Positions 1 to 64,000 of a stretch of 64,000 nucleotides of DNA are shown one piece after another. This DNA comes from a virus. The stretch covers positions 19,722 to 83,721 of IMG/VR virus record IMGVR_UViG_3300042900_000549; one strand, 5' to 3'. The notes below the pieces were generated by a model. The model saw only the letters and a program-made list of their open reading frames with translations, was not told where the DNA came from and ran no database searches. Numbering within the stretch: the first letter of the stretch is position 1; each line of letters starts with the position of its first letter. A program made the translations under genes and the position numbers.

Positions 1-35
1 AAACAATTGAACCACAAGTAAACTGGTCTCCCGAT

Positions 36-434
36 ATGATGGTGGAGGTTATTCTTAATGAACCAGATGACTTTTTAAAAGTACGTGAAACTCTAACACG
101 TATTGGAGTTGCATCAAGAAAAGAAAAAAAACTATACCAGAGTGCTCATATTCTCCATAAACAAGGACGATATTATATTGTAAGTTTTAAAGAACTTTTC
201 GCTCTTGATGGCAAACATGCAAATCTTACTGTAAATGATATACAACGTCGTAACAGAATTGTTCATCTTCTCGCTGATTGGGGACTTGTGTCTGTAGTAA
301 ATCCAGACAAAATTGCTGATATAGCACCTCTAAATCAAATTAAAGTTCTTCCTTTTAAAGAAAAGGGTGAGTGGGAATTAGAACAAAAATATAATATTGG
401 ATCTAAGAAACGATCTCAGGAAGTAGGGGAGTAA
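36..434 (+). CDS. regA: RegA translational repressor
   Basis: DDFLKVRETLTRIG...LYQSAHILHKQGRYYIVSFKELFALDG matches T4 RegA; the true start may lie upstream of the window. Confidence 0.95.
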   Translation: MMVEVILNEPDDFLKVRETLTRIGVASRKEKKLYQSAHILHKQGRYYIVSFKELFALDGKHANLTVNDIQRRNRIVHLLADWGLVSVVNPDKIADIAPLNQIKVLPFKEKGEWELEQKYNIGSKKRSQEVGE

Positions 435-447
435 ACCGAATAAAAAT

Positions 448-475
448 GGTGGGAAATTACATCCCACTTTTTTTA
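448..475 (+). terminator. Intrinsic terminator after regA
   Basis: GTGGGA-loop-TCCCAC followed by a T run. Confidence 0.7.
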
Positions 476-490
476 TGATCTTGTATAATT

Positions 491-549
491 AATAATGTCA
501 AATGCTTCGGGTTTGACATTATAAACCTCGCTTTTTAAGGAGAAAACAA
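491..549 (+). promoter_or_regulatory. Structured hsp20 5' UTR: UUCG hairpin plus a ROSE-like hairpin that sequesters the SD
   Basis: ATAATGTCAAA..CTTCGG..TTTGACATTAT, then CTCGCTT-TTT-AAGGAG; TGTATAAT just upstream. Confidence 0.55.
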
Positions 550-978
550 ATGAATTTACTTGCAAAGTATCAAACTGACAATGTTGAAAAATTTTTAAGA
601 GATGTTGACAGGTATTCAATTGGTATGGACGAATGGTTTCATAGAATGGGAAGCTTGCATCAAACTGAATCAAATTATCCACCGTACAATTTAGTTAAAG
701 AAAATAACATTACTTTTAGATTGGAAGTTGCTCTCGCAGGATTTAAAAAAGAAGAAATTTTTGTAACTACCGAATCAGGTAAACTCTTCGTTGAAGGGCA
801 AACTGAAAAGGAAGATGTTGAATATGTACATCAGGGATTGGCAAAAAGGGCATTCACCCGATCTTGGACTTTATCAGACGATGTAGAAGTCTGTAATGTA
901 GTTTTTGAGGATGGATTATTGACTATTGAGTTGAAACGAATTATTCCGGAACATCAGCAAAAGAAAGTTTGGTTTTAA
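550..978 (+). CDS. hsp20: Small heat shock protein Hsp20
   Basis: NYPPYNL, LEVALAGFKKEEI, GLAKRAFTRSW, FEDGLLTI alpha-crystallin motifs; regA-hsp20-gp43 synteny typical of cyanophages. Confidence 0.95.
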   Translation: MNLLAKYQTDNVEKFLRDVDRYSIGMDEWFHRMGSLHQTESNYPPYNLVKENNITFRLEVALAGFKKEEIFVTTESGKLFVEGQTEKEDVEYVHQGLAKRAFTRSWTLSDDVEVCNVVFEDGLLTIELKRIIPEHQQKKVWF

Positions 979-1001
979 ATAGTATTTAATATCATTATCG
1001 C

Positions 1002-1056
1002 TAGAGGGGTGAACTGGCAAAATTCAGTTGACATCCCTCTTTTTTTATGTTAAAGT
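1002..1056 (+). terminator. Terminator hairpin overlapping a sigma70-like promoter
   Basis: AGAGGGGTG...CATCCCTCT plus T run; TTGACA(1028)-17 bp-TAAAGT. Confidence 0.6.
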
Positions 1057-1077
1057 GCATACACGTATGAGAGTATT

Positions 1078-1434
1078 ATGACTGTAAAACTTGTAATCTT
1101 CAAATCTGGAGAAAATATAATTTCAGATGTTAAAGAAGGTTTTTATGGAGAAAAACTTGCTTGCTATATTCTAGAAAATCCATGCAAAGTGTTTGTCAAT
1201 GGATCTTATAAAGTAATTGATGATGATCAAGATGCTGGAAATATGGTAAGTATTTCATTGCATCAATGGCCTTCACTGTCTAAAGATACAACAATAGAAA
1301 TTGTTCCTGAGTGGATTGTTACTCTTGTGGAACCAAATTCTCAACTTAAAGAAATGTATGAAACTCAGGTATTAGAAAATGGAAACGAAATTGATAGTAT
1401 TACAGAACAACTTGATGTTAGTAACACAGATTGA
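1078..1434 (+). CDS. Conserved cyanophage hypothetical protein
   Basis: ORF in the conserved hsp20-gp43 interval. Confidence 0.75.
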   Translation: MTVKLVIFKSGENIISDVKEGFYGEKLACYILENPCKVFVNGSYKVIDDDQDAGNMVSISLHQWPSLSKDTTIEIVPEWIVTLVEPNSQLKEMYETQVLENGNEIDSITEQLDVSNTD

Positions 1435-1630
1435 GGAAGTTGGTGTAGATATTGGTGAACCCGATTGTAAGTTAATTAAACCATTTGTCCTTCATAAAGA
1501 TGAAACATTGTCTCCTTGGTTAATTGATGTTACTAGTGAAACTACTTTTATGATTAGTTCCGAAAAGATACTAACTCTTACTAATCCAAAACCAACTCTT
1601 CTTGAAAAATATCAAAATCTTACTAAATAA
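1379..1630 (+). CDS. Conserved cyanophage hypothetical protein
   Basis: DIGEPDCKLIKPF motif; stop overlaps the gp43 start. Confidence 0.75.
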   Translation: METKLIVLQNNLMLVTQIEEVGVDIGEPDCKLIKPFVLHKDETLSPWLIDVTSETTFMISSEKILTLTNPKPTLLEKYQNLTK

Positions 1631-4128
1631 TGCGCTTTTACACAAACGTACAAATGATCGGGAATAAGTTTCTCGTTCGCGGTTATGATAATGGTGAACA
1701 CGTTATGTTTAAAGAAGAGTATTCACCTACTCTTTTTGTAAAATCAAAAAATGAATCAAAATACAAAACTCTAGAAGGAGAATATGTAGAACCAATTCAA
1801 CCTGGTTCAGTGAAAGATTGTCGTGAATTTTATAAAAAGTATGACGGTATAGAAAATTTTAAGATTTATGGAAATGAACGATATGTGTACCAGTACATAT
1901 CAGACAAATATCCAGAAGATGAAATTAAGTTTGATACTACTAAAATTAAATTGGTGACTCTTGATATTGAAACCACTTCAGAAAATGGATTTCCTGATCC
2001 AAAAGAGTGTGTTGAAGAAATACTATTAATTACAATTCAAGATTACACCACTAAGCAGATTATTACTTGGGGAACAAGATCTTTTAATAATACTCAAAAG
2101 AATGTAAAGTATATTGAATGTGAATCTGAATATGCTCTTCTTAATTCATTTCTTCATTATTGGGAAAATAATACTCCAGAGGTAGTAACTGGGTGGAACA
2201 TTGAATTTTTTGATATTCCTTATATTTGCGGAAGATTGAATAGAGTTCTTGGTGATAAGAGAGCAAAATGTTTTTCTCCTTGGGGACTAGTTTCTCAAAA
2301 TGAAGTGTGGGTAAATAATCGTCAACAGATTTGTTATGATATTAAGGGAATATCTCAACTAGATTATTTAAAACTTTATAAGTGGTCTCCAGCAACTTCT
2401 AATCAGGAATCGTATCGTCTAGATCATATTGCAAGCGTAGAACTGGGGCAGAAAAAATTAGATCACTCCGAGTTTGATACTTTCAAGGACTTTTATACCA
2501 GGGGGTGGCAAAAGTTTGTAGAATATAATATTGTTGACGTAGAACTTGTTGACCGTTTGGAAGACAAGATGAAACTGATTGAACTTGCTCTTACGATGGC
2601 ATATGATGGTAAAGTGAACTATGAGGATGTGTTTTCACAGGTTAGAATGTGGGACACTATTATCTACAATTACTTGAAGAAGAGAAATACGGTTATTCCA
2701 CCAAAAGAAAAAACTGATAAAAATGAGAAGTATGCTGGTGCTTATGTAAAAGAACCTGTTCCGGGTGTTTATGATTGGGTTGTTAATTTCGATTTAAACA
2801 GTCTATATCCACATTTAATTATGCAATTCAATCTGAGTCCAGAAACTCTTGTTGATGAAAGGCACCCTACTGTAACTGTAGATAAGATTCTTAATCAAGA
2901 ACTTACTTTTGAGAAGTATGGTGATTATGCAGTGTGCCCTAATGGTGCTATGTATCGCAAGGATATCCGTGGATTTCTTCCGGAACTAATGGAAAAAATG
3001 TACAATGATCGTGTCATTTTTAAGGAAAAAATGATTGATGCAAAAAAACAGTATGAGAAGAAAAAAACAAAAGAATTGGAGAAGGAAATTTCCAGATGCA
3101 ATAACATTCAAATGGCAAAAAAGATCTCTCTTAACTCTGCTTATGGAGCCATTGGAAATGAATGGTTCAGGTACTTTAAATTAGCAAATGCTGAAGCAAT
3201 TACTTTGTCTGGACAAGTTGCAATTCGTTGGATTGAGAGTAAAATGAATATATATTTCAATAAACTACTCAAAACTGAGGATGTGGATTATGTTATTGCT
3301 TCTGACACTGACTCCATTTATCTTCATATGGGTCCTCTGGTTGAAACTATATACAAAGGACGAGAGAAAACTACTGAAAGCGTTGTTTCGTTCCTTGATA
3401 AGATCTGTCAAGTGGAACTTGAAAAGTATATTGAAGGTTGCTACCAAGAACTGGCGGAGTATATGAATGCATATGACCAGAAAATGCAGATGAAGCGGGA
3501 GAATATTGCTGACCGTGGAATTTGGACTGCCAAGAAACGCTATATTATGAACGTTTGGGATAGTGAGGGTGTTCGCTATACTGAACCAAAACTTAAAATT
3601 ATGGGTATTGAAGCAATTAAATCTTCAACTCCAGCACCTTGCCGTCAGATGATTAAAAATGCTTTAAAACTAATGATGAATGGAACCGAAACTGATATTA
3701 TAAATTTCATTGAAAAATGCAGAGTTGACTTTTACAAATTATCTCCAGAAGAAATTTCATTTCCTCGATCAGTTTCTGATGTAATAAAATATAAATGTTC
3801 AAACGGCATTTATGGTAAAGGAACTCCAATTAATGTTCGTGGGGCATTGCTTTTCAATCATCATATTAAAGAAAAAAAATTAACAAACAAATATTCTTTG
3901 ATACAAAATGGAGAGAAAATTAAATATTGTTACTTAAAAAAACCAAATCCAATCTATGAAAATGTTATATCATTCATTCAAGATTTTCCTAAAGAATTGG
4001 GTCTAAATTCTTATATTGATTATGATACTCAATTTGAAAAAGGATTTCTTGAACCACTCAAAGTAATTTTAAATGCTATCGGGTGGGATGATGAGAAAAA
4101 AGTTACACTTGATTCTTTCTTCTCTTAG
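1630..4128 (+). CDS. gp43: Family B DNA polymerase gp43
   Basis: DIET exonuclease I motif, DLNSLYP, KISLNSAYG and DTDS motifs. Confidence 0.98.
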   Translation: MRFYTNVQMIGNKFLVRGYDNGEHVMFKEEYSPTLFVKSKNESKYKTLEGEYVEPIQPGSVKDCREFYKKYDGIENFKIYGNERYVYQYISDKYPEDEIKFDTTKIKLVTLDIETTSENGFPDPKECVEEILLITIQDYTTKQIITWGTRSFNNTQKNVKYIECESEYALLNSFLHYWENNTPEVVTGWNIEFFDIPYICGRLNRVLGDKRAKCFSPWGLVSQNEVWVNNRQQICYDIKGISQLDYLKLYKWSPATSNQESYRLDHIASVELGQKKLDHSEFDTFKDFYTRGWQKFVEYNIVDVELVDRLEDKMKLIELALTMAYDGKVNYEDVFSQVRMWDTIIYNYLKKRNTVIPPKEKTDKNEKYAGAYVKEPVPGVYDWVVNFDLNSLYPHLIMQFNLSPETLVDERHPTVTVDKILNQELTFEKYGDYAVCPNGAMYRKDIRGFLPELMEKMYNDRVIFKEKMIDAKKQYEKKKTKELEKEISRCNNIQMAKKISLNSAYGAIGNEWFRYFKLANAEAITLSGQVAIRWIESKMNIYFNKLLKTEDVDYVIASDTDSIYLHMGPLVETIYKGREKTTESVVSFLDKICQVELEKYIEGCYQELAEYMNAYDQKMQMKRENIADRGIWTAKKRYIMNVWDSEGVRYTEPKLKIMGIEAIKSSTPAPCRQMIKNALKLMMNGTETDIINFIEKCRVDFYKLSPEEISFPRSVSDVIKYKCSNGIYGKGTPINVRGALLFNHHIKEKKLTNKYSLIQNGEKIKYCYLKKPNPIYENVISFIQDFPKELGLNSYIDYDTQFEKGFLEPLKVILNAIGWDDEKKVTLDSFFS

Positions 4129-4135
4129 TGATAGA

Positions 4136-4258
4136 ATGAATCTACCTATTTCAGAAAAAGAACTCAAGTATATACTTGAAAGGGTAAAAGAAAATCGAAA
4201 ACTTTATAATAAATTATGGAGTTTTTGGATTGAATACACACATCAAAATAGCAAATAA
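4136..4258 (+). CDS. Small hypothetical protein (40 aa)
   Basis: ATG at 4136 fills the gp43-uvsX gap. Confidence 0.55.
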   Translation: MNLPISEKELKYILERVKENRKLYNKLWSFWIEYTHQNSK

Positions 4259-4260
4259 AT

Positions 4261-5262
4261 ATGGACTTTCTTAAAGATATTGTAAAAGAAATTGGTGGAG
4301 AATACACCCAACTTGCTTCGGATATTGATGAAACTGAAACTTATGTGGATACGGGTTCGTACGTTTTTAACGCTCTTGTATCTGGTAGTATATTTGGTGG
4401 TGTATCTGGGAATAAGATTACTGCAATCGCTGGAGAAACTTCTACTGGAAAAACTTTCTTCAGTCTTGCCGTCGTTAAAAATTTCCTTGATAATAATCCT
4501 ACTGGATATTGTCTGTATTTTGATACTGAAGCAGCAGTCACAAAGTCCCTTCTGGAAAGTAGGGGAGTTGACACAAATCGTTTGGTGGTTGTCAATGTAG
4601 TTACGGTAGAAGAATTCCGCACAAAAGCACTTAAGGCAGTTGATATTTACCTAAAGAAAAAAGAGGATGAAAGAAATCCTTGTATTTTGGTATTGGACTC
4701 TCTGGGAATGCTTTCAACGAATAAAGAGATTAATGATGCCTTGGCTGAGAAAGATACGCGGGATATGACTAAGGCACAACTTATCAAAGGTGCCTTTCGT
4801 ATGCTGACTCTCAAATTGGGACAGGCAAAGATTCCTATGCTAGTTACAAATCACACATATGATAGTATGAGTCTTTATGGTGGAAAGCAAATGTCGGGTG
4901 GTTCTGGACTACAATATGCAGCGTCTACAATCATCTATCTTTCTAAGTCAAAGGAGAAAGATGGAACCGAAGTAATTGGAAACATTATCAAGGCAAAGAC
5001 TCACAAATCACGTTTAAGTAAGGAAAATCAACAAGTAGAAATTCGTCTATTCTATGATTCACGGGGTCTTGACCGTCACTATGGTCTTCTTGAACTTGGT
5101 GAATTGGGTGAACTCTGGAAGAACGTAGCAGGTCGTTATGAGATTGATGGTAAGAAAATCTATGCCAAAGAGATTCTTAAAAGTCCAGAAAAGTATTTTA
5201 CTGATGAGGTAATGGAAAAACTTGATGTAATTGCTAAAGGCGAATTTAGTTACGGAGCATAA
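4261..5262 (+). CDS. uvsX: RecA-like recombinase UvsX
   Basis: Walker A GETSTGKT, YFDTE, LDSLG, MSGGSG. Confidence 0.95.
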   Translation: MDFLKDIVKEIGGEYTQLASDIDETETYVDTGSYVFNALVSGSIFGGVSGNKITAIAGETSTGKTFFSLAVVKNFLDNNPTGYCLYFDTEAAVTKSLLESRGVDTNRLVVVNVVTVEEFRTKALKAVDIYLKKKEDERNPCILVLDSLGMLSTNKEINDALAEKDTRDMTKAQLIKGAFRMLTLKLGQAKIPMLVTNHTYDSMSLYGGKQMSGGSGLQYAASTIIYLSKSKEKDGTEVIGNIIKAKTHKSRLSKENQQVEIRLFYDSRGLDRHYGLLELGELGELWKNVAGRYEIDGKKIYAKEILKSPEKYFTDEVMEKLDVIAKGEFSYGA

Positions 5263-5268
5263 AATTAA

Positions 5269-6654
5269 ATGGAGAAAATTGAGTTTCTAATTTTGAGAAA
5301 CCTATTATATAATGAAGATTATACTAGGAAAGTATTACCGTTTATTAAAGCAGATTATTTCCAAGATTCTAATCAAAGAATTGTATTTGAAGAAATATAC
5401 TCCTTTATTTCAGAATATAATAAACTCGCTACCAAAGAAGTTCTCTGTATTGAATTAGAAAAAAGAAATGACTTAAATGAAGAAACCTTTAAAGAAACTC
5501 TGAATGTAGTTTTTGCTCTCGAAGATGTTCCTGTTGAGAAGAACTGGGTTGTTGATACTACCGAAAAGTGGTGTCGTGATAGGGCAATCTATCTTGCACT
5601 TATGGAATCTATTCATATTGCGGATGGTGGTGATGGTAAGAAAAATCGTGATTCAATTCCATCAATTCTTTCCGATGCTCTTGCAGTAAGTTTTGATAAT
5701 CACGTTGGACACGATTATCTTCAGGATTATGAAGAACGTTATGAATCTTATAGAAGAAAGGAGGATAAAATTGAATTTGATCTTGAGTATTTTAACAAAA
5801 TCACCAAAGGCGGTCTCCCCAACAAAACTCTTAATATTTGTTTAGCTGGAACAGGAGCTGGAAAAAGTTTGTTTATGTGTCACGTGGCAGCATCAGTTCT
5901 TCTACAAGGTAAAAATGTTCTGTACATTACGCTTGAAATGTCGGAAGAAAAAATTGCTGAAAGAATTGATGCAAATCTCTTAAATGTCAATATTCAAGAT
6001 ATTGCAGAACTTCCTAAAAGTGTATTTGAATCTAAAGTTAATAGTATTGCTAAAAAAACTCAAGGTACTTTGATCATCAAAGAGTATCCTACTGCTTCTG
6101 CTCACTCTGGTCATTTTAAGGGATTAATTAATGAACTTGCTCTCAAGAAATCATTTAAACCTGATATTATCTTTATTGATTATTTGAATATTTGCTCCTC
6201 GTCTAGATTTAAAGGTGGGAGTAATATAAATTCCTATACACTAGTTAAGTCTATTGCGGAAGAACTTCGTGGTCTTGCTGTGGAATTTAATATTCCTATT
6301 GTCAGTGCAACACAGACTACCAGATCCGGTTTTGGATCATCTGATGTTGAACTAACGGATACTTCAGAATCTTTCGGTCTTCCTGCGACTGCTGACCTTA
6401 TGTTTGCTCTGATTAGTACTGAAGAACTTGAAGAACTTGGGCAAATTATGGTTAAACAACTTAAAAATCGGTATAATGACCCAACACTATATAAAAGATT
6501 TGTTGTTGGAATAGATAGGGCAAAAATGAGACTTTATGATGTAGAACAAAGTGCTCAGAAAGATATACTTGACTCTGGTAAAGAAGAAGAGTATAATTAC
6601 GAAGAAACTAAAAATTCATCACTAAAAGAAAAATTTGGACAATTTAAATACTAA
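5269..6654 (+). CDS. gp41: Replicative helicase gp41
   Basis: AGTGAGKS, LEMSEE, IDYLNI, SATQTTR, QLKNRY. Confidence 0.97.
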   Translation: MEKIEFLILRNLLYNEDYTRKVLPFIKADYFQDSNQRIVFEEIYSFISEYNKLATKEVLCIELEKRNDLNEETFKETLNVVFALEDVPVEKNWVVDTTEKWCRDRAIYLALMESIHIADGGDGKKNRDSIPSILSDALAVSFDNHVGHDYLQDYEERYESYRRKEDKIEFDLEYFNKITKGGLPNKTLNICLAGTGAGKSLFMCHVAASVLLQGKNVLYITLEMSEEKIAERIDANLLNVNIQDIAELPKSVFESKVNSIAKKTQGTLIIKEYPTASAHSGHFKGLINELALKKSFKPDIIFIDYLNICSSSRFKGGSNINSYTLVKSIAEELRGLAVEFNIPIVSATQTTRSGFGSSDVELTDTSESFGLPATADLMFALISTEELEELGQIMVKQLKNRYNDPTLYKRFVVGIDRAKMRLYDVEQSAQKDILDSGKEEEYNYEETKNSSLKEKFGQFKY

Positions 6655-6655
6655 T

Positions 6656-7069
6656 ATGACACAAGTAATTGATACAAACAAATATATTGAATTTGTTCGT
6701 CAGACTACAAGTCCTGCAAGCAGTGACTTCGCAGCACTTCTTACACGACTAACAGAGCTTGAGGTATCTGCTAACGCTGATGTTCCTCGTCTTATGACTG
6801 CTGCTTTTGGTATCAGTGCAGAAGCGGGAGAGTTCACTGAAGTTATTAAAAAAATCTTCTTGCAGGGTAAACCTTATAATGAAAATAATGTCTTTCACCT
6901 AAAACGAGAATTGGGTGATATTTGTTGGTACATTGCACAAGCATGTATGGCTCTTGATACTACTTTTGAGGAGGTTCTACAAATGAACTATGAAAAATTG
7001 AGTGCTCGTTACCCAGAAGGAACTTTTGATGTATTTCGAAGTGAAAATCGTGTAGAAGGAGATTTGTGA
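6656..7069 (+). CDS. mazG: MazG-like nucleoside triphosphate pyrophosphohydrolase
   Basis: AEAGEFTEVIKK...ELGDICWY...KLSARYP. Confidence 0.92.
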   Translation: MTQVIDTNKYIEFVRQTTSPASSDFAALLTRLTELEVSANADVPRLMTAAFGISAEAGEFTEVIKKIFLQGKPYNENNVFHLKRELGDICWYIAQACMALDTTFEEVLQMNYEKLSARYPEGTFDVFRSENRVEGDL

Positions 7070-7094
7070 AATAAAATGATCTAAATATAATGCA

Positions 7095-7127
7095 ATAGGA
7101 TAGTTTTTAAACTGTCCTATTTTTTTA
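7095..7127 (+). terminator. Intrinsic terminator
   Basis: AATAGGATAG...CTGTCCTATT plus T run. Confidence 0.65.
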
Positions 7128-7183
7128 TAGCATAAATTTTCAAAAAAATTAGAACAAATAAATATAATTATATCTAACTACAT

Positions 7184-7825
7184 ATGAAAAAGTTCTCTCA
7201 ATTCATTCAAGAAGCAAATAATACCTTGTCTGAGTTTGTTGACAAGAATAAAAATCTTGCTGTCTTTAATGCAAAAAGAGTTCGTCTTCCTAGTGGTGGA
7301 AGATTAGTTCCCAATGGTCATGGTGATTATCACGATAGTGTAACTGGCGAATTTATTGCAAAATCAAAAGTTACTTCTGGAGGAACAGTTGCTTTAAAAT
7401 TTTCCAATCAAAATCAAAGAATTGGAAAAAGAGATCGTGATCAAGATAGATCTAAACTTTCACCACTTGTCCCACCATCACACCAAGTTGCAGAAGAGTT
7501 TGAAAAACAATTACGAGATAAGTATGTTCGTGGAGAAATATTCAATGAGGGGGATTGGGTGGAAAATCCCAATACTGGTTTAACTGGAAAGATTATTCGT
7601 AGAGGAACAAATTATCTTATCTGTGTTACGGAAGATAATGTGATGTTTAAACCTTGGATTAGAGATGTTGTGGAATGGACGAATAAATCTGGAGTTCCCG
7701 CAAATCAAAGAGAAGTTGGAACTGACGCTCTACGCAAATATGTTATGTCAGTTTCCGATACTAAGGCAATTGATAATTTTAGTATTAAAAAATTCATAAA
7801 TAAGTATAAAGTAAAAAGAACATAA
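7184..7825 (+). CDS. Hypothetical protein resembling the N- and C-termini of the cyanophage cytidylyltransferase-like protein
   Basis: MKKFSQFIQEA leader and GKIIRRGTNYLICVTE C-terminal block; no HIGH-type catalytic motif seen. Confidence 0.6.
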   Translation: MKKFSQFIQEANNTLSEFVDKNKNLAVFNAKRVRLPSGGRLVPNGHGDYHDSVTGEFIAKSKVTSGGTVALKFSNQNQRIGKRDRDQDRSKLSPLVPPSHQVAEEFEKQLRDKYVRGEIFNEGDWVENPNTGLTGKIIRRGTNYLICVTEDNVMFKPWIRDVVEWTNKSGVPANQREVGTDALRKYVMSVSDTKAIDNFSIKKFINKYKVKRT

Positions 7826-7829
7826 GAAA

Positions 7830-9887
7830 ATGCTATCTCATATCACGACCGATTTACATCAAGTATATCTTGAAGAAGTTTTTACTCCTCAATTAGGGAA
7901 ACCTGGGGCATCTACTCCAGCAAAATCCAAATCTTCTTCAGATATTGATGGTGACGGAGATGTTGACTCTTTTGAGAAAAAAGTTCGTCAAGTAGTTTAT
8001 GATGTTCGTCATATAATGAAAGAAAAGAAAGTTCCTGCTGAAAAAGCATTTGAACTGAGAACCTCAAAAACTAACTATGGTGCAGAAGTAATTAATACCG
8101 CGAAAGAAAAACTTGGCATTAGAGGTGGATCAGTAACTTCTGTGTCTGAAGAATCTTCTACAAGAATGGTGAAAGTAACTATAAATTATAAAAATGGTAC
8201 AATTGATAGGAGGAATGTACCTTATGGTGAAATCTCTCAATTAAGAAGTAAACCGACAATTAGTTCTGTTGAAATAAGTTCAAATAAAGTTTCTTATTCC
8301 AATTCTAGCAAAGGATTAGATCCAGTAGGTCAAGAAGACTCTGATATTAATAATGATGGTAAGGTAAATAAAACTGATGGATACCTTAAAAAAAGGAGAA
8401 GTGCAATTGGAGGCGCTATTGCATCAAGAACTTCTAAAAAGAAATTGAAAACTTATGGTGTAAGTGAAGAATTTTCAAATTGGAGAGAAGATCTTAAGGA
8501 AGTAGTTTCTAATGTTTCTGATGAAATTGCTTCAAGAAAGGAAAAGCAAATAAAAGAAAAACCTGTAAATAATTATAAAGATAAAATTGTTGTTATTAAT
8601 CCAACCTTTAGTGAAAAAAATGACATTCTTGGTGGTACAATATTAGAAGCATTTGAACTTAATGAAGACTATCTTAATGAGGCAGTAGATATTGCTACTG
8701 AGTTTTTCTGTAACTGCGGACTAAATGAGAATGGAGTTTATAGTGTTATTGAAGAACTTGGGGAAGAAAAATTCACTGAATTTGTTTTTGATCTTGCTGA
8801 AGAATATTTCTTAAGTGAATCTAGAACTTTAATTGGAAAGAAAAAATCTCCTGCAACTGGAAAACAATTAGGAATTTCTAGAAAAGCAGCACCAGGAAAA
8901 ACAACAAAAGCAGCAGTTGAAAAGGGTGGAACTACTTCTAAAATGCAATCAGCACCTCGCTCCGGAACTATTAAGAAAAAAGATATTGGAAAAGCAATAG
9001 ATGCAGATAAAGCAAAACAGGCAGTAGATACCGCAAAAAAAACTCAAGCACCTTCATCCGAAAAATCTAGGCCTGCCGGACAAGAAAAAATTCGTCAAAC
9101 AGCGAAGTCGGCAATTGCAAGAGCAACATCACCCGAAGCAAAAAAAACTGTTGGTAATATCGCAAAAGGTGCTGCCGATACTGTTGCTAGAGTTGGACTT
9201 TCTGCTTGGGAAGGTCATAAGAAAGCAATGGAAACTAAAAAGAAAGGTGGATCTGTTGCACAACAACTTGGTTCAGGTGCTGGAAAGGCATTGAAAAGTT
9301 TTTTCACAAGGGGAACTAAACAATTTAAAGAATGGGTTGAGTACTTGATTAGTGAAGGATATGATCTTTCTGATTCGACTACTGAAGAACTCTATGAAGA
9401 ATATGGATACTTATGTGAGAAGGCGGAAAGTGAGCAACAGCAAAAACTTTTTGGACTTGCTCTCTCAGTAAAGCGTGGCGACACACCAAGATCTGAAGCA
9501 AGTGCTGAAGTTATTAAAATTGTTGATACTATGAGTGAAAAGAAAATACGTGATTTTGCATCAACTTCTCATAGTGAAGTTCCTAAAAAAAAAGTAACTG
9601 AAGCGATTTCTAGAGTAAGACCTGGCCGCCGCACGGATACCGAAAGCCGACAGAGGGAGATTATGAAAATACAAACGGATAATGCAAGAGAAAAAATTGG
9701 TGAAGATATAGATTCTTTTGCAACGGCCAATCCAAATATATCTACATTGAATGTGAGAATTGCTAGATTGAAAGCGTTAAATGATCCGAATAAGGAAAAA
9801 CTACTAAAGACGTTAATTACTCAACAACAAAGACTTGAATTGCAGGCATCGACAAAAAAAACTAAGGTATCCGAACCTCAAACATAA
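7830..9887 (+). CDS. Large Lys/Ala-rich modular protein, probable internal head or virion protein
   Basis: DxDGDG loops, a DUF3008-like module (AESEQQQKLFGLAL..KRG), repeated acidic L/IxE boxes. Confidence 0.65.
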   Translation: MLSHITTDLHQVYLEEVFTPQLGKPGASTPAKSKSSSDIDGDGDVDSFEKKVRQVVYDVRHIMKEKKVPAEKAFELRTSKTNYGAEVINTAKEKLGIRGGSVTSVSEESSTRMVKVTINYKNGTIDRRNVPYGEISQLRSKPTISSVEISSNKVSYSNSSKGLDPVGQEDSDINNDGKVNKTDGYLKKRRSAIGGAIASRTSKKKLKTYGVSEEFSNWREDLKEVVSNVSDEIASRKEKQIKEKPVNNYKDKIVVINPTFSEKNDILGGTILEAFELNEDYLNEAVDIATEFFCNCGLNENGVYSVIEELGEEKFTEFVFDLAEEYFLSESRTLIGKKKSPATGKQLGISRKAAPGKTTKAAVEKGGTTSKMQSAPRSGTIKKKDIGKAIDADKAKQAVDTAKKTQAPSSEKSRPAGQEKIRQTAKSAIARATSPEAKKTVGNIAKGAADTVARVGLSAWEGHKKAMETKKKGGSVAQQLGSGAGKALKSFFTRGTKQFKEWVEYLISEGYDLSDSTTEELYEEYGYLCEKAESEQQQKLFGLALSVKRGDTPRSEASAEVIKIVDTMSEKKIRDFASTSHSEVPKKKVTEAISRVRPGRRTDTESRQREIMKIQTDNAREKIGEDIDSFATANPNISTLNVRIARLKALNDPNKEKLLKTLITQQQRLELQASTKKTKVSEPQT

Positions 9888-10082
9888 AATGTTTTTTATG
9901 AACCAGAAGGCGATGTAATTTGTGAAAAAATAAGATAATAAAAATTTACGAACAAAAACTACCCCCCATCTCCGACAGATCATAGACTAAGATTTGGAAA
10001 ATTTGATGAATTGTTAAAATAAGTAAAATCTCTAAATATATTAGGATACAAAATCTCAAACAAATTCATTCGGGAGAAAACA

Positions 10083-10265
10083 ATGAAATTCAATGTATTA
10101 ATTAAACTCGGTGAAAATCTTGTCGAAATGTTCTGGGAGAGTTGCGAAGTTAAAAGATTCGTAGTACGTCTTCTTGAAAAGTATGCAAAAAGTACCGATA
10201 ATGATATTGATGATGTTGCGGTGAACTTAGTGAAAACAAAACTTCTCAATAACTGCCCAGAGTGA
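10083..10265 (+). CDS. Small hypothetical protein
   Basis: GGAG RBS; LLEKYAKSTDNDIDD motif common in cyanophages. Confidence 0.7.
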   Translation: MKFNVLIKLGENLVEMFWESCEVKRFVVRLLEKYAKSTDNDIDDVAVNLVKTKLLNNCPE

Positions 10266-10435
10266 TGTTGGAGTGTTTTCTTCTTAACTGGGGAATTGCT
10301 CTTATTCTGGCTTTATTATTAGGATTGTCCGAAGCACTAGATGAAATTCCAAGTGTGAAGGCAAATAGTGTTCATAGATTAATTAAAAATATTTTAATAT
10401 CATTAGTCAAAAAAGATAAAACAAAGGAGAAGTGA
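10265..10435 (+). CDS. Small membrane protein (56 aa), holin-like
   Basis: MLECFLLNWGIALILALLLGLSEALDEIPSVKANSVHRLIK...; one TM segment and a basic C-terminus; TGATG coupling; absent from the ORF track. Confidence 0.55.
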   Translation: MLECFLLNWGIALILALLLGLSEALDEIPSVKANSVHRLIKNILISLVKKDKTKEK

Positions 10436-10450
10436 GAACTTCTCTTTTTT

Positions 10451-10458
10451 TATAAATA
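10451..10458 (+). promoter_or_regulatory. T4-type late promoter
   Basis: TATAAATA just after a terminator hairpin. Confidence 0.75.
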
Positions 10459-10492
10459 CTCATAGCAAAAAAAATAGTAAAAGGTAAAAAGA

Positions 10493-11392
10493 ATGGCACT
10501 CTGGGGAACTGCAGATAGTCTTTATTCGGTAGGAATTGTAACAGTAAACTACTCAACAAAACAAGTTATTGGATCTGGTACATCATTTACTGCTGTTGGA
10601 ATTTCTACTGGTGATGTAATTACTATTGGAGCAGGTGGAACTTTTGGTTCAGCAGTAATTTCTGGAATTACTTCTGATACACTTATTTCAATTGCTACAA
10701 CGCAATATTTAAGTGGTGCTGTTATTTCTGGAGTTGCTTATACACTTTCTGAGAGACCAGTATATACTCTTGAAGATTCAAACTACTCTTCAAATGTTGT
10801 TGGTCTAACTTCAACGGTTCCAACTCATAACATTTATGGTGTTGACATCTATGAAATGGCATCACTGACACCTGGTAATAGTGGTCTTGCTACACAATAC
10901 GGTGGATTCCATGCGGGATGGGTTGGTATTCATACTTATATTGATATGCATGGTAATCTAAGAGTTAAATCAGAAACTCTTGTAGCAATGTCAGGAATTA
11001 CAACTCTAGGGCAAGCGACATTTACTGCTGCTGGAGATGCTCTTGATGATTCTATATTCCCAGATCGTTATATTACTATTACTACTCAACCGGTAAGTTT
11101 GGTTGGCGTTGCTACAACTTCTACACAATCATTCTCAGTTGTTGCATCAGCAACACCAGATGCTACTCTTGCTTATCAATGGCAGTATTCATCCAATGCG
11201 GGTGTTGCATATACTGCAATTACCAGTCCTCTTAATAATATCGTTTATACTGGAACGACTGGAACTACCTTGGGAATTGGAAGCACAACAGTTGGCGCAA
11301 ATAGACCAGATGGTTTCTACTACCGTGTTGGAGTATCTACAACTGGCGTAGCAACTGTATTCTCCAATGGTGTAATTCTTGACTATGTTTGA
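10493..11392 (+). CDS. Virion structural protein with a C-terminal Ig-like domain
   Basis: MALWG start, HAGWV..RVKSETLVAM, ITTQP..YQWQ..YYRV Ig pattern; late promoter. Confidence 0.75.
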   Translation: MALWGTADSLYSVGIVTVNYSTKQVIGSGTSFTAVGISTGDVITIGAGGTFGSAVISGITSDTLISIATTQYLSGAVISGVAYTLSERPVYTLEDSNYSSNVVGLTSTVPTHNIYGVDIYEMASLTPGNSGLATQYGGFHAGWVGIHTYIDMHGNLRVKSETLVAMSGITTLGQATFTAAGDALDDSIFPDRYITITTQPVSLVGVATTSTQSFSVVASATPDATLAYQWQYSSNAGVAYTAITSPLNNIVYTGTTGTTLGIGSTTVGANRPDGFYYRVGVSTTGVATVFSNGVILDYV

Positions 11393-11398
11393 TAATAT

Positions 11399-11785
11399 AT
11401 GATATTCAATGAACTAAATGAAGACAACTTTTTATTATTTGCTATTAAGAATTATGAAAATCCTCAAGCAGTCGCTAAAGAAGATTTTGATAAAGACTTA
11501 AATCATTTCAAATATATTAAAAGACTTTTAAAAAGGTATAAAAAAACAGGTGAATTAAAAACTCACCTGTTAATTAATCACTTTATTGTTTTGTATAATA
11601 TATTTGGTGAGGCAACTACTCCTATGTTATTTTTTAAATTGGAAAGAGAAATGTGGTCTCAAGTAAAAACTTTTATAATGTTTTTAAATCGTTTACCTGA
11701 GTTTCCAAAGTCTTATCTTAATGATATTCAAGTAGATTTAAATTGTTTAGAGCAACTTCAAAAAATTTACATTAAAGATGAATAA
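11399..11785 (+). CDS. Conserved T4-like hypothetical protein
   Basis: FKYIKRLLKRY..LLINHFIVLYNIFG, conserved upstream of gp61. Confidence 0.75.
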   Translation: MIFNELNEDNFLLFAIKNYENPQAVAKEDFDKDLNHFKYIKRLLKRYKKTGELKTHLLINHFIVLYNIFGEATTPMLFFKLEREMWSQVKTFIMFLNRLPEFPKSYLNDIQVDLNCLEQLQKIYIKDE

Positions 11786-12008
11786 GATTGATAGGGTTAT
11801 ACAATATTTTAGAAATCTTAAAGAGGAAGCGCCAACAATGTCTTCTGGAAATGGAGGATTTAGTGGATCTTCTTCTTCTCAAGGTCCAACTGCAGGATTT
11901 GATCCCGTAATTGGATTTAGAAAAAGAATAGGTGGAAAAATTGATGGCAGATCTGTAGCAAAAAAATATAAAAATTGGATGAAATCTTTGGGATTACTTG
12001 AAAGATAA
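11778..12008 (+). CDS. Hypothetical protein
   Basis: EEAPT..GPTAGFDPVIG motif. Confidence 0.65.
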   Translation: MNKIDRVIQYFRNLKEEAPTMSSGNGGFSGSSSSQGPTAGFDPVIGFRKRIGGKIDGRSVAKKYKNWMKSLGLLER

Positions 12009-12080
12009 ATATAATTAATAGAAGTTTATTCTATGCTAAGGTGAGTTACAGGATACTAAACACTTACCCAAAGCAACGTC

Positions 12081-12467
12081 ATGTCCGAAGAATCCGTAAA
12101 GATCGCCGTGTTGGAACAAAAATTGGTAGATCTTAAAGATATAGTATTAAAAATTGATGATGCTATTGAAAAATTAAGTGAAGTAAACATTAACGTAGGA
12201 AAAATGCTTGCCGTCCATGAGCAAAAAATTGCAAAACAAGAAACTACGGACGAGATACTATTTGCAAAAATTGACAAACTCCGTGATAAAATGGACGGCG
12301 ATCATAACAAGGTATTGTCTAGAATACAAGAAATAGAAAAGCGTATTTGGGTTGGCGTAGGAGCAATTGCTACACTCTCATTTTTAATTAATCATTCTTC
12401 TCTTGTTGGAAAATTCTTGACTCCAGAACCAGCACCTGTTATAATACAGGAGAATATTAAGAACTAG
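12081..12467 (+). CDS. Coiled-coil protein with a C-terminal TM helix
   Basis: Heptad-rich N-terminus; IWVGVGAIATLSFLI hydrophobic segment. Confidence 0.7.
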   Translation: MSEESVKIAVLEQKLVDLKDIVLKIDDAIEKLSEVNINVGKMLAVHEQKIAKQETTDEILFAKIDKLRDKMDGDHNKVLSRIQEIEKRIWVGVGAIATLSFLINHSSLVGKFLTPEPAPVIIQENIKN

Positions 12468-12469
12468 TT

Positions 12470-13438
12470 ATGAATTTGATTGAGGATAAGTTTATCAATC
12501 TTTTATCTCTTCGTTTAGAAAAATTTAAAAAGATTAAACCGGGACTTTATAATTGCCGTTGTCCTATTTGTGGAGACTCCCAAAAAAATAAATCAAAAGC
12601 AAGAGGATATTTTTATGATGTAAAAAATAACACTAATTTTAAGTGTCATAATTGTGGTGTAAACATATCTTTTAATAATTTTTTAAAACAAATTGACCCA
12701 ATTTTATATCGGCAATTTTCTATTGAGAAATTTAAAACTGGAACTACTGGGAAGAATTTTGTAGTTGAAGAACCCAAGTTTCACTTTGAAAAACCGAAGT
12801 TTCAAATTAAATTGAATCTTCCGAAAGCAACAGAAAATGAGGAAGCAAAAAAATATTTGGAAAGTAGAAAATTAAATCCTAATAAATTTTATTACAGTGA
12901 AAAATTTAAATCCTGGGTCAACTCAATACAACACACATTTTCAGATTTAAAGTATGAAGAACCAAGAATAGTAATCCCACTACTTTATAATAATAAGTTT
13001 GTGGGACTTCAAGGAAGATCTTTAAATTTAAAGTCTATTAAATATATTACTATAATGTTTGATGATGACGCACCAAAAATCTATGGTCTCGATGAAGTCC
13101 AAAAAAACAAAACTGTCTACATCGTGGAAGGTCCATTTGATTCCACATTCATTCTCAATTCAATTGCTTTATGTGGAGCTGATGGTGATCTTGATAAGTG
13201 GAATATTCACAATCGTGTTTGGATATACGATAACGAACCTCGTAATGCCGAGATTCACAAACGAATCGCAAAATGTATTGATAATGAAGAGAGAGTCGTA
13301 ATTTGGCCCGAAACAATTAAATGTAAGGACATTAACGATATGGTTTTATCTGGACTTAATGTTCAGTCTGTGATAGAATCAAATACTTACTCTGGTTTAG
13401 AAGCAAAACTTAAATTCACTACCTGGAAGAAAATATGA
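12470..13438 (+). CDS. gp61: DNA primase gp61
   Basis: CPICGDS..CHNC zinc finger; EGPFDS and DNEPRN TOPRIM motifs. Confidence 0.96.
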   Translation: MNLIEDKFINLLSLRLEKFKKIKPGLYNCRCPICGDSQKNKSKARGYFYDVKNNTNFKCHNCGVNISFNNFLKQIDPILYRQFSIEKFKTGTTGKNFVVEEPKFHFEKPKFQIKLNLPKATENEEAKKYLESRKLNPNKFYYSEKFKSWVNSIQHTFSDLKYEEPRIVIPLLYNNKFVGLQGRSLNLKSIKYITIMFDDDAPKIYGLDEVQKNKTVYIVEGPFDSTFILNSIALCGADGDLDKWNIHNRVWIYDNEPRNAEIHKRIAKCIDNEERVVIWPETIKCKDINDMVLSGLNVQSVIESNTYSGLEAKLKFTTWKKI

Positions 13439-15738
13439 GCAATGGAACAAACGTAGTCAAGAGAAATGGTTTAATTGAATCTCTTGACCTAGATAAGATG
13501 CACTTGATGGTTGAAGAGGCATGTAAGGGTCTTGCAGGTGTCTCTGCGAGTCAAGTTGAGATGACCTCTGGTATTCAATTCTATAGTGGAATCTCCACTC
13601 AAGAAATACAAGAAATTCTTATTCGCAGTGCAAGTGATCTTATTGATTTGGATCATCCAAACTATCAATTTGTTGCCGCCCGACTTCTTTTATTTTCTGT
13701 TCGCAAGCAACTTTATGGGAAGATGAAGGAACTTCCTAATCTTGAGCAACACATTTACCAGTGTGTTAATCATGAAGTTTATGATAAGGATATTTTCAAC
13801 AAATACTCCAAAGAAGAAATTGAACGTGCGGATTCTTATATTGATCACGACCGAGACTACCTGTTCACTTATGCAGGTCTTCGTCAAGTAGTTGATAAGT
13901 ATTTGGTTCAAGATCGTAGTAGTGGTGGAGTATATGAAACACCACAATTCATGTATATAATGATTGCTCTGACTATCTTTGCAGAGTATCCGAAAGAAAC
14001 TAGAATGTCTTACGTCAAGAGGTATTATGACGCAATATCCAAACACAAAATCAACATTCCCACACCAATCATGGCGGGTGTTAGAACCCCACTTCGTCAA
14101 TTTGCATCTTGTGTTTTGGTTGATGTTGATGACACCCTCGATAGCATCTTTAGCAGCGATATGGCTATTGGCAGGTATATCTCACAGAGGGCTGGTATTG
14201 GTATCAACGCAGGCCGAATCCGTGGTATCAACTCTAAAATCCGAGGTGGAGAAGTTCAGCACACTGGTGTTGTTCCTTTCCTTAAAAAGTTTGAATCCAC
14301 TGTACGATGCTGCACCCAAAATGGAATCCGGGGTGGATCTGCTACGGTTCATTTTCCAATCTGGCACCAAGAAATAGGGGATATTCTTGTACTGAAAAAT
14401 AACAAGGGAACTGAAGATAATCGTGTTCGCAAACTTGATTATTCAATTCAACTTAGTAAAATCTTTTATGAAAGGTTCATTCAAGATGGTGAGATTACTT
14501 TGTTCTCTCCGCATGATGTACCTAGACTTTATGATTCTTTTGGTCTTCCTGAGTTTGATTCTCTTTATGTAGAATATGAGAATAATTCATCCATTCCAAA
14601 GAAAACTATTCGGGCACAAGACCTCATTCTCAGTCTCCTCAAAGAACGTGCTGAAACTGGTCGTATCTACATTATGAATATTGATCATTGTAATTCACAT
14701 AGTTCCTATAAGGACCAAATTACAATGAGTAATCTTTGTCAAGAAATTACAGAACCCACAACACCAATCCAACATATTGATGATGATGGACCTCAAGAAA
14801 TTGCCACTTGTATTCTATCTGCAATAAATGTTGGTAAAGTAAAATCTGATGAGGAACTTGAGGAACTTTGCAATCTCTCTATTCGTTCTTTAGAGGAACT
14901 TATTGATTATCAAAACTATCCTGTCAAGGCAGCGGAAAACTTTACCAAGCGCCGTAGATCTCTTGGAATAGGTTATATTGGTCTTGCGCACTACCTTGCT
15001 AAACTTGGGTTCAACTACGACTCACAAGAGGCGTGGGATGCCGTTCACGGTCTTTCTGAGTCCTTCCAGTATTACCTTCTTAAAGTATCCAATCAGATTG
15101 CTAAAGAGAAGGGTCATTGTGAATATTTTGGTCGTACTAAGTATGCTGATGGCATTCTTCCTATTGATACATATAAAAAAGACGTAGATCAAATTTCATC
15201 CACACCACTTCAACATGATTGGGAAAGTCTTAGGGCATCTATCCTGGAACACGGTCTCCGGCACTCAACACTGTCCGCACAGATGCCTTCTGAGAGCAGT
15301 TCCGTTGTGTCAAATGCAACAAATGGAATTGAACCACCTCGTGGATACTTGTCCATTAAAAAGTCCAAGAAAGGACCACTTAAGCAAATTGTACCTCAGT
15401 ATCAATCACTTAAAAATAATTATACGCTTCTTTGGAATATGCCTAGCAATCGGGGTTATATTAATATTGTTGCTGTTATGCAAAAGTTCTTCGATCAAGC
15501 AATTTCTGGAAACTGGTCGTATAACCCAGAAAATTATGCCGATAATGAGGTTCCTGTTAGCGTAATGGCACAAGATATGCTCACTTGTTTTAAGTTGGGA
15601 CATAAAACCGCCTACTATCAAAACACTTATGATATTAAGACTGATGAGGTAGTTGAAGAATCAAAACCAGAACTTCAATCTCTTCTAAATGATATTATAA
15701 GTTCTGATGAAGATGCGTGTGAAAGTTGTGCGATCTAA
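13435..15738 (+). CDS. nrdA: Ribonucleotide reductase class Ia alpha subunit
   Basis: ATP cone, PTPIMAG, ASCVL, SNLCQEI, C-terminal CESC. Confidence 0.98.
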   Translation: MSNGTNVVKRNGLIESLDLDKMHLMVEEACKGLAGVSASQVEMTSGIQFYSGISTQEIQEILIRSASDLIDLDHPNYQFVAARLLLFSVRKQLYGKMKELPNLEQHIYQCVNHEVYDKDIFNKYSKEEIERADSYIDHDRDYLFTYAGLRQVVDKYLVQDRSSGGVYETPQFMYIMIALTIFAEYPKETRMSYVKRYYDAISKHKINIPTPIMAGVRTPLRQFASCVLVDVDDTLDSIFSSDMAIGRYISQRAGIGINAGRIRGINSKIRGGEVQHTGVVPFLKKFESTVRCCTQNGIRGGSATVHFPIWHQEIGDILVLKNNKGTEDNRVRKLDYSIQLSKIFYERFIQDGEITLFSPHDVPRLYDSFGLPEFDSLYVEYENNSSIPKKTIRAQDLILSLLKERAETGRIYIMNIDHCNSHSSYKDQITMSNLCQEITEPTTPIQHIDDDGPQEIATCILSAINVGKVKSDEELEELCNLSIRSLEELIDYQNYPVKAAENFTKRRRSLGIGYIGLAHYLAKLGFNYDSQEAWDAVHGLSESFQYYLLKVSNQIAKEKGHCEYFGRTKYADGILPIDTYKKDVDQISSTPLQHDWESLRASILEHGLRHSTLSAQMPSESSSVVSNATNGIEPPRGYLSIKKSKKGPLKQIVPQYQSLKNNYTLLWNMPSNRGYINIVAVMQKFFDQAISGNWSYNPENYADNEVPVSVMAQDMLTCFKLGHKTAYYQNTYDIKTDEVVEESKPELQSLLNDIISSDEDACESCAI

Positions 15739-15806
15739 GTTTCATAACAATTAAAAACCTTAAATATGTTAGGGTGAGTTGAGTTCAAATTAATTAAAGA
15801 AAAAGT

Positions 15807-16982
15807 ATGCAGTACAATTTTATGGCACCAGAAGAGCAAAACATTAAAGGAATGACGGTTTTTAATACTAAAGAAGTGGATACTAAAAAGCAACCAATGT
15901 TTTTTGGTGCTCCTCTAGGAGTTCAAAGATATGACTCATATAAGTATCCAGTTTTTGATAAATTAACCCAACAACAATTAAGTTATTTTTGGAGACCCGA
16001 AGAAATCTCACTTCAAAAAGATCGCGGAGATTATCAAACTCTCCGTTCAGAACAGAAGCATATTTTTACTTCTAATTTGAAGTATCAGATTATGCTTGAT
16101 TCTATTCAAGGTCGTGGTCCCGGTATGGCATTTTTACCATATTGTTCGCTTCCTGAACTAGAGGCATGTATGACTGTGTGGGAATTTATGGAGATGATCC
16201 ATAGTCGCTCATACACTTATATTATCAAAAATATCTATTCAGATCCTTGCGAAATTTTTGATACAATTATTCATGATGAGCGTATTCTAGAACGCGCCGC
16301 AAGTATTACTGAATCTTATGATGAATTTATTCAATCAGCACAAAGTTATGGTACTTCTGAATCTTGGAAGCACAGACTTGAAGGAGTTAATTACGCAAAG
16401 GAGAATCTCAACGATGTTAAAAGAAAACTTTACAGAGCAGTCGCAAACGTTAATATTCTTGAAGGTATTCGCTTCTACGTTAGTTTTGCTTGCAGTTTCG
16501 CCTTTGGTGAACTCAAACTTATGGAAGGATCTGCGAAAATCATATCACTCATCGCAAGAGATGAATCACAACATTTAGCACTCACACAAAACATTCTAAA
16601 CAAATGGAAAGAGGGTGATGATCCTGAAATGCAACAGATTGCAAAAGAAGAAGAGGAGTGGGTTTATGCGATGTTTGATCGTGCGGTAAATGAAGAAAAG
16701 AAGTGGGCAGACTATCTTTTCAAAGATGGGTCTATGATTGGTCTTAATGATAAACTTCTTCAGAGATATGTTGAATGGATTGCAAATCGCCGTATGAAAG
16801 CAATTGGCCTCAAACCAGTTTATGATATTCCTGCGAATAATAACCCACTTCCTTGGACTTCTCACTGGTTGAATTCGAAAGGTCTTCAGGTGGCCCCTCA
16901 GGAAGTGGAAGTTGAAGCATATTTGATTGGTGGAATCAAACAGGATGTTAAGACAGATACATTTAGTGGATTTAAACTTTAA
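15807..16982 (+). CDS. nrdB: Ribonucleotide reductase beta subunit
   Basis: FWRPEE, EMIHSRSY, EGIRFYVSF, DESQH, VAPQE. Confidence 0.98.
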   Translation: MQYNFMAPEEQNIKGMTVFNTKEVDTKKQPMFFGAPLGVQRYDSYKYPVFDKLTQQQLSYFWRPEEISLQKDRGDYQTLRSEQKHIFTSNLKYQIMLDSIQGRGPGMAFLPYCSLPELEACMTVWEFMEMIHSRSYTYIIKNIYSDPCEIFDTIIHDERILERAASITESYDEFIQSAQSYGTSESWKHRLEGVNYAKENLNDVKRKLYRAVANVNILEGIRFYVSFACSFAFGELKLMEGSAKIISLIARDESQHLALTQNILNKWKEGDDPEMQQIAKEEEEWVYAMFDRAVNEEKKWADYLFKDGSMIGLNDKLLQRYVEWIANRRMKAIGLKPVYDIPANNNPLPWTSHWLNSKGLQVAPQEVEVEAYLIGGIKQDVKTDTFSGFKL

Positions 16983-16987
16983 TGTAT

Positions 16988-17019
16988 TGGGAGTTTCTAA
17001 CTCCCTTTTTTTATAAATA
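16988..17019 (+). terminator. Terminator followed by a late promoter
   Basis: GGGAGTT-TCT-AACTCCC plus T run, then TATAAATA at 17012. Confidence 0.7.
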
Positions 17020-17048
17020 AATATAAATTGTAAGACTTTAAAATTAAA

Positions 17049-18377
17049 ATGACCTCTTTCAACATTTACGAAGCATACGCTGCTGTTTATAATGAAGACC
17101 TTAGAGAAGATATTCTTTCTGTTGATGAAGAATTTGAATTCATTGATGGGTTGAGTGATAATGAACTTGATGAAGTAATGGAAGAAATAATTTCAGAAGG
17201 AACCGATATTTCTGAATGTTTTGAAGTATTTGATGAAATTATTTCGGAAGCAAAAGTAACTATTGGTGCTGGTTCAGGTGGAGAAGGAGTTGAACCTAGA
17301 ACAGTAAAATATGGTTCTGCCAAAGTTACCTCAGGAAGAGGTTCTGTAATGGCAGCAAAAGAAAGGCAATCTGCAAGAAAAGCATCAAGAAGAGCAGAAA
17401 GAGTAGAAAGAATCAAATCTTCTGTAAAAAGAGCAGCAGAAAAGGTAAAAACAAAATCTGCTGGTGTAGTATCTGCTGCTGCTGGTGGTGCTGCTGAAGC
17501 AGGTAGATCTGCTAAAGGTGCTGCTAGTGCAGCTAAGAAAAAAGTAACTGGAAAACTTGCTGCAGCAAAGGAAAGAATTAAAGGTGCTGTTAAATCTGGT
17601 AGAAGTGCCGTTGCTGGTGGTCTTCGCAAAGCAGCATCAAAAATTGAACCAAAAGAAACCGAGAAAAAAGGTAAGGAAATAAAAGATGCTGCTAAAGAAA
17701 GAATTTCCACAATTCGCCCAAATCTAGGTGTAGGAAGAAAAGAACGTGTATCTTCCGCTGGAATTAGATCAACTGGTGGACCAATAGGTCGTTCGGGGAG
17801 TCAAGGTAGAGCACTTCCTCCTGTAGGAAAAACAAAATCTGGAAAGACTTTAACATCTTCTCAGAGATCTACTCAAACTTCAGCACAGAATAGGAGACTT
17901 TCATCAAGACTTGGTGAAAATTTTGATCTTCTTGCTGGAATAATTCTTGAGGATTTAATCAACGAAGGTTATGCAGAAACCTTTGAAGAAGCACTTTATG
18001 TTCTTGAATCAATGTCTGATTATGCTGTAGGTGATATTGCAGAATCTTATCTTGCAGAAGAAGTTGAAACTGTTGATCTGTATGATGTAGTTCTAGAGCA
18101 CCTACTTGATGAAGGTTATGCGGATACTGAAGATGAAGCTTCTGTAATCATGGCAAATATGAGTGAGGAGTGGAGAGATGAAATTCTTGAAACCAAACTT
18201 GATCCAAGAGGTCGCCCCGCTTCTGGTCCAATGAATGCATATTCCAAACCAAAATCAAAACCAGACCAAGCACATTTAGATGCTATCAAATCATATGAAG
18301 AGAAGCAGAAAAAGAAAACTCCAGAGCAAAAAGCAGCGGAACTAAAGGCTTACAGGGAAAGACAAGAAAATAGATGA
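17049..18377 (+). CDS. Basic Ala/Lys-rich protein with acidic boxes, probable internal head protein
   Basis: Late promoter; repeated L(I/L)xEGYA(E/D)T..EA..(L/M)xxMS motif. Confidence 0.65.
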   Translation: MTSFNIYEAYAAVYNEDLREDILSVDEEFEFIDGLSDNELDEVMEEIISEGTDISECFEVFDEIISEAKVTIGAGSGGEGVEPRTVKYGSAKVTSGRGSVMAAKERQSARKASRRAERVERIKSSVKRAAEKVKTKSAGVVSAAAGGAAEAGRSAKGAASAAKKKVTGKLAAAKERIKGAVKSGRSAVAGGLRKAASKIEPKETEKKGKEIKDAAKERISTIRPNLGVGRKERVSSAGIRSTGGPIGRSGSQGRALPPVGKTKSGKTLTSSQRSTQTSAQNRRLSSRLGENFDLLAGIILEDLINEGYAETFEEALYVLESMSDYAVGDIAESYLAEEVETVDLYDVVLEHLLDEGYADTEDEASVIMANMSEEWRDEILETKLDPRGRPASGPMNAYSKPKSKPDQAHLDAIKSYEEKQKKKTPEQKAAELKAYRERQENR

Positions 18378-18398
18378 GTTAAATATTAAATTATAAGT

Positions 18399-18424
18399 GA
18401 GGGTCTTTATGACCCTCTTTTTTA
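18399..18424. terminator. Terminator between convergent genes
   Basis: GAGGGTC-TTTAT-GACCCTC plus T run. Confidence 0.7.
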
Positions 18425-18847
18425 TTCTATTAATAAACTTTTTTCAACAATACTATAAAGGTTTCCAACTTCACTACTAAAAAATTTACCTTCCACATTC
18501 GTATTGTAGTAATCTTCTCTTAAGATTACATCTCTTTTAAATTGTTCCATAGTCTCGTAAAAACTCATAGATTTCTTATGAGGGCAAAGATATAATATTT
18601 CTCTTAAGAACTTATCTTCTCCTAATACTTTTACATCTGAGATTAATTCATCGCAAGATCCGTAATATGTTTGCCATTCACTTTCTTTGGTTTTTCTTCT
18701 TCCTGTTTTACGATCTTTTTGGCGAGTCCAGAAGTGTTTTTTGCCAATATATTTCTTATTGTTCACCAGATTTGTAATTAGATATACAAACCCTTCCATA
18801 CCTTTAGGAACTTCTACAAAATCTATATTATTGTACTTCCAAGTCAT
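18422..18847 (-). CDS. GIY-YIG-family (Seg-like) endonuclease
   Basis: GFVYLITN...YIGKK, YYGS, REIL, YYN. Confidence 0.75.
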   Translation of the reverse strand: MTWKYNNIDFVEVPKGMEGFVYLITNLVNNKKYIGKKHFWTRQKDRKTGRRKTKESEWQTYYGSCDELISDVKVLGEDKFLREILYLCPHKKSMSFYETMEQFKRDVILREDYYNTNVEGKFFSSEVGNLYSIVEKSLLIE

Positions 18848-18922
18848 TCTATAAGCATTACTAATAAGACTATGTATGCTATGAGTTTTTGTGGTATGCT
18901 GGATATATAGTTTAAAATTCTT

Positions 18923-19279
18923 ATGAAAATTTTTAGAGCACTATCAAAACTCTATAACTACTTGACAAAAGAAAAATCCTCAGTAGACTATGAAGAACCT
19001 CAAGTTCACAAAGAACCTGAAACCCAAATTATTGAGGAAGAAGAAATCTTGGAATCAACAATTGAAAACTGTTATGTATCTGATGTGCGCGATTGGGCTA
19101 TAAAAAAGATTGAACTTCTTCACGAAGCAGATCGTCATAGAAATGCAAAAGCACTTCTTGCTGAGTTTGCCGAATGGATTAATATTCCAGAAGGTACTGA
19201 AGAACTGGATTATCTTTGTATAGAAGATAATGAGTGGACTGATGAGAAAGAAGTGGATGTGAGGAAACCGAACCCTTGA
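18923..19279 (+). CDS. Hypothetical protein
   Basis: Acidic ORF with phage-like codon usage. Confidence 0.6.
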   Translation: MKIFRALSKLYNYLTKEKSSVDYEEPQVHKEPETQIIEEEEILESTIENCYVSDVRDWAIKKIELLHEADRHRNAKALLAEFAEWINIPEGTEELDYLCIEDNEWTDEKEVDVRKPNP

Positions 19280-19304
19280 CAAAACCTAAATAACCTCATA
19301 TAAT
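19276..19304 (+). promoter_or_regulatory. sigma70-like promoter
   Basis: TTGACA-17 bp-TATAAT. Confidence 0.8.
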
Positions 19305-19437
19305 GCAAAGGAACCCACTCAAAAAGTGGGTTTTGTCATAATGAGTCTGTGACGTGACACTTAGAGCCGTGGAAGATGCCCTTCGAGAGAGGTGGTATAC
19401 CCCTCTTCTATACGGATGCCGAATTCTATTAAACTAA

Positions 19438-20082
19438 ATGCAACAATTTTTTACTGTATCCTTTCCCCTTCTGGCGATGGTTACAACCAGCACAGTAACA
19501 CTGCCCCAAGTGTTTCCTCCTCCCCCCGTGAATGGTCCGCCACCATTCTCTATTATACGAGAGGAACCTACACCAAAGACAGCGACCAGAGAGGTTGCTC
19601 CAGTTAAACCAAAAGAAAAAAGACTGATTTGTAAAGGATGCAATACTAATGAAACTAAGACTGTAGAATTTTTACAGGAACGTGGAATTACTGACAAAAA
19701 CGCCCTAGCTACCATTATGGGTAATATCCGACAAGAGTCTACCTTCACACCTAATGTATGTGAGGGTGGTGCTAGAGTGTCTTATAGTGCTTGTAGGAGT
19801 GGTGGTTTTGGAATTATACAATGGACTAATGCTCCAAGGTATAATGGATTAGGAAATCATGCTGCCCGTACTGGTGGTGACCCATCAACTCTTGATACTC
19901 AATTGCAATATATGATGTATGAAGGTGATTGGAAGATGATTGAGAACCAAATGAAAACTCCTGGTAAGTCCATTACTGATTATATGAGACTTGCTAGAAA
20001 ATGGATCCGTTGGGGACATACTGGAGCAAGAGTTGATTATGCTTATAACTATGCAAATAAGTTAGTTCTTACTGAAGTCTAA
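19438..20082 (+). CDS. Secreted cell-wall hydrolase, phage tail lysozyme-like domain
   Basis: Signal-like N-terminus and Pro linker; ALATIMGNIRQES, GFGIIQWT, TQLQY. Confidence 0.8.
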   Translation: MQQFFTVSFPLLAMVTTSTVTLPQVFPPPPVNGPPPFSIIREEPTPKTATREVAPVKPKEKRLICKGCNTNETKTVEFLQERGITDKNALATIMGNIRQESTFTPNVCEGGARVSYSACRSGGFGIIQWTNAPRYNGLGNHAARTGGDPSTLDTQLQYMMYEGDWKMIENQMKTPGKSITDYMRLARKWIRWGHTGARVDYAYNYANKLVLTEV

Positions 20083-20134
20083 AAACACATACAATAGAAT
20101 AAATATTGGGGATTGTTACATTTCCCCTTTTTTT

Positions 20135-20536
20135 ATGTTTAATTTTAATTTTGGAAAGAAGAAACCAAGTATAAAACAATATGCAATTATAGGGATTGTA
20201 TTATCTTCCACAATTGCAATACTCTCACAGTGCTCTAGCATACCTAGCAATCAACTCTGGGATTTACTGGATGAAATACAGAGAAAATATTTTCCGCAAA
20301 CTATATTGAATGAGTTTATTATTAAAGATGATAAGAAACTCGAAAGAAGAATTGTTCGGGATGTTGATAGAGCAATTGATGATTATTGGAAACAATCTGA
20401 AGAGAAACCCGTAGAAGTTCCTGCTCCAATATTTTCAGAAAAACCTATTGATGAATCCGCGTGTTATACCAAAGAATGTAAGTCACTCGGAGGAGAAATG
20501 CGTTTATGTGCCCCCTGGGTTGATGACTGTAAGTAA
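20135..20536 (+). CDS. Hypothetical membrane-anchored protein
   Basis: N-terminal TM segment; C-terminal CYTKECKSLGGEMRLC. Confidence 0.65.
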   Translation: MFNFNFGKKKPSIKQYAIIGIVLSSTIAILSQCSSIPSNQLWDLLDEIQRKYFPQTILNEFIIKDDKKLERRIVRDVDRAIDDYWKQSEEKPVEVPAPIFSEKPIDESACYTKECKSLGGEMRLCAPWVDDCK

Positions 20537-20579
20537 AAAATGTTATATATAAGCATATCTTATTTTTATGGAGATTATT

Positions 20580-20774
20580 ATGTCACAAACATCACAAGAA
20601 CTACTTAATGCTATTGAAGAGTGGAAAGTAGAAGACGAAAAGTTTACTGCTGGCAATAATGCCGCTGGTACTCGTGCCCGTAAGGCGCTACAAGAGGTTG
20701 GTAAACTGGTTAAGACCCGTAGAGGTGAGATTACCGAGGAGAAGAGCGCTCGTAAGGCGGCAAAGGGGGGTTGA
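20580..20774 (+). CDS. Histone H1-like (Hc1-type) small basic protein
   Basis: KFTAGNNAAGTRARKALQE motif. Confidence 0.7.
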   Translation: MSQTSQELLNAIEEWKVEDEKFTAGNNAAGTRARKALQEVGKLVKTRRGEITEEKSARKAAKGG

Positions 20775-20799
20775 CAAACCAAGAGGATCCTGGTATTCT
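20771..20799 (+). promoter_or_regulatory. sigma70-like promoter of the tRNA cluster
   Basis: TTGACA-17 bp-TATTCT. Confidence 0.7.
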
Positions 20800-20807
20800 T
20801 AGGAAGT

Positions 20808-20877
20808 GAGAGTGATGCCAAAAGCACGGCACCCCGATAAGGGATACAGTAGAAGAACGCAAAGTCTTCCACTCTCT
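20808..20877 (+). ncRNA. Candidate tRNA-like cloverleaf ncRNA
   Basis: GAGAGTG/CACTCTC 7-bp stem enclosing TGCC/GGCA, CCC/GGG and GAAGA/TCTTC arms; no TTCG T-loop. Confidence 0.55.
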
Positions 20878-20879
20878 AT

Positions 20880-20952
20880 GGGTCAATAACTCAGTTGGTA
20901 GAGTAGCGGGCTTTTAACCTGTAAGTCGTGAGTTCGAGTCTCACTTGACCCA
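20880..20952 (+). tRNA. tRNA-Lys(UUU)
   Basis: GGGTCAA/TTGACCC acceptor, CT-TTT-AA loop, TTCGAGT. Confidence 0.95.
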
Positions 20953-20953
20953 C

Positions 20954-20982
20954 TTGACAATTGGATCCAGAGATGGTATGAT
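20954..20982 (+). promoter_or_regulatory. sigma70-like promoter
   Basis: TTGACA-17 bp-TATGAT. Confidence 0.7.
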
Positions 20983-20990
20983 TGTCTTAT

Positions 20991-21063
20991 GGGCACGTAG
21001 CATAATGGATAATGCATCATCCTTCTAAGATGTCGATTGCTGGTTCGACCCCAGCCGTGCCTG
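20991..21063 (+). tRNA. tRNA-Arg(UCU)
   Basis: GGGCACG/CGTGCCT, CT-TCT-AA, TTCGACC. Confidence 0.93.
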
Positions 21064-21174
21064 TTGAAGTAGTCGTTATGCACATAGCATAGAAAGACGC
21101 TTCATATATAAAAGGATAGAGGTTAAGTCCCTGTTATATCCTTATGAGATATATCACACCTAATCCATCAAATC

Positions 21175-21262
21175 AAGAAAGTGCTGGGCAAACTTTGGAG
21201 GTTTTCTCCACTACCATTTGTGGGCTTCTGAGAACAGGAGAAATAAGGTTTGGTACTTTCTT
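21175..21262 (+). ncRNA. Candidate multibranch structured ncRNA
   Basis: 15-bp closing stem with G-U pairs and three internal hairpins. Confidence 0.5.
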
Positions 21263-21270
21263 CAAAACAC

Positions 21271-21299
21271 TTGACAATCTAAGATTTATGTCTTATGAT
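21271..21299 (+). promoter_or_regulatory. sigma70-like promoter
   Basis: TTGACA-17 bp-TATGAT. Confidence 0.7.
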
Positions 21300-21308
21300 T
21301 GTCTTATT

Positions 21309-21379
21309 GCGGGTATGGTGTAGTGGCAACACAAGAGTTTTCCAAACTTTTATCCTCGGTTCAAATCCGTGTACCCGCT
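21309..21379 (+). tRNA. tRNA-Gly(UCC)
   Basis: GCGGGTA/TACCCGC, TT-TCC-AA, TTCAAAT. Confidence 0.93.
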
Positions 21380-21398
21380 TGAACCATAAGGTTCCTAT

Positions 21399-21470
21399 TC
21401 CACAATAGTTCAGTGGTAGAACTCAAAACTGTTAATTTTGCTGTCCCTGGTTCGAATCCAGGTTGTGGAG
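21399..21470 (+). tRNA. tRNA-Asn(GUU)
   Basis: TCCACAA/TTGTGGA, CT-GTT-AA, TTCGAAT. Confidence 0.93.
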
Positions 21471-21502
21471 TTTATAAATACCCAAAGAAATATGAAAATA
21501 TT

Positions 21503-21763
21503 ATGGAAAACTTACGAATTAGATGTAAATCTTGTAATAGAGAACTGGAGGGTCACCCATCAAAAACAGTTTCTTGTGGATGTTCTAATATGGCAACTAT
21601 AGTAAACAATAATAAAATTACTGCACTTAATTTGTCTAATGTGGTGATGTTAAACTCTCCACATACAAAACAAACCAATAATGTCCTTACTAATGATGAT
21701 ATTATGTGGCAGGAAGCTCGAAGACAACGTAAAGTTCGCCGTTTAGACTTTGAGATTCGTTGA
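21503..21763 (+). CDS. Small zinc-binding hypothetical protein
   Basis: CKSC...CGC; late promoter TATAAATA at 21473. Confidence 0.7.
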   Translation: MENLRIRCKSCNRELEGHPSKTVSCGCSNMATIVNNNKITALNLSNVVMLNSPHTKQTNNVLTNDDIMWQEARRQRKVRRLDFEIR

Positions 21764-21774
21764 TGATTTTTATT

Positions 21775-21859
21775 GGAAAGGTGACCGAGCGGTTTATGGT
21801 GTTTGTCTTGAAAACAAAAGATGTGGAAGCATCCGGAGGTTCGAATCCTCTCCTTTCCG
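21775..21859 (+). tRNA. tRNA-Ser(UGA)
   Basis: GGAAAGG/CCTTTCC, CT-TGA-AA, long variable arm. Confidence 0.93.
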
Positions 21860-21964
21860 TTACATAAGATACTAAAACTCATTTAATATTATAATGTCAA
21901 CACATAATACTCATAGTTAGTATAATAATTATACTAAATTATTAGTATAAACGCACAAAACTCA

Positions 21965-22126
21965 ATGGACGATCACACTTACCAAAATTGGGTTAAGATC
22001 AAAGAAACTTTTGAATCATCCGGTAATACTAATAATATGTTTTACACAAGAGCGTGTGAAATAGTTAAAACTAAAAGAGATCCTATGGATAAATTTTGGA
22101 ATAAAAATAAACACTTGACAAATTAA
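21965..22126 (+). CDS. Small conserved cyanophage/cyanobacterial protein (53 aa)
   Basis: MDDHTYQNWVKIKETFESSGNTNNMFYTRACEIVKTKRDP; absent from the ORF track. Confidence 0.65.
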   Translation: MDDHTYQNWVKIKETFESSGNTNNMFYTRACEIVKTKRDPMDKFWNKNKHLTN

Positions 22127-22156
22127 AGTTTTACTGCTATTATACATAAAGAAATA

Positions 22157-22230
22157 CGGGCATTAGCGCAGTTTGGTAGCGCGTTCCGTTTGGGGCGGAA
22201 AAGTCAGAGGTTCAAATCCTCTATGCCCGA
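22157..22230 (+). tRNA. tRNA-Pro(UGG)
   Basis: CGGGCAT/ATGCCCG, TT-TGG-GG, TTCAAAT. Confidence 0.95.
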
Positions 22231-22286
22231 TTGCCAGAAATTAAACTGGCACACTCAAATTTAAAACTCTTATAAATTCTATTATA

Positions 22287-22481
22287 ATGTCTACAACAAT
22301 TGCTCGAGGAATGGAAAGTTTCACCGTAGAAGATTTTCAAAAACACTTTGATGAATTAATGGAACGAGTTGAGAATGGAGAGTCTTTTCTCATTACAAGC
22401 GAATATGGAAATGCAGTAATGATACCATATTGTGAATTTGACGAAGGTAGTTCTTTTTGTAATCACGACGATGGTTGCTGA
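22287..22481 (+). CDS. Phd/YefM-family antitoxin-like protein
   Basis: TVEDFQKHFDELMERVENGESFLIT..GNAVMIP matches the Phd N-terminal pattern. Confidence 0.7.
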   Translation: MSTTIARGMESFTVEDFQKHFDELMERVENGESFLITSEYGNAVMIPYCEFDEGSSFCNHDDGC

Positions 22482-22490
22482 TCCTTTTGT

Positions 22491-22564
22491 GGGAATGTAG
22501 CTCAATTGGTTAGAGCACAGACCTTATAAGTCTGAGGTTCTGGGTTCAATCCCCAGCGTTCCTA
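22491..22564 (+). tRNA. tRNA-Ile(UAU)
   Basis: GGGAATG/CGTTCCT, CT-TAT-AA loop, discriminator A. Confidence 0.88.
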
Positions 22565-22640
22565 TTGGACACTTTTTTCAGTGTTCTACTTGACTATAAA
22601 ACAACAATCTAGTATAATTACAGAGTCAACTTAAAAAACA

Positions 22641-22853
22641 ATGTCTCTTACTTTAAAATTCAAAAAAGATCTTCAAACACTTCGTGCTGCAGCAAAGGGT
22701 GATTTTTATCTTGATGTAAAGAATCCGAAACTTTACAAAAAAGTCCGTAAGTTCTATCAAAATGAAGGAGTTATTTTTTCTGATGATCCTCTTGACAATT
22801 ATGATATTCTAATTGATTATCTTGTTCAAGATCTTGAGACCGTTGAAGCATAG
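22641..22853 (+). CDS. Conserved cyanophage hypothetical protein
   Basis: YLDVKNPKLYKKVRKFY; TTGACT-17-TATAAT promoter at 22590. Confidence 0.75.
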   Translation: MSLTLKFKKDLQTLRAAAKGDFYLDVKNPKLYKKVRKFYQNEGVIFSDDPLDNYDILIDYLVQDLETVEA

Positions 22854-22861
22854 TAATTCTA

Positions 22862-23053
22862 AAGACACGGACGGTCTATAACAGCACTGGTCGGGAGCAA
22901 CCCCCTTTAGTCACGGAGAGACTCTAAAAGTACTGGTGGATCCAAAATGACCCCTCAATAGGTTTCCAATTTCCTTCAAAAATTGGTGGTGCGGATGGGA
23001 TCTTACTCCCGCCTGGTTTCCAATTTCCAGTTAAAGAATTGGTGGCGAGCCTG
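22862..23053 (+). ncRNA. wcaG-type RNA motif with four UGGY(G) units
   Basis: Pseudoknot-forming GGTTTCCAATTTCC...AATTGG-TGGYG repeats upstream of an NAD-dependent epimerase, the context described for the wcaG RNA. Confidence 0.7.
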
Positions 23054-23063
23054 GTAAAAACCT

Positions 23064-23093
23064 AAAGGAGAGTTGCATAAACTCTCCTTTTTT
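23064..23093 (+). terminator. Intrinsic terminator
   Basis: AAAGGAGAGTT-GCATA-AACTCTCCTTT plus T run. Confidence 0.8.
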
Positions 23094-23127
23094 AGTATAA
23101 TATATAAGAGGAGATTTAAAGCATTTT

Positions 23128-24168
23128 ATGAGTGAATATACAAAAACAGCACTAGTTCTGGGTGCTGGTGGTTTCATTGGAAGTCACATGGTTAAAAGAC
23201 TACGATCAGAAGGATATTGGGTTCGTGGAGTGGATCTTAAATACCCAGAGTTCTCTAATCATCAATGCAACGAGTTTATTATTGGAGATCTTAGAGATCC
23301 TCTCTTTGTGGAAAGAGTCATTCTGTTCAAAGGAGAATTGGGAAACTTTTATAATCATGTTCCATCTCGTTATCTGCAGGGATTTGATGAAATCTATCAG
23401 TTTGCTGCTGATATGGGTGGAGCAGGATTTGTTTTTACTGGAGAGAATGATGCAGATATTATGCATAATTCAGTAACGATTAATCTGAATGTTTTGGAAT
23501 CAGTTCGTAAGTTTAATGACTTTAAGGATACAAATAGGACTAAAATTTTCTACTCTGGTTCTGCTTGTATGTACCCAGAGTATAACCAATTAGATCCTGA
23601 TAATCCCGACTGTCGTGAAGAATCCGCATACCCCGCAGCACCAGATTCAGAATATGGATGGGAAAAACTCTTTTCTGAACGATTGTTTTTCGCATATCAT
23701 CGTAACTACGGGATTGATGTTAGGGTTGCTCGCTATCATAATATCTTTGGACCTGAAGGAACCTGGGAAGGTGGGAGAGAAAAATCCCCCGCAGCAATCT
23801 GTAGAAAGGTTGCATACCTCCCAGAAACAGGTGGTGCGATAGAAGTATGGGGTGATGGTCTTCAGACTCGTTCATTCCTTTATATTGATGAGTGTATTGA
23901 AGCAACTCGTCGTATGATGGAATCCGAATTTATTGGACCAGTAAATATTGGTTCTGAAGAAATGGTCACCATCAATCAACTTGTGGAGACTGCTGCAAAG
24001 GTCTCTGGTAAAGTAGTTCAGAAAGTATATAAATTAGATGCACCTCTTGGTGTTCGTGGTCGCAACTCAAATAATGATCTTATCCGTAAAGAACTTGGAT
24101 GGGATTATTCACAGACACTTGAAGAAGGTATTCATAAGACTTATGAGTGGATTTTAGATCAAATTTGA
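23128..24168 (+). CDS. NAD-dependent nucleotide-sugar epimerase, GDP-mannose 3,5-epimerase-like
   Basis: GAGGFIG, AADMGG, SACMYP, YGWEK, GVRGRNS. Confidence 0.9.
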   Translation: MSEYTKTALVLGAGGFIGSHMVKRLRSEGYWVRGVDLKYPEFSNHQCNEFIIGDLRDPLFVERVILFKGELGNFYNHVPSRYLQGFDEIYQFAADMGGAGFVFTGENDADIMHNSVTINLNVLESVRKFNDFKDTNRTKIFYSGSACMYPEYNQLDPDNPDCREESAYPAAPDSEYGWEKLFSERLFFAYHRNYGIDVRVARYHNIFGPEGTWEGGREKSPAAICRKVAYLPETGGAIEVWGDGLQTRSFLYIDECIEATRRMMESEFIGPVNIGSEEMVTINQLVETAAKVSGKVVQKVYKLDAPLGVRGRNSNNDLIRKELGWDYSQTLEEGIHKTYEWILDQI

Positions 24169-24219
24169 TACCTCTGCTACTGACAATTTTAATATCAAAT
24201 TAATTTTTGTAAAAGTAAA

Positions 24220-25023
24220 ATGATTGGATTTAATCACTTAGGTAAGGTAGGACAACTAGGAAACCAGATGTTCCAGTATGCTGCCACCAAATCTATCGCT
24301 AGAAAGATTGGAACAGACTTTATGATTCCTGATCATAGAGAAGTTGTTGTTGATGTTCTTGGTAATAAACTTTATGTAGAACTTTTTAAGGTATTTACCT
24401 TGGATCCAGTTAATCGAGGATACTTAAATATTAAACAGGAAGATTATCTACACGAATCCACTTTTGAATTTGATGAAAAGTTCTTTGAATTGGATCCTAA
24501 TAAGGATATCTCTCTATTTGGATACTTTCAAACTGAAAAGTATTTCAAGCATATTGAGAGTGAAATTCGTGAAGACTTTACCTTTCAAGATCAATATGTA
24601 AATGAATGTGCCGACATTTTGGATCAGTTTGACACCCCAATTGCTTTACACATTCGTAGAGGAGACTTTCTAATTAATTCATTAAATCATGCTAATCTAC
24701 CAATTGAATATTATGAGACAGCACTTCAACAGTTTGATCATAATCGTCAAGTTGTAATCTTTTCTGATGACCCATTTTGGTGTAAAAATCAATCACTTTT
24801 TACTGATGATAGATTCTTGGTCTCTGACGGGAATAGTTCATATCATGATCTTTACTTGATGTCTAAGTGCTCTGATTTTATTATTTCTAACAGCACTTTT
24901 AGTTGGTGGGGATCTTGGTTAGCAAATACTGGAAAGGTTGTTGCTCCATCTCTCTGGTTTGGACCCAATAATTCCAGTAAGAATGTAAAAGATCTTTATT
25001 GTGATGGGTGGACAATCCAATGA
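24220..25023 (+). CDS. Alpha-1,2-fucosyltransferase (GT11)
   Basis: GQLGNQMFQYA, GYFQTEKYF, HIRRGD, NSTFSWW. Confidence 0.9.
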   Translation: MIGFNHLGKVGQLGNQMFQYAATKSIARKIGTDFMIPDHREVVVDVLGNKLYVELFKVFTLDPVNRGYLNIKQEDYLHESTFEFDEKFFELDPNKDISLFGYFQTEKYFKHIESEIREDFTFQDQYVNECADILDQFDTPIALHIRRGDFLINSLNHANLPIEYYETALQQFDHNRQVVIFSDDPFWCKNQSLFTDDRFLVSDGNSSYHDLYLMSKCSDFIISNSTFSWWGSWLANTGKVVAPSLWFGPNNSSKNVKDLYCDGWTIQ

Positions 25024-25730
25024 AAATGTCTATTGCCATTCCTACATATGAATCTAAAAGTAGAGGTGGTGAATTTTTAAATGATTTACTTCGAACAATT
25101 GAAATACAGACATTTAAAGATTTTGAAGTAGTTATTTCTGATCATAGTATCAATAATAAATTATTAAAAGTTGTTGATCAATATGTACAAAAATTTAAAA
25201 TTGTTTATGTTAAGAATGAAGAACTTAGAGGAAATGGTCCTGCAAATACAAATAATTCTATTGAAAATTGTTCAGGTAAAATTATTAAGGTAATGTTTCA
25301 GGATGACTTTTTTTATGATGATGAGGCATTAGAAAAGATTTACAATGCCTTTGAATCTGATACAAAGTGGTTGTTATGTGCTTGTAACCACACAAGAAAT
25401 GATGGTAATTCTTTTTATGGTGACTTGTATCCTGCTTGGAATAATGATATACTTAATGGAGTGAATACAATTAGTTCTCCGTCTGTCTTGGCAACAAGGC
25501 GTGAAGTTTTTGAAAAGGTTAAATTTGATCCAAATTTAGTGATGATGATGGATTGCGAATTCTATTATCATGTTAAAGAAATTTATGGAGACCCAGTTTA
25601 TTATCATGATGTGTTAGTGTCTAATAGAGTTCATAATGATCAAATATCTTCTATGTATTTAAAAGAAGATTATCAAAAAAAATTTAATAGTGAACTTTTA
25701 TATTGTAAAAAAAAGCATGGAGTTAAGTAA
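25020..25730 (+). CDS. Glycosyltransferase family 2
   Basis: SIAIPTY, QTFKDFEVVISDH, FQDD. Confidence 0.85.
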   Translation: MKMSIAIPTYESKSRGGEFLNDLLRTIEIQTFKDFEVVISDHSINNKLLKVVDQYVQKFKIVYVKNEELRGNGPANTNNSIENCSGKIIKVMFQDDFFYDDEALEKIYNAFESDTKWLLCACNHTRNDGNSFYGDLYPAWNNDILNGVNTISSPSVLATRREVFEKVKFDPNLVMMMDCEFYYHVKEIYGDPVYYHDVLVSNRVHNDQISSMYLKEDYQKKFNSELLYCKKKHGVK

Positions 25731-25731
25731 A

Positions 25732-25782
25732 ATGCCTAAAGTTTTGATTGTTGAATTTGGATTTGTTGGATCTGTAAAATAA
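25732..25782 (+). pseudogene. Relic N-terminus of a Rossmann-fold nucleotide-sugar dehydrogenase
   Basis: MPKVLIVEFGFVGSVK*, a degenerate GxGxxG motif. Confidence 0.45.
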
Positions 25783-25788
25783 TAAACC

Positions 25789-26490
25789 ATGAAAATTGCT
25801 GTTATAACTGCTTCAATAGGAACAAATAAACTATTACCTCAACAAAAGTATGATGGTGTTGATTATCATGCTTTTGTTGATAATAGTGAAAATAATAACG
25901 ATTGGGTTGAACATCCAGATCTTCAATATTGGAATCAACATTCTGCTATTCAATTTTCTTCAGACCCAGTTTATGCAAATCGAAGAAATGCAAAGATTTA
26001 TAAGATAATTCCTTTTGCATTTCTTCCAGATTATGATTATTATTTTTGGATTGATTCGACTCATATTTTAGAACAAAATCCAAATAATCTTGTAGAAACT
26101 TATCTTAAAGATGCTGACGTTGCAGTTTTTAAACATCAACAACGGGAATGTATTTACAAAGAGGGTGAGTTTATCAAACAAATTAAATTTGATTATTCAA
26201 ATTTAATTGATGATCAACTTGCTTTTTATAAGAATATGTGCTATCCTGAAGGTAATGGATTGTATGAACTTCCGGTAAGATTTCAACGCAATAATGAATT
26301 AACACAAAAAATGGGATTGATGTGGTGGGAGCAAATTTGTATGTTTTCATCTAGAGATCAATTAAGTTTCCCTTTTGTATGCCATCAACTTAATATTAAT
26401 TTATCAATATTACCTGGTGCTGCTAATACAATCCGAGGTAATTCTATCGCACCTCAAGTAATTATGTCCAATCATAGTAGAATATTCTAA
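25789..26490 (+). CDS. DUF616-like glycosyltransferase
   Basis: WIDS, FKH..RECIY.E, SSRDQLSFP. Confidence 0.75.
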   Translation: MKIAVITASIGTNKLLPQQKYDGVDYHAFVDNSENNNDWVEHPDLQYWNQHSAIQFSSDPVYANRRNAKIYKIIPFAFLPDYDYYFWIDSTHILEQNPNNLVETYLKDADVAVFKHQQRECIYKEGEFIKQIKFDYSNLIDDQLAFYKNMCYPEGNGLYELPVRFQRNNELTQKMGLMWWEQICMFSSRDQLSFPFVCHQLNINLSILPGAANTIRGNSIAPQVIMSNHSRIF

Positions 26491-27812
26491 TGTGTAGTTT
26501 TCTTTTTACTGATAAAGATATAAATGATTTAGATCACGTTAATCATTTTATGAAGTTTCGTGGACCAGATTTGACTAAAACTATTGAGATTAATGAATAT
26601 ACATTTATTCATAATATTTTGTCAATTACCGGAACGTTCTCTGAACAACCTTTTGTGAATCATGATGATCAAATTGTTTGTATTTATAATGGCGAAATCT
26701 ATAACTATCTAGAATTTGGTGAATACAATTCTGATGGTGAATGTCTCATTCCATTATATAAAAAATATGGGGATAAGTTTGTAAAAGAACTTGATGGTGA
26801 GTTTGCTATCGTCCTTGTTGACTTTAAGAATAATAAAATCATTATATCTACTGATGTATTTTCCACAAAACCATTATGGTTTTCGATTGGAGATCAACTT
26901 GCTGTAGCAACGTATGAGTCTGCAGTAAAAGCATTAGGATTTAGAAAGGCAACTAAACTTGATGCAAATACCACACAAGTTTTTGATTTGGAAACCAGAA
27001 AATTACTTCAAGAATTTTGTGTTTATGAATTTGATTTAATACAACATAAAACCGACTTTTCTGATTGGATTATTTCATTTGAAAATTCTATTCGAAAGCG
27101 TACATCCAATCTTAGAGAAAATATCTTTATTGGACTTTCGAGTGGATATGATAGTGGTGGAATTGCTTGTGAATTGAATAAACAAAATGTTCCGTATAAA
27201 GCATATACTGTAGTTGGAAGTGAAAATAAGGAAATCTTGGATAAGAGATTTTCTATGTTTAATGAAAATTGTTCTGGGCAATATCTTGAAGATAATCGTT
27301 GGCAATATAGAGATTACATTAATCGGAATGTGGAAGAATTTAAATATAGAATTTATTCTTCAAGTAACGACTATAATGAGTTTGATAGGAGACTTCAGGA
27401 TGATAACGGATCTTGTGGTCTATCTATGATTTGTGATAATGCTAAAAGGGAAGGAAAAAAAGTATATCTTTCTGGATCTGGGTCCGATGAAATTTTTTCT
27501 GACTATGGATTTAATGGTGAGAAAAAGTTTCTCCACAGTAATTTTGGTGGATTATTTCCAGAAGATCTAACTACAATCTTTCCATGGGCATCTTTTTATG
27601 GAAGTACAATGGTTTCATACTTGGCAAAGGAAGAATATGTTGCTGGATCTTATGGTATAGAAACTAGGTATCCATATCTGGATACATATGTCGTACAAGA
27701 ATTTTTATGGTTAAATTGCAATCTTAAAAATTTAAAATACAAATCAGTTTTGGATGAATATTTAACTAAATCAAACTATCCATTTGAAAAAAATATTAAA
27801 AGAGGATTTTGA
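26490..27812 (+). CDS. Asparagine synthetase (AsnB)-like glutamine amidotransferase
   Basis: N-terminal Cys (MCSF), RGPD, NGEIYN, LDGEFA, LSSGYDS, LSGSGSDEIF. Confidence 0.88.
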   Translation: MCSFLFTDKDINDLDHVNHFMKFRGPDLTKTIEINEYTFIHNILSITGTFSEQPFVNHDDQIVCIYNGEIYNYLEFGEYNSDGECLIPLYKKYGDKFVKELDGEFAIVLVDFKNNKIIISTDVFSTKPLWFSIGDQLAVATYESAVKALGFRKATKLDANTTQVFDLETRKLLQEFCVYEFDLIQHKTDFSDWIISFENSIRKRTSNLRENIFIGLSSGYDSGGIACELNKQNVPYKAYTVVGSENKEILDKRFSMFNENCSGQYLEDNRWQYRDYINRNVEEFKYRIYSSSNDYNEFDRRLQDDNGSCGLSMICDNAKREGKKVYLSGSGSDEIFSDYGFNGEKKFLHSNFGGLFPEDLTTIFPWASFYGSTMVSYLAKEEYVAGSYGIETRYPYLDTYVVQEFLWLNCNLKNLKYKSVLDEYLTKSNYPFEKNIKRGF

Positions 27813-27814
27813 TA

Positions 27815-28438
27815 ATGGACAATGAATTAAAAAATACATTTACTCAAATATACAAGACTAAAATTTGGGGAGAAGGATCTGGGCAAGGATCAACAGATGA
27901 ACTTATTGTTAATACTTATATTAATGATATTTCTGCTTTTTTAAAATCTTTTAATAACAAACCAAAAATCATAGATCTTGGATGTGGAGATTTTAATGTT
28001 GGATCTAAAATTATTGAATATTCTTCTGAATATATTGCTTGTGATATAGTGGAGTTTATTATAAAAGAAAATAAAAAAAAATATTTTGATGCAAATGTAG
28101 AATTTCAAGTATTGGATATATCTAAGGACGATCTTCCCTTAGGTGATATTGCAATTATTCGGCAAGTTCTTCAACATTTATCCAATAGAAAAATAAATAA
28201 TATACTAAAAAATATATACGATACTTACCAGTACGTTATAATTACGGAGCATATTCCAAAAGATAAATTTATACCCAATATTGATATGTCTTCTGGGAAT
28301 AAAACTAGAATTGAATTGAATAGTGGGGTTGTTGTAACTGAAAGTCCATTTTCATTAAAAATAAAGGATCAGAAACTTATAAGTTCAATTACACTTGGGG
28401 ATACGGTATTAAAAACATTAGTGTATCAATTACACTAA
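27815..28438 (+). CDS. Class I SAM-dependent methyltransferase
   Basis: SGQGS, IDLGCGD, RQVLQHL. Confidence 0.85.
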   Translation: MDNELKNTFTQIYKTKIWGEGSGQGSTDELIVNTYINDISAFLKSFNNKPKIIDLGCGDFNVGSKIIEYSSEYIACDIVEFIIKENKKKYFDANVEFQVLDISKDDLPLGDIAIIRQVLQHLSNRKINNILKNIYDTYQYVIITEHIPKDKFIPNIDMSSGNKTRIELNSGVVVTESPFSLKIKDQKLISSITLGDTVLKTLVYQLH

Positions 28439-28495
28439 TGTTGACATTAAATAAATAATGTTTTAAAATAAAATTAAAATTGGAGATTTAAACAA

Positions 28496-29065
28496 ATGGC
28501 AACATATGATGGTAATGGAAATATGATTAGTACTTTATCTGTTGAAGTTCTAAAAAAATATCCAAATGAAATATTTGTAGAAACTGGAACTCAAAATGGT
28601 CATGGTACTCAAATTGCTCTAGATTGTGGATTTAAAAAAATTCTGACAATCGAAATTGATCATGAACAAATTTTGCGTACTAGTAAAAGGTTTGAAAAAG
28701 AAATTGAATTGGGAATTATTGAAATTATTGAGGGCGATACTTTTAAAGTCTTTGAAGATGTTCTGAATAAGGTTGATAAACAAGCTACATTTTGGTTAGA
28801 TGCCCATTGGGATGGTGGACCTACAAAAGGTGAATATAAATGTCCTCTTCCATTTGAATTAGAATTACTATTGAATCATACAATTAAAACTCATACAATA
28901 TTAGTTGATGATAAGAGGATTATTGGAAATCCAAATAGTACATGGGGAGATGATCTAGATCTTAATTTAATTATTGAATCGATGATGGACATTAATCCTG
29001 ATTATAAAATTTCTTTTGAGGATGGATGTATTCCGGATGATATTATTGTTGCCTGCTTGAAATGA
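28496..29065 (+). CDS. Putative SAM-dependent methyltransferase-fold protein
   Basis: FVETGT, TIEID, FWLDAH, LVDD. Confidence 0.7.
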   Translation: MATYDGNGNMISTLSVEVLKKYPNEIFVETGTQNGHGTQIALDCGFKKILTIEIDHEQILRTSKRFEKEIELGIIEIIEGDTFKVFEDVLNKVDKQATFWLDAHWDGGPTKGEYKCPLPFELELLLNHTIKTHTILVDDKRIIGNPNSTWGDDLDLNLIIESMMDINPDYKISFEDGCIPDDIIVACLK

Positions 29066-29817
29066 GTAAAAATTTAGCAATAACTTGCTTATCAAAGGGA
29101 TACTCTAACCATGATGAATATGTAGAGATAATTTCTAGAAATAAAAGTATACTTAAATATATTGGAAAAGACTATCCAATTCTTATATTTAACGAAGGAA
29201 ATATTTCGATAAATCATCAAAATTACATCTCCAGTTTTACTCCGGAGTTAAAATTTGAATTTATAAACATAGAAGAGATCTGGAATTCTCAATATCCATA
29301 TTCTTCTATGTGTAGATTTTTTTCATATTATATATGGAATTATTGTAAACATTACGATTATGTTATGAGAATTGATACTGATTGTGAGATTATACAAGGC
29401 GAGAATGTTCTTTCTAACTTAGAAAATAAAAATGTTTATTATAAAACAGTATCTTGGCCATGGGGAGAAAATCATCCAATGACAAATATCAGTCTCCCTC
29501 AATTTATTGAGTCAATAACTAATATTGATAGGAATAATTTTTATCATAAATTTCCATATACGAATGTTTATCTAAGTCAAGTTAATTTTTGGTTGGATAG
29601 TGAAGTTAATAGGATTTTAAAAAATATCTGCTTATCAGATTTACAATTGATTAATAGATGGGGAGATCTTCCAATTTTGGGATCATTATTAAATATTTTT
29701 GCAAAAGAAAATATTGGAACTTTGCAATTAAAATATAAACATAAATCTCATAATTGCATAGTTGATTGTATTAATCAAAAAGTTATTGATGGTAATAATA
29801 TTGTTTGGAATTGTTGA
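29062..29817 (+). CDS. Glycosyltransferase, GT15 mannosyltransferase-like
   Basis: YSSMCRFFS, YDYVMRIDTD, RWGDLP. Confidence 0.7.
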   Translation: MSKNLAITCLSKGYSNHDEYVEIISRNKSILKYIGKDYPILIFNEGNISINHQNYISSFTPELKFEFINIEEIWNSQYPYSSMCRFFSYYIWNYCKHYDYVMRIDTDCEIIQGENVLSNLENKNVYYKTVSWPWGENHPMTNISLPQFIESITNIDRNNFYHKFPYTNVYLSQVNFWLDSEVNRILKNICLSDLQLINRWGDLPILGSLLNIFAKENIGTLQLKYKHKSHNCIVDCINQKVIDGNNIVWNC

Positions 29818-29818
29818 T

Positions 29819-30622
29819 ATGAAATATAGTATTTTTACAACAGCAAATAAATCTTATTACCCTTTTCTGGATATATTTACAGGTTCTGCTTTAGCAAATT
29901 GTAAAAATCTTGATAAAATTTACGTTGCAGATAGTGGACTTGGAAAATACCAAAAAACTATTAAAGATAAAAATAAAGTTAGTATTTTGGATACTGATTG
30001 TATTGATGAATATCGCGGTGTTCATTCTGATGGATGGGTAAAAGCAACTCAAATAAAAACCAAATATCTCAATAAGATTTTTCATGTAATTGATTTTGAT
30101 CATCCAGTCATTATGATTGATAGTGATGTTTGTATTTTACAAGATATAGAACCAATCATTTCACCACACTATGATATTCAAGTTACAACAATGAGTACTG
30201 GTGGTCATACAAGAGATGATGGTATTTACATTAGTGAGATTGCAAGTTTTGTTATTTTTAATAATATTCCAAAATGTAAAAGATTTATTCAACGATGGAT
30301 TAGACAAATGGAAAAATTTTCCGAAAATAAAACTTCTTTTCCACATGAAACTCCGGCATTAAATATTACTCTTAAAAATAATTTTGATAATTTAAATATT
30401 GGATATTTGGATGAGATAAAAGTATGTGCGGATTTGGAAATTGTAGATGGCACTTATTCTGTACATTTTAAAAGTAATGGATCTACCAAAGATAATCCAG
30501 TAGTTAATTTTGAAAAAAGAATTTTTTCAGTACAAAATAAAACAAATAATGATTTGGAACTTGATGGTTATTTGAATGAGCAAGTTTATGCTGATTGGAG
30601 AAATGAACATGAAACTAACTGA
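29819..30622 (+). CDS. Nucleotide-diphospho-sugar transferase (GT-A fold)
   Basis: MIDSD DxD motif; ETPALN. Confidence 0.65.
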   Translation: MKYSIFTTANKSYYPFLDIFTGSALANCKNLDKIYVADSGLGKYQKTIKDKNKVSILDTDCIDEYRGVHSDGWVKATQIKTKYLNKIFHVIDFDHPVIMIDSDVCILQDIEPIISPHYDIQVTTMSTGGHTRDDGIYISEIASFVIFNNIPKCKRFIQRWIRQMEKFSENKTSFPHETPALNITLKNNFDNLNIGYLDEIKVCADLEIVDGTYSVHFKSNGSTKDNPVVNFEKRIFSVQNKTNNDLELDGYLNEQVYADWRNEHETN

Positions 30623-31493
30623 TAATAGACATTCCCTTTACATTTATTGTGATGGTGGATTTGGAAACCGATTTAATTCTTTAGTTTCCGGTCTTCTTAT
30701 ATCTAAATTTACTAAAATTGATCCCGTTATTGTGTGGCCCATTACAAATTGGTGTAGATCAAAATTTTCAACTTTGTTTGACAATGAATTTGATGTAGTT
30801 GAATATAATCTCAATTATTTTGGCATTAATACTCATGAATATGAATTCTTAATGCATGGTAATTTTTTAAATTTTAACACTCAAGTTCATCATCCACAAA
30901 ATTTTAGATCTATTGATGATATATGTGCATTTTGTCTTGATTCATCAAAGAATAAAATAGTCTACAACAATGATGCAATTCCATATTATATTGGTAAAGA
31001 TTTAATTGGTATGGTAATAAAAGACTTGATATTTAATAAAAATATAATTAGAGAAGCAAACAATTATATACAGAATAATTTGGGAGAAGAATTTGTTGGA
31101 ATTCATTTAAGAAATACTGATTTCTTTGATCCCCACAAACCAAATTTCAATCAAATTTATCAATACGTATTAGAGAATAGAAATAAAAAATATTTTGTAT
31201 GTTCTGATGATAAAGAAATGGAGGACATGTTTAATGAATTAGAAAATGTATTTGTCTATCCAAAAACAAGTTATGTAAAAAAGTTGACTGAAGATGGTGA
31301 ATGGAGATCTATTATCGTTGATGATACTGGAATTGAATATCCCTTCAATGTAGAAAGGTCAGATGAGAGTGTGCAGCAAGCAATTGTAGACTTGTACATC
31401 TTGTCAAAATCTGATATAATGAAAACTTCTGACAGTTCATTTTTACAGACATCCATTTTATTAAAAAACTCATACGAAAATGGACAAAAATAA
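30603..31493 (+). CDS. O-fucosyltransferase/NodZ-like glycosyltransferase
   Basis: GGFGNR, GIHLRNTD, VCSDD, AIVDLYILSK, SSF. Confidence 0.75.
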   Translation: MNMKLTDNRHSLYIYCDGGFGNRFNSLVSGLLISKFTKIDPVIVWPITNWCRSKFSTLFDNEFDVVEYNLNYFGINTHEYEFLMHGNFLNFNTQVHHPQNFRSIDDICAFCLDSSKNKIVYNNDAIPYYIGKDLIGMVIKDLIFNKNIIREANNYIQNNLGEEFVGIHLRNTDFFDPHKPNFNQIYQYVLENRNKKYFVCSDDKEMEDMFNELENVFVYPKTSYVKKLTEDGEWRSIIVDDTGIEYPFNVERSDESVQQAIVDLYILSKSDIMKTSDSSFLQTSILLKNSYENGQK

Positions 31494-32271
31494 ATCATCA
31501 TATAAACTCAAAAACTTTGGTCCCATATATTACCTAAATCTGGACGGTCAACCGGAAAGAAAAGAGTATATGGAAGATCAATTTGAATATTGGGAAATTG
31601 AAAATTATACACGTATCTCTGCATATGATGGTCGTGAAGATGATCTAAGTGATATTCTTAAAGGTAAGTATCCAGATATGATGTCTTCAGGTGAGATTGG
31701 ATGCGTAACATCTCATCTTAAGGCAATCAGACACTGGATGGAAACCTCTGATAGTCCATATGCAGTTATTATGGAAGATGATTGTGATATAGGTGTTGCT
31801 AAGTACTGGAACTTTACCTGGCAAGATTTTATTGCTCGTGCTCCTTATGCTTGGGATGTAATTCAACTTGCAATTATTTGTACAGGAGATATTGTAGTTC
31901 CTGTTCATAATCGGTTTGTGAATGATTTTTCTACTGCGTGTTATGTAATTACTCGTCATCATGCTCAGAAATTAATTAATAATCACATCCGTGCTGATAA
32001 GTACAAACTTGATAATGGTGTAAAACCAAGAGCAGTTGCTGATGATTTAATTTATAATTCTGGATGTACTTATGCTACTCCTATGCTCTTATATAAAACA
32101 GATCTAGGATCCACTATACATCCAGAGCATGTGGATATTTTTCATAAGAATAGTTATAATGCAATATTAAATTTTTGGGAAACTCAAGGAAGTCAGTTGA
32201 CATTAGATCAAATTACGAGTTATGACCCTTATCTGGGTAGGATAACCGAACCTTCTCAAAAGTCCGCTTGA
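31480..32271 (+). CDS. Glycosyltransferase family 25
   Basis: YYLNLD..ER, GEIGCVTSHLKA, IMEDD. Confidence 0.85.
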   Translation: MDKNKSSYKLKNFGPIYYLNLDGQPERKEYMEDQFEYWEIENYTRISAYDGREDDLSDILKGKYPDMMSSGEIGCVTSHLKAIRHWMETSDSPYAVIMEDDCDIGVAKYWNFTWQDFIARAPYAWDVIQLAIICTGDIVVPVHNRFVNDFSTACYVITRHHAQKLINNHIRADKYKLDNGVKPRAVADDLIYNSGCTYATPMLLYKTDLGSTIHPEHVDIFHKNSYNAILNFWETQGSQLTLDQITSYDPYLGRITEPSQKSA

Positions 32272-32365
32272 CAAATTCAAAATTCTGGTCTATCATAAAT
32301 ATGTTCTTAGAATCCCTTGTTGGAATTCTTAACACTTGTCCTTTAGTATAAAAACAAAAAACTTT

Positions 32366-33892
32366 ATGAAAATCGAACAACTGATGCTTGCGCCCGTTGC
32401 TCTTGGTATGATTGCTCCCATTGCCGCAAATGCTGCAGAAATGAATCTTGTAGCAGTCAATCAATATGCCACCAGCGATCAGGTTACAAGTGTCACACAG
32501 TTCTCTGATGTTCGTCCAAGTGATTGGGCATATCAGGCACTTTCAAATCTTGTAGAACAATACGGTTGCGTTGCTGGTTATCCTAATGGCACCTTTAAAG
32601 GTGGTCAGGCAATGACCCGTTATGAGGCAGCAGCACTTCTGAATGCTTGCCTAGATCGTGTTACTGAAGTCACTGACGAACTCAAGAAACTTCTGAATGA
32701 ATTTCAGGGTGAACTTGCGATTCTTCGTGGTCGTGTAGATGGTCTAGAAGCAAAGGTGGGTGAACTGGAGGCAAATCAATTCTCTACCACCACCAAACTT
32801 CGTGGTGATACTCGTTGGGTTCTTGGCGGTATTTCCTACGGTGGAGACAGTAAGGACAACTACAAGAATCTTCGTGAATCTGTATCCTTTAATTATGATG
32901 TTCGTCTGAACTTTGATACTTCATTCACTGGTAAGGATCTACTTCGCACTCAACTTCGTGCTGGTAACTTTAGGGATAGTGCCTTTGGTGCCGCTCCTAC
33001 GCCTCTTACCAAACTAGATGCTGGATTTGAAGAGAACATCGGTAATGCTGATGGTGGTGATGTAGTTGCGATTAATCGTCTCTACTACAAGTTCCCTGTT
33101 GGCAAAGAGTTTACTGTTGTTGGTGGTCCAGTAGTTCGTCAGGATGATCTGCTTGCTGTGTGGCCTTCTGTATACACCTCTGATAAGATCCTGAAGGTCT
33201 TCCAGTTTGCCGGTGCTCCAGGTGCCTACAATCAGATCCTGGGTGGCGGTGCTGGTGCTTATTGGAAGAGGGGTGGTTGGTCTGTCGGTGCCGCTTATGT
33301 TGCCGGTAATGCTGACCAAGGTAATAGTGCAACTGGTGGTATTGCTAACGGGAACTCTGCTGCTTCTAGCACAGTTCAACTTGCATACACTGGAAAGAAC
33401 TGGAACCTGACTGGTGCTTACAACTACTCCAACTATGGTGTAAGTAATGCTGGTACTTCTTTTGAAACCAGTCTTCTTCCTAATGCAACTACTGGTGGTC
33501 AGACTAACTCTGTCTCTCTTGCTGGTTATTGGCAACCCATTAAGTCTGGATGGGCACCTTCTGTTTCCGCTGGTTGGGGTTACAATGCAATCGGTTATAA
33601 TGAAGGTGATGGTGTAACTTCTCAATCTTGGTACACTGGTCTGGTTTGGAAAGATGTGATTGCAAAGGGTAATGCTCTTGGTGTTGCAGTTGGTCAACCT
33701 ACCTTTGTTACTAATGTCGATAATGGAAACGCTAATGATGGTCAGTATGCTCTTGAGGCATACTACAAGATGCAGGTAACTGATAATATTTCAGTTACGC
33801 CAGCAATTTTCTATCTGTCTGCACCTCGTGGAGAGACTGATAAGAACCTGGATGCATTTGGTGCATTAGTGCAAACAACTTTCCGTTTTTGA
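32366..33892 (+). CDS. Cyanobacterial-type outer-membrane porin (SLH domain plus beta-barrel, Som/OprB family)
   Basis: QVTSVTQFSDVRPSDWAYQAL..YGCVAGYP SLH domain, FSTTTKL, TSFTGKDLL, C-terminal TTFRF. Confidence 0.93.
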   Translation: MKIEQLMLAPVALGMIAPIAANAAEMNLVAVNQYATSDQVTSVTQFSDVRPSDWAYQALSNLVEQYGCVAGYPNGTFKGGQAMTRYEAAALLNACLDRVTEVTDELKKLLNEFQGELAILRGRVDGLEAKVGELEANQFSTTTKLRGDTRWVLGGISYGGDSKDNYKNLRESVSFNYDVRLNFDTSFTGKDLLRTQLRAGNFRDSAFGAAPTPLTKLDAGFEENIGNADGGDVVAINRLYYKFPVGKEFTVVGGPVVRQDDLLAVWPSVYTSDKILKVFQFAGAPGAYNQILGGGAGAYWKRGGWSVGAAYVAGNADQGNSATGGIANGNSAASSTVQLAYTGKNWNLTGAYNYSNYGVSNAGTSFETSLLPNATTGGQTNSVSLAGYWQPIKSGWAPSVSAGWGYNAIGYNEGDGVTSQSWYTGLVWKDVIAKGNALGVAVGQPTFVTNVDNGNANDGQYALEAYYKMQVTDNISVTPAIFYLSAPRGETDKNLDAFGALVQTTFRF

Positions 33893-33895
33893 GGT

Positions 33896-33965
33896 TATAA
33901 ATAAAATCACCTGACTTGTTGGCGCTTTTCAGGTAAAGATTGGGGGGCAGTAATGCCCTCTTTTC
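33896..33965 (+). ncRNA. Candidate late small RNA: promoter, hairpin, terminator
   Basis: TATAAATA at 33896; ACCTGA-loop-TCAGGT; GGGGGCA-GTAA-TGCCCTC-TTTT terminator. Confidence 0.5.
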
Positions 33966-33968
33966 TTG

Positions 33969-33976
33969 TATAAATA
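33969..33976 (+). promoter_or_regulatory. T4-type late promoter for the endonuclease gene
   Basis: TATAAATA. Confidence 0.75.
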
Positions 33977-34003
33977 GTTTCGCCAACAAGTTAGAGAATA
34001 ACA

Positions 34004-34720
34004 ATGACTTCACAAAGTCCAAGAATTTACACATATAAAATCACATTTGAAGAAGTTCCTTATTATTACTATGGGGTTCATAAGGAACAAGGATTTGATG
34101 AAGAGTATTGGGGAACTCCCGTAACAAACCGCTGGTGTTGGGAATTTTATACTCCAGAGAAACAAATATTGGAACTATTTGAATATAGTGATGAAGGTTG
34201 GATAGAAGCGCAAGAAGTTGAAAAAAGAATAATTAAACCAATCCTTAATAATAAATGGTGCCTTAATGAAAATTGTAAAGGGATAATTTCTATAGAAGGA
34301 TGTAAAAAAGGTGGGAGGATTATGGGAAACTATCTTTATAAAAATGGATTAGGTATTCACGCATTAACAAAAGAACAGCAGATTGAAAATGGAAAGAAGG
34401 GAAATAAGGAGGGTAAAAGAAGAAGTGGAAAAAATGCATATCTTATGAAAACTGGAATTCACGCTTTTACTGCCGAAGAAAAAAAAGAACTTGGAAGAAA
34501 GAGTGGTCGTATTAATTTTGAGATGGGACTTGGAATTCATTCTTTAACCCCAGAGCAAAGAGTTGAAAATGGAAAAAAGGGTGGAAAAATTGCAGGAAGA
34601 ATAGTTTCCTCTCAAAGATGGAGATGTTTAGTGACCGGATATATTGCTGCCGCTGGTCCGCTAGCATCTTATCAAAAAGCAAGAGGTATTGATAAGAGTT
34701 TAAGAGAAAGATTGTCTTAA
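34004..34720 (+). CDS. Free-standing GIY-YIG-like homing endonuclease with C-terminal GIH repeats
   Basis: IYTYKIT..YYYYG, YWGT, CLN; three GIH(A/S)(L/F)T.E....GKKG repeats. Confidence 0.7.
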   Translation: MTSQSPRIYTYKITFEEVPYYYYGVHKEQGFDEEYWGTPVTNRWCWEFYTPEKQILELFEYSDEGWIEAQEVEKRIIKPILNNKWCLNENCKGIISIEGCKKGGRIMGNYLYKNGLGIHALTKEQQIENGKKGNKEGKRRSGKNAYLMKTGIHAFTAEEKKELGRKSGRINFEMGLGIHSLTPEQRVENGKKGGKIAGRIVSSQRWRCLVTGYIAAAGPLASYQKARGIDKSLRERLS

Positions 34721-34760
34721 CCAAATCTTAGTTGACTCCAAACTTTATTTGCGATAGACT
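34716..34760 (+). promoter_or_regulatory. Pho box-like tandem repeat overlapping the pstS promoter
   Basis: CTTAACC and CTTAGTT at 11-bp spacing, then TTGACT-17-TAGACT. Confidence 0.55.
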
Positions 34761-34794
34761 GTTTATGAAGTTTATTTTATCTTCAAAATTTTTT

Positions 34795-35763
34795 ATGAAA
34801 ATTAAAAATCTATTTGCTATTGGTCTAATTGTTGCTACCCCGGTTGCGGCAATTGCGGGGACTACTCTAAACGGTGCGGGAGCCTCCTTTCCATTTTCCA
34901 TCTACAGTAGATGGTTTAATGATTATGCACGAACTTCTGGGAATAGGGTTAATTATCAGTCCGTTGGTTCTGGTGCTGGTGTTCGTCAATTCATTGCGGG
35001 AACTGTTGATTTCGCAGCATCCGACGAACCAATCAAATCCTCCGAAGCCGCCAAAGTAAAGCGTGGAGTTGTTCAAATTCCAATGGTTGGAGGTACGATT
35101 GCAATTGCTTACAATAAACCCGGTTGTACTCTTAAACTGACTCAACAACAAACCGTAGATGTATTTCTCAGTAAGATTAATGACTGGAAGCAACTCAAGT
35201 GTGCTCCCGGTAAAATCACTACAGTTCATCGTTCTGATGGTTCCGGCACTACATTCGCCTTCACTAACTCCCTAGAAGCATTCTCATCCTCTTGGACCCC
35301 AGGTGTAGGCAAGAGTGTTAAATGGCCTGTAGGGGTTGGAGGAAAGGGTAATGAGGGTGTTTCGGGTATCATCAAGAATACTCCTGGTTCTCTTGGTTAT
35401 GTCTCTTATTCCTTTGTGAAGTCTCAAAATCTTCAAGTAGCGCAACTTCAAAATAAATCTGGAAAGTTTGTTCCTCCAAATGCATCAAGTGGTTCTGCTG
35501 CTCTAAATCAAATTAAACTGGATTCAAATCTTGCTGGAGAAAATCCAAACCCATCAGGTGTGAATTCTTATCCAATTTCAACCCTAACTTGGGTTCTTGC
35601 TTATAAGAATGGGAATGGTGCAAAGACTGATGAAATTCGTGGAGTTCTGAACTATGCTTTGGGTTCTAAAGCACAAATGATTGCTGATGATTTGGGTTAT
35701 GTTCCTTTGAGTGGTAGTGTTCTGAATAAGGCACGACTTGCAGTGAATCGTATCAGCAAGTGA
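34795..35763 (+). CDS. pstS: Phosphate ABC transporter substrate-binding protein
   Basis: GAGASFP, YQSVGSGAG, DFAASD, RSDGSGTT, YPI. Confidence 0.96.
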   Translation: MKIKNLFAIGLIVATPVAAIAGTTLNGAGASFPFSIYSRWFNDYARTSGNRVNYQSVGSGAGVRQFIAGTVDFAASDEPIKSSEAAKVKRGVVQIPMVGGTIAIAYNKPGCTLKLTQQQTVDVFLSKINDWKQLKCAPGKITTVHRSDGSGTTFAFTNSLEAFSSSWTPGVGKSVKWPVGVGGKGNEGVSGIIKNTPGSLGYVSYSFVKSQNLQVAQLQNKSGKFVPPNASSGSAALNQIKLDSNLAGENPNPSGVNSYPISTLTWVLAYKNGNGAKTDEIRGVLNYALGSKAQMIADDLGYVPLSGSVLNKARLAVNRISK

Positions 35764-35860
35764 TCTAAGAACAGTTAGGAAACTGGCACATTACGGTTTC
35801 CCAATGCTTGACTTCAAACAAAATTTCATATATAATGACATAGTTCTTTATAAGACTACA

Positions 35861-36070
35861 ATGACCGTTACGACCAATGAGCACGGACAGCAAAACCTGT
35901 TCGCAAAGGAACCTGAGATGTATGTGTCTCCAACAGATGCAGAGCGTTATGCACTTGAGACTTATGCTGAAAAAGCAGAAAAAATGAATGGAAAATTTGC
36001 TATGTTAGGATTTGTTGCCGCAGTTGTTTCTTATGCACTCACCGGGAATCTCTTCTTTGGTGTAATCTGA
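35861..36070 (+). CDS. hli: High-light inducible protein
   Basis: AEKMNGKFAMLGF. Confidence 0.9.
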   Translation: MTVTTNEHGQQNLFAKEPEMYVSPTDAERYALETYAEKAEKMNGKFAMLGFVAAVVSYALTGNLFFGVI

Positions 36071-36156
36071 TGAACGAACTCATTTTTACCGTAACGAGCA
36101 TTTCTTTTCTTGTGCTTCTGGCACACTCTATCAATCAACTTTCCGACACTTACTAA
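36070..36156 (+). CDS. Small hydrophobic peptide (28 aa)
   Basis: MNELIFTVTSISFLVLLAHSINQLSDTY; TGATG-coupled between the two hli genes. Confidence 0.5.
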   Translation: MNELIFTVTSISFLVLLAHSINQLSDTY

Positions 36157-36168
36157 GGAGAAACAAAA

Positions 36169-36288
36169 ATGAAATTTGGATTTACGCCCGAGGCAGAAAT
36201 TTTAAATGGCAGACTTGCTATGTTAGGATTTGTAATTGCCGTTGGTACTTATCTCACTACCGGGCAATTGCTTCCCGGAGTATGGTGA
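36169..36288 (+). CDS. hli: High-light inducible protein (39 aa)
   Basis: AEILNGRLAMLGF..TGQLLPG; AAGGAG RBS; absent from the ORF track. Confidence 0.92.
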   Translation: MKFGFTPEAEILNGRLAMLGFVIAVGTYLTTGQLLPGVW

Positions 36289-36421
36289 CTTCTGATATTA
36301 TCCCAATATTCTGTGGAATATTTGTATCATCAATCGCTCTGACTGTATTGAAATTCTCAAATAAAAAATAACAATATCAATGTACTCCTCCTAAATATTG
36401 GGAGGAGTTTTTTTTTATTAT

Positions 36422-36577
36422 ATGCCTAGGGGTCAGATCACAAAGGATCATTTTAAGGTTTTGATTCTTGAGCAAAAAAATAAAGTACAACATGAATCTT
36501 ATAGAGATGAGTATAAGAATTTAGTACATAAACACCTTAATGAACTTATAGATAGATTAGAAGAATTCCGGTATTAA
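36422..36577 (+). CDS. Small hypothetical protein (51 aa)
   Basis: MPRGQITKDHFK...HKHLNELIDRLEEFRY. Confidence 0.6.
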   Translation: MPRGQITKDHFKVLILEQKNKVQHESYRDEYKNLVHKHLNELIDRLEEFRY

Positions 36578-36578
36578 A

Positions 36579-37274
36579 ATGCAAATAGATATACATAACT
36601 TTTTTCTGCATTATGACCCAAAGAATCCAAAACACGTTGCAGCAGTAGAGAAACTTGAAAAGGATTTGGAACAAAAGCAACCAGATTTAATTCAAGATAA
36701 TTCTGGATGGGTAGAAATATTCAGAGAAAAAGCACCAGTTCCTGCACAGACAGGAGTTCTATCAGTTCCATATTACCCACAAACTGATAATTACAGAGAT
36801 GCTAACCGTACTTGTAACAGTTCTAGTTGTGCTATGTGTCTTGAATATCTTAAACCAGGCACGTTAAAGGGAGTAAAAGGTGACGATGCTTACGTTCAAA
36901 AAGTATTCGCAATTGGTGATTCAACAGACCATACAGTTCAAACCAAAGTTCTTGAGAGCTATGGTGTTAAGTCGCAGTTTAGTTACAATCTTTCTTTTGC
37001 TGATATTGATAAGAGTTTATCTGCTGGAAAACCTGTTGTTATTGGTATTCTGCACAGGGGGTCTCTTTCTTCACCTACTGGGGGGCACATGATTGTAGTC
37101 ATCGGCAAGAAAGGTAGTGACTATGTGGTGAATGACCCCTACGGCAGTCTTAACGACGGTTACACGGGCGCGGTGACCAATGGTAAGGGAGCAGTGTATA
37201 AAAAATCTGAACTTACTTACAGGTGGTTGGAGAATGGTAAGGATAAAACAGGTTGGGGAAGAATCTTTAAATGA
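36579..37274 (+). CDS. C39-like cysteine peptidase
   Basis: VPYYPQTD, CNSSSCAM, GGHMIVV, VNDPYG triad. Confidence 0.82.
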   Translation: MQIDIHNFFLHYDPKNPKHVAAVEKLEKDLEQKQPDLIQDNSGWVEIFREKAPVPAQTGVLSVPYYPQTDNYRDANRTCNSSSCAMCLEYLKPGTLKGVKGDDAYVQKVFAIGDSTDHTVQTKVLESYGVKSQFSYNLSFADIDKSLSAGKPVVIGILHRGSLSSPTGGHMIVVIGKKGSDYVVNDPYGSLNDGYTGAVTNGKGAVYKKSELTYRWLENGKDKTGWGRIFK

Positions 37275-37732
37275 CTTTAAAGGCAGGAATAGATTTAATT
37301 AAAAAGTTTGAGGGATGTCATCTTAAATCATATCCAGACCCACTATCTGGGGGTCTTCCAATCACTATTGGTTGGGGATCTACTCGTAAGAAAGATGGGT
37401 CTTCATTTAAACTTGGTGACACCATTACTCAAAAGGAAGCAGATGAATTGTTGATTGCTCAATGTGAGAATCAGTTCTTACCATCACTTTCTAAAATCCC
37501 ATATTGGAGAGAAATGAATGACAATCAACGCGGAGCACTTTTATCCTTTGCTTACAATCTCGGTGCTGGCTTTTACGGCGGAAGTGGGTTTAATAGTATC
37601 ACTCGTAACCTTCGTGAAAAAAATTGGGCAGCAATCCCAAAAACATTAGAGATGTATCGCAATCCTGGCAGCAATGTTGAGGTAGGATTATTGAGACGCA
37701 GAAAAGCAGAAGGTAAATTATGGTCAACCTAA
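37271..37732 (+). CDS. GH24 lysozyme (endolysin)
   Basis: IKKFEG..YPD..TIGWG, ALLSFAYNLG, GLLRRRKAE. Confidence 0.9.
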   Translation: MTLKAGIDLIKKFEGCHLKSYPDPLSGGLPITIGWGSTRKKDGSSFKLGDTITQKEADELLIAQCENQFLPSLSKIPYWREMNDNQRGALLSFAYNLGAGFYGGSGFNSITRNLREKNWAAIPKTLEMYRNPGSNVEVGLLRRRKAEGKLWST

Positions 37733-38065
37733 GTAAGGTCCCGCAATTCCATCATTCAACATTCTTTCATTGATCGTAACAGGATCTCCAACACAATAAA
37801 GAGTTCCCAAAAATCTTCCATACTTATCTTCTTTGGAAGTTTCAATAATCCACTCTCCTTCACGGGAGAGTTCTTTTTTTAGCCATTCTTTTGCTGCCAG
37901 ACCTTTTACCTTCTCCACTGTATCGGTGGTTCTGGTTTCAGCAGCATCAATACCATTAAGTCTAACTCTATGAGATATTGTAATACCAAAACCTAAATCG
38001 ATATCAACATCAATAGTATCACCATCAACTATTTTTTTGATGGCCTTGATCTTATAACTATACAT
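37724..38065 (-). CDS. Thermonuclease (SNase-like) nuclease
   Basis: VDGDTID, RVRLNGIDAAE, DKYGRFLG. Confidence 0.85.
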   Translation of the reverse strand: MYSYKIKAIKKIVDGDTIDVDIDLGFGITISHRVRLNGIDAAETRTTDTVEKVKGLAAKEWLKKELSREGEWIIETSKEDKYGRFLGTLYCVGDPVTINERMLNDGIAGPYLG

Positions 38066-38213
38066 TTTTACCTCCTTTTTTCCAAATTCTACGAATTGCT
38101 GAACGAACTTCTGGTGCTTGCTGTTTTATTTTGATGTTTCGGTTCTCATTGAAGAAACCATCATTAGTCAGTAATCTAATGAGTATGAGTATCGGAAGAA
38201 TTATTTTCGTCAT
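38058..38213 (-). CDS. Small hypothetical protein
   Basis: MTKIILPILILIRLLTNDG...; part of a minus-strand gene run. Confidence 0.5.
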   Translation of the reverse strand: MTKIILPILILIRLLTNDGFFNENRNIKIKQQAPEVRSAIRRIWKKGGKNV

Positions 38214-38304
38214 TATCCCAGTTAAGAATTTTGTAAATGCACCATAGGGATCCAATCAGTCCAATACCTAATAGTATATTTACACTCCATACTGGGTCAG
38301 TCAT
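38176..38304 (-). CDS. Small membrane peptide (42 aa)
   Basis: MTDPVWSVNILLGIGLIGSLWCIYKILNWD...; overlaps the upstream stop. Confidence 0.5.
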   Translation of the reverse strand: MTDPVWSVNILLGIGLIGSLWCIYKILNWDNDENNSSDTHTH

Positions 38305-38495
38305 AATCTTCCTTCTGTTTTATGTATCCATTCCTTCAACTCAGCAACATATTTTCTAAGTTCCTGTGCCTTATTTAGATGCCATTCATCACCACTCTTG
38401 AAGTACTCCTGAGTATGATTATCTATTGCCTTCAGAATATTGTGTATGGGAGTATTCCAATGCTCTCTATGGGGAGTATTCCATTCCCGTGGCAT
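38301..38495 (-). CDS. Conserved cyanophage hypothetical protein
   Basis: MPREWNTP.RE.WN.PIH.ILKAIDNH. Confidence 0.7.
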   Translation of the reverse strand: MPREWNTPHREHWNTPIHNILKAIDNHTQEYFKSGDEWHLNKAQELRKYVAELKEWIHKTEGRL

Positions 38496-38584
38496 TTTTT
38501 GGGAAGCAGTTTGAAGTATTTAGATTAGTGAAATCCACAATTGGTCCAGAAAAAAATAAACGACGAGATATTTGAGAAAAGGGG

Positions 38585-38613
38585 TTGACAGCAGGTTCTG
38601 ATGGTGCTATGAT
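38585..38613 (+). promoter_or_regulatory. psbA promoter
   Basis: TTGACA-17-TATGAT with an adjacent ATAAATA late-like box. Confidence 0.7.
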
Positions 38614-38639
38614 AAATACATAAGCAAGTCAGGGAATCC

Positions 38640-38757
38640 TCACATTGCTCCCGTGCTTACCGAGACTTTGCACGATAAATACGTCTCTCATATCTTCTCT
38701 AGGGGTGAGAAGAAATACTGATCCTATTCGTCTCCCTACGAATTATTACTTAACCCT
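38640..38757 (+). ncRNA. PhotoRC-II-like psbA leader RNA
   Basis: ACCGAGAC...GTCTCTCATATC...AGGGGTG...TCCCT blocks directly upstream of phage psbA. Confidence 0.7.
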
Positions 38758-38766
38758 TTTTTACAA

Positions 38767-39777
38767 ATGACTGCTACAATTGCTACACGCTCTAATACTA
38801 ATCTATGGAATGATTTCTGTTCCTGGATTACTTCAACGAATAACAGGTTATATGTTGGGTGGTTCGGAGTCCTTATGATTCCCTGCCTTCTCGCAGCGAC
38901 TACTTGCTTCATTATTGCTTTTATTGGTGCTCCCCCTGTTGATATTGATGGGATCAGAGAACCAGTTGCTGGGTCTCTTATGTACGGAAACAACATCATC
39001 TCTGGTGCCGTTGTTCCTTCTTCTAATGCTATCGGACTTCACTTTTATCCTATCTGGGAAGCAGCAAGTCTTGATGAATGGCTCTATAATGGTGGTCCTT
39101 TTCAACTTGTTGTATTTCACTTCCTCATCGGCATTTATGCTTATATGGGTCGTGAATGGGAACTCTCCTATCGTCTAGGAATGCGTCCCTGGATTATGGT
39201 TGCTTACAGTGCTCCTGTTGCTGCTGCTACTGCCGTATTCCTAGTCTATCCCTTTGGTCAAGGTTCTTTCTCTGATGCTATGCCTCTTGGAATTTCTGGA
39301 ACCTTTAATTATATGCTTGTCTTCCAGGCAGAACATAACATCCTTATGCACCCCTTTCACATGTTAGGCGTCGCAGGTGTCTTCGGCGGATCACTTTTTA
39401 GCGCCATGCACGGTTCACTGGTGACTTCTTCACTGGTTCGTGAGACTACTGAAACTGAATCCCAAAACTACGGATATAAGTTCGGTCAAGAAGAAGAGAC
39501 TTACAACATTGTTGCTGCACACGGTTACTTCGGTCGTCTTATTTTCCAATATGCGTCTTTCAATAACTCACGCAGTCTCCACTTCTTTCTGGCTGCCTGG
39601 CCAGTAGTTGGTATTTGGTTTACTGCTCTTGGCGTAAGCACAATGGCATTTAATCTGAACGGTTTTAATTTTAACCAGTCCATCGTTGATAGTCAAAACC
39701 GAGTAGTTCCTACTTGGGCGGACATTTTAACACGAGCAGGATTGGGTATGGAAGTGATGCACGAAAGGAACGCACAT
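38767..39777 (+). CDS. psbA: Photosystem II D1 protein, exon 1
   Basis: D1 sequence up to [10 protein letters not shown]; the frame is interrupted by an intron. Confidence 0.97.
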
Positions 39778-40017
39778 TAGTAAAATAGTGTCCTTACTGA
39801 GAAATTGGTAAGTGTAAATCGGATGAATTGCTGGAAACCCTCCAAATATAAGGGCAATCAGCATCCAAGTCTCAGATACATCTGAGAAAGGTTCAACGAC
39901 TACCTGAGGGATATAGTTCCCTTAATAACAGGCAAGAGCGTCCGACACCTAAGTTCTAATAGAATACGGTGATGATATAGTCTTCTCCATAAGAATGGTA
40001 AACTTATGGGTCCAGAG
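39778..40017 (+). mobile_element. Group I intron (240 nt, no ORF) in psbA
   Basis: Exon ends in U that pairs with G in P1; P AATTGCTGGAAA, Q AATCAGCA, R TCAACGACTA, S GATATAGTC; terminal G; splicing restores NAH-NFPLDLA. Confidence 0.93.
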
Positions 40018-40086
40018 AACTTTCCTTTAGATCTTGCATTTTTAGAATCAACCCCAGTTGCTCTAACGGCACCTACAGTAGGTTGA
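40018..40086 (+). CDS. psbA: Photosystem II D1 protein, exon 2
   Basis: NFPLDLAFLESTPVALTAPTVG*; spliced protein is 359 aa. Confidence 0.93.
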   Translation, partial: NFPLDLAFLESTPVALTAPTVG

Positions 40087-40114
40087 TATAACTTCCAACT
40101 AATGGTATAATATT

Positions 40115-40149
40115 GAGGAACTCTTCGGGGTTCCTTTTTTGTATAAATA
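40115..40149 (+). terminator. psbA terminator followed by a late promoter
   Basis: AGGAACTC-TTCG-GGGTTCCT plus T run; TATAAATA at 40142. Confidence 0.8.
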
Positions 40150-40178
40150 ACTATAGCACTAACTTTGGATTAGAAGTA

Positions 40179-40913
40179 ATGAAAAATGTATTTTACACTT
40201 ATGCTTATTTGAGGGAGGATGGAACTCCTTATTATATTGGTAAGGGTAAAGGTAAAAGAGCATATGATAGAAAAAGGCATAGTGCTTATGTCCCATCAAG
40301 AAATAGGATTTTAATATTAAAGAAAAATCTTACTGAAGATGAAGCATTTATTCACGAAATTTATATGATTTCAATCTTTGGTAGAAAAGATTTGGAAACT
40401 GGTATTCTTTATAATCTAACAGATGGTGGAGATGGACCTTCTGGATATGTTTATACAGAAGAACAAAGGAAAAAAATGGGAGATATGCGTAGAGGAAAGA
40501 AGAGACCAAGACAAAGTAAGATTATGAAGGAAAAAAATCATTTACAAATAGTGAATGAAAATAAAATAAACGAATTGAGAAAAAATTGTCCACCAGAAAA
40601 AATTGCTGAACTTTATATTGAGGGTAAAACTCTTAGAGAAATAAAATCAATTTTGGGATGTGGGATGGTTTGGATTAGAAAATCATTGGATGAAATGGAA
40701 GTTAAAATAAGACATAGAAACGACTATGGAAATCCTATGAACGACAAAGAAGTTAGAGATAAAATTTCTCAAAAAGCAATAGAAAGAGGTGCTTGGTCTG
40801 GGGATAAAAATCCAAATTCAGGGGAAGGTATTTGTAGGGATAAAATAATACAAAGAACAAAAGAAGTAAATACTGGAAAACAAAATTGGAAGTATAGGAA
40901 ACCTAAAAACTAA
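40179..40913 (+). CDS. Free-standing GIY-YIG homing endonuclease with NUMOD3-like and HTH regions
   Basis: [40 protein letters not shown]. Confidence 0.82.
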
Positions 40914-40914
40914 A

Positions 40915-40983
40915 ATGCTAATAATCCTCACAGTCTTCCAAGTATTCGGATTCTTCCTCTTCATAATGTCTCTGCTCTCTTGA
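40915..40983 (+). CDS. Very small hydrophobic peptide (22 aa)
   Basis: MLIILTVFQVFGFFLFIMSLLS; diverged copy at 45862. Confidence 0.4.
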   Translation: MLIILTVFQVFGFFLFIMSLLS

Positions 40984-41034
40984 CGCCATTCAATAAGACT
41001 GCTATAATACGCACAAAGACACAAAACAATTATG
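40979..41034 (+). repeat. Promoter/leader direct repeat, copy 1
   Basis: TTGACGCCATTCAATAAGACTGCTATAATACGCACAAAGACACAAAACAATTATG. Confidence 0.85.
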
Positions 41035-41799
41035 ACTGAATTCACACAAGAACAAGTAGAAGAATTTAATAAATGCAAAAATGACCCAGTATATTTCATT
41101 AACAATTATGTGAAATTTGTAACTATTGATAAGGGACTCACAGACTTCAAACTCTATCCCTATCAAGAAGACCTGATTAATAAGTATCATAACAACCGCT
41201 TCAATATATGTAAAAGTTCAAGACAAGTAGGTAAAACTTCAACTGGTCTCTTCTATGTTTTACATCACATAATTTTTAATGATAATGTGACTGATGGGAT
41301 ATTCTCCTTTAATACATTAAATGCTCGTAATAGTTTACAAAGATTAATGACTGCTTATGAAAATCTTCCAGAATGGATGCAACATAAGGTTATCATTAAG
41401 AATAAGTCCACATTAGAATTGGAGAATGGTTCTAGAGTTATTGTAGGTAATACAACATATAATAGTTTCAAGGGTCGGATGTTTAATCTTACCTTCCTAG
41501 ATGAGTTTGCATTTGTTCCAGATAAAGATGCACAGAGCGTAGTAGATATAATGCTCCCTATGTTTACTGCAAATAAATCTAGTAAAGTCGTCATTGCATC
41601 TTCATTTAAACCTAAAGATAACTGCTTCAATAAAATCTGGAAAGACTCTGAAGATGGTAAGAATTCTTTTGTAAGAACTACAATCAAATGGTATGAGATT
41701 CCAGGGAGGGATGAAGAATGGAAAGAACAGATGATTGCTAATATAGGTATTGATGCCTGGAATCAGGAATTTGAATGTGAGTCTGCAGAGAACCCTTGA
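41032..41799 (+). CDS. Terminase large subunit (gp17) paralog, ATPase domain only
   Basis: KCKNDPVYF, LYPYQ, SRQVGKT, FLDEFAFV; ends at QEFECE. Confidence 0.85.
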   Translation: MTEFTQEQVEEFNKCKNDPVYFINNYVKFVTIDKGLTDFKLYPYQEDLINKYHNNRFNICKSSRQVGKTSTGLFYVLHHIIFNDNVTDGIFSFNTLNARNSLQRLMTAYENLPEWMQHKVIIKNKSTLELENGSRVIVGNTTYNSFKGRMFNLTFLDEFAFVPDKDAQSVVDIMLPMFTANKSSKVVIASSFKPKDNCFNKIWKDSEDGKNSFVRTTIKWYEIPGRDEEWKEQMIANIGIDAWNQEFECESAENP

Positions 41800-41849
41800 C
41801 GCCATTCAATAAGACGCCTATAATACTCACAAAGTCGCAAAACATTATG
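41795..41849 (+). repeat. Promoter/leader direct repeat, copy 2
   Basis: TTGACGCCATTCAATAAGACGCCTATAATACTCACAAAGTCGCAAAACATTATG. Confidence 0.85.
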
Positions 41850-42065
41850 AAAGCAACAGAATTTTGCTATTGGTTACAGGGTTATTTTGAACTGGACCAG
41901 GCATCCTCAAAACCTGGGAACTCCCTCTCAGACGAGCAAGTAGAGGTCATTCGGAGGCATCTTGCACTAGTCTTTAAGCACGACATTGACCCACAAGCAG
42001 GACCATCAAAATATCAGGCAGCGTTGAATGATATTCATGGTGGTAATGGAATGTATAGGTGTTGA
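41847..42065 (+). CDS. Hypothetical protein
   Basis: MKATEFCYWLQGYFEL...IRRHLALVF. Confidence 0.7.
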   Translation: MKATEFCYWLQGYFELDQASSKPGNSLSDEQVEVIRRHLALVFKHDIDPQAGPSKYQAALNDIHGGNGMYRC

Positions 42066-42077
42066 TAAAAATTAATT

Positions 42078-42437
42078 ATGGATTGGTTAGAACCCCTTAG
42101 ACAAGATACTGAAAGAATCCGCCAGGAAAACATAAAAATCAGAGAAGAGACTGAAAAACTTAGAGAGAGTAACCGAAAACTTAAAGAATTAAATCAAAAC
42201 CCAGAAAGACTATCAAAAATCGTTGAAAAGACAACTATGACTGAAAAAACATTTGACCCAAACCCAACAACTGAATGTGTAGCAAAAGAACCTACAGAAA
42301 GTCAGATTAGAAAGCGTATGGAATTAACTCAAGAAAGTTATTATACTGCTAGAGAAAATCTCCGAGAAGAAGCATACAAAACAACACATAGCAAACCACC
42401 AGGACAATCTTGGGGGGATTACTGGAAAAGTTATTGA
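42078..42437 (+). CDS. Hypothetical protein with a coiled-coil N-terminus
   Basis: ORF; possible internal start at MTEKTFDP. Confidence 0.55.
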   Translation: MDWLEPLRQDTERIRQENIKIREETEKLRESNRKLKELNQNPERLSKIVEKTTMTEKTFDPNPTTECVAKEPTESQIRKRMELTQESYYTARENLREEAYKTTHSKPPGQSWGDYWKSY

Positions 42438-42453
42438 AATTAGGAGAAACTAA

Positions 42454-42594
42454 ATGAAAGAAGAACAGAATGAAAAAACACCAGAACAACTTTTTGAAGA
42501 AGTTCTAATGGATAGGAATGGACTATCTCTTATGGATTTATTGGTACATCCAGATTTAAAAACCTTTGTTGATAATTTTGAGGATAACAAATGA
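42454..42594 (+). CDS. Small acidic hypothetical protein (46 aa)
   Basis: AGGAG RBS; ATGA overlap with the next gene. Confidence 0.55.
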   Translation: MKEEQNEKTPEQLFEEVLMDRNGLSLMDLLVHPDLKTFVDNFEDNK

Positions 42595-42950
42595 CTTTCT
42601 CAAGAGCAATTCTAGGAACCGATAAGACCAAAATGAACTGGTGGCAGTATTGGGTCGGTCACTGTTTTATGACTGGATGGACTTCAATGTATTACAATTT
42701 TCATACCTGGATGGATCTTGTATGGTTTGAGGACAATCAAAAGAACTATACACTCCTAAAAGACGATGAACCCTTTGAGCAGTGCTATCTGACTTTCTGG
42801 TGTGATTTGAATGATGACGACACTTATCCGCAAGAATTCTTGGAATCTCTAATGGGACTTGTAGATAGAATAAAGCGAGGTGAAGAAGAGATAATTCCAA
42901 TTGATGAAAATTACTTGGATAATATAAAAAGAGAGTTATATGGCGAATAA
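42591..42950 (+). CDS. Hypothetical protein
   Basis: Trp-rich ORF; DDTYPQEFLE motif. Confidence 0.65.
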   Translation: MTFSRAILGTDKTKMNWWQYWVGHCFMTGWTSMYYNFHTWMDLVWFEDNQKNYTLLKDDEPFEQCYLTFWCDLNDDDTYPQEFLESLMGLVDRIKRGEEEIIPIDENYLDNIKRELYGE

Positions 42951-43098
42951 ATATGCCGTCATTCTTCATAGTCTTGTAGATAATGCAACAGTCTCTATTC
43001 AAGTTTTGGTGAATAGTGAAATGACTGCAAGACAACTGAAGACTTATTATCAATCTTTAAGTATTACTATTTCTAATGTGGAGGTGATTTCAGTATGA
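42940..43098 (+). CDS. Small hypothetical protein (52 aa)
   Basis: MANKYAVILHSLVDNATVSIQVLV... Confidence 0.45.
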   Translation: MANKYAVILHSLVDNATVSIQVLVNSEMTARQLKTYYQSLSITISNVEVISV

Positions 43099-43156
43099 TG
43101 GGACCAGAACTCATAAGACCCATAACAATATAAATATATAAGAAATATAATTTTTG

Positions 43157-43933
43157 ATGGAAGAACTTTCAGAATTATTTAAAATAGTTGCAGAAGAAAA
43201 GAAAAAGAAAAAACTAGAGATGGAATCTTTAGTTGGTGATTCTTTTGAAAAACTTTTTATTGAGCAACTGAAACCTAAAAAGAAAAAAAATATTCTAAAG
43301 AAAATACAAGAACCCCAAATTGTTGAAGTAATAGAAGTAAAAAAAGATACTTTAATAGAAAAATCATTAGGTCTTCTTTCAGAACCCTCGGAAGTTAAAC
43401 AGCAAACTGATCCCTTAACACCACTAGATCAAAACTTTGCAACACTTGATGATTTACAAAAGCATTATAGCACTTTCCTGTCTCGTATTCAGCAACAACT
43501 CTCTACAGTAGGTGGAGGTGGTGAAACTCGTCTTGAGTTCTTGGATGATATTGATAGGAACTCTGCAAAGACTGATAATTACTTTCTCAAATATGATGCA
43601 ACGCTCAATAAGTGGATAGGAGATCCTGCTGATGGCGTAGGTATTACAAGTATTGTATCCATTGCAGGAGTTACTACATACTATCAAGCAAATGCTGCTG
43701 ATGATTATATTGGTGTAAGTGCTAATGTTCCTGTGACGATTGTATTACCACAAATACCTTCTTATGGTAAAAAACTGATTGTAAAAGATGAGGGAAATCG
43801 AATAAATACATATAATATTACAGTTCAAGCAGGTATTGGTAAGAGTGTCGAGAATGATATTTCAGTCATTATGAGTAGCAATCACCAATCCTTTAGTTTT
43901 TTCTATAATGGTTCCAACTGGTATATCGTATAA
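43157..43933 (+). CDS. Virion structural protein
   Basis: Late promoter at 43129; QQQLSTVGGGGE motif; C-terminal DDYIGV..IVKDE..NGSNWY fibre-type module. Confidence 0.7.
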   Translation: MEELSELFKIVAEEKKKKKLEMESLVGDSFEKLFIEQLKPKKKKNILKKIQEPQIVEVIEVKKDTLIEKSLGLLSEPSEVKQQTDPLTPLDQNFATLDDLQKHYSTFLSRIQQQLSTVGGGGETRLEFLDDIDRNSAKTDNYFLKYDATLNKWIGDPADGVGITSIVSIAGVTTYYQANAADDYIGVSANVPVTIVLPQIPSYGKKLIVKDEGNRINTYNITVQAGIGKSVENDISVIMSSNHQSFSFFYNGSNWYIV

Positions 43934-45849
43934 TGTCTTATAATCCTCTTCCACAACCAGCAGATGTAGTAGTTAATACAGGGGTATCTACAAGTCCTGT
44001 AAGTTTTTCCAATCCATTTCCAGTATCTCTTGGTTCTTCCAATATTACAATTACTGGTGATGTAAATGTAGGTACAACAGTATCAGTCACAAGTACTCCA
44101 CAAGACCCAGTTCATACGCACATCACAGAAGTTGGTTCAAGTGGTATTTTAGAGGATGAAAATATTCCTTATCTTCCAGTTGGCATTTCCTCATTACTGA
44201 ATACTGTATCAATCTCAAATACAAGTTTTTATATTCTAAATCCAGTTACTTCGGTAACCGTAGGAGGAACTGTATCAATTGCTAATACAGTATCAATCTC
44301 AAATACAAGTTTTTATATAACCAACCCGGTTACATCAGTAACTGTAGGTGGAACTGTATCAATTGCTAATACAGTATCAATCTCTAACACTTCATTCTAC
44401 ATAACCAATCCAGTCACTACAGTTGCAGTATCAGGTATTGGTTCTACAGTCACAGTTCAGGGAACAGTAGGAATTGGAACAACAGGGCAAGTATCACTCA
44501 ACCTTAATAGTGCTCCTGTAAGTTCTAGTAATCCCCTACCAGTCACAGGAAATATTGGATTGAGTTCATCTGGAAATATTGTAAGAGTTGGTCTTGGAAC
44601 CACAACTATTGAATTGGTAGATAACAATAAACCATTTCCAGTTTATCTTGCAAATATAACGGCAACAAGTAAAAGAAGATTGGAAATTTCTACATACGAA
44701 ACTAATTTCTTTAATACATTCCAATTCAATAAAGAAACTGATGTTTGGGATGAAAGAGTATCTATTGGAGGAAATTCAATTCATATTCCAACATTAAGTG
44801 GAATTGGAATGTCTGTAACTTCTTCTGCTGGTTCTGAAGTCATTCGTCAAACCAGAAATGTAATGAAATACATTCCCGGTAGAGATTGTGATTTAGCATT
44901 TGCAATTAGATTAACAAATCCTGTTATTGGAGTTCGTAGAAGATTTGGATTATTTGATGAAAATGATGGTATTTACTTTGAGGATGGTGGAGATGGTGAT
45001 TATTATTGTTGTGTAAGAAATAGTAATGGTGCATCTGCAGGTATTGGGACGACTACACTAACTAGAATTCCTCGTAGTCAATGGAATGGAGACAAATTAG
45101 ATGGTAATGGCGTAAGTCGAATTACTGCAGATCCTGATGCTCAACAAATAGTTAATTTTCATTATGAATGGTATGGTGCAGGAAGAATTGAATATCAATT
45201 TGTTATTGATGGAACAATACACACGATTCATACTATAGATAATGCGAACAAATTAAAAGGTCCTTGGTGTGCAACTCCATTTTTACCAATTAGATGTGAA
45301 ATTACCAACGTAACTGGTGCTGCAGGAACTCACTATCTTTATCAGGGTTCTAATTCATTAACCACTAATGGACTTCAAACTAAATCAGGAATTGCTGGTA
45401 ATATTTCATCTCCAATTACAGGTACAGATCTTGGTTCTTCCTATACTTTTACGCCAGTTTTAAGTATTCGTCTTAAGACAATAGCACTTAAAGGTATTGT
45501 ATTACCTACATTCTTTCAAGTTGCTACTGTTGATAATACTAATTTATTTTACAGATTAATAAGAAATGCCCCACTTACAAATCCAGTTTGGGTAGATAAT
45601 CCAGATCCCAATGGATTTACCCAATATGATGTTTCGGCTTCGGGAATAGGAACAACTGGTGTAATAATTGATTCTGGATTTTTTATTACTGGTGGTGGTG
45701 CAGCAGCAATTGCATTAGACAAAGAAACCATCTATCAAATTGGTAGGAGTGGAATTGGAACTATTAGTGATACATTTACAATTGCTTGCGCGTCTGCAAT
45801 TTCAAATAAAAATGCAGTTGCTGCTCTTACTTGGATTGAGCAGAGGTGA
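43933..45849 (+). CDS. Virion structural or fibre-like protein
   Basis: Val/Thr/Ser-rich repeats, GIGT motifs, lectin-like C-terminal domain (EWYGAG, PFLPIR). Confidence 0.7.
   Translation: MSYNPLPQPADVVVNTGVSTSPVSFSNPFPVSLGSSNITITGDVNVGTTVSVTSTPQDPVHTHITEVGSSGILEDENIPYLPVGISSLLNTVSISNTSFYILNPVTSVTVGGTVSIANTVSISNTSFYITNPVTSVTVGGTVSIANTVSISNTSFYITNPVTTVAVSGIGSTVTVQGTVGIGTTGQVSLNLNSAPVSSSNPLPVTGNIGLSSSGNIVRVGLGTTTIELVDNNKPFPVYLANITATSKRRLEISTYETNFFNTFQFNKETDVWDERVSIGGNSIHIPTLSGIGMSVTSSAGSEVIRQTRNVMKYIPGRDCDLAFAIRLTNPVIGVRRRFGLFDENDGIYFEDGGDGDYYCCVRNSNGASAGIGTTTLTRIPRSQWNGDKLDGNGVSRITADPDAQQIVNFHYEWYGAGRIEYQFVIDGTIHTIHTIDNANKLKGPWCATPFLPIRCEITNVTGAAGTHYLYQGSNSLTTNGLQTKSGIAGNISSPITGTDLGSSYTFTPVLSIRLKTIALKGIVLPTFFQVATVDNTNLFYRLIRNAPLTNPVWVDNPDPNGFTQYDVSASGIGTTGVIIDSGFFITGGGAAAIALDKETIYQIGRSGIGTISDTFTIACASAISNKNAVAALTWIEQR
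44200..44418 (+). repeat. 84-bp (28-aa) coding tandem repeat, about 2.6 copies
   Basis: NTVSISNTSFYIxNPVTSVTVGGTVSIA repeated. Confidence 0.85.
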
Positions 45850-45982
45850 GTAGGTAATTAAATCCTCGCAGCATTCATAGCATTCGGATTCTTCCTCTTT
45901 CTAATGTCTTTGCTATAATATCTTCCTCTGGTCTTTACAAAAACTCACAAGTACCCTATACTGGTAAAAAGATTTCAAAAAA

Positions 45983-46306
45983 ATGAAAAAGTATAATGAT
46001 GAATATTTTTCAGTGATTGATAAAAGAATTGGAAAAAAAATTGTAGATTGTGGTGAATATTCGGATGCAATGATGATGTTTGACACAGATCCACACAATC
46101 GCCAAATTATTAAAAATAAATTTCTGATGGGTCAAGTTGTTGATATTGAGATGCCAAAGGCACTCCCAACCTCAGATATTGTTGTAAATATGGATGGTGG
46201 AGTTGGTGGTTCCTGGAAAGTAAACGAATCAACAGGAAATGGACCTAGTGAATCACTACCACAAATCAAACTTCCAGAAGGACAAAAAAAACCAGTAGTA
46301 GTATGA
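45983..46306 (+). CDS. Hypothetical protein
   Basis: ORF with phage-like codon usage. Confidence 0.65.
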   Translation: MKKYNDEYFSVIDKRIGKKIVDCGEYSDAMMMFDTDPHNRQIIKNKFLMGQVVDIEMPKALPTSDIVVNMDGGVGGSWKVNESTGNGPSESLPQIKLPEGQKKPVVV

Positions 46307-46478
46307 TGCAAAATATCAATTGGATTAATATTCTATTAGACCTTTATATCATTTATTATGGGTTCAACTATGGGAGAAATAATAAAGATGAATCATAAGA
46401 CAACGCTATCAGAACAGTTTCACTACATTTATATCACACTCAAAGAAACTCTAAATATTTTTGGTACACATCTTAAGA

Positions 46479-46847
46479 ATGCCACTTTATTCTACTTCAG
46501 ACGAACTTTTGTACAATCTTGAAGCAACTACAAGTTCCGAAGCAAAAAGAAAATGGAGACAATCAATCAAAGAAAAATGGAATTATGAATGTGCATATTG
46601 CGAATCTTATCAGAATTTAACATTAGATCATATTACTCCAAGATCTAAAGGTGGAAGTGACCGAGTTACAAATGTCTTATGTGCTTGCAGAAAATGCAAC
46701 ACTTCCAAAGGTCATCAAGATTGGTATGATTGGTATATGCAACAACCATTCTTTACAACTGAAAAATTATCTGCTATTATAGAATGGCGAAAGCAAACAA
46801 ATGATAATGAATACTATACGTATCATCCAAGAAAAAATATAATTTAA
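46479..46847 (+). CDS. HNH endonuclease
   Basis: CAYC..LTLDHITPRSKGG..NVLCACRKCNTSKG. Confidence 0.9.
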   Translation: MPLYSTSDELLYNLEATTSSEAKRKWRQSIKEKWNYECAYCESYQNLTLDHITPRSKGGSDRVTNVLCACRKCNTSKGHQDWYDWYMQQPFFTTEKLSAIIEWRKQTNDNEYYTYHPRKNII

Positions 46848-46942
46848 TGGACACATACAGTATTCGCCCACTGCTAGAAACGGCAGTGGGTATTATCATT
46901 TCAATTTTAACAATCCTTATACCGCTAGTTGTACTATTATGA
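46847..46942 (+). CDS. Small membrane peptide (31 aa)
   Basis: MDTYSIRPLLETAVGIIISILTILIPLVVLL; overlaps both neighbours. Confidence 0.45.
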   Translation: MDTYSIRPLLETAVGIIISILTILIPLVVLL

Positions 46943-47178
46943 GATTCACAGTTTATTCAAAAAACGGTTGCCCCTATTGTTCTAAAATAGAACAGGTACT
47001 ACGATTAAGCAATCTGGAACATAAGATCTACAAATTAGATGAAGATTTTTTAAGAGATGAATTCTATTCTCAGTTTGGATTAGGAACTACATTTCCTCAA
47101 GTAGTTCTTAATGATCAAGAGCATCTCGGGGGATGTACAGATACCGTTAAATATTTGCAGGAAAATAAAGTAATCTAA
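46939..47178 (+). CDS. nrdC: Glutaredoxin
   Basis: CPYC, TFPQV, GGCTD. Confidence 0.93.
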   Translation: MRFTVYSKNGCPYCSKIEQVLRLSNLEHKIYKLDEDFLRDEFYSQFGLGTTFPQVVLNDQEHLGGCTDTVKYLQENKVI

Positions 47179-47538
47179 ATGGAAACAACCTTTTACGAAG
47201 TTTATTACGATGTAGAAAAGGCAATTGATTATGCATTTAAAGGTCAGTTTGTATTGAAGTTTTATGATTATTTAAAAATTAAAAAAGTTCTCCTACGAGA
47301 AGTTGGAGAATTTATTGAAAGTAAAACTGCATCAAATATTAGTGAGGTTGTACTAGATTTAGATACTTATCTTGAAGGTGGTTCTGATAATGAACATAAA
47401 CAACTTCGGGAAGCATATGGACATCTTTCAAAACCAGAAGCAAGAAAGATAAGAAATTATTTGTATGACATTCTTAATGATGCATGGAAATACAGCAATG
47501 ACAAAAAACCAGGACGACGAAAGAAACAAACTAAATAA
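47179..47538 (+). CDS. Conserved cyanophage hypothetical protein
   Basis: YLEGG..HKQLREAYGHLSKPEARKI. Confidence 0.75.
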   Translation: METTFYEVYYDVEKAIDYAFKGQFVLKFYDYLKIKKVLLREVGEFIESKTASNISEVVLDLDTYLEGGSDNEHKQLREAYGHLSKPEARKIRNYLYDILNDAWKYSNDKKPGRRKKQTK

Positions 47539-47575
47539 CTCTCGGAACCTCCATATTAATCGGGGGTTTGAGTTG

Positions 47576-47713
47576 ATGCTAAGAAACAATAATAGGGGGG
47601 AGAAACCATCAGAACCAAACACATTTCAAATTCGTTTTGGTAAGATGATGTCTCTCTTCAAACGAGAGATACATTTTCAATTTGAATTCTTTTTAGATAT
47701 GAAAAAAAAGTAA
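47576..47713 (+). CDS. Small hypothetical protein
   Basis: FGKMMSLFKREIHF motif. Confidence 0.5.
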   Translation: MLRNNNRGEKPSEPNTFQIRFGKMMSLFKREIHFQFEFFLDMKKK

Positions 47714-47731
47714 CTCTCAAGGAGAATACCA

Positions 47732-47968
47732 ATGGAAACAACAGTTATTCTTACATTCACAACTCTTTTTTGTGTAATGTTTTTAATGATTGGACTAATC
47801 GGAGGTTGGATAGTTAAACAGTATCAAGTGGAAAGAATTTATGGTATTCGTAACATTCATCCAGAATTCTTTGACAATAACGGAAATATAATTCCTGACG
47901 AGGTTGTCGCGGTTAGATTTGAAGAAGGATTCTTTGATGATGATGATGAAGATTGTGATGAAGATTGA
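47732..47968 (+). CDS. Conserved membrane-anchored hypothetical protein
   Basis: N-terminal TM segment; HPEFFDNNGNIIPDE. Confidence 0.75.
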   Translation: METTVILTFTTLFCVMFLMIGLIGGWIVKQYQVERIYGIRNIHPEFFDNNGNIIPDEVVAVRFEEGFFDDDDEDCDED

Positions 47969-48015
47969 TAAATAAACAAGATTGTATTATACTAAACTGA
48001 ATTGTATTAAAAATT

Positions 48016-48591
48016 ATGCCTGTAACAAAAATAAAAACTGAAGCACCAATTGCAAAACTCCAACCAAATGCATTTCAATATGAAATTTTGGAATTGGTGT
48101 CAAAACAAAGAAGTGATGTAAAAAAAGTAGAAGTACTTAAAGAATACCGTAATGATGCTCTGATAAGTCTTTTCATTTGGAACTTTGATGATAGTGTAGT
48201 TAGTATTTTACCTCCAGGATCAGTTCCTTATGCTGATCCATCTGATCAATCGTCTATAGGGGGAAATCTAACTGAATTGATTGATAGTAAAGCAAAAAAC
48301 ACCAATTTGAAAAATGGTGCATATGCAGGAACTGAAGAGTTGATGAATAAGCAACGCACATCTCTTCGTAATGAGCACACAAATTTTTATATTTTCCTAA
48401 AGGGTGGAAGTAGTACTCTTTCTCAAATTCGTAAGGAGACTATTTTTATCAACATGCTTCAAGGACTTCATCCTTTAGAAGCAGAACTAGTTTGTCTAGT
48501 AAAAGATAAAAATCTTACAAATAAATATAAAGTAAGTTGGGATAATGTTAAGGGGGCATATCCTGATATTCTTTGGGGAGGTCGTTCGTGA
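48016..48591 (+). CDS. Conserved T4-like hypothetical protein
   Basis: IWNFDDSV.S.LPPG.VPY; GLHPLEAEL. Confidence 0.75.
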   Translation: MPVTKIKTEAPIAKLQPNAFQYEILELVSKQRSDVKKVEVLKEYRNDALISLFIWNFDDSVVSILPPGSVPYADPSDQSSIGGNLTELIDSKAKNTNLKNGAYAGTEELMNKQRTSLRNEHTNFYIFLKGGSSTLSQIRKETIFINMLQGLHPLEAELVCLVKDKNLTNKYKVSWDNVKGAYPDILWGGRS

Positions 48592-48923
48592 GTAAAACTG
48601 TATTAGTAGAGGAAGAAACTATGCAATGGACACCAGAAGAAAAAAAAGAAACTTCTTCTCGTTATGGTTGTGAAATTCTTTTTGAACGTACTACACTTGC
48701 TCAGGTAAAAGATCTTTCTTTACCGAATGATGCTTATCTAATTTTGTACCGTGTAAATGCTGAGACTCATGTAGACTTATGTCGTGGAACTGGAGTTAAA
48801 ATCTTTGATATGTATTATGACAAGTTTGGTCCTGGATCAGTTCAAAAAATTGAATTTGGATATGGAAGAGTTTCTCCTAGAATATGGGGATATAAAGCAC
48901 CTGAAGGAAAGAAAAAAAAATGA
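48588..48923 (+). CDS. Conserved hypothetical protein
   Basis: IFDMYYDK..GYGRVSPRIWG. Confidence 0.7.
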   Translation: MSKTVLVEEETMQWTPEEKKETSSRYGCEILFERTTLAQVKDLSLPNDAYLILYRVNAETHVDLCRGTGVKIFDMYYDKFGPGSVQKIEFGYGRVSPRIWGYKAPEGKKKK

Positions 48924-49108
48924 CTGCAGGATTTGATAATAAACTAAAAGTAGAAATTAATTCAACTGAAGTTGATAAACTACTAAAGCAATACAAAAAA
49001 ATTAAAAAATATATGAAATCTTCCTTGTATAAAGTGAAGAAAATTGATGGAACAGAAAAAGTTGTGTCGGAACTTTTAAAAGAATATGAGGATAATCCTC
49101 TGAATTAA
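48920..49108 (+). CDS. Hypothetical protein
   Basis: Basic ORF coupled by ATGA. Confidence 0.6.
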   Translation: MTAGFDNKLKVEINSTEVDKLLKQYKKIKKYMKSSLYKVKKIDGTEKVVSELLKEYEDNPLN

Positions 49109-49112
49109 ATAA

Positions 49113-49439
49113 ATGGGTAAGCATTTTTTATTGAATCTATATGGGTGCTCATCAGTTCTGTTGAATGACGAGCGTTTTCTTGTTGATTTACTGGAAAATT
49201 CTGCAGTTGCATCTGGAGCAACTATATTAAAAACAGTATCTCATAAGTTTGAACCTCAAGGTGTTACTATTATTTGCTTACTTTCCGAAAGTCATATTAG
49301 CATTCATACTTGGCCTGAGGAACATAAGGCATCGGCAGATATTTTTACTTGTGGGATAGTGGATCCAAAGATTGGTTGTGATATAATGATAGCGCAACTC
49401 AAACCAATTGAATATAAACTTAATTATATTCAACGATAA
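49113..49439 (+). CDS. speD: S-adenosylmethionine decarboxylase proenzyme
   Basis: HKFEPQGVT..LLSESHISIHTWPE..DIFTCG. Confidence 0.93.
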   Translation: MGKHFLLNLYGCSSVLLNDERFLVDLLENSAVASGATILKTVSHKFEPQGVTIICLLSESHISIHTWPEEHKASADIFTCGIVDPKIGCDIMIAQLKPIEYKLNYIQR

Positions 49440-49503
49440 AAAAAAGGAGAGGATTGACATTCTCTCTTTTTTTATGTAAACTGATAAGAGACATACTATT
49501 GGA

Positions 49504-49671
49504 ATGAATAACGAACGATTAAAACTAATTGTGAGAAATCTGGATCTTTTGATTCAATCTTTAAAAGAGGAACTTGAAGATGTTCCAGAAATTTCTTATG
49601 AGACTACATCCTCATATGTTGAGGATGATGTTGATGAATACTATACTGAGGATGACGAAGAAGATGTATGA
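49504..49671 (+). CDS. Small acidic hypothetical protein (55 aa)
   Basis: MNNERLKLIVRNLDLLIQSLKEE; promoter at 49455. Confidence 0.6.
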   Translation: MNNERLKLIVRNLDLLIQSLKEELEDVPEISYETTSSYVEDDVDEYYTEDDEEDV

Positions 49672-49852
49672 AGACATTACGCCTTATGAAAGGGCGCTTG
49701 CAAGATTTGGTGATAAGTGTGCTCTCATAGCAGGACTTGAACTTGCTAATAAAATTTCTCCAGAAGAAGCATATCAACAAATAAAAGATATGTATAAGGA
49801 ATTGAAAAAACTTCGCAAAGCAGAAAAGAAAAATTGGGAGACACCAAACTAA
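49664..49852 (+). CDS. Small hypothetical protein
   Basis: YERALARFGDK..KISPEEAYQQIK. Confidence 0.7.
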   Translation: MYEDITPYERALARFGDKCALIAGLELANKISPEEAYQQIKDMYKELKKLRKAEKKNWETPN

Positions 49853-50607
49853 TGAAACCTATTAAAGCAAAAGATCTACTGGAACTAGATCAAGAAATGA
49901 AAGTTGTGATGATTCGTCAGTCACAACTTCCCCAGACTCTTGTTTGGCAAGCAGGTAAGAATGATTATTCTGAAGTACCTATTCATACGGTGATGCCCCC
50001 CGTAGAAAAGGAATGTGGTAAATGGGTAATTGAACATCTACTTGCAAATGAAAGAGGTCATTGGGGACCACTAGAACATCCTGCAATTTCTTTTGATTGT
50101 GTTGGATTCGTTCATAATGTAATGGTTCAGGCACGAACTCATCGTGTTGGAGTTTCTTTTGATGTTCAATCTCAGCGTTATACTGGTCGTCGTGTACTGA
50201 AGGTTGCAAAGGGTGAACTGAAACCACAACAAGTTTTCTATGTGCGCCCAGAAGGTCTCTACCTGGACCGTAAAGGGCATAAGTATGAATGGACGAGGGA
50301 AGACTACGAAAGGCAGTTAAAGTTCTGTCTGGCGGCATCTGAGAGGTATGAGGAGGGTTATACTAAGCGTGGTATGGCAGAGGAACATCTTCGGGATTAT
50401 CTTCCACAGAATATTCGTCAAAACTTCGTTGTTACATTCTCTCTTCGTGCAGTGTTACACTTTCTGGATCTTCGTGCTAAACTTGATGCTCAGGTGGAAA
50501 TTCAAGCACTTTGCGAAGGTATGATTCCTGCAATTAAAGAATGGGTTCCTGAGATCTTTAGTTATTATGAGGAGAAAAGACTTCATAAGGCACGTTTGAG
50601 TCCTTGA
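49852..50607 (+). CDS. thyX: FAD-dependent thymidylate synthase
   Basis: HWGPLEH, RTHRVGVSFDVQSQRY, AQVEI. Confidence 0.92.
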   Translation: MKPIKAKDLLELDQEMKVVMIRQSQLPQTLVWQAGKNDYSEVPIHTVMPPVEKECGKWVIEHLLANERGHWGPLEHPAISFDCVGFVHNVMVQARTHRVGVSFDVQSQRYTGRRVLKVAKGELKPQQVFYVRPEGLYLDRKGHKYEWTREDYERQLKFCLAASERYEEGYTKRGMAEEHLRDYLPQNIRQNFVVTFSLRAVLHFLDLRAKLDAQVEIQALCEGMIPAIKEWVPEIFSYYEEKRLHKARLSP

Positions 50608-50637
50608 TCTAAATACTCATACACATTATTAAAACTT

Positions 50638-50880
50638 ATGGCAATTTATCCAATCAAAAGTAAAGAAACTGGTGAGACTAAAGTGATTGAAATGAGTGTT
50701 CACGACATCACACAGTGGTATCAAGACAATCCAGAATGGTCCCGCGATTGGAGTCAGGGATGTGCAACTCCAGGAGAAGTTGGTGAGTGGAAAGACAAAC
50801 TCATTGATAAACATCCCGGATGGAATGAAATTTTGGATAAAGCATCTAAAGCACCTAAATCACTCGTAAAGAAAATCTAA
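50638..50880 (+). CDS. Conserved cyanophage hypothetical protein
   Basis: MAIYP..TGETK..DNPEW.RDW..PGWNEIL. Confidence 0.75.
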   Translation: MAIYPIKSKETGETKVIEMSVHDITQWYQDNPEWSRDWSQGCATPGEVGEWKDKLIDKHPGWNEILDKASKAPKSLVKKI

Positions 50881-50881
50881 A

Positions 50882-51652
50882 ATGACAAGAAGAAAAAGAA
50901 CCAATCAAGATACTCAGTCTGTTGGCGGTGTTCCTATGACTACGAAACATATGAAGCGTAGAAAACCATTAAACTCTGATTTACTTTTAGATGTTCAACC
51001 TCTAACAGATAATCAAGGAAAACTATTTGAATCCTATGATGAAGGTAAGCACATTGTTGCTTATGGAGCAGCTGGAACTGGTAAAACTTTTATCGTTCTC
51101 TACAATGCACTCAAAGATGTTCTTAATGATAGGACACCTTATGATAAAATATACATCATTAGGTCTTTAGTGCAGACTCGCGAAATTGGATTCTTGCCAG
51201 GTAATCACGAAGATAAATCAGCACTCTTTGAAATACCATATAAAAATATGGTAAAATATATGTTCCAACTGCCGTCTGAAGATGAGTTTGAGATGCTATA
51301 CGGCAATCTTAAATCTCAAGGTACTATTTCTTTTTGGTCTTCTTCTTTCTTAAGAGGAACTACTTTTGATAATTGCATTCTTATTGTGGACGAATTCCAA
51401 AATATGAATGGACACGAAAATGATTCTATCATCACTCGTGTTGGCGAAAACTGTAAAATTATGTTCTGTGGTGATGCTTCGCAGAGTGATTTAGTGCGAC
51501 AGAATGAGAGAAATGGAATTCACGATTTTATAAAAATTCTTCAAATTATGCCATCATTTGATTTTATTGAATTTGGTATTGAAGACGTATGCAGAAGTGG
51601 ATTGGTTAAAGAGTACTTAATTGCAAAACATTCCTTAAATATTACCATATAA
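50882..51652 (+). CDS. phoH: PhoH-family ATPase
   Basis: GAAGTGKT, IGFLPG, RGTT, DEFQN, GDASQSD. Confidence 0.95.
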   Translation: MTRRKRTNQDTQSVGGVPMTTKHMKRRKPLNSDLLLDVQPLTDNQGKLFESYDEGKHIVAYGAAGTGKTFIVLYNALKDVLNDRTPYDKIYIIRSLVQTREIGFLPGNHEDKSALFEIPYKNMVKYMFQLPSEDEFEMLYGNLKSQGTISFWSSSFLRGTTFDNCILIVDEFQNMNGHENDSIITRVGENCKIMFCGDASQSDLVRQNERNGIHDFIKILQIMPSFDFIEFGIEDVCRSGLVKEYLIAKHSLNITI

Positions 51653-51653
51653 A

Positions 51654-52322
51654 ATGTTCACACATATTGATTTGAATCTCCCAAAACTTACGAGGGAGAG
51701 TATAGATGGAGTTCGTTATTATAACATTGGTGAAGAAAATAAAAAACTGGTGTCTATTACCTCCGTTATTAGTCATTATAGTAAAGCAAAGTTTGCAAAA
51801 TGGCGTAAAAGAGTTGGAGAAGAAGAAGCAAATAGAATCACAAAAAGAGCAACCAGTCGTGGTACTGATACTCATACTCTCATTGAGAGTTATTTGCTAA
51901 ACGAAGAACTCTCAGAGGTTCAACCAATTTCAGAAATGTTATTTAAATTGGCGAAACCAACTCTAAATCGTATAAATAATATTTACTGTCTAGAAAGTTC
52001 TTTACACAGTAAAATTTTGGGAGTTGCAGGTTCTGTCGATACTATAGGAGAATTTGATGGTGAACTTGCAGTTATTGATTATAAGACTTCCGCAAAACCA
52101 AAGCCCCGTGAATGGTTAGAAGGATATTTTGTTCAAACTATGTTTTATGGAATGGCTTTATATGAGATGACGGATATTCAGATTAAAAAGTTAGTTATTA
52201 TAATGACCTGTGAGAATGGAGAATGTGTTGTTTACGAAGAAAGAGATTTAGAAAAATATATGAAACTCGTTATTCAGTATATCAAAAAATTTGTAAACGA
52301 TAAGTTAGAACAAATTGCTTGA
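51654..52322 (+). CDS. PD-(D/E)XK (Cas4-like) exonuclease
   Basis: SITSV, RGT..H, AGSVD, IDYKTS, Q...Y. Confidence 0.85.
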   Translation: MFTHIDLNLPKLTRESIDGVRYYNIGEENKKLVSITSVISHYSKAKFAKWRKRVGEEEANRITKRATSRGTDTHTLIESYLLNEELSEVQPISEMLFKLAKPTLNRINNIYCLESSLHSKILGVAGSVDTIGEFDGELAVIDYKTSAKPKPREWLEGYFVQTMFYGMALYEMTDIQIKKLVIIMTCENGECVVYEERDLEKYMKLVIQYIKKFVNDKLEQIA

Positions 52323-52394
52323 CATATAAGGACTAAAGGTTTATAATAAACAAAAGTGAATTAAATTATTGTGCCACTTACGCTCGTTCAATTA

Positions 52395-52661
52395 ATGACT
52401 TCTGATTACAATAGAGAATTAGAAAAAGTATTAGAAGAAAAGTTTTTCTGTCCCTCAAGATTTGCTCAAGAAGTTGAGAAACTTGTAGTTCAAGAGAGTG
52501 TATCTTATATTGATGCAATAATTGCTTTTTGTGAAATCAACAAAATTGATTTAGAATCTGTACCTAAACTTCTTTCAAAACCACTTAAAGAGAAGATTAA
52601 GTGCGAAGCAACTGAACTTAATTTTCTTAAGAAAACTTCAAAGGCACGATTAGTATTTTGA
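52395..52661 (+). CDS. gp33: Late transcription coactivator gp33
   Basis: SYIDAIIAFCE..KLLSKPLKEKIKCEA..LNFL. Confidence 0.88.
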   Translation: MTSDYNRELEKVLEEKFFCPSRFAQEVEKLVVQESVSYIDAIIAFCEINKIDLESVPKLLSKPLKEKIKCEATELNFLKKTSKARLVF

Positions 52662-53251
52662 AATTGGAACCATTTGAATCATATCAAAAATATCTTGCTC
52701 TTAAGAATCATTTCACGAATAAAAAATATAATTACTTCACATATAATGGAAAAGTAAAAGCAAATCTCCAATCTTTCTATAAACGCAAAGATAGATTTTG
52801 GTTTGAAAAATTGTCCAGAAATAAAACTGATGAGGAAATATTAAACTTTTTTGTGGCAAATTTTGCTTCTTGTGATGATCCACAATCACTTTGGATTGGT
52901 CAAATCATTAAGGAAGGAGAAGATAATTATAAGAACTGGATGCGCAAGACTCAATCACTTTCTTATATTTTTAAAGAAGAAATAAGCATTTTTAATTCAA
53001 AAAACTTTGATGAGATGTTTAGTATTCAAGGTAACAAGCATCCTTTAATTATTAAGAATTATCTTCAGAAAAAAATATCATTAGAAACTTTAATTATTTT
53101 AAATAATATTCTCGAGTACACAAAAGAGTTTGATAAGAAACTTCAAGACCCTGTTTGGGAATTTGTATCTATGAGAATTGAAAAATATACTCCCTTCATA
53201 CATATTGATGTAAACAAATTTAAGCAATTATTGAAGGAGTGTGTGTTGTGA
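52658..53251 (+). CDS. gp59: Helicase loader gp59
   Basis: YLALKNHF..YNYF..SFYKRKDR..FEKL; synteny. Confidence 0.85.
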   Translation: MKLEPFESYQKYLALKNHFTNKKYNYFTYNGKVKANLQSFYKRKDRFWFEKLSRNKTDEEILNFFVANFASCDDPQSLWIGQIIKEGEDNYKNWMRKTQSLSYIFKEEISIFNSKNFDEMFSIQGNKHPLIIKNYLQKKISLETLIILNNILEYTKEFDKKLQDPVWEFVSMRIEKYTPFIHIDVNKFKQLLKECVL

Positions 53252-53589
53252 GTTTCTTCAATTCCGATATAGTTAGAGCAGAGATGAGTGAAATATCTAT
53301 TTTACAAGACGATATTTATAGAAATATATTCACTTTTCCCGCAATGAATACTGAGGAAAAAAAGTTTCATATAAGTCTTTTAGAAAAACTTTTAAGTAAG
53401 CAAAAAATTCTTTATACTCGTCTGAGTTTATCTGATGATCCAGAGGCAATTGAGATGAAAGAAAAAATTGTTGAGTCTGCAACAATGATGGGTATGTCAC
53501 CAAATGTTGATATGAATATTATTTTTAATAATATGATGAGATTAATTGAAACCATGAAAGAACAACTTGACTTTCCTGAAGAGGGGTAG
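53248..53589 (+). CDS. DUF1825-like protein
   Basis: FFNSDIVRAE..RLSLSDDPEA. Confidence 0.75.
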   Translation: MSFFNSDIVRAEMSEISILQDDIYRNIFTFPAMNTEEKKFHISLLEKLLSKQKILYTRLSLSDDPEAIEMKEKIVESATMMGMSPNVDMNIIFNNMMRLIETMKEQLDFPEEG

Positions 53590-53656
53590 TAGAATAATTA
53601 TGGGCTGGACGATCCCTTAAGCAAAGTCATAAAGGCCAAATCTGCACTGAAATAAA

Positions 53657-54601
53657 ATGTCATTTGAATCTCTAAAAAAACAATCTAAACTTGGTTCTCT
53701 TACTGATAAACTAGTAAAAGAAGTTGAAAAAATGAATACTAGTGGTGCTGGAGGAACCGATGAACGCTTCTGGAAACCGACTATGGGCAAAGGAGATGTA
53801 GGTTCTGCAGTTATCCGTTTCCTTCCTGCTCCCGGTGATGAAGATCTACCTTGGGTAAAACTATATAATCACGCATTTCAGGGAACTGGTGGTTGGTTGA
53901 TCGACAACTGCTCCACTACAATTAGTCAGAAGTGTCCAGTATGTGCGTCAAACACTGAACTTTGGAACTCCGGAAACGACCGCGATAAAGAAACAGTTCG
54001 TCAACGGAAGCGTAAACTATCATATTATTCAAACATCTATGTAATTAAAGATCCTGCAAATCCAGAAAACGAAGGTAAGATCTTTCTCTTTAAATTTGGT
54101 AAGAAAATCTTTGATAAGATTCTGAACGCAATGCAACCAGAATTTGAAGATGAGGCACCCATCAATCCGTTTGATTTTTGGGTGGGCGCAAACTTCCGTC
54201 TCAAGATTCGTAAGGTAGAGGGTTATTGGAACTACGATAAGTCAGAGTTTGATTCACCAGAACCTCTTATGGATGATGATGATGCTCTAGAAGCACTCTG
54301 GAAGAAAGAATATTCGCTCTCTGCAATTGTTGCTCCTGATCAATTCAAGTCCTATGATGAACTTGAAAAGCGTCTAAATTCTGTTCTTGGTATTGGTAAA
54401 GTTGCTCCCAAGACATCTACTGCTGATGAAGAAGAGCGTTATGAATCTTATGCTTCAAAGCAAAACACTGAAGAAAATGTGATGCAGGAACTTGAAGAAT
54501 CTTATCGCAAGAGTAAGAATGTAGAACTTCCTAAAGTTACTTCAAGTGATGATGAAGAAGATGATGCGATGAGTTACTTTTCTAAACTAGCGAATTCTTG
54601 A
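53657..54601 (+). CDS. gp32: Single-stranded DNA binding protein gp32
   Basis: DERFWK, AVIRFLP, CPVC, NYDKSEF, acidic tail. Confidence 0.96.
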   Translation: MSFESLKKQSKLGSLTDKLVKEVEKMNTSGAGGTDERFWKPTMGKGDVGSAVIRFLPAPGDEDLPWVKLYNHAFQGTGGWLIDNCSTTISQKCPVCASNTELWNSGNDRDKETVRQRKRKLSYYSNIYVIKDPANPENEGKIFLFKFGKKIFDKILNAMQPEFEDEAPINPFDFWVGANFRLKIRKVEGYWNYDKSEFDSPEPLMDDDDALEALWKKEYSLSAIVAPDQFKSYDELEKRLNSVLGIGKVAPKTSTADEEERYESYASKQNTEENVMQELEESYRKSKNVELPKVTSSDDEEDDAMSYFSKLANS

Positions 54602-55732
54602 TTACTCAAATAGTCTGATATTATCGCCTCTTTTTAAGGTGGAGTTCACATATTGATCTCCACCTTTTTTGTATGTCATCAATTCTTCCATATCATTAAA
54701 AATAACACTTAGATATATTGGTTTCAAAATATAGATATTTCTTTTTTCTTCTTCAATTTTTAATTCATACTCATAATTTGTTACCGGTCTTATGAAAGAA
54801 GTTGAAGGAACTTGAACTGTATTACTAAGTCCAGCATCCCAATATTCATAGTAATATGCGGTTAAACTTTTAATTGTAAGTTCATCAACCCAATTAAATC
54901 CCGTATAAATCCACAAATTTCCAGTTTCAGAGTCAACTACGGCATTTCCCGATACTGCATTTGGAAATTGATTTTGTAAAACTTCATCTGATGAATTTAG
55001 TATAGATCCAATAGGTGTAAATGTGGTATTTAATGTAAAAATAATTTTCTCTTTTTTGGATGTGGATATTACCGGATTACTGATAATAGGAACTGATGGG
55101 AGTTCATAAGTAAATCCTTTATCAAAAACTGTCGTTGCAATGAATTTACCATTATATTCTCTTTCAGATATTCCATCAATCGTGACTTGACTACCCACAA
55201 ATATTCCAGGAATATTCGTTGTCATATCAACTTTTATATTTGTACCGGTAGCAGTTATATCCGCAATAGTTGAATTTATAATTTCAATAAAATTTCCATT
55301 TGTTTTCCAAGTGGGAGAAATTGTTAAACCACCTTTAAGAACTGTAATACCTAATGAGTTCTTAATTTCTTCTGTTTCATAATGATGAATACCATTATAA
55401 AGATTATCATAAGAACCATAACGCTCTAACATAACCTTTTCAAAGGTTATTTGAGTCATCGGCCATTCTGATTGAATATTCAGAATGTTATTTGAAAGAA
55501 GAACAACCCAATCTAATGTTTCTTCATCATAAAACTTATAAGCAACATTATCAGGCCGTTCATCACCAATAATTGAATACTTCTCAAAGAATTGGAGATT
55601 AGCAAAAATATCTTCTCTTAATTTTCCACGCTTAAAAAGATTTTTTACCGGAATATATTCGGAGATATATTTGTCTCCTATGTCTCTAGAAACATATTCA
55701 AAGTTTGGAACCTGTCTGAAGTAAGATGCCAT
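54602..55732 (-). CDS. gp53: Baseplate wedge subunit gp53
   Basis: YF..VPNFEY, DERPDNVA..FY..LDWVVLLSNNI, EWP. Confidence 0.85.
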   Translation of the reverse strand: MASYFRQVPNFEYVSRDIGDKYISEYIPVKNLFKRGKLREDIFANLQFFEKYSIIGDERPDNVAYKFYDEETLDWVVLLSNNILNIQSEWPMTQITFEKVMLERYGSYDNLYNGIHHYETEEIKNSLGITVLKGGLTISPTWKTNGNFIEIINSTIADITATGTNIKVDMTTNIPGIFVGSQVTIDGISEREYNGKFIATTVFDKGFTYELPSVPIISNPVISTSKKEKIIFTLNTTFTPIGSILNSSDEVLQNQFPNAVSGNAVVDSETGNLWIYTGFNWVDELTIKSLTAYYYEYWDAGLSNTVQVPSTSFIRPVTNYEYELKIEEEKRNIYILKPIYLSVIFNDMEELMTYKKGGDQYVNSTLKRGDNIRLFE

Positions 55733-55733
55733 T

Positions 55734-57140
55734 TTAGTAACCTATTGAAGAATCTAATCCGCCACCAATTGCTTTATCTGCTTCTGCATAATCATCATCA
55801 TAAATTGCTTCAAGTTCTGTAAATTGAAGACCTATTTCATAAGAAGTCATAGCACCATCTCCAAAAGTAGCATAACTTCCTGCAGGAGTATAATTCACAG
55901 TACACCCAGTAAGAGCACATTCTTTTATTCTATTAATCCAAGGATGATCTTTCTGAGTTATTCCGTAAATGTATTTAATCTCAAATGTATGAGGTGCCTT
56001 TAAAAATAAATCAGTTTCTGCTCTCTTTACTGACATTCCTTGTTTAAAAAATCTTATAATATTGCGAATATTTTTTGATTCATTTGGTTCTCTTGCGGAT
56101 AAAGTAAAATTAAATTGGAAAGTTCTAAGTTGAGGACCTTCAAATAGTAACTCTATATTTGGATTTATTATTCCTCCAAGTACTCTAGGAACAAGACCTT
56201 TAACTTGTGCTGCCTGTCCTGCAAAATATGCCGCCGCCGCATTCTTTAGAGATTCCATAGCACCACTTGATGCAAATAATTTTTCTATGCCAGTTATTGA
56301 TTCTGTAGCACCAACGACACCATTGTTAATACTGCCGAGTGCAACTGCTGCTGCGATTCCTTCAAATGCATTCATGGTGTCTTCTCCCCATTTAACAGTA
56401 TTTGTGTCTGAAATGGAAGGTTGAATAGGAAGAACAACAGTACTTCCTCTTGTTTTAGCCTCTAGTCTATCTTCAACTGCCTTTCCTTCTCCCAATAATT
56501 TGGGACTTAATTTTCTTGGTCTATATTCAAGCATAGTGAATTGTATATAATCTTGTGTCTCATCCATATTAATTGGATATCTTAATAAAGATTTATCTGG
56601 ATATTGAGTTACTAATCTTGTTTTCTTACTACCTGCTATTTGAGTATTAGTTAAATTAGTTAATCCCTGTTCAACTCTACCGGCAGTTGCTCCAGTTTCT
56701 CCGTCAGGTTGGTCTCCAGATGGTGGCGTATCTACTCGTCCGTTCTGTAGTAATTCGTTAGTTCTTTTTTGTCTCGTTTGTAGATCAACATTCAAGTCTC
56801 TTTGGGCATTATTTGAAGTCTCTCTCGCTTTATCTTTTACTTGTTGTAGTGCTTGTGGTTGTTGAGCAAATGCTTTTTTTTCGTTTTCTGTTATTCCATT
56901 TATTCCCAAGAATGCATCATTTGGAATAAATTTTCCTTTATTTGGACCTGTTGAGGGAATTGTTCCAACTGTGGCATCAAACTCATCAGCAAGTGCCGAA
57001 TCTATGATTTGAGATCTATTAAATCTTTTTAACGTAATTTCTCCAGTTTCCGTATTTACTAATGTATAATATGTTTGAGTAGAATCAACTGATGGAAGAG
57101 GGAATTGATTTTTATTTCTTGATCCATATACATTCGCCAT
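55734..57140 (-). CDS. gp48: Baseplate tail tube cap gp48
   Basis: LRYP, NPNIELLFEGPQLRTFQF, CALT..VNYTP, FTELE. Confidence 0.85.
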   Translation of the reverse strand: MANVYGSRNKNQFPLPSVDSTQTYYTLVNTETGEITLKRFNRSQIIDSALADEFDATVGTIPSTGPNKGKFIPNDAFLGINGITENEKKAFAQQPQALQQVKDKARETSNNAQRDLNVDLQTRQKRTNELLQNGRVDTPPSGDQPDGETGATAGRVEQGLTNLTNTQIAGSKKTRLVTQYPDKSLLRYPINMDETQDYIQFTMLEYRPRKLSPKLLGEGKAVEDRLEAKTRGSTVVLPIQPSISDTNTVKWGEDTMNAFEGIAAAVALGSINNGVVGATESITGIEKLFASSGAMESLKNAAAAYFAGQAAQVKGLVPRVLGGIINPNIELLFEGPQLRTFQFNFTLSAREPNESKNIRNIIRFFKQGMSVKRAETDLFLKAPHTFEIKYIYGITQKDHPWINRIKECALTGCTVNYTPAGSYATFGDGAMTSYEIGLQFTELEAIYDDDYAEADKAIGGGLDSSIGY

Positions 57141-57223
57141 CAGAACTCCTCCCTAACAAGGAACATAAGAATCAAATTTGTTTCCCTTTTACGCAACATT
57201 AGAAATGGAAGTTCCTTATTCTT

Positions 57224-57231
57224 TATTTATA
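57224..57231 (-). promoter_or_regulatory. Late promoter for gp48
   Basis: TATAAATA on the minus strand. Confidence 0.65.
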
Positions 57232-57252
57232 GTATATAAAAATAAATTTTAA

Positions 57253-57699
57253 TTAAAAAAGTTCGTTTTCTGTAATGACTTTGAACTTTATCATTCTATC
57301 TTCACACCACTCCACGATGGATTTCCATTTTGATTGATTAACGGCATAAGTATTCACTTCATTAATATAAGTTTTATTTTTCTTTTTTCCTTGTACTGGC
57401 GGTACTGTTTGTCTTTTTGGTTTTATTTCTATTACATACTTTTGTATTTTTCCATTATCTTCTAACATTTCTACAATAAAATCCGGAAAATATCTACATA
57501 CTTTTTCTTTTACTGGATTATAATATGGTATAGAAAATTCTTCAGACCCATATCTTAATATATTTGGAGACCTATCACACCACTGCATAAACTTAAGTTC
57601 CCAACTGCTGCGGTAGATTATATTTTGAACGTCTCCAATATATTTTTTTGGATTTCTTGGATTAAATCTACCCTGATGATATTTTGAATCACGAGGCAT
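57253..57699 (-). CDS. gp4: Head completion protein gp4
   Basis: P.NPKKY.GD..IIYRSSWE, YFPDF, EIKP, NQSKW. Confidence 0.92.
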   Translation of the reverse strand: MPRDSKYHQGRFNPRNPKKYIGDVQNIIYRSSWELKFMQWCDRSPNILRYGSEEFSIPYYNPVKEKVCRYFPDFIVEMLEDNGKIQKYVIEIKPKRQTVPPVQGKKKNKTYINEVNTYAVNQSKWKSIVEWCEDRMIKFKVITENELF

Positions 57700-58153
57700 T
57701 TTTCCATCCTTTATGTGATTTTCTTTTTCCAGAAAGAACAGAACCTAATTTTGATGGGTTTAAATTTAATTCTTTACTTATATGAGTTATGCAATCAAAT
57801 TCAACTATTTCCCCATCCTTAGAAATTATTTTTCCTCCTTTTTGTAGATGTGGATAAGTATGTCCTTTATTATGTGCAGGTTTTCCTCTTCTTTTTTCTA
57901 CAGATGCTTTAATTGCTTTACTCATATCCCTTCCACTTTTCGCTTCTCTCATCAATTCCAAAGTTTCTTCAGAATAGATTCCAATTTTTCCTTTATTCCA
58001 AGGAGTGTGATTTTTTTCAAATCCTCCAAGAGAATTGTTAATTTTTTCTACGGAATCAATATATTCTATTTTAATAATTTCACTACCATCAATATTAAAA
58101 ACATCACATAATGTTTTAGTATTCCAGTATTCTACTTTTTTTATATTTGACAT
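57689..58153 (-). CDS. NUMOD3/HTH DNA-binding protein derived from a homing endonuclease
   Basis: PWNKGK..SEETLELMREAK, PAHNKG, C-terminal HTH..HKGW; no nuclease motif. Confidence 0.65.
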   Translation of the reverse strand: MSNIKKVEYWNTKTLCDVFNIDGSEIIKIEYIDSVEKINNSLGGFEKNHTPWNKGKIGIYSEETLELMREAKSGRDMSKAIKASVEKRRGKPAHNKGHTYPHLQKGGKIISKDGEIVEFDCITHISKELNLNPSKLGSVLSGKRKSHKGWKNAS

Positions 58154-58160
58154 ATTGAAC

Positions 58161-58193
58161 TATAAATATATAATAAACTGTAGAATATTTATA
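58161..58193. promoter_or_regulatory. Overlapping divergent late promoters
   Basis: TATAAATA on + at 58161 and on - at 58186-58193. Confidence 0.65.
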
Positions 58194-58194
58194 G

Positions 58195-59076
58195 ATGGCT
58201 GCGCCTCGCCCAAGTAGAGTTAAATTAAGTGAAATAAAAACTAAGTTACTGAGACCAGCATTAACCTCTCATTATATTTGCGACTTTCAACCACCAGATT
58301 CTGCAAATGGTTTTTTATTAGCAAGAGTACTTAATACACCAACAAAAAGAGCAGATAGATTATCTCTCGCTTGTTCTGATGCGTCTCTTCCGGGATCTTC
58401 CTTACAGACTCACGATATTACTAATGATTTTACCGGAGTTACTGAAAAACACGCATATCGCCGCTTGTATGACGACAGAGCAGATTTTAGTTTTTATGTA
58501 GATGCTGAGGAATATTATGTAATTGATTTTTTTGAATCTTGGATTGGATATACTGTGAATGAACAATATGGAGAAAATGGGGTAAATATTGAAAGGAGAG
58601 CGTATAATTACCGTGTCAATTATTCAAAATATTATACTACTGATGCTCTTTCTATCACAAAGTTTGAAAGATCTTATGGTACTCAAGAAGCAAAAGGAAG
58701 TTCTTCGTTAAGATATAATTTTGTGAAAGCATTTCCGATTAGTATTAATTCTATGCCAGTATCTTATGATTCCTCACAGTTACTTAAATGTACGGTCTCA
58801 TTTACTTATAGTCGTTATTGGATTCAAGGATTAAATCTACGAGGAAAAACTGGCGAACCTGGTCAAACACCTGACACTGGAGTACCAAAATCTCAATTTG
58901 ATATAACTCCACAAAAACTGGCAGAAGTAAATTCAAACTTTGGATTTACTTCAAATGTAGCATTAAGTAAAGGTAATATTTCTCCTGGCACAGTATTTGA
59001 TACTCAATTGAGAACTGAATCTCTTTTGGATAGTAGTGCTTATGGATCTCGATTAAGAGATATACCTCTTTTTTAA
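58195..59076 (+). CDS. Tail tube-like baseplate protein (gp54/gp19 family)
   Basis: CSDASLPG, FYVD..FFESW, AFPISI..VSFTY. Confidence 0.75.
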   Translation: MAAPRPSRVKLSEIKTKLLRPALTSHYICDFQPPDSANGFLLARVLNTPTKRADRLSLACSDASLPGSSLQTHDITNDFTGVTEKHAYRRLYDDRADFSFYVDAEEYYVIDFFESWIGYTVNEQYGENGVNIERRAYNYRVNYSKYYTTDALSITKFERSYGTQEAKGSSSLRYNFVKAFPISINSMPVSYDSSQLLKCTVSFTYSRYWIQGLNLRGKTGEPGQTPDTGVPKSQFDITPQKLAEVNSNFGFTSNVALSKGNISPGTVFDTQLRTESLLDSSAYGSRLRDIPLF

Positions 59077-59127
59077 TTTAGCATAATCATTATAAATAAA
59101 GTAACTGAGTTTCTATATAAAGAAATT

Positions 59128-59844
59128 ATGCTTCCTAAAATTGCTACACCAACTTATGAACTTGAGTTGCCATCAACTGAGCAAACTATAAAGTTTAGAC
59201 CGTTTCTAGTGAAAGAAGAAAAACTTCTTGTAATTGCACTAGAATCGGAAGATACTAAACAGATTACAAATGCAATCAAAACAGTCATTAAGAATTGCAT
59301 TGAAACCAAAGGAATTAAAGTGGAAACACTTCCTACTTTTGATATTGAATATTTGTTTTTAAATATTCGTGCCAAGTCAGTTGGAGAAGAAATTGATGTA
59401 AATATCATTTGCCCTGATGATGAAGAAACTAGTGTTTCTGTTAAAATTAATGTAGATGATATTAAAGTTCAAACAAATGAAGATCATACAAATAAAATAA
59501 AACTTGATGATACTTTAATGATGGAAATGAAATATCCTTCATTGGAACAATTCATTAAGAATAACTTTGATATTTCAAATAATAGTGCAATTGACCAATC
59601 ATTTGAACTTGTTGCATCTTGTGTGAATAAAATCTATAATGAAGATGAGGTATGGGCAGCTGCTGATGTGACTAAGAAAGAACTTATGGATTTCTTGGAT
59701 CAAATGAATACTTCTCAATTTAAACAGATTGAAAAATTCTTTGAGACTATGCCTAAGTTATCTCATACTATTAAAGTAAAAAATCCAAATACTGAAGTTG
59801 AAAGTGAAGTTGTTCTTGAGGGTCTATCAAGTTTTTTCGCTTAG
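59128..59844 (+). CDS. gp26: Baseplate hub subunit gp26
   Basis: LPKIATPTY, RPFLVKEEKLL, FDIEYLFLNIRAKSVGE, LEGLSSFF; late promoter at 59091. Confidence 0.88.
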   Translation: MLPKIATPTYELELPSTEQTIKFRPFLVKEEKLLVIALESEDTKQITNAIKTVIKNCIETKGIKVETLPTFDIEYLFLNIRAKSVGEEIDVNIICPDDEETSVSVKINVDDIKVQTNEDHTNKIKLDDTLMMEMKYPSLEQFIKNNFDISNNSAIDQSFELVASCVNKIYNEDEVWAAADVTKKELMDFLDQMNTSQFKQIEKFFETMPKLSHTIKVKNPNTEVESEVVLEGLSSFFA

Positions 59845-59846
59845 GA

Positions 59847-60026
59847 ATGGTTCATATGGATCTTGAGAGTTATTTTAAATTGAATTTCTCATTGATGCAG
59901 TATCATAAATATTCATTAACAGAGATTGAAAATTTGATACCTTGGGAAAGAGATGTTTATGTGGAACTTCTCAAGCAACATATAGAGGAAGAAGAGTCCA
60001 AACAGAAACTACAAGGTAATGGATAG
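59847..60026 (+). CDS. gp51: Baseplate hub assembly protein gp51
   Basis: NFSLMQYHKYSLTEIENLIPWERDVYV; absent from the ORF track. Confidence 0.82.
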   Translation: MVHMDLESYFKLNFSLMQYHKYSLTEIENLIPWERDVYVELLKQHIEEEESKQKLQGNG

Positions 60027-62847
60027 TAATCCAGGAAAAACTTCTACAGAAAATATTAACGAAGTAATTCTTAGATTGCTGAGGTTAAAATCTGGAACGG
60101 AACTGGATTATCAGACTTATGCTAAAAAAATAAAAATTAAATTAGCATCTTCAAGAATGGTGGGAGCATTTATTCCTGCCGAAGAAGATATATTATTAAG
60201 AGAAGAGTTTAAGAGAGTTAGAAATAAAGAAGGTAGATTTGTAATATTAACGAGTAAAAAAACAAAAGTATCTTCACCTCCACCACCTTCAGGATCTAGT
60301 GGAGGTGGTGGATCTCCTCCAAAAACAGGATCAATTGTAAAAGCAAAATCCGGAAAAATAACTGCAGATAATTATTATTATCAAAATTATGTTGAACCAG
60401 TAAATGTAAAAGATGTAACTAAAAATGTTGCAAAAGTTTCTAAACAAACAGATCCATTAATAAGAATAAGTGACATTCTTGATTCAATATTAGAAACTTT
60501 AACTAATATTAATAATTTTGATAGAGAACAAGCAACCAGACAGAGAACAGATGCTGAAAATAGAAGAAGAGGTCAAAGAGAAACTGATTTAGAATCAAAA
60601 CCATTTGAGGGAATTAAAAAAGCATTATCTGCAATTACAAAACCATTCCAATCAATATGGGATAAAATTGTTAATTTTATTACTAATGTTATTCTTGGTA
60701 GAATAGTAATTAAGTTACTTGAATGGTTTGGTGATCCTAAAAATCAAGAAAAAATACAAAGTATTATAAGATTCTTAGGAGATCACTGGCCCACTCTCTT
60801 AGCATTATACTTAAGATTTGGAACTGGTATTGGTAGATTTGTTGGGAAATTAACTAGATCATTAGTAAAGGGATCATTTAAACTTGTTAAACTTGTTGCT
60901 GGACTTGCTGCAAAATTAGGATTAAAACGAGCAGGAAAAATAGCATCATTTCTTGGTGGACCAAGAGGAAAAGCAATAGCAACTGGTGTTGGAATTGCTG
61001 CTGATGTTGCTGTTACTGCTGGAACTGCATTTGGTGCAAGTAAACTATTTGGTGGAGAAGATAAGAAGCAAGAACCTGTTGCTCCAGAACCAGTTCAACA
61101 ATTCTCTGGTGGTGGTAGTGTAAAAATACCGAAGTTTGCTGGTGGGGGGTTTGCAAACTTTGGTAATATGTTTAAGGGAGCAGGAATGGGTTCAATGTTT
61201 GGACCTATGGGAATGCTTGCTGGTGCTGCATTGGGATCTGGTAAACCTCAAGAAATGTTTAGTGGTCTTGTTAAAGGCCCAGGTGGACCAAAAGATGATA
61301 AGATTCCTGCAAATCTTAGTAATGGTGAATTTGTTATGTCTGCCGGTGCCGTTAAGAAGTATGGTGTAGGTACTTTAGAATCAATGAATGCTGCTGGAGG
61401 TGGTACTAATATTCCAAAAATTGCAAATGGTATTGTTCATGCTGCTGGTGGTGGTTATGTTGGGATGGATGTTGAAAAAGGACATAAATTATGGATAGAA
61501 TACCTTAATAACAATCCAGATGCAACTTCTCGTGGAGGAAAACTTTATGATCGCATAGATCCCAAGACAAGAGAACCTATTAGTGATAATTATAAAAAAT
61601 ATCATAGACAATTTATGCGGGAGTATATGAAAAATGGAAAACCCCCAGAATGGGCGAATATTAAATCAAAAACTACTAGAGTGAGTTCTCCATCTCCAGG
61701 ATCCACACAGACACCACCAACATCTTCTAGACCACCTTCATCAACTTCAAGTGCAAGACCTCAACCTGGTGTGGGACTTTCTACAAATGCAAAACCACCA
61801 GTTCAAAAAATTAACACAAATATGAACGTCCCTGGTGGTCGTATTCGTGGAGGTTCTCTTTCTGCGATAATGATGGCCCTTGAAATGAAGCAAAGAAAAG
61901 ATGAGGGGCAAACAAATGTTCAAGCAGGATTAGGAGCAGGAGGTTCTGCCTTGGGTGGTCAACTTGGTTGGATGGCAGGAGCAAAAGCAGGTGCAGTTGC
62001 TGGAGCAGCACTTGGAACTATTGTTCCGGGAGTGGGAAATGGTGTCGGTGCTGCTGTTGGTGCAATCGTGGGTGGTCTTGCTGCTGGTTATGGTGGAGCA
62101 ATGTTGGGAGGAAAACTTGCTGATAATATTTCTGGAGTAAATGCGGTAAAGGAAAGAAATAGTCGTGGTGGAATTGGTGGTTCAGTTGTTGGTGGATATG
62201 GATTAAAGAAGCAGGAATTTAAAGATGCTCCTAAAACATCAATAATAACTGATGATAAGGGAAGACCTTCTATTGGACATAAAGCATTAAGAAATGGAAA
62301 ATTACATTATGTGAGGGGTCCTCAACCAGGAACTGGTACTAAAAATCCATTAGAAATGCTTGGTAGATTTATTAATCCAAGTGCTTATAAGGAAAATGAT
62401 GCAAAACTTGAGAGACAAAAGCATAAAGAAGCAATGGTAAATGCATTAGAGGGTTATCAAGCACAAAACATGGCCCCTGACGCTCAAGCAAGAATGATGA
62501 AACAAATGGGTGGAAATCTAAAAGATGTTCAAAATGATTTGAATTATAGAAACAAACCTAAACCCAAACCTAATTTAACTAGAAGACAAGAAGATATTGC
62601 AAAATATAAGGCATCAATGGGACCAAAATATTCTGCTGCAAATATATCTTCATCGCAACGACGAAGAACACCAAATATAACACCTTTACCAAGACCAAAA
62701 CCAAAACCAATAGTTGCTGGTGGTGGAAGTGGTGGAAGACGGGGAGGTGGATCAAGACCATCATCAGGTTCAAGAGTACCGTCTCATAGTGCAACACATA
62801 GTAGGGGAACTTCTCTTTCAGCAACTTCATTGGGGATTTGGGTATAA
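60019..62847 (+). CDS. Tail tape-measure or baseplate-hub-like protein
   Basis: Follows gp26/gp51; GPGGPKDDKIPANLSNGEFVM..AV motif; glycine-zipper segments. Confidence 0.65.
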   Translation: MDSNPGKTSTENINEVILRLLRLKSGTELDYQTYAKKIKIKLASSRMVGAFIPAEEDILLREEFKRVRNKEGRFVILTSKKTKVSSPPPPSGSSGGGGSPPKTGSIVKAKSGKITADNYYYQNYVEPVNVKDVTKNVAKVSKQTDPLIRISDILDSILETLTNINNFDREQATRQRTDAENRRRGQRETDLESKPFEGIKKALSAITKPFQSIWDKIVNFITNVILGRIVIKLLEWFGDPKNQEKIQSIIRFLGDHWPTLLALYLRFGTGIGRFVGKLTRSLVKGSFKLVKLVAGLAAKLGLKRAGKIASFLGGPRGKAIATGVGIAADVAVTAGTAFGASKLFGGEDKKQEPVAPEPVQQFSGGGSVKIPKFAGGGFANFGNMFKGAGMGSMFGPMGMLAGAALGSGKPQEMFSGLVKGPGGPKDDKIPANLSNGEFVMSAGAVKKYGVGTLESMNAAGGGTNIPKIANGIVHAAGGGYVGMDVEKGHKLWIEYLNNNPDATSRGGKLYDRIDPKTREPISDNYKKYHRQFMREYMKNGKPPEWANIKSKTTRVSSPSPGSTQTPPTSSRPPSSTSSARPQPGVGLSTNAKPPVQKINTNMNVPGGRIRGGSLSAIMMALEMKQRKDEGQTNVQAGLGAGGSALGGQLGWMAGAKAGAVAGAALGTIVPGVGNGVGAAVGAIVGGLAAGYGGAMLGGKLADNISGVNAVKERNSRGGIGGSVVGGYGLKKQEFKDAPKTSIITDDKGRPSIGHKALRNGKLHYVRGPQPGTGTKNPLEMLGRFINPSAYKENDAKLERQKHKEAMVNALEGYQAQNMAPDAQARMMKQMGGNLKDVQNDLNYRNKPKPKPNLTRRQEDIAKYKASMGPKYSAANISSSQRRRTPNITPLPRPKPKPIVAGGGSGGRRGGGSRPSSGSRVPSHSATHSRGTSLSATSLGIWV

Positions 62848-62853
62848 TAAGAA

Positions 62854-64000
62854 ATGGCAAACCTAGTACCGCACTCAAAATCATCTATAATTAAACCAAA
62901 ACAATCTGCAATCATCAAAGCAGATAAGTTTTTAAATGCGAAGACAAAATCAACAAAAGTAAATGAAAATTCAGTTAAACCAAAACAATCTGCAATCATC
63001 AAAGCAGATAAGTTTTTAAATGTAAATCCAAAATCAACAAAAGTAAACGAAAATTCAGTTAAACCAAAACAATCTGAAAATTCTTCTGAAGATATTATTT
63101 TACAAATAGAAAAAAAAGTTATAAAGATTGATAAACTTTTAAAGGATTCTTTTGCTCTTAAAAAGAAGCAACAAAAAAAATCAACAATCAAAGAAGAACA
63201 AAAAGAATTTGAAAATAGAGAAAAAGAATTAGAAAAGAAAAAACCAAAGAAAGAACCAGGAATAAATTTACCAACTCTCCCTAAAATGGGATTTATAGAT
63301 TGGATTAAGAACTTTGTTTTTAATACTATCTTGGGATTTCTTGCTGTTCGCTTAATAAAGTTCTTACCTACACTATTAAAAATCTACCCAGTTATTATAG
63401 GTGCTGGCGAATTTTTAATTAATGTTGGTGGCAACTTACTGAATAGTTTAGTATCTTTTGTTGATTGGGGATACAAGGCAGTTGATGCAACTAGTGGATT
63501 TATAAAAAGTATTGGTGGTGAGGGATTATCAAAGGTTTTTGATAATTTTACGGGTGCAGTTGATAATGTACTTGAATTTGCCGTGATGGCCGCTCTCTTA
63601 TCTTCGGGTGGTGATGATGAGAGTGGTGGTCTTGGTGGTAAAGGTGGAAAACGAGGATATGATTCTCAAGGAAGAAGAGTTGGTAAGAATGTACAACAAA
63701 GATATGAAAGAAGATTTGGAAAAGATAAATTTGTAGATAGATTTGGTACAAAAAATTTAAAAAATGTAGCACAAGGTGCTAGAAGAGGAGCATTTCAGCA
63801 AGGTACTCGTAATGCTTTTGTTGGTCTTGCTGGTAAAGGTGGAGCAAAATCTATTCTTAAATTTGTAAGACCGTTAACTAATAAATTACCTATTATTGGT
63901 GGATTATTAAATTTTGGACTTTCTGTTGCATTAGGTGAAGATCCTGGTAGAGCTGCTTTTAAGGCAATTGGTTCTACTCTTGTAGGTGCTCTAGGTGCCG
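62854..64000 (+). CDS. Second tape-measure-like tail protein, partial (runs off the window)
   Basis: ATG at 62854; no in-frame stop seen by eye; amphipathic and Gly/Ala-rich segments. Confidence 0.65.
   Translation, partial: MANLVPHSKSSIIKPKQSAIIKADKFLNAKTKSTKVNENSVKPKQSAIIKADKFLNVNPKSTKVNENSVKPKQSENSSEDIILQIEKKVIKIDKLLKDSFALKKKQQKKSTIKEEQKEFENREKELEKKKPKKEPGINLPTLPKMGFIDWIKNFVFNTILGFLAVRLIKFLPTLLKIYPVIIGAGEFLINVGGNLLNSLVSFVDWGYKAVDATSGFIKSIGGEGLSKVFDNFTGAVDNVLEFAVMAALLSSGGDDESGGLGGKGGKRGYDSQGRRVGKNVQQRYERRFGKDKFVDRFGTKNLKNVAQGARRGAFQQGTRNAFVGLAGKGGAKSILKFVRPLTNKLPIIGGLLNFGLSVALGEDPGRAAFKAIGSTLVGALGA
62891..63076 (+). repeat. 84-bp coding tandem repeat, about 2.2 copies
   Basis: TTAAACCAAAACAATCTG at 62891, 62975 and 63059. 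Confidence 0.9.

Follow-up and report, generated by a model that had tools for sequence, protein, structure and literature searches.

A control cassette that recurs ahead of homing-endonuclease genes was identified in 62 distinct cassettes of the same architecture from IMG/VR contigs and the cultured freshwater cyanophages S-SRM01 and B3; the roughly 110 bases ahead of a lake cyanophage endonuclease gene are one copy of it. The order of parts is a late box (P1), a 5' stem-loop (SL1) with arm 1, an intrinsic terminator, a second late box (P2), arm 2 and the ATG. This architecture is portable across nuclease families, and pairing of the two arms is under selection in plus-sense RNA. The cassette is very probably a real, selected RNA-pairing control module. 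It is best read as a portable unit for free-standing homing-endonuclease genes of freshwater T4-like cyanophages, with the known T4-type mask and its nested late promoter as the core. The conserved P1, 5' stem-loop and terminator suggest an additional small RNA (sRNA) of about 50-60 nt. We lean narrowly towards the full dual reading, a portable pairing module that limits nuclease dose and also releases this sRNA.

Organisation of the cassette in the window

The window is the whole stretch of 64,000 nucleotides that was analysed. The cassette and its neighbouring genes are composed of the following features.

32268..32296, plus strand: sigma-70-type (early-like) promoter of the porin-like gene, TTGACA-17-TATCAT, 11/12, consensus match only
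32336..33892, plus strand: porin-like gene with SLH and OprB domains (Pfam OprB 7e-21, SLH 3e-9)
33896..33903, plus strand: P1, first late-promoter-type box TATAAATA (direct reading; a promoter by sequence only)
33909..33934, plus strand: SL1, 6-bp stem (33909-33914 with 33929-33934) and 14-nt loop (folding, repeat search)
33911..33924, plus strand: arm 1, CTGACTTGTTGGCG, the 5' stem strand of SL1 plus the 5' half of its loop (repeat search; covaries with arm 2)
33909..33968, plus strand: predicted P1 transcript of about 60 nt, the candidate sRNA (ends inferred from the T4 box-to-start rule and the fold)
33942..33968, plus strand: intrinsic terminator, stem-loop 33942-33961 followed by a T-rich tail (folding, terminator scan)
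33969..33976, plus strand: P2, second late-promoter-type box TATAAATA, between both arms (direct reading; assigned as for P1)
33981..33994, plus strand: arm 2, CGCCAACAAGTTAG, at the predicted 5' end of the endonuclease mRNA (direct reading, repeat search)
34004..34720, plus strand: homing-endonuclease-type gene, 238 aa (domains and fold, described below)
34732..34760, plus strand: sigma-70-type promoter of pstS, TTGACT-17-TAGACT, 9/12 matches

Direct reading gave ACCTGA (33909-33914) and TCAGGT (33929-33934) as the strands of the SL1 stem, which begins at the predicted +1 of P1. The terminator scan found eight pairs, five of them G-C, and a loop of four in the terminator, followed by TTTCTTGTAT. 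The arms (14 nt, 56 nt between them) were found by repeat search to be 93% complementary, and their sole non-Watson-Crick position is one G-U pair. Arm 2 starts 4 nt past the P2 box and stops 9 nt short of the ATG (34004), P2 lies 27 nt from the ATG, matching the other boxes of the window, and the free leader between arm 2 and the ATG, AGAATAACA, is without a clear Shine-Dalgarno sequence. The initial annotation had described both boxes, at 33896 and 33969, a terminator between them, the ACCTGA/TCAGGT hairpin and the complementarity of 33911-33924 to 33981-33994 with one G-U pair; direct reading, terminator scan, folding and repeat search recovered each of these, with the box coordinates exact. 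It had also placed the target at the predicted 5' end of the P2 endonuclease mRNA, next to the ribosome-binding site; the first part holds, but neither a clear Shine-Dalgarno sequence nor the AUG falls within the pairing.

Folding of the 61-nt segment 33908-33968 resulted in two hairpins at -25.0 kcal/mol (z = -3.8), and the read-through form 33908-34020, in which the two arms pair and enclose the terminator, reached -43.8 kcal/mol (z = -5.4); for each, 0 of 200 shuffles were as good. A script that required a pair of TAAATA boxes spaced by 45-120 nt, with complementary runs of 10 nt or more behind each box, found the cassette site to be unique in the 64-kb window. At the second GIY-YIG gene of the window (box at 40142) a terminator accompanies the late box, and no complementary arms were found there. 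No Rfam family reached its gathering score in the cassette region; at E <= 10 only chance-level rows appeared, the best in 33800-34100 being an unrelated family at E = 0.68, and the C4 antisense RNA model gave no match at the cassette region.

The stop codon of the porin-like ORF lies at 33890-33892. The promoter at 32268..32296 would be a source of transcripts entering the cassette, and the porin-like transcript would end at the cassette terminator with the stem-loop in its 3' end. Relatives show empty sites after the porin gene: in 14 of 18, a terminator and then an hli-type gene come after the porin stop and the endonuclease is absent, and one relative carries a cassette plus endonuclease at the same place. 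The host-like gene beyond the insertion, pstS (identified via Pfam PBP_like_2, 6e-38), has its own predicted promoter. A check of the sequencing runs that contain the locus showed no RNA run among them. Contigs of run X20, guessed to be RNA, cover only 33458-33762 and 35229-35264, which are pieces of the porin-like gene and pstS and not the cassette, and speak neither for nor against a transcript there.

Identity of the nuclease

The 238-aa product contains an N-terminal GIY-YIG-like domain, three GIH-type repeats and a conserved C-terminal module. By its predicted fold it looks like a Seg-type GIY-YIG homing endonuclease, in agreement with the GIY-YIG assignment of the initial annotation. A Foldseek search of BFVD with the AlphaFold model (pLDDT 82.7) gave 53 matches at E <= 0.001, most of which are Seg-like or GIY-YIG homing endonucleases, and the protein atlas placed the product nearest to GIY-YIG clusters (0.95). 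Foldseek against the PDB returned nothing at E <= 0.001, its top match being the I-TevI catalytic domain, a weak match at E = 1.1. The window protein has no Pfam or PHROG match, a Pfam scan of the 26 members of alignment A2 gave chance-level rows only (GIY-YIG in 1/26, at E = 0.95), and a profile search of PDB sequences with the endonuclease family gave 0 matches. Tyr, Gly, Glu73 and Asn88 are invariant in alignment A2 and may be the equivalents of I-TevI residues.

Conservation of the architecture in 62 cassettes

Analysis of the 62 cassettes, each about 100-130 nt in length, revealed N[A/C]TAAATA at the place of P1 in all 62, a count to be read with the bias of model-based collection towards box-carrying matches; the P1 box is also kept in 13/13 cassettes collected with a box-free pattern. 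The boxes were assigned to the late-promoter type after the available text of PMC2984593 and PMC2988020. The full TATAAATA occurs at P1 in just 15/62 cassettes, against 46/62 for P2, and the P2 variant ACTAAATA is present in 11/62. In phage Aeh1 the (A/G)C variant is already documented as a form of the late box (PMC2988020). Frequently P1 overlaps the upstream gene's stop codon or lies directly next to it, for example at several S-SRM01 sites. P2 sits between the arms in 62/62 cassettes, and arm 2 starts 4-5 nt past the P2 box in 53/62. The spacing between each box and its arm is constant, which places the predicted 5' ends of the late transcripts at the foot of SL1 and at arm 2; these starts follow the T4 box-to-start rule (PMC2988020) rather than starts mapped in cyanophages. 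The predicted P1 transcripts have a median length of 51 nt (range 39-69).

For nearly all of the 49 cassettes folded, the predicted minimum-energy structure has one hairpin at the 5' end and a second one formed by the terminator. In A3, a MAFFT alignment of a 17-sequence subfamily, the six pairs of SL1 are 92% paired and seven pairs of the terminator are 95% paired, and the pairing of SL1 is kept with different letters across subfamilies. The conservation of SL1 rests on RNAfold structures, a longest-stem script being noisy and sometimes choosing alternative stems. P1, the arm-displaying stem-loop and the terminator are each conserved and keep a constant spacing, also in the loci found box-free.

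A full cassette was present at 26 of the 36 homologous loci with the N-terminus present; L006 is cut by the contig end, and nine loci are without the cassette or aberrant. L005 is without P1 and has decayed arms with a 6-nt run, L028 and L029 have the terminator only, L030 is without an ATG at the expected place, L032 has a degenerate P1 and a broken frame, and L033 and L035-L037 are GC-richer, with a short local hairpin ahead of the ATG. L026 and L027, identical to L025, were removed before counting.

Pairing ends 4-16 nt ahead of the ATG in the 62 cassettes and covers neither the AUG nor a clear Shine-Dalgarno sequence. The position of arm 2 at the extreme 5' end of the predicted mRNA, with the 4-16 nt before the ATG free, would suit a protective pairing, in which either the RNA itself or the 3'-terminal part of the upstream mRNA shields the 5' end of the endonuclease mRNA from RNase E/J decay and raises expression. 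We regard such protection as improbable, since in 19/62 cassettes the helix ends merely 4-6 nt from the ATG, within the space of the ribosome, since a stabiliser would need no allele-specific arms, and since the precedents for endonuclease leaders in the T4 family, in the available part of PMC2988022, are all repressive.

Covariation and strand sense of the pairing

Among the 62 cassettes 49 distinct arm-1 runs were found; the arms vary yet remain complementary. The uninterrupted complementary run has a mean of 13.0 nt (range 8-18) and reaches at least 10 nt in 55/62 cassettes, and the mean energy of the arm 1:arm 2 duplex is -23.7 kcal/mol. Comparison of cognate with non-cognate arms revealed mean duplex energies of -23.6 kcal/mol against -10.2 +/- 3.6, mean runs of 12.7 nt against 6.3 +/- 1.4 and, after the cost of opening SL1, net intermolecular energies of -14.2 kcal/mol on average against -3.9. 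A plain MAFFT alignment of the 27 first cassettes (A1) brought just five inner pairs into register, and for this reason an ungapped anchored script analysis and A3 were used. In A3 the 15 arm pairs are 95.6% paired, compared with 37-46% when the partner is slid, and a covariation score as high was reached by 0/500 shuffles. The covariation between loop and leader in homologs that the initial annotation had called for is present: pairing is conserved, and 8/15 arm pairs show double changes.

Complementarity arising by chance in AT-rich intergenic DNA has nothing in its favour beyond the general frequency of short inverted repeats, and its probability is negligible. The site is the sole one of its kind in the 64-kb window, and compensatory change is conserved across the 62 cassettes. 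Chance is refuted by the cognate and non-cognate energies and runs, by the covariation in A3 and by the 62 cassettes.

The pairing runs contain 756 Watson-Crick and 49 G-U pairs, and the single internal mismatches include no A-C, which points to pairing in RNA of the plus strand. This strand-specific pairing bears on a DNA-level explanation, in which the inverted repeat works as DNA, for instance as a cruciform, as a boundary for recombination or homing, or as an operator bound by protein. The arms do flank a promoter as an inverted repeat, the cassettes move from gene to gene, and I-TevI binds an operator over its own late promoter according to the available part of PMC2988022. A DNA-level role is nevertheless highly improbable: besides the strand-specificity, the arms are hypervariable while the proteins are conserved, which argues against a common protein operator, and the repeat always lies in the transcribed orientation, between promoter box and ATG.

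Cassettes within one genome are mostly orthogonal (-22.5 against -9.6 kcal/mol). This orthogonality is not strict, as one cassette pair cross-pairs at -20.2 kcal/mol. In close pairs the identity of the arms is 0.39 compared with 0.65 at four-fold sites, a difference that is suggestive only, being based on few sites and non-independent pairs.

Occurrence ahead of different endonuclease families

The ORFs downstream of cassettes belong to at least five homing-endonuclease types, comprising both GIY-YIG variants and HNH types. S-SRM01 has six cassettes and B3 three, ahead of GIY-YIG, NUMOD3 and HNH genes, and an identical arm allele was found ahead of different ORF types. The initial annotation had overlooked this portability, with the module heading several unrelated endonuclease families. 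Two CDS starts of S-SRM01 appear to be placed inside the cassette.

Proposed mechanism

The terminator would halt transcripts arriving from upstream, in the window the early-type porin transcript. A read-through transcript would carry both arms and fold into a long helix of 12-18 bp, which would lock the leader and keep the nuclease untranslated. Only the short P2 transcript, without arm 1, would be translatable, which is the logic of T4 I-TevI and segB and of mobE. P1 would fire late, and the terminator would release a stable candidate RNA of about 50-60 nt. The loop and 5' stem strand of this candidate sRNA could base-pair to the 12-16 nt that open the P2 mRNA, which is made about 70 bp away, and this pairing would lower translation or trigger decay in an allele-specific manner, thereby capping the nuclease dose. 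Because the helix covers neither the AUG nor a clear Shine-Dalgarno sequence, we only infer the sign of the effect.

That each cassette encodes a true late trans-acting sRNA, with its own promoter and terminator, targeting the 5' end of its own endonuclease mRNA through an allele-specific 'address' of 5-6 variable base pairs, is a tentative proposal drawn from the conserved sequence features, and one we hold with slightly more doubt than belief. P1 has the full consensus less often than P2 and may be a weak or inactive promoter, and its overlap with the upstream stop codon could mean that part of the conservation of the box has another cause. The candidate sRNA and its target would come from the same promoter type at the same time, which gives no obvious regulatory logic beyond damping.

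A cis reading, also offered in the initial annotation, explains the arms equally well and has the T4 precedent (PMC2988022, available part); the wording 'RNA antitoxin' used there should be taken as an analogy. On a purely cis account the cassette would be an elaborated T4-type translational mask whose arms pair only on read-through transcripts, with P1 inactive or incidental (an AT-rich stop region or a promoter remnant) and SL1 merely parking arm 1. Such masks are documented, in the accessible text of PMC2988022, for I-TevI, I-TevII, I-TevIII, segB and Aeh1 mobE. The invariable place of P2 between the arms, the very stable read-through fold, the early-type promoter upstream in the window, the more frequent straying of P1 from the consensus and its overlap with stop codons in S-SRM01 are all consistent with this account. 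We nonetheless consider it rather unlikely as the whole explanation. It leaves unexplained why TAAATA never changes and keeps its distance to SL1 while the bases around it differ, also in box-free loci; the 3' strand of SL1 would be useless, yet it is kept complementary with different letters across subfamilies; and a good terminator inside the mask leaves few read-through transcripts to mask. Upstream transcription, uninterrupted in the T4 mask, is here interrupted by the terminator between the arms, so that the mask could arise on read-through transcripts alone.

Homing endonucleases are selfish genes that need to be tolerated by the phage, and limitation of their dose is central to persistence. 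The T4 solution is a leader hairpin bypassed by a late promoter, and the cassette appears to be a standardised, movable version of it in freshwater cyanophages, common to GIY-YIG and HNH nucleases and equipped with an internal terminator, one further promoter and dozens of orthogonal pairing alleles. If the upstream half is released as RNA, T4-like phages would gain their first dedicated class of sRNA, together with a natural set of orthogonal sRNA/leader pairs and an annotation mark for endonuclease genes and, because of the two S-SRM01 starts that appear to lie inside the cassette, for true start codons. If this sRNA acts in trans, it would be the first trans-acting regulatory class in these phages, a portable RNA leash travelling with unrelated selfish nucleases, akin to the c4 RNA of phages P1/P7 or a type I antitoxin, and the fast divergence of the arms would be the outcome of selection that keeps the several cassettes of one genome orthogonal.

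Comparison with known systems

A literature search found no published description of the cassette; the 10,006 candidate structured RNAs from IMG/VR tabulated in the supplement to PMC10690425 lay outside this search and may include the motif. CfrI of cyanophage S-PM2 is described in the available text of PMC2984593 as an antisense RNA of about 225 nt on the opposite strand, across an endonuclease gene and psbA. CfrI and the candidate RNA of the cassette would be alike as non-coding RNAs of cyanomyoviruses tied to a homing-endonuclease gene, but CfrI, unlike the candidate sRNA, is a true antisense transcript from the opposite strand. A search of the S-PM2 genome with cassette model R1 gave 0 matches.

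PeSL elements, reportedly described by Arbiol and co-workers in 2010, are said to be mobile promoter/stem-loop cassettes of the hyperplastic regions of T4-type phages. In both cases short units of promoter and stem-loop move and shuffle with small genes in T4-type genomes. PeSL, unlike the cassette, has early promoters and no reported complementary leader arm.

The sRNAs of type I toxin-antitoxin systems (IstR-1 at the tisB standby site, OrzO/zorO) pair with the toxin 5' UTR away from the ribosome-binding site. The cassette would share with them a short RNA beside a harmful gene and an allele-specific leader pairing of 15-20 nt upstream of the ribosome-binding site. It differs in its target, a lytic phage's DNA endonuclease and not a small membrane toxin, and in that sRNA and mRNA are in tandem on one strand with a shared promoter type and no evident addiction logic.

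For the c4 RNA, Citron and Schuster are said to have shown in 1990 pairing of loops with the ribosome-binding site and specificity alleles in P1/P7. As in c4, the regulatory RNA would lie on the same strand directly upstream of its target, a structured RNA would show the complementary bases, and covarying alleles would give specificity. As described in the available text of PMC8198154, c4 is the antisense RNA of the immI operon c4-icd-ant of phages P1/P7. It is released by cutting of the operon transcript, acts on the antirepressor of a temperate phage and belongs to the Rfam family C4, whereas the cassette RNA would start at its own late promoter and end at a terminator.

The masks of the T-even phages and Aeh1 (I-TevI, I-TevII, I-TevIII, segB, mobE) contain a nested late promoter, according to the accessible part of PMC2988022. 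That source describes three features that the cassette shares: a leader helix that forms only on transcripts started upstream, a late promoter inside the structure that gives a short transcript without the 5' arm, and the purpose of keeping a selfish nuclease low and late. Unlike these masks, the cassette has its 5' arm in a stem-loop of its own behind its own conserved late box, an intrinsic terminator inside the mask and a long-range helix that encloses 56-80 nt. What it pairs is the predicted 5' terminus of the late mRNA and not the Shine-Dalgarno sequence and AUG, and the whole cassette is portable across nuclease families with many arm alleles.

Genomic setting and organization of the cassette

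The parent record of the window is an 83.7-kb IMG/VR virus with a CheckV completeness of 43%. Nearly all window genes lie on one strand, GC content ranges from 27 to 42%, and the public runs containing this DNA are lake-water metagenomes. Cyanomyovirus hallmarks found in the window include psbA with a group I intron, PhotoRC-II and wcaG RNAs, a tRNA array, pstS and hli. The features are listed below.

20880-22564, seven tRNAs (Rfam, gathering score)
22958-23056, wcaG RNA (Rfam, gathering score, 97 bits)
32268-32296, early-type sigma-70 promoter, upstream of the porin-like gene
32336-33892, porin-like gene (SLH/OprB), 518 aa
Between the porin-like gene and the 34004 ORF, cassette region, 111 nt
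34004-34720, ORF of 238 aa (window protein)
34732-34760, sigma-70-type promoter, followed by pstS
38640-38726, PhotoRC-II RNA (Rfam, gathering score)
39768-40001, group I intron (Rfam, gathering score)

Direct reading of the cassette region agreed with the initial annotation in its two TATAAATA boxes (P1, 33896-33903; P2, 33969-33976), its ACCTGA/TCAGGT stem (within stem-loop SL1), its terminator (33942-33961 plus a T-tail) and the 14-nt complementarity, with one G-U pair, of 33911-33924 (arm 1) to 33981-33994 (arm 2). The short form (33908-33968) folds into two hairpins at -25.0 kcal/mol (z = -3.8), and the read-through form, with the terminator enclosed by the paired arms, reaches -43.8 kcal/mol (z = -5.4). 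No Rfam family matches the region, and a geometry script run over the 64-kb window found no second instance of the layout.

The porin-like SLH and OprB gene (32336-33892) is phage-borne, with 18 relatives in IMG/VR contigs (L110-L127; 54-80% identity). The DNA 3' of it varies among these relatives, being hli alone, a small ORF with pstS, or an endonuclease.

Distribution of cassettes across genes and genomes

A blastn match to the cultured freshwater cyanophage S-SRM01 begins directly past the terminator. The upstream DNA of S-SRM01 and of a second cultured cyanophage, B3, has the same layout, with arms that are wholly different yet complementary. An IMG/VR scan guided by the window protein gave 61 loci, 36 of them with the N-terminus; among these 36, the full cassette is present in 26, cut by the contig end in one, and aberrant or absent in nine. 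A covariance model (R1) was built from the arms and terminator of 17 cassettes aligned with plain MAFFT (alignment A3). R1 matched six full-length cassettes in S-SRM01, three in B3, one in the window's record and none in S-PM2; one 49.6-kb contig has four gene copies and three R1 cassettes, the fourth being cut by the contig end.

Of the genes headed by the six S-SRM01 cassettes, just one encodes a homologue of the window protein. The annotations of the remaining five are HNH restriction endonuclease, NUMOD3 protein (twice, once with a DUF1825 family gene and the ssDNA-binding-protein gene on either side), 'hypothetical protein' (its N-terminus is of HNH type) and IF2 (its beginning is GIY-YIG-like). 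The annotated starts of QPX48040.1 and QPX48262.1 in S-SRM01 (MW015081.1; loci L092 and L094, near 51291-51992 and 192466-193167) fall within cassettes, 54-57 nt 5' of the ATG that follows arm 2, and these annotated N-termini are probably too long.

Across the collected loci R1 gave 59 matches at E <= 0.1. A second scan of the collection, with a pattern of the SL1 3' strand and terminator 5' strand only, gave 12 stretches. R1 was then run on these, minus L129 and L135 (in a contig already analysed), plus 14 porin-gene loci; 13 of the 16 matches were new cassettes, all 13 with both boxes, complementary arms and an endonuclease-type ORF. The distinct cassettes total 62.

N-terminal types of the ORFs downstream of the 62 cassettes
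Window type: 36
YTYAYLR-type GIY-YIG: 11
Two HNH types (phrog_655, 'homing endonuclease'): 7
YYSYEE type (phrog_314, 'homing endonuclease'; L039 counted here by motif): 5
Endonuclease-VII/HNH-like: 1
Canonical Pfam GIY-YIG: 1
Repeat and C-terminal module only: 1

The last of these, L040 (1279-1911), has a full cassette (9-nt run, -20.1 kcal/mol) heading a 177-aa ORF of GIH-type repeats and the C-terminal module, in which no nuclease domain was recognised and no endonuclease match was found in Pfam or PHROG.

Three arm alleles each precede differing ORF types; therefore cassette and coding region recombine. In 14 of the 18 porin-gene relatives the site is empty, the porin stop being followed by a terminator, a sigma-70-type promoter and an hli-type gene, and in a more distant relative (L121) a cassette with other arms and a window-type endonuclease lie directly past the porin stop. 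Thus the cassette, including P1, is part of the inserted unit. A second GIY-YIG-type endonuclease gene follows psbA in the window (40117-40913), with a terminator and a TATAAATA box (40142) and without complementary arms; R1 matches its terminator and P2 part only (E = 0.18). One genome therefore carries endonuclease genes with and without the cassette.

Conservation and covariation of the arms

Comparison of 27 non-identical cassettes gave a mean duplex energy of -23.6 kcal/mol for cognate arms (-27.1 to -20.6) and of -10.2 +/- 3.6 for non-cognate ones; the longest unbroken runs average 12.7 nt and 6.3 +/- 1.4 nt, respectively. Covariation between loop and leader among homologues, proposed as a check at the outset, was found in A3: the 15 arm pairs are 95.6% paired, falling to 37-46% when the 3' partner is shifted by 1-3 columns, and eight pairs show double-sided change, one of them as GC 6, UA 6 and CG 5. 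Variability is concentrated in five or six central pairs, and the inner GCA/UGC is almost invariant. None of 500 shuffles matched the covariation score, and complementarity arising by chance has a negligible probability.

A role of the arms at the DNA level is very improbable. The arm runs of the 62 cassettes contain 756 Watson-Crick and 49 G-U pairs, with single internal mismatches of G-A (five) and C-U (one) and none of A-C; the G-U pairs and the lack of A-C mismatches therefore indicate selection on the + sense strand as RNA and not on duplex DNA. Arm identity was 0.39 against 0.65 at four-fold degenerate sites in the neighbouring coding sequence by a crude measure over 71 close pairs, and this faster divergence fits selection for distinct addresses. 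Our analysis shows that the cassette is a portable module and that selection maintains RNA pairing between its upstream arm and the 5' end of the late leader of the endonuclease gene.

In L005 (1402-1503) P1 is missing and a 6-nt run (-14.1 kcal/mol) is all that is left of the arm complementarity, with SL1, terminator and P2 intact; its sequence suggests a recombinant left half, because its arm 2 equals that of S-SRM01. GC-richer endonuclease relatives (L033, L035-L037) are without the two-box cassette and have a short local hairpin right before the ATG (GGCGAC/GTCGCC or GGCGGTT/AACCGCC).

A probable endonuclease as the gene product

No match to the window protein was found in Pfam or PHROGs. 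A structure model from 26 homologues (pLDDT 82.7) had 53 matches among BFVD proteins (E <= 0.001), most of them to Seg-like or GIY-YIG homing endonucleases; its top PDB match, a weak one (E = 1.1), is the I-TevI catalytic domain, and in the protein atlas residues 1-100 are nearest GIY-YIG clusters. Members of the family share a conserved N-terminal domain (about 100 aa), in which Tyr, Gly, Glu73 and Asn88 are invariant. They also have GIH-type repeats, each about 30 aa long and varying in number, and a conserved C-terminal module that also occurs in proteins with other nuclease heads. The window protein is a probable GIY-YIG-type homing endonuclease. Its C-terminal module, which cyanophage homing endonucleases may have in common for DNA binding, is all that it shares with an ORF in the psbA region of S-PM2 (L073, 137505-137732; about 42-50% identity over about 90 aa).

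Late boxes and the putative small RNA

The late promoters of T4 are 8-bp boxes spanning -13 to -6, roughly a helical turn ahead of the start, and those of phage Aeh1 have (A/G)C at -13/-12 where T4 has TA (PMC2988020); the cyanomyovirus late-box consensus is NATAAATA (PMC2984593). P2 is TATAAATA in 46 and ACTAAATA in 11 of the 62 cassettes and sits 22-30 nt 5' of the ATG, matching other boxes of the window. In 53 of 62, arm 2 starts 4-5 nt past this box, where transcription is predicted to begin. All 62 cassettes have N[A/C]TAAATA as P1 (NATAAATA in 43, NCTAAATA in 19), with variable flanks of two bases before and six after.

With its start set by the T4 rule at the sixth base past the box, the predicted P1 transcript begins at the base of SL1 and has a median length of 51 nt (range 39-69); its computed fold in almost every one of 49 cassettes is a hairpin at the 5' end followed by the terminator. 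SL1 retains pairing with letters that differ by subfamily (CCUGA/UCAGG, GUCUGU/ACGGAC, GCUCU/AGAGC, CCUUAA/UUAAGG). Net of SL1 opening, intermolecular pairing remains favourable and specific, at -14.2 +/- 2.9 kcal/mol for cognate and -3.9 +/- 3.2 for non-cognate partners. Within one genome, cassettes show mostly orthogonal pairing, with -22.5 kcal/mol for cognate partners (n = 25), -9.6 for non-cognate ones (n = 58) and -20.2 for the worst cross-pair. Taken together, the internal terminator, separate 5' stem-loop and conserved first late box carry all the hallmarks by which a small RNA gene is recognised in sequence.

We infer that pairing of the arms is repressive. In T-even phages (PMC2988022), a hairpin stops translation of transcripts from upstream promoters, and a nested late promoter yields a translatable short mRNA. 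The core logic here would be a mask of that type, and the early-type porin transcript would be the obvious read-through source in the window. A protective, positive role of the same pairing is improbable. We lean slightly towards a dual reading, in which the arms form a cis mask on read-through transcripts and a released putative sRNA acts on transcripts that start from P2, some 70 bp away. A mask acting in cis only is possible, if rather unlikely. Several points count against the sRNA: no such RNA was seen, the one public run that may be RNA covering porin-gene and pstS pieces and not the cassette, P1 is less consensus-like than P2 and frequently adjoins or overlaps the stop codon of the upstream gene, the predicted transcript starts rest on T4 rules, and a regulator and target co-expressed from like promoters would give damping only.

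Relation to known systems

Our literature search found no published description of the cassette, and the supplementary lists of PMC10690425 may include it. Among the nearest systems are T4-type masks and c4, an antisense RNA of phages P1 and P7 that is encoded on the same strand as its target. The likeness to c4 is one of analogy and not of membership. The cassette would work like the T4-type masks; however, uninterrupted upstream transcription, one of the features that define these, is not a property of the cassette. Its arm helix ends 4-16 nt before the ATG, with no clear Shine-Dalgarno sequence to cover, and its internal terminator, separate 5' stem-loop and conserved first late box set it apart from the T4-type precedent.

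What the first reader, a model, noticed from the sequence alone, without database searches (positions are those of the whole stretch)
41032..41799. Stand-alone terminase ATPase domain behind an early-type promoter
Seen: this 255-aa ORF keeps the gp17 adenine-binding (LYPYQ), Walker A (SRQVGKT) and Walker B (FLDEFAF) motifs. It stops right after QEFECE, at the ATPase-nuclease hinge. The coupling motif region reads ASSF rather than the usual STP. It lies outside the head operon behind TTGACG-17-TATAAT. Known: Avs-family antiviral STAND NTPases recognise phage large terminases. Inference: the clean domain boundary and intact frame suggest a repurposed paralog, such as a defence decoy, a packaging inhibitor against co-infecting phages, or an early ATP-binding regulator.
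Basis: partly seen in the sequence, partly recalled or inferred. Interest (0 to 1): 0.7.

Follow-up and report, generated by a model that had tools for sequence, protein, structure and literature searches.

The report
Nuclease-less terminase ATPase paralogue in cyanophage
A lake cyanophage carries an intact extra gene that is only the ATP-burning half of its DNA-packaging enzyme, one member of a conserved, fast-evolving family that sits next to the photosynthesis gene psbA and whose job is still unknown.

Summary
ORF 41032-41799 (255 aa) is a T4-type large-terminase ATPase domain. It has the adenine-binding, Walker A and Walker B/catalytic residues and ends at the equivalent of T4 gp17 residue ~360. 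A TTGACG-17-TATAAT promoter lies upstream.

It is not a relic. It belongs to one well-supported clade of 48 stand-alone proteins. Members at 56% identity or more are 247-360 aa and lack a nuclease domain. Every longer relative listed is 54% or less and is a full gp17.

In 4 of 4 related viral records of 58 kb or more, a stand-alone copy coexists with one full-length terminase. The window's own record is only 43% complete and holds none.

dN/dS is 0.14-0.40, against 0.02-0.09 for gp17. Catalytic residues are kept, while the coupling-motif surroundings and a conserved arginine are relaxed. Members are recombination mosaics. The gene is bracketed by a 50-nt duplicated promoter and lies just downstream of psbA, which here has a group I intron and a homing endonuclease.

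Function is unproven. My best guess is a non-translocating ATP switch that acts on packaging partners. The decoy idea is weakened by published data that the ATPase domain alone activates Avs2 and Upx. T4 vs.8 is a distant precedent. First-reader notes from this scan flagged similar genes in other genomes.

The parts
41032..41799 (+). Stand-alone gp17-type ATPase-domain gene (255 aa), equivalent to T4 gp17 residues ~100-360
   Evidence: ORF listed. Terminase_6N E 1.4e-13. phrog_5989 E 2.7e-52. Aligned to T4 gp17.
41152..41166 (+). Adenine-binding motif LYPYQ (residues 41-45). Q45 = T4 Q143.
   Evidence: Q45 is invariant in 38 of 38 family rows.
41218..41238 (+). Walker A SRQVGKT (residues 63-69). 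R64 = T4 R162, K68 = T4 K166.
   Evidence: G67 and K68 are invariant and R64 is at least 90% conserved in the 38-row alignment.
41500..41505 (+). Walker B Asp and catalytic Glu (D157, E158 = T4 D255, E256)
   Evidence: E158 is invariant and D157 is at least 90% conserved.
41596..41607 (+). Degenerate coupling motif ASSF (residues 189-192 = T4 T285-P288)
   Evidence: S190 is conserved in both groups, while P192, G194 and N197 of gp17 are not kept in the stand-alone clade.
41719..41778 (+). C-terminal subdomain-II stretch WKEQMIANIGIDAWNQEFEC (residues 230-249 = T4 335-354). It is part of the most conserved portion of the family.
40980..41008 (+). Sigma-70-type promoter TTGACG-17-TATAAT, 23 nt upstream of the ATG
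   Evidence: 11 of 12 match, TG before the -10.
40979..41028 (.). Copy 1 of the 50-nt direct repeat (promoter plus leader)
   Evidence: family D4. The 20-nt core is found exactly twice in the window, against 0.01 expected.
41795..41844 (.). Copy 2 of the 50-nt direct repeat (90% identical). It holds the promoter of the next ORF. The paralogue's TGA stop lies inside its -35 hexamer.
   Evidence: The other reading frame gives LDAIQ*, which is the tail of homologues P0001, P0002 and P0020.
40915..40983 (+). Context: 22-codon hydrophobic mini-ORF (MLIILTVFQVFGFFLFIMSLLS) whose TGA stop also lies in the -35 of promoter copy 1. It overlaps a 54-nt repeat (40923-40976, also at 45861-45914).
   Evidence: Similar peptides occur in ORFs upstream of the paralogue in L169 and L174.
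40113..40913 (+). Context: free-standing homing-endonuclease-like gene between psbA and the paralogue
   Evidence: phrog_314 homing endonuclease E 1.3e-10 and phrog_15526 E 1.1e-31. 87% identical to the gene at the same place in L004.
39768..40001 (+). Context: group I intron in psbA
   Evidence: Rfam RF00028, 88.2 bits, E 2.2e-22.

Best explanation
SHOWN: what the gene is.
- It is a real, selectively maintained, nuclease-less paralogue of the T4-type large terminase.
- It comprises ATPase subdomain I plus subdomain II of gp17, cut at the natural N360 boundary.
- It belongs to one old clade of stand-alone proteins in uncultured T4-like cyanophages.
- In related records it is carried in addition to a normal full-length gp17.

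INFERRED from residue conservation: what it can and cannot do.
- It still binds and hydrolyses ATP. The adenine-binding Gln, the Walker A Lys and Arg, and the Walker B Asp and catalytic Glu are all kept.
- It can neither cut nor translocate DNA. It has no nuclease/translocation domain. The residues following the coupling motif are free to vary. The conserved Arg 11 residues upstream of the catalytic Glu is not kept.

INFERRED, least secure: how it acts.
- It works as an ATP-dependent switch through protein contacts inherited from gp17.
- The main contact would be the strongly conserved C-terminal subdomain-II stretch. In T4 this region holds the portal-interacting helix-loop-helix.
- It would thereby occupy or modulate a partner of the packaging motor (portal clip, small terminase or gp17 itself).
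- Whether the target is the phage's own motor (timing control) or that of co-infecting rivals (exclusion) is open.

Expression and spread.
- The gene is transcribed from a host-type (early) promoter.
- It is a promoter-bracketed cassette in the variable island next to psbA. It evolves fast and by segment swapping.
For: IDENTITY
- Pfam Terminase_6N and no Terminase_6C.
- Alignment to the T4 gp17 structures and sequence.

FAMILY
- 34 proteins of 247-360 aa are 56-90% identical to the ORF, and none has a nuclease domain.
- All of the best 120 longer relatives are 51-54% identical and carry both terminase domains.
- All 48 stand-alone rows form one clade in a 94-row tree (SH-aLRT 100). All 20 form one clade in a 44-row mixture-model tree (100/99).

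AN EXTRA COPY, NOT A SPLIT GENE
- Records G001 (58 kb), G002 (161 kb), G003 (139 kb) and G004 (250 kb, terminal repeats, 100% complete) each have two Terminase_6N matches.
- Each has a single Terminase_6C match, lying in the long 562- or 704-aa frame.

SELECTION
- dN/dS is 0.14-0.40 in 13 of 13 pairs.
- For comparison: 0.016-0.093 in the 9 gp17 ATPase-part pairs that gave a value (2 of the 11 were too saturated), 0.10 for the neighbouring endonuclease and 0.056 for psbA.

RESIDUE PATTERN (48 stand-alone against 46 gp17 rows)
- Kept in both groups: Q45, R64, G67, D157, E158, S190.
- At least 90% in gp17 but under 60% in the stand-alone clade: the position of window K147 (= T4 R245), P192, G194, N197 and 7 others.
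- The last ~55 residues are the best-conserved part of the family.

LITERATURE (T4 head review PMC9958956; passages read)
- Coupling-motif mutants hydrolyse one ATP without turnover.
- The portal-interacting residues lie in a helix-loop-helix by the hinge.
- A peptide of that helix-loop-helix inhibits in vitro packaging.

CASSETTE AND PROMOTER.
MOSAICISM.
Against: - No structure or complex prediction could be run, so no binding is shown.
- Packaging is a late event, while the promoter is of the early, host-RNA-polymerase type.
- An early-type promoter at the same spot (10 of 12 or better) is seen in only 3 of 11 loci examined. One relative (L222) has a late-like TATAAAT upstream instead.
- The conserved C-terminal stretch differs from gp17 in sequence (IGIDAWN against TSE.QFK). 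Its partner may therefore no longer be the portal.
- The window's own record holds no gp17, portal or small terminase. Coexistence with a full gp17 is inferred from relatives.
- That window K147 (= T4 R245) corresponds to a trans-acting arginine finger is my recollection from other terminases. It was not checked here.
Confidence: 0.4

Rival explanations
1. An ATP-dependent early protein with a new role unrelated to packaging. Examples would be a regulator of transcription, replication or host takeover, like other orphan early ATPases such as T4 vs.8. Only the fold would be inherited from gp17.
For: - It has an early-type promoter and lies among non-packaging genes.
- Family-specific residues sit in the conserved C-terminal stretch.
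- Many members carry a highly conserved ~55-aa foreign N-terminal extension with no Pfam hit.
- T4 keeps a terminase-ATPase-like orphan (vs.8) in an early region.
Against: - No new partner or domain points to a particular process.
- No conserved neighbour gene was found. The only recurrent neighbour shares just a short coiled-coil N-terminus, in 4 of 11 loci.
- The best-conserved part of the family is the same region that gp17 uses near the hinge.
Confidence: 0.25
2. A hitch-hiking selfish cassette. The gene persists mainly because it sits beside the psbA intron and homing-endonuclease hotspot and between duplicated promoters. It would spread by co-conversion and cassette recombination, with little benefit to the phage.
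For: - psbA lies just upstream in 5 of 5 core-family loci that have flanks: window, L004, L169, L171/L174 and L222.
- A group I intron and an endonuclease are present here.
- 50-nt direct repeats bracket the gene.
- Members are mosaics.
- Constraint is 3-10 times weaker than on gp17.
- There is a weak hint of a form lacking the gene. One contig in each of 2 of the 4 laid lake runs joins 41034 to 42078, with only 30 letters on the shorter side.
Against: - dN/dS stays at 0.14-0.40 over divergences down to 31-39% identity between the most distant members.
- Catalytic residues are invariant.
- No frameshift or internal stop is seen in the 48 sequences used.
- The family has a single old origin with a long stem.
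- The distant subfamilies (L181, L184, L221, L179, L189, L214) are not next to psbA within 4.5 kb.
Confidence: 0.15
3. A defence decoy or sponge. The early-made ATPase domain would bind host sensors of the large terminase (Avs1-3, Upx) and blunt them before the real gp17 appears.
For: - The promoter is of the early type.
- The family shows fast, mosaic evolution typical of conflict genes.
- The ATPase domain is the part that EcAvs2 and Upx recognise (PMC13601566).
Against: - In the same paper, the ATPase domain alone strongly activated EcAvs2 for 5 of 5 terminases. It also sufficed to activate all three Upx homologues.
- T4 vs.8 was toxic with EcAvs2.
- An early stand-alone domain should therefore fire such abortive-infection sensors sooner.
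- Conservation of the catalytic Glu is not explained by simple sponging.
- I did not test whether the hosts carry such sensors.
Confidence: 0.12
4. The N-terminal half of a split (fractured) terminase. The ATPase and nuclease would be made separately and joined or assembled, and this would be the phage's only large terminase.
For: - gp17 genes really are broken at this exact point in other phages. L215 and L216 encode an N-part ending QEFE|C plus a short intein piece, then an endonuclease gene, then an intein-C plus nuclease part. This matches the fractured terminase of Dassa et al. 2009 (PMC2677866).
- An endonuclease gene is adjacent here.
- The window's record lacks a gp17.
Against: - There is no intein fragment. 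Family tails read ...EFEC followed by K, EF(L), KFLGS and the like, which continue the gp17 sequence itself.
- There is no nuclease half downstream or anywhere in the 83.7-kb record.
- 4 of 4 long related records have an intact full-length terminase as well.
- The endonuclease lies upstream, not between two halves.
Confidence: 0.03

Closest known systems
T4 gp17 N-terminal ATPase domain (N360; PDB 2O0H, 3CPE, 3EZK)
   Same: - Same fold family (Terminase_6N).
- Same adenine-binding, Walker A, Walker B and catalytic residues.
- Same C-terminal boundary, at about residue 360.
   Different: - Here the domain is a natural, separate gene.
- It lacks the first ~100 residues of T4 gp17, which is about 18 residues of cyanophage gp17.
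- The P..G..N after motif III is lost, and T4 R245 is Lys here.
- Identity to T4 gp17 is 30%.
Cyanomyovirus gp17 (full-length large terminase, 545-571 aa)
   Same: This is the closest full-length relative: 49-54% identity over residues 3-250.
   Different: - gp17 carries the Terminase_6C nuclease domain and the N-terminal YLGNPLLKKAN segment.
- It evolves at dN/dS 0.02-0.09.
- It lies in the packaging and tail gene block.
T4 vs.8 (219 aa; orphan terminase-ATPase-like protein noted by Evans et al. 2026, PMC13601566)
   Same: - A stand-alone terminase-ATPase-like protein with Walker A and B motifs.
- Encoded far from the packaging genes of a T4-type phage.
- Function unknown.
   Different: - Only a remote relative: BLASTP E 0.083; profile comparison E 6e-4 at 29% probability over 110 columns.
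- A different PHROG (phrog_1488 against phrog_5989).
- vs.8 ends about 35 residues after Walker B, so it lacks motif III and subdomain II.
- I did not see the paper's supplementary figures on vs.8.
Fractured gp17 with a split intein (Dassa et al. 2009, PMC2677866; loci L215 and L216 here)
   Same: - A separate ORF holding only the ATPase domain.
- It ends at the same EFE|C point.
- A free-standing endonuclease gene lies nearby.
   Different: - Those ORFs end with an intein N-fragment.
- They are followed by an endonuclease gene and then an intein-C plus nuclease ORF.
- This family has neither feature, and it coexists with an intact gp17.
PeSL promoter-terminator cassettes of T4-like phages (Arbiol et al. 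2010, PMC2839356; Comeau et al. 2014, PMC4122927)
   Same: Repeated early-promoter elements bracket a variable gene in a plastic region. This gives homology for cassette gain, loss or swapping.
   Different: - No stem-loop or terminator half was found at either copy.
- The 2014 paper does not mention cyanophages: 0 occurrences of the word.
- I saw only the search listing for the 2010 paper and one passage of the 2014 paper.

Membership tests
T4-type large terminase (gp17/TerL) | N-terminal ASCE ATPase domain (Pfam Terminase_6N) | tested here: met
   E 1.4e-13, 51.4 bits against a cut-off of 22.
T4-type large terminase (gp17/TerL) | Walker A Lys, Walker B Asp, catalytic Glu and adenine-binding Gln | tested here: met
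   K68, D157, E158 and Q45 align to T4 K166, D255, E256 and Q143. They are invariant or at least 90% conserved in the family.
T4-type large terminase (gp17/TerL) | Coupling motif III with its conserved surroundings ((S/T)(S/T)TP.G..N) | tested here: not met
   The window reads ASSFKPKDN. Only the central Ser is conserved. P192, G194 and N197 are at least 90% conserved in gp17 but under 60% in the stand-alone clade.
T4-type large terminase (gp17/TerL) | C-terminal RNase-H-like nuclease/translocation domain (Pfam Terminase_6C) | tested here: not met
   There is no hit in the protein and none anywhere in the 83.7-kb record at E of 1 or less.
Stand-alone gp17-ATPase clade (this family; best PHROG phrog_5989) | Groups with the other nuclease-less homologues to the exclusion of full-length gp17 | tested here: met
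   One clade of 48 of 48 rows, SH-aLRT 100. One clade of 20 of 20 rows, 100/99. The nearest row is P0001 at 90% identity.
Stand-alone gp17-ATPase clade (this family; best PHROG phrog_5989) | Ends within about 12 residues after the EFEC motif, with no nuclease domain | tested here: met
   The window ends ...QEFECESAENP. Most of the 40 homologue sequences read end within about 12 residues after ...EFEC, but not all: P0012 (360 aa) runs on for about 90 residues, P0032 about 19, P0015 about 15, and P0019 stops before the motif. The 34 hits at 56% identity or more carry PF03237 only or no Pfam domain, never PF17289.
Fractured gp17 (split-intein gene in pieces) | Intein N-fragment after EFE, then a downstream endonuclease and an intein-C plus nuclease ORF | tested here: not met
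   The tail is CESAENP, not C(V)xGDT as in L215 and L216. The downstream ORFs are small proteins of unknown function. No Terminase_6C is found.
T4 vs.8 family (phrog_1488) | Sequence membership | tested here: not met
   The window protein does not hit phrog_1488, while vs.8 does at E 1.3e-78. Pairwise E is 0.083 and hhalign probability is 29%.
PeSL-type mobile regulatory cassette | Repeated early promoter flanking a variable ORF | tested here: met
   50-nt repeat, 90% identical, at 40979-41028 and 41795-41844. The core is found exactly twice, against 0.01 expected. Both copies are 11 of 12 promoter matches.
PeSL-type mobile regulatory cassette | Stem-loop (terminator) joined to the promoter | tested here: not met
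   No terminator-like site is listed between 40230 and 42940.
Anti-Avs/Upx decoy | Binds the host terminase sensor without activating it | not testable with these tools
   Only literature bears on this. The ATPase domain alone activates EcAvs2 and Upx (PMC13601566).

The most novel reading that the evidence does not exclude
The family is a weapon or governor of the packaging step.

- It would be an early-made, ATP-switched 'headless' terminase subunit. It would dock through its conserved subdomain-II surface onto portals, small terminases or gp17 rings, and so block or time DNA packaging.
- The most provocative version is that it blocks packaging by co-infecting rival cyanophages.
- Its mosaic, fast-evolving middle segments would then record an arms race between phages.
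- Its linkage to the psbA homing hotspot would let it spread during the same co-infections.
Probability: 0.2. Interest if true: 0.8.

Novelty: new variant of a known kind. Interest (0 to 1): 0.55.

Why it matters
Large terminases are treated as single-copy hallmark genes of tailed phages. They are used as phylogenetic markers and are targets of host pattern-recognition immunity.

This is a conserved, widespread, nuclease-less second copy. It keeps its ATP site but has shed the parts that couple hydrolysis to DNA movement. That shows the motor's 'engine' has been re-used for something else, at least once, in cyanophages.

T4's vs.8 appears to be a second, far more diverged case.

If the protein acts on the packaging machinery, it would be a new kind of phage-encoded packaging regulator or inter-phage exclusion factor.

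If it is seen by Avs2- or Upx-type sensors, it changes which infection stage those sensors can report.

In practice, these short genes can contaminate terminase-based surveys and trees.

Tried and rejected
1. Second Terminase_6N hit in the window (ORF 50882-51652). It is PhoH (phrog_170, E 9.4e-96) and has no similarity to the ORF. Dismissed.

2. Idea that the ~55-aa N-terminal extension of many homologues is the fused end of the gene upstream of gp17.
- A tblastn alignment of P0007 ran through that region in phage S-H9-2.
- Direct comparison gave E 0.13. Rejected.
- The extension has no Pfam hit and is absent from the window.

3. Idea that the family was captured from 'classic' cyanomyoviruses.
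- Stand-alone proteins are more identical to classic gp17 than to the gp17 of their own carriers. The window protein and the G001-type members score 45-53% against 33-40% for G001; the G003/G004-type members score about 35-36% against 32-33% for their own gp17.
- The trees do not support a donor. The quick tree puts the clade beside the carriers' gp17 (SH-aLRT 87).
- The careful tree leaves it in a polytomy, with the carriers' gp17 nested inside the classic clade (97/96).
- The origin is left unresolved.

4. Metagenome scan. It gave no DNA for close family members.

5. Two degenerate-pattern scans of IMG/VR.
- Together they gave DNA for 14 stand-alone loci (L175 and L085 duplicate L004; L171 and L174 give the same protein).
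- Core family: L004/L175, L169, L171/L174, L222, L189.
- More distant stand-alone groups: L181, L184, L221, L179, L195, L214, L211.

6. Conserved partner gene. None was found. The only recurrent neighbour shares just a coiled-coil N-terminus.

7. RNA evidence. No RNA holder was listed. The 20 holders are lake-water metagenome DNA runs, and all are flagged as possible sources of this DNA.

8. Read laying. No letter differences were listed inside the ORF in the four runs. The joint 41034 to 42078 has only 30 letters on its short side, so it is a hint only.

9. Literature.
- Searches found no paper describing this cyanophage family.
- The search for 'vs.8' with 'bacteriophage T4' and 'terminase' found nothing.

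10. The protein-atlas search. It listed only terminase-ATPase clusters, and no structure is held.

11. The 50%-identity representative search. It collapses the core family to one representative (P0009, 460 bits). The next hit scores 298 bits.
Full report
WHAT IS THERE

The window is part of an 83,721-base IMG/VR viral record that is estimated 43% complete. The record is a T4-like cyanophage. It encodes:
- gp43-type DNA polymerase, a DnaB/gp41-type helicase, NrdA, and baseplate and virion proteins;
- PhoH;
- psbA preceded by a PhotoRC-II RNA motif and interrupted by a group I intron.

The ORF 41032-41799 encodes 255 residues.
- Pfam gives Terminase_6N (E 1.4e-13) and nothing for the nuclease domain.
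- The best PHROG is phrog_5989, 'terminase large subunit' (E 2.7e-52).
- phmmer against PDB sequences aligns residues 2-226 to T4 gp17 residues 100-321.

A MAFFT alignment with T4 gp17 places the residues as follows:
- Y44/Q45 on Y142/Q143
- R64 on R162
- K68 on K166
- D157/E158 on D255/E256
- A189-S190-S191 on T285-T286-T287
- C249 on A354, and the fifth residue after it (N254) on T359

The protein therefore ends at the boundary of the experimentally defined N360 ATPase domain. Compared with cyanophage gp17 it also lacks about 18 N-terminal residues (the YLGNPLLKKAN segment).

PROMOTER AND CASSETTE

TTGACG-17-TATAAT lies at 40980-41008 (11 of 12). The same promoter and leader recur at 41795-41844 as a 50-nt direct repeat that is 90% identical. 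Its 20-nt core occurs exactly twice in 64 kb, against 0.01 expected.

The paralogue's TGA stop is the TGA inside the second TTGACG. In another frame the same bases read LDAIQ-stop. That is exactly the C-terminal tail of homologues P0001, P0002 and P0020. I infer two things from this:
- those genes are followed by the same promoter;
- the residues after ...EFEC are dictated by the promoter, not by protein function.

Upstream, a 22-codon hydrophobic mini-ORF (40915-40983) also ends in the -35 of the first copy.

Overall the region has no excess of promoter-like sites (40 against 34.2 +/- 4.9). However, the four 11/12 matches on the + strand each precede one of four consecutive genes. An equally placed early-type promoter (10 of 12 or better, about 51 nt upstream of the start) is seen in 3 of 11 loci examined: window, L169 and L174.

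A FAMILY, NOT A RELIC

A search restricted to 140-447 aa found 480 proteins at E of 0.001 or less among 701 candidates.
- The 34 hits with 56-90% identity are 247-360 aa.
- They carry only Terminase_6N or no Pfam domain.
- Most of those read end within about 12 residues after ...EFEC; exceptions are P0012 (about 90 residues further), P0032, P0015 and P0019, which stops before the motif.

The search for longer proteins (448-2000 aa; 8000 candidates scored) listed 120 proteins. All were 51-54% identical and all carried both terminase domains. There is thus a clean gap. Everything closer than about 55% is nuclease-less.

Among 50,697 cultured or deposited phage records, 2,701 matched. All were below 60%, and the best matches were ordinary gp17 genes at about 52%. 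The same held for queries with P0007 and with the distant member from L221.

IMG/VR pattern scans gave DNA for the following:
- core-family loci L004/L175, L169, L171/L174, L222 and L189;
- more distant stand-alone groups L181, L184, L221, L179 and L195 (249-258 aa) and L214 and L211 (361 aa, with a non-nuclease tail).

All 48 stand-alone rows form one clade in a 94-row tree (SH-aLRT 100, stem 0.34). All 20 form one clade in a 44-row LG+C20 tree (100/99, stem 0.38).

The clade's position relative to gp17 lineages is unresolved. This is so even though the proteins are more identical to classic cyanomyovirus gp17 than to the gp17 of the G001-type carriers.

AN EXTRA COPY

- The window's record has no full-length terminase, but it is incomplete.
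- Records G001 (58 kb), G002 (161 kb), G003 (139 kb) and G004 (250 kb, terminal repeats, 100% complete) hold a stand-alone member. Each also has exactly one more Terminase_6N match, in a 562- or 704-aa open frame. That frame holds the record's only Terminase_6C match.
- The G001 frame reads as a normal 560-aa gp17.
- Two short records (G005, 17% complete; G006, 10%) show only the stand-alone copy.

So coexistence holds in 4 of 4 records long enough to judge. For this phage it is inferred.

SELECTION AND WHAT IS CONSERVED

Nei-Gojobori dN/dS is 0.14-0.40 in 13 of 13 pairs. That includes unsaturated pairs: L169-L171 at 0.31, and the L181 group at 0.14-0.40.

Comparison values:
- the ATPase part of classic gp17 gives 0.016-0.093 in 9 pairs (2 further pairs were too saturated);
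- psbA gives 0.056;
- the adjacent endonuclease gives 0.10.

For the same genome pair (window against L004), the paralogue has dN 0.214 at dS 0.81. The endonuclease has dN 0.062 at dS 0.64.

Column conservation was compared for 48 stand-alone and 46 gp17 rows.
- Kept in both groups: Q45, R64, G67, D157, E158 and S190, plus fold residues. K68 and E158 are invariant in the 38-row family alignment.
- At least 90% in gp17 but under 60% in the stand-alone clade: the position of window K147 (T4 R245), P192, G194 and N197 after motif III, and K94, A98, T141, T177, G181, R226 and D227.
- Some subfamilies have a one-residue insertion in Walker A (APRQVAGKS) or a ~20-residue insertion after motif III.
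- The best-conserved part of the family is the last ~55 residues (KIWKDSEDGKN.FVRT.IKW.EIPG...EWKE.MIANIGIDAWN.EFEC). This corresponds to T4 residues ~295-354.

Members are mosaics:
- window against P0020: 87-97% identical at both ends, 23-30% in the middle;
- P0007 against P0016: 90-100% at the ends, 33-40% in the middle.

CONTEXT

psbA lies just upstream in 5 of 5 core-family loci with flanks: window, L004, L169, L171/L174 and L222.
- L004 has the same endonuclease (87% identical) in between.
- L174 has a psbD-like gene after the paralogue (358 aa, 31% identical to PsbA; called psbD in earlier first-reader notes of this scan).
- The six distant loci are not psbA-linked within 4.5 kb.

No partner gene is conserved.

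The stretch is held by 20 lake-water metagenome runs, all flagged as possible sources. No RNA run was listed. In 2 of the 4 runs laid, one contig joins 41034 to 42078 and skips the paralogue and the next ORF. Only 30 letters lie on the short side, so I treat this as a weak hint of presence/absence polymorphism.

HOW IT LIKELY WORKS

Shown:
- the domain content;
- the retained catalytic residues;
- the lost nuclease domain;
- the relaxed coupling region;
- purifying but weakened selection;
- mosaicism;
- cassette structure;
- coexistence with gp17 in relatives.

From the T4 head review (PMC9958956; passages read):
- motif III mutants hydrolyse one ATP without turnover;
- subdomain II is the 'transmission' to the C-domain;
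- the portal-interacting residues lie in a helix-loop-helix by the hinge;
- a peptide of that helix-loop-helix inhibits in vitro packaging.

Inference: the protein can bind and probably hydrolyse ATP, but it cannot translocate or cut DNA. Its most constrained surface is the region gp17 uses next to the hinge. The most economical mechanism is therefore an ATP-dependent switch that occupies or modulates a partner of the motor. Whether it does this for self-timing or against co-infecting phages is open.

My assignment of T4 R245 as the equivalent of a trans-acting arginine finger is recalled from work on other terminases. It was not checked here.

RIVALS

(a) A new role unrelated to packaging (0.25).

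(b) A hitch-hiking cassette at the psbA homing hotspot (0.15).

(c) A decoy for terminase sensors (0.12). Evans et al. 2026 (PMC13601566; passages read) show that the ATPase domain alone activates EcAvs2 (5 of 5 terminases) and all three Upx homologues tested. They also show that T4 vs.8 is toxic with EcAvs2. This argues that an early stand-alone domain would trigger rather than mask such sensors.

(d) Half of a split terminase (0.03).
- gp17 genes broken at exactly EFE|C exist. L215 and L216 have an N-part with a short intein piece, an endonuclease gene, and an intein-C plus nuclease part. These match the fractured terminase of Dassa et al. 2009 (PMC2677866).
- This family has no intein fragment. 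Its tails continue the gp17 sequence (ECKFLGS, ECEFL...).
- Intact gp17 coexists with it.

COMPARISON WITH THE KNOWN, AND NOVELTY

- T4 vs.8 (219 aa) is the only published orphan terminase-ATPase-like protein I found. It is only remotely related and lacks motif III and subdomain II.
- PeSL cassettes (PMC2839356 and PMC4122927; listing and one passage) resemble the duplicated promoter. The stem-loop half is absent here.
- My eight literature searches found no description of this cyanophage family.
- First-reader notes of this scan had flagged the same kind of gene in other genomes. Those notes are unchecked, but they agree with what I found in L171/L174 and in the members with an N-terminal extension.

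I class it as a new variant of a known kind.

As a result:
- no DNA was obtained for the closest homologues;
- no model was made;
- no binding test was done.

Noticed in passing
window 38640-40913: psbA is preceded by a PhotoRC-II RNA motif (38640-38726, 57.9 bits). It is split by a group I intron (39768-40001, 88.2 bits) after ...HERNAH. A free-standing endonuclease-like gene (40113-40913) follows. From memory, this arrangement resembles the psbA intron plus F-CphI endonuclease of phage S-PM2.
   Followed up: partly
window 40915-40983 and 45861-45914: A 22-codon hydrophobic mini-ORF (MLIILTVFQVFGFFLFIMSLLS) overlaps a 54-nt repeat, which recurs at 83% identity after the 638-aa virion gene. 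Similar peptides lie upstream of the paralogue in L169 and L174. Contig depth in the 40922-41015 bin is roughly 1.5-2 times that of the flanks in the lake runs (clearest in X10, X16 and X14).
   Followed up: partly
L215 1584-4231 (-) and L216 7623-10268 (+): Two 'fractured' gp17 genes. Each has an ATPase part (293 or 297 aa) ending QEFE|C plus a ~35-aa intein N-piece, then an endonuclease gene (196 or 218 aa), then an intein-C plus nuclease part (383 or 368 aa). This is the arrangement Dassa et al. 2009 reported for one terminase locus.
   Followed up: partly
L187 6685-7911 (-): A 588-aa-frame gp17 whose match to the query is interrupted by about 470 nt right after the Walker A lysine (query residue 69). 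It may be an intein or another insertion at the P-loop.
   Followed up: no
G001 (loci L235/L236), portal gene: The Portal_T4 match is split between profile positions 277 and 278 by about 148 residues, inside one 728-aa open frame. This is probably an intein in the portal gene.
   Followed up: no
L004 941-4623 and L169 11782-13070: psbA of these relatives appears in three and two pieces respectively. The gaps are about 1.6 kb and 1.3 kb in L004 and about 0.2 kb in L169. This suggests one or two introns, some large enough to hold an ORF.
   Followed up: no
homologues P0006, P0007, P0009, P0011, P0013, P0015, P0016, P0018, P0021-P0023, P0034; L004 5845-6000: Many family members carry a ~55-aa N-terminal extension (MKPLNTDMNAQRWAKEFVELHGGDEDLM...). 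It is better conserved than the ATPase body (82% between P0007 and L004). It has no Pfam hit and no counterpart in the window.
   Followed up: partly
window 42078-42437; L221, L184 downstream ORFs: The ORF two genes downstream of the paralogue shares a coiled-coil N-terminus (..WLEP..ERI..E..) with the ORF at the same relative position in the distant subfamily loci L184 and L221. The rest of these proteins differs.
   Followed up: partly
window 44200-44451: Three tandem 84-nt repeats (87% and 64% identity to the first copy) lie inside the 638-aa virion structural gene 43933-45849.
   Followed up: no
G002, G003, G004 (loci L223-L225): The full-length terminase of these 139-250-kb phages lies in a 704-aa open frame, about 150 residues longer than cyanomyovirus gp17. 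The extra part was not examined.
   Followed up: no
window 41034 / 42078: In 2 of the 4 lake runs laid (X9 at depth 5.8, X16 at depth 17.7), one contig joins the paralogue's start codon region directly to the start of ORF 42078, skipping 1,043 bases. Only 30 letters lie on the short side.
   Followed up: partly
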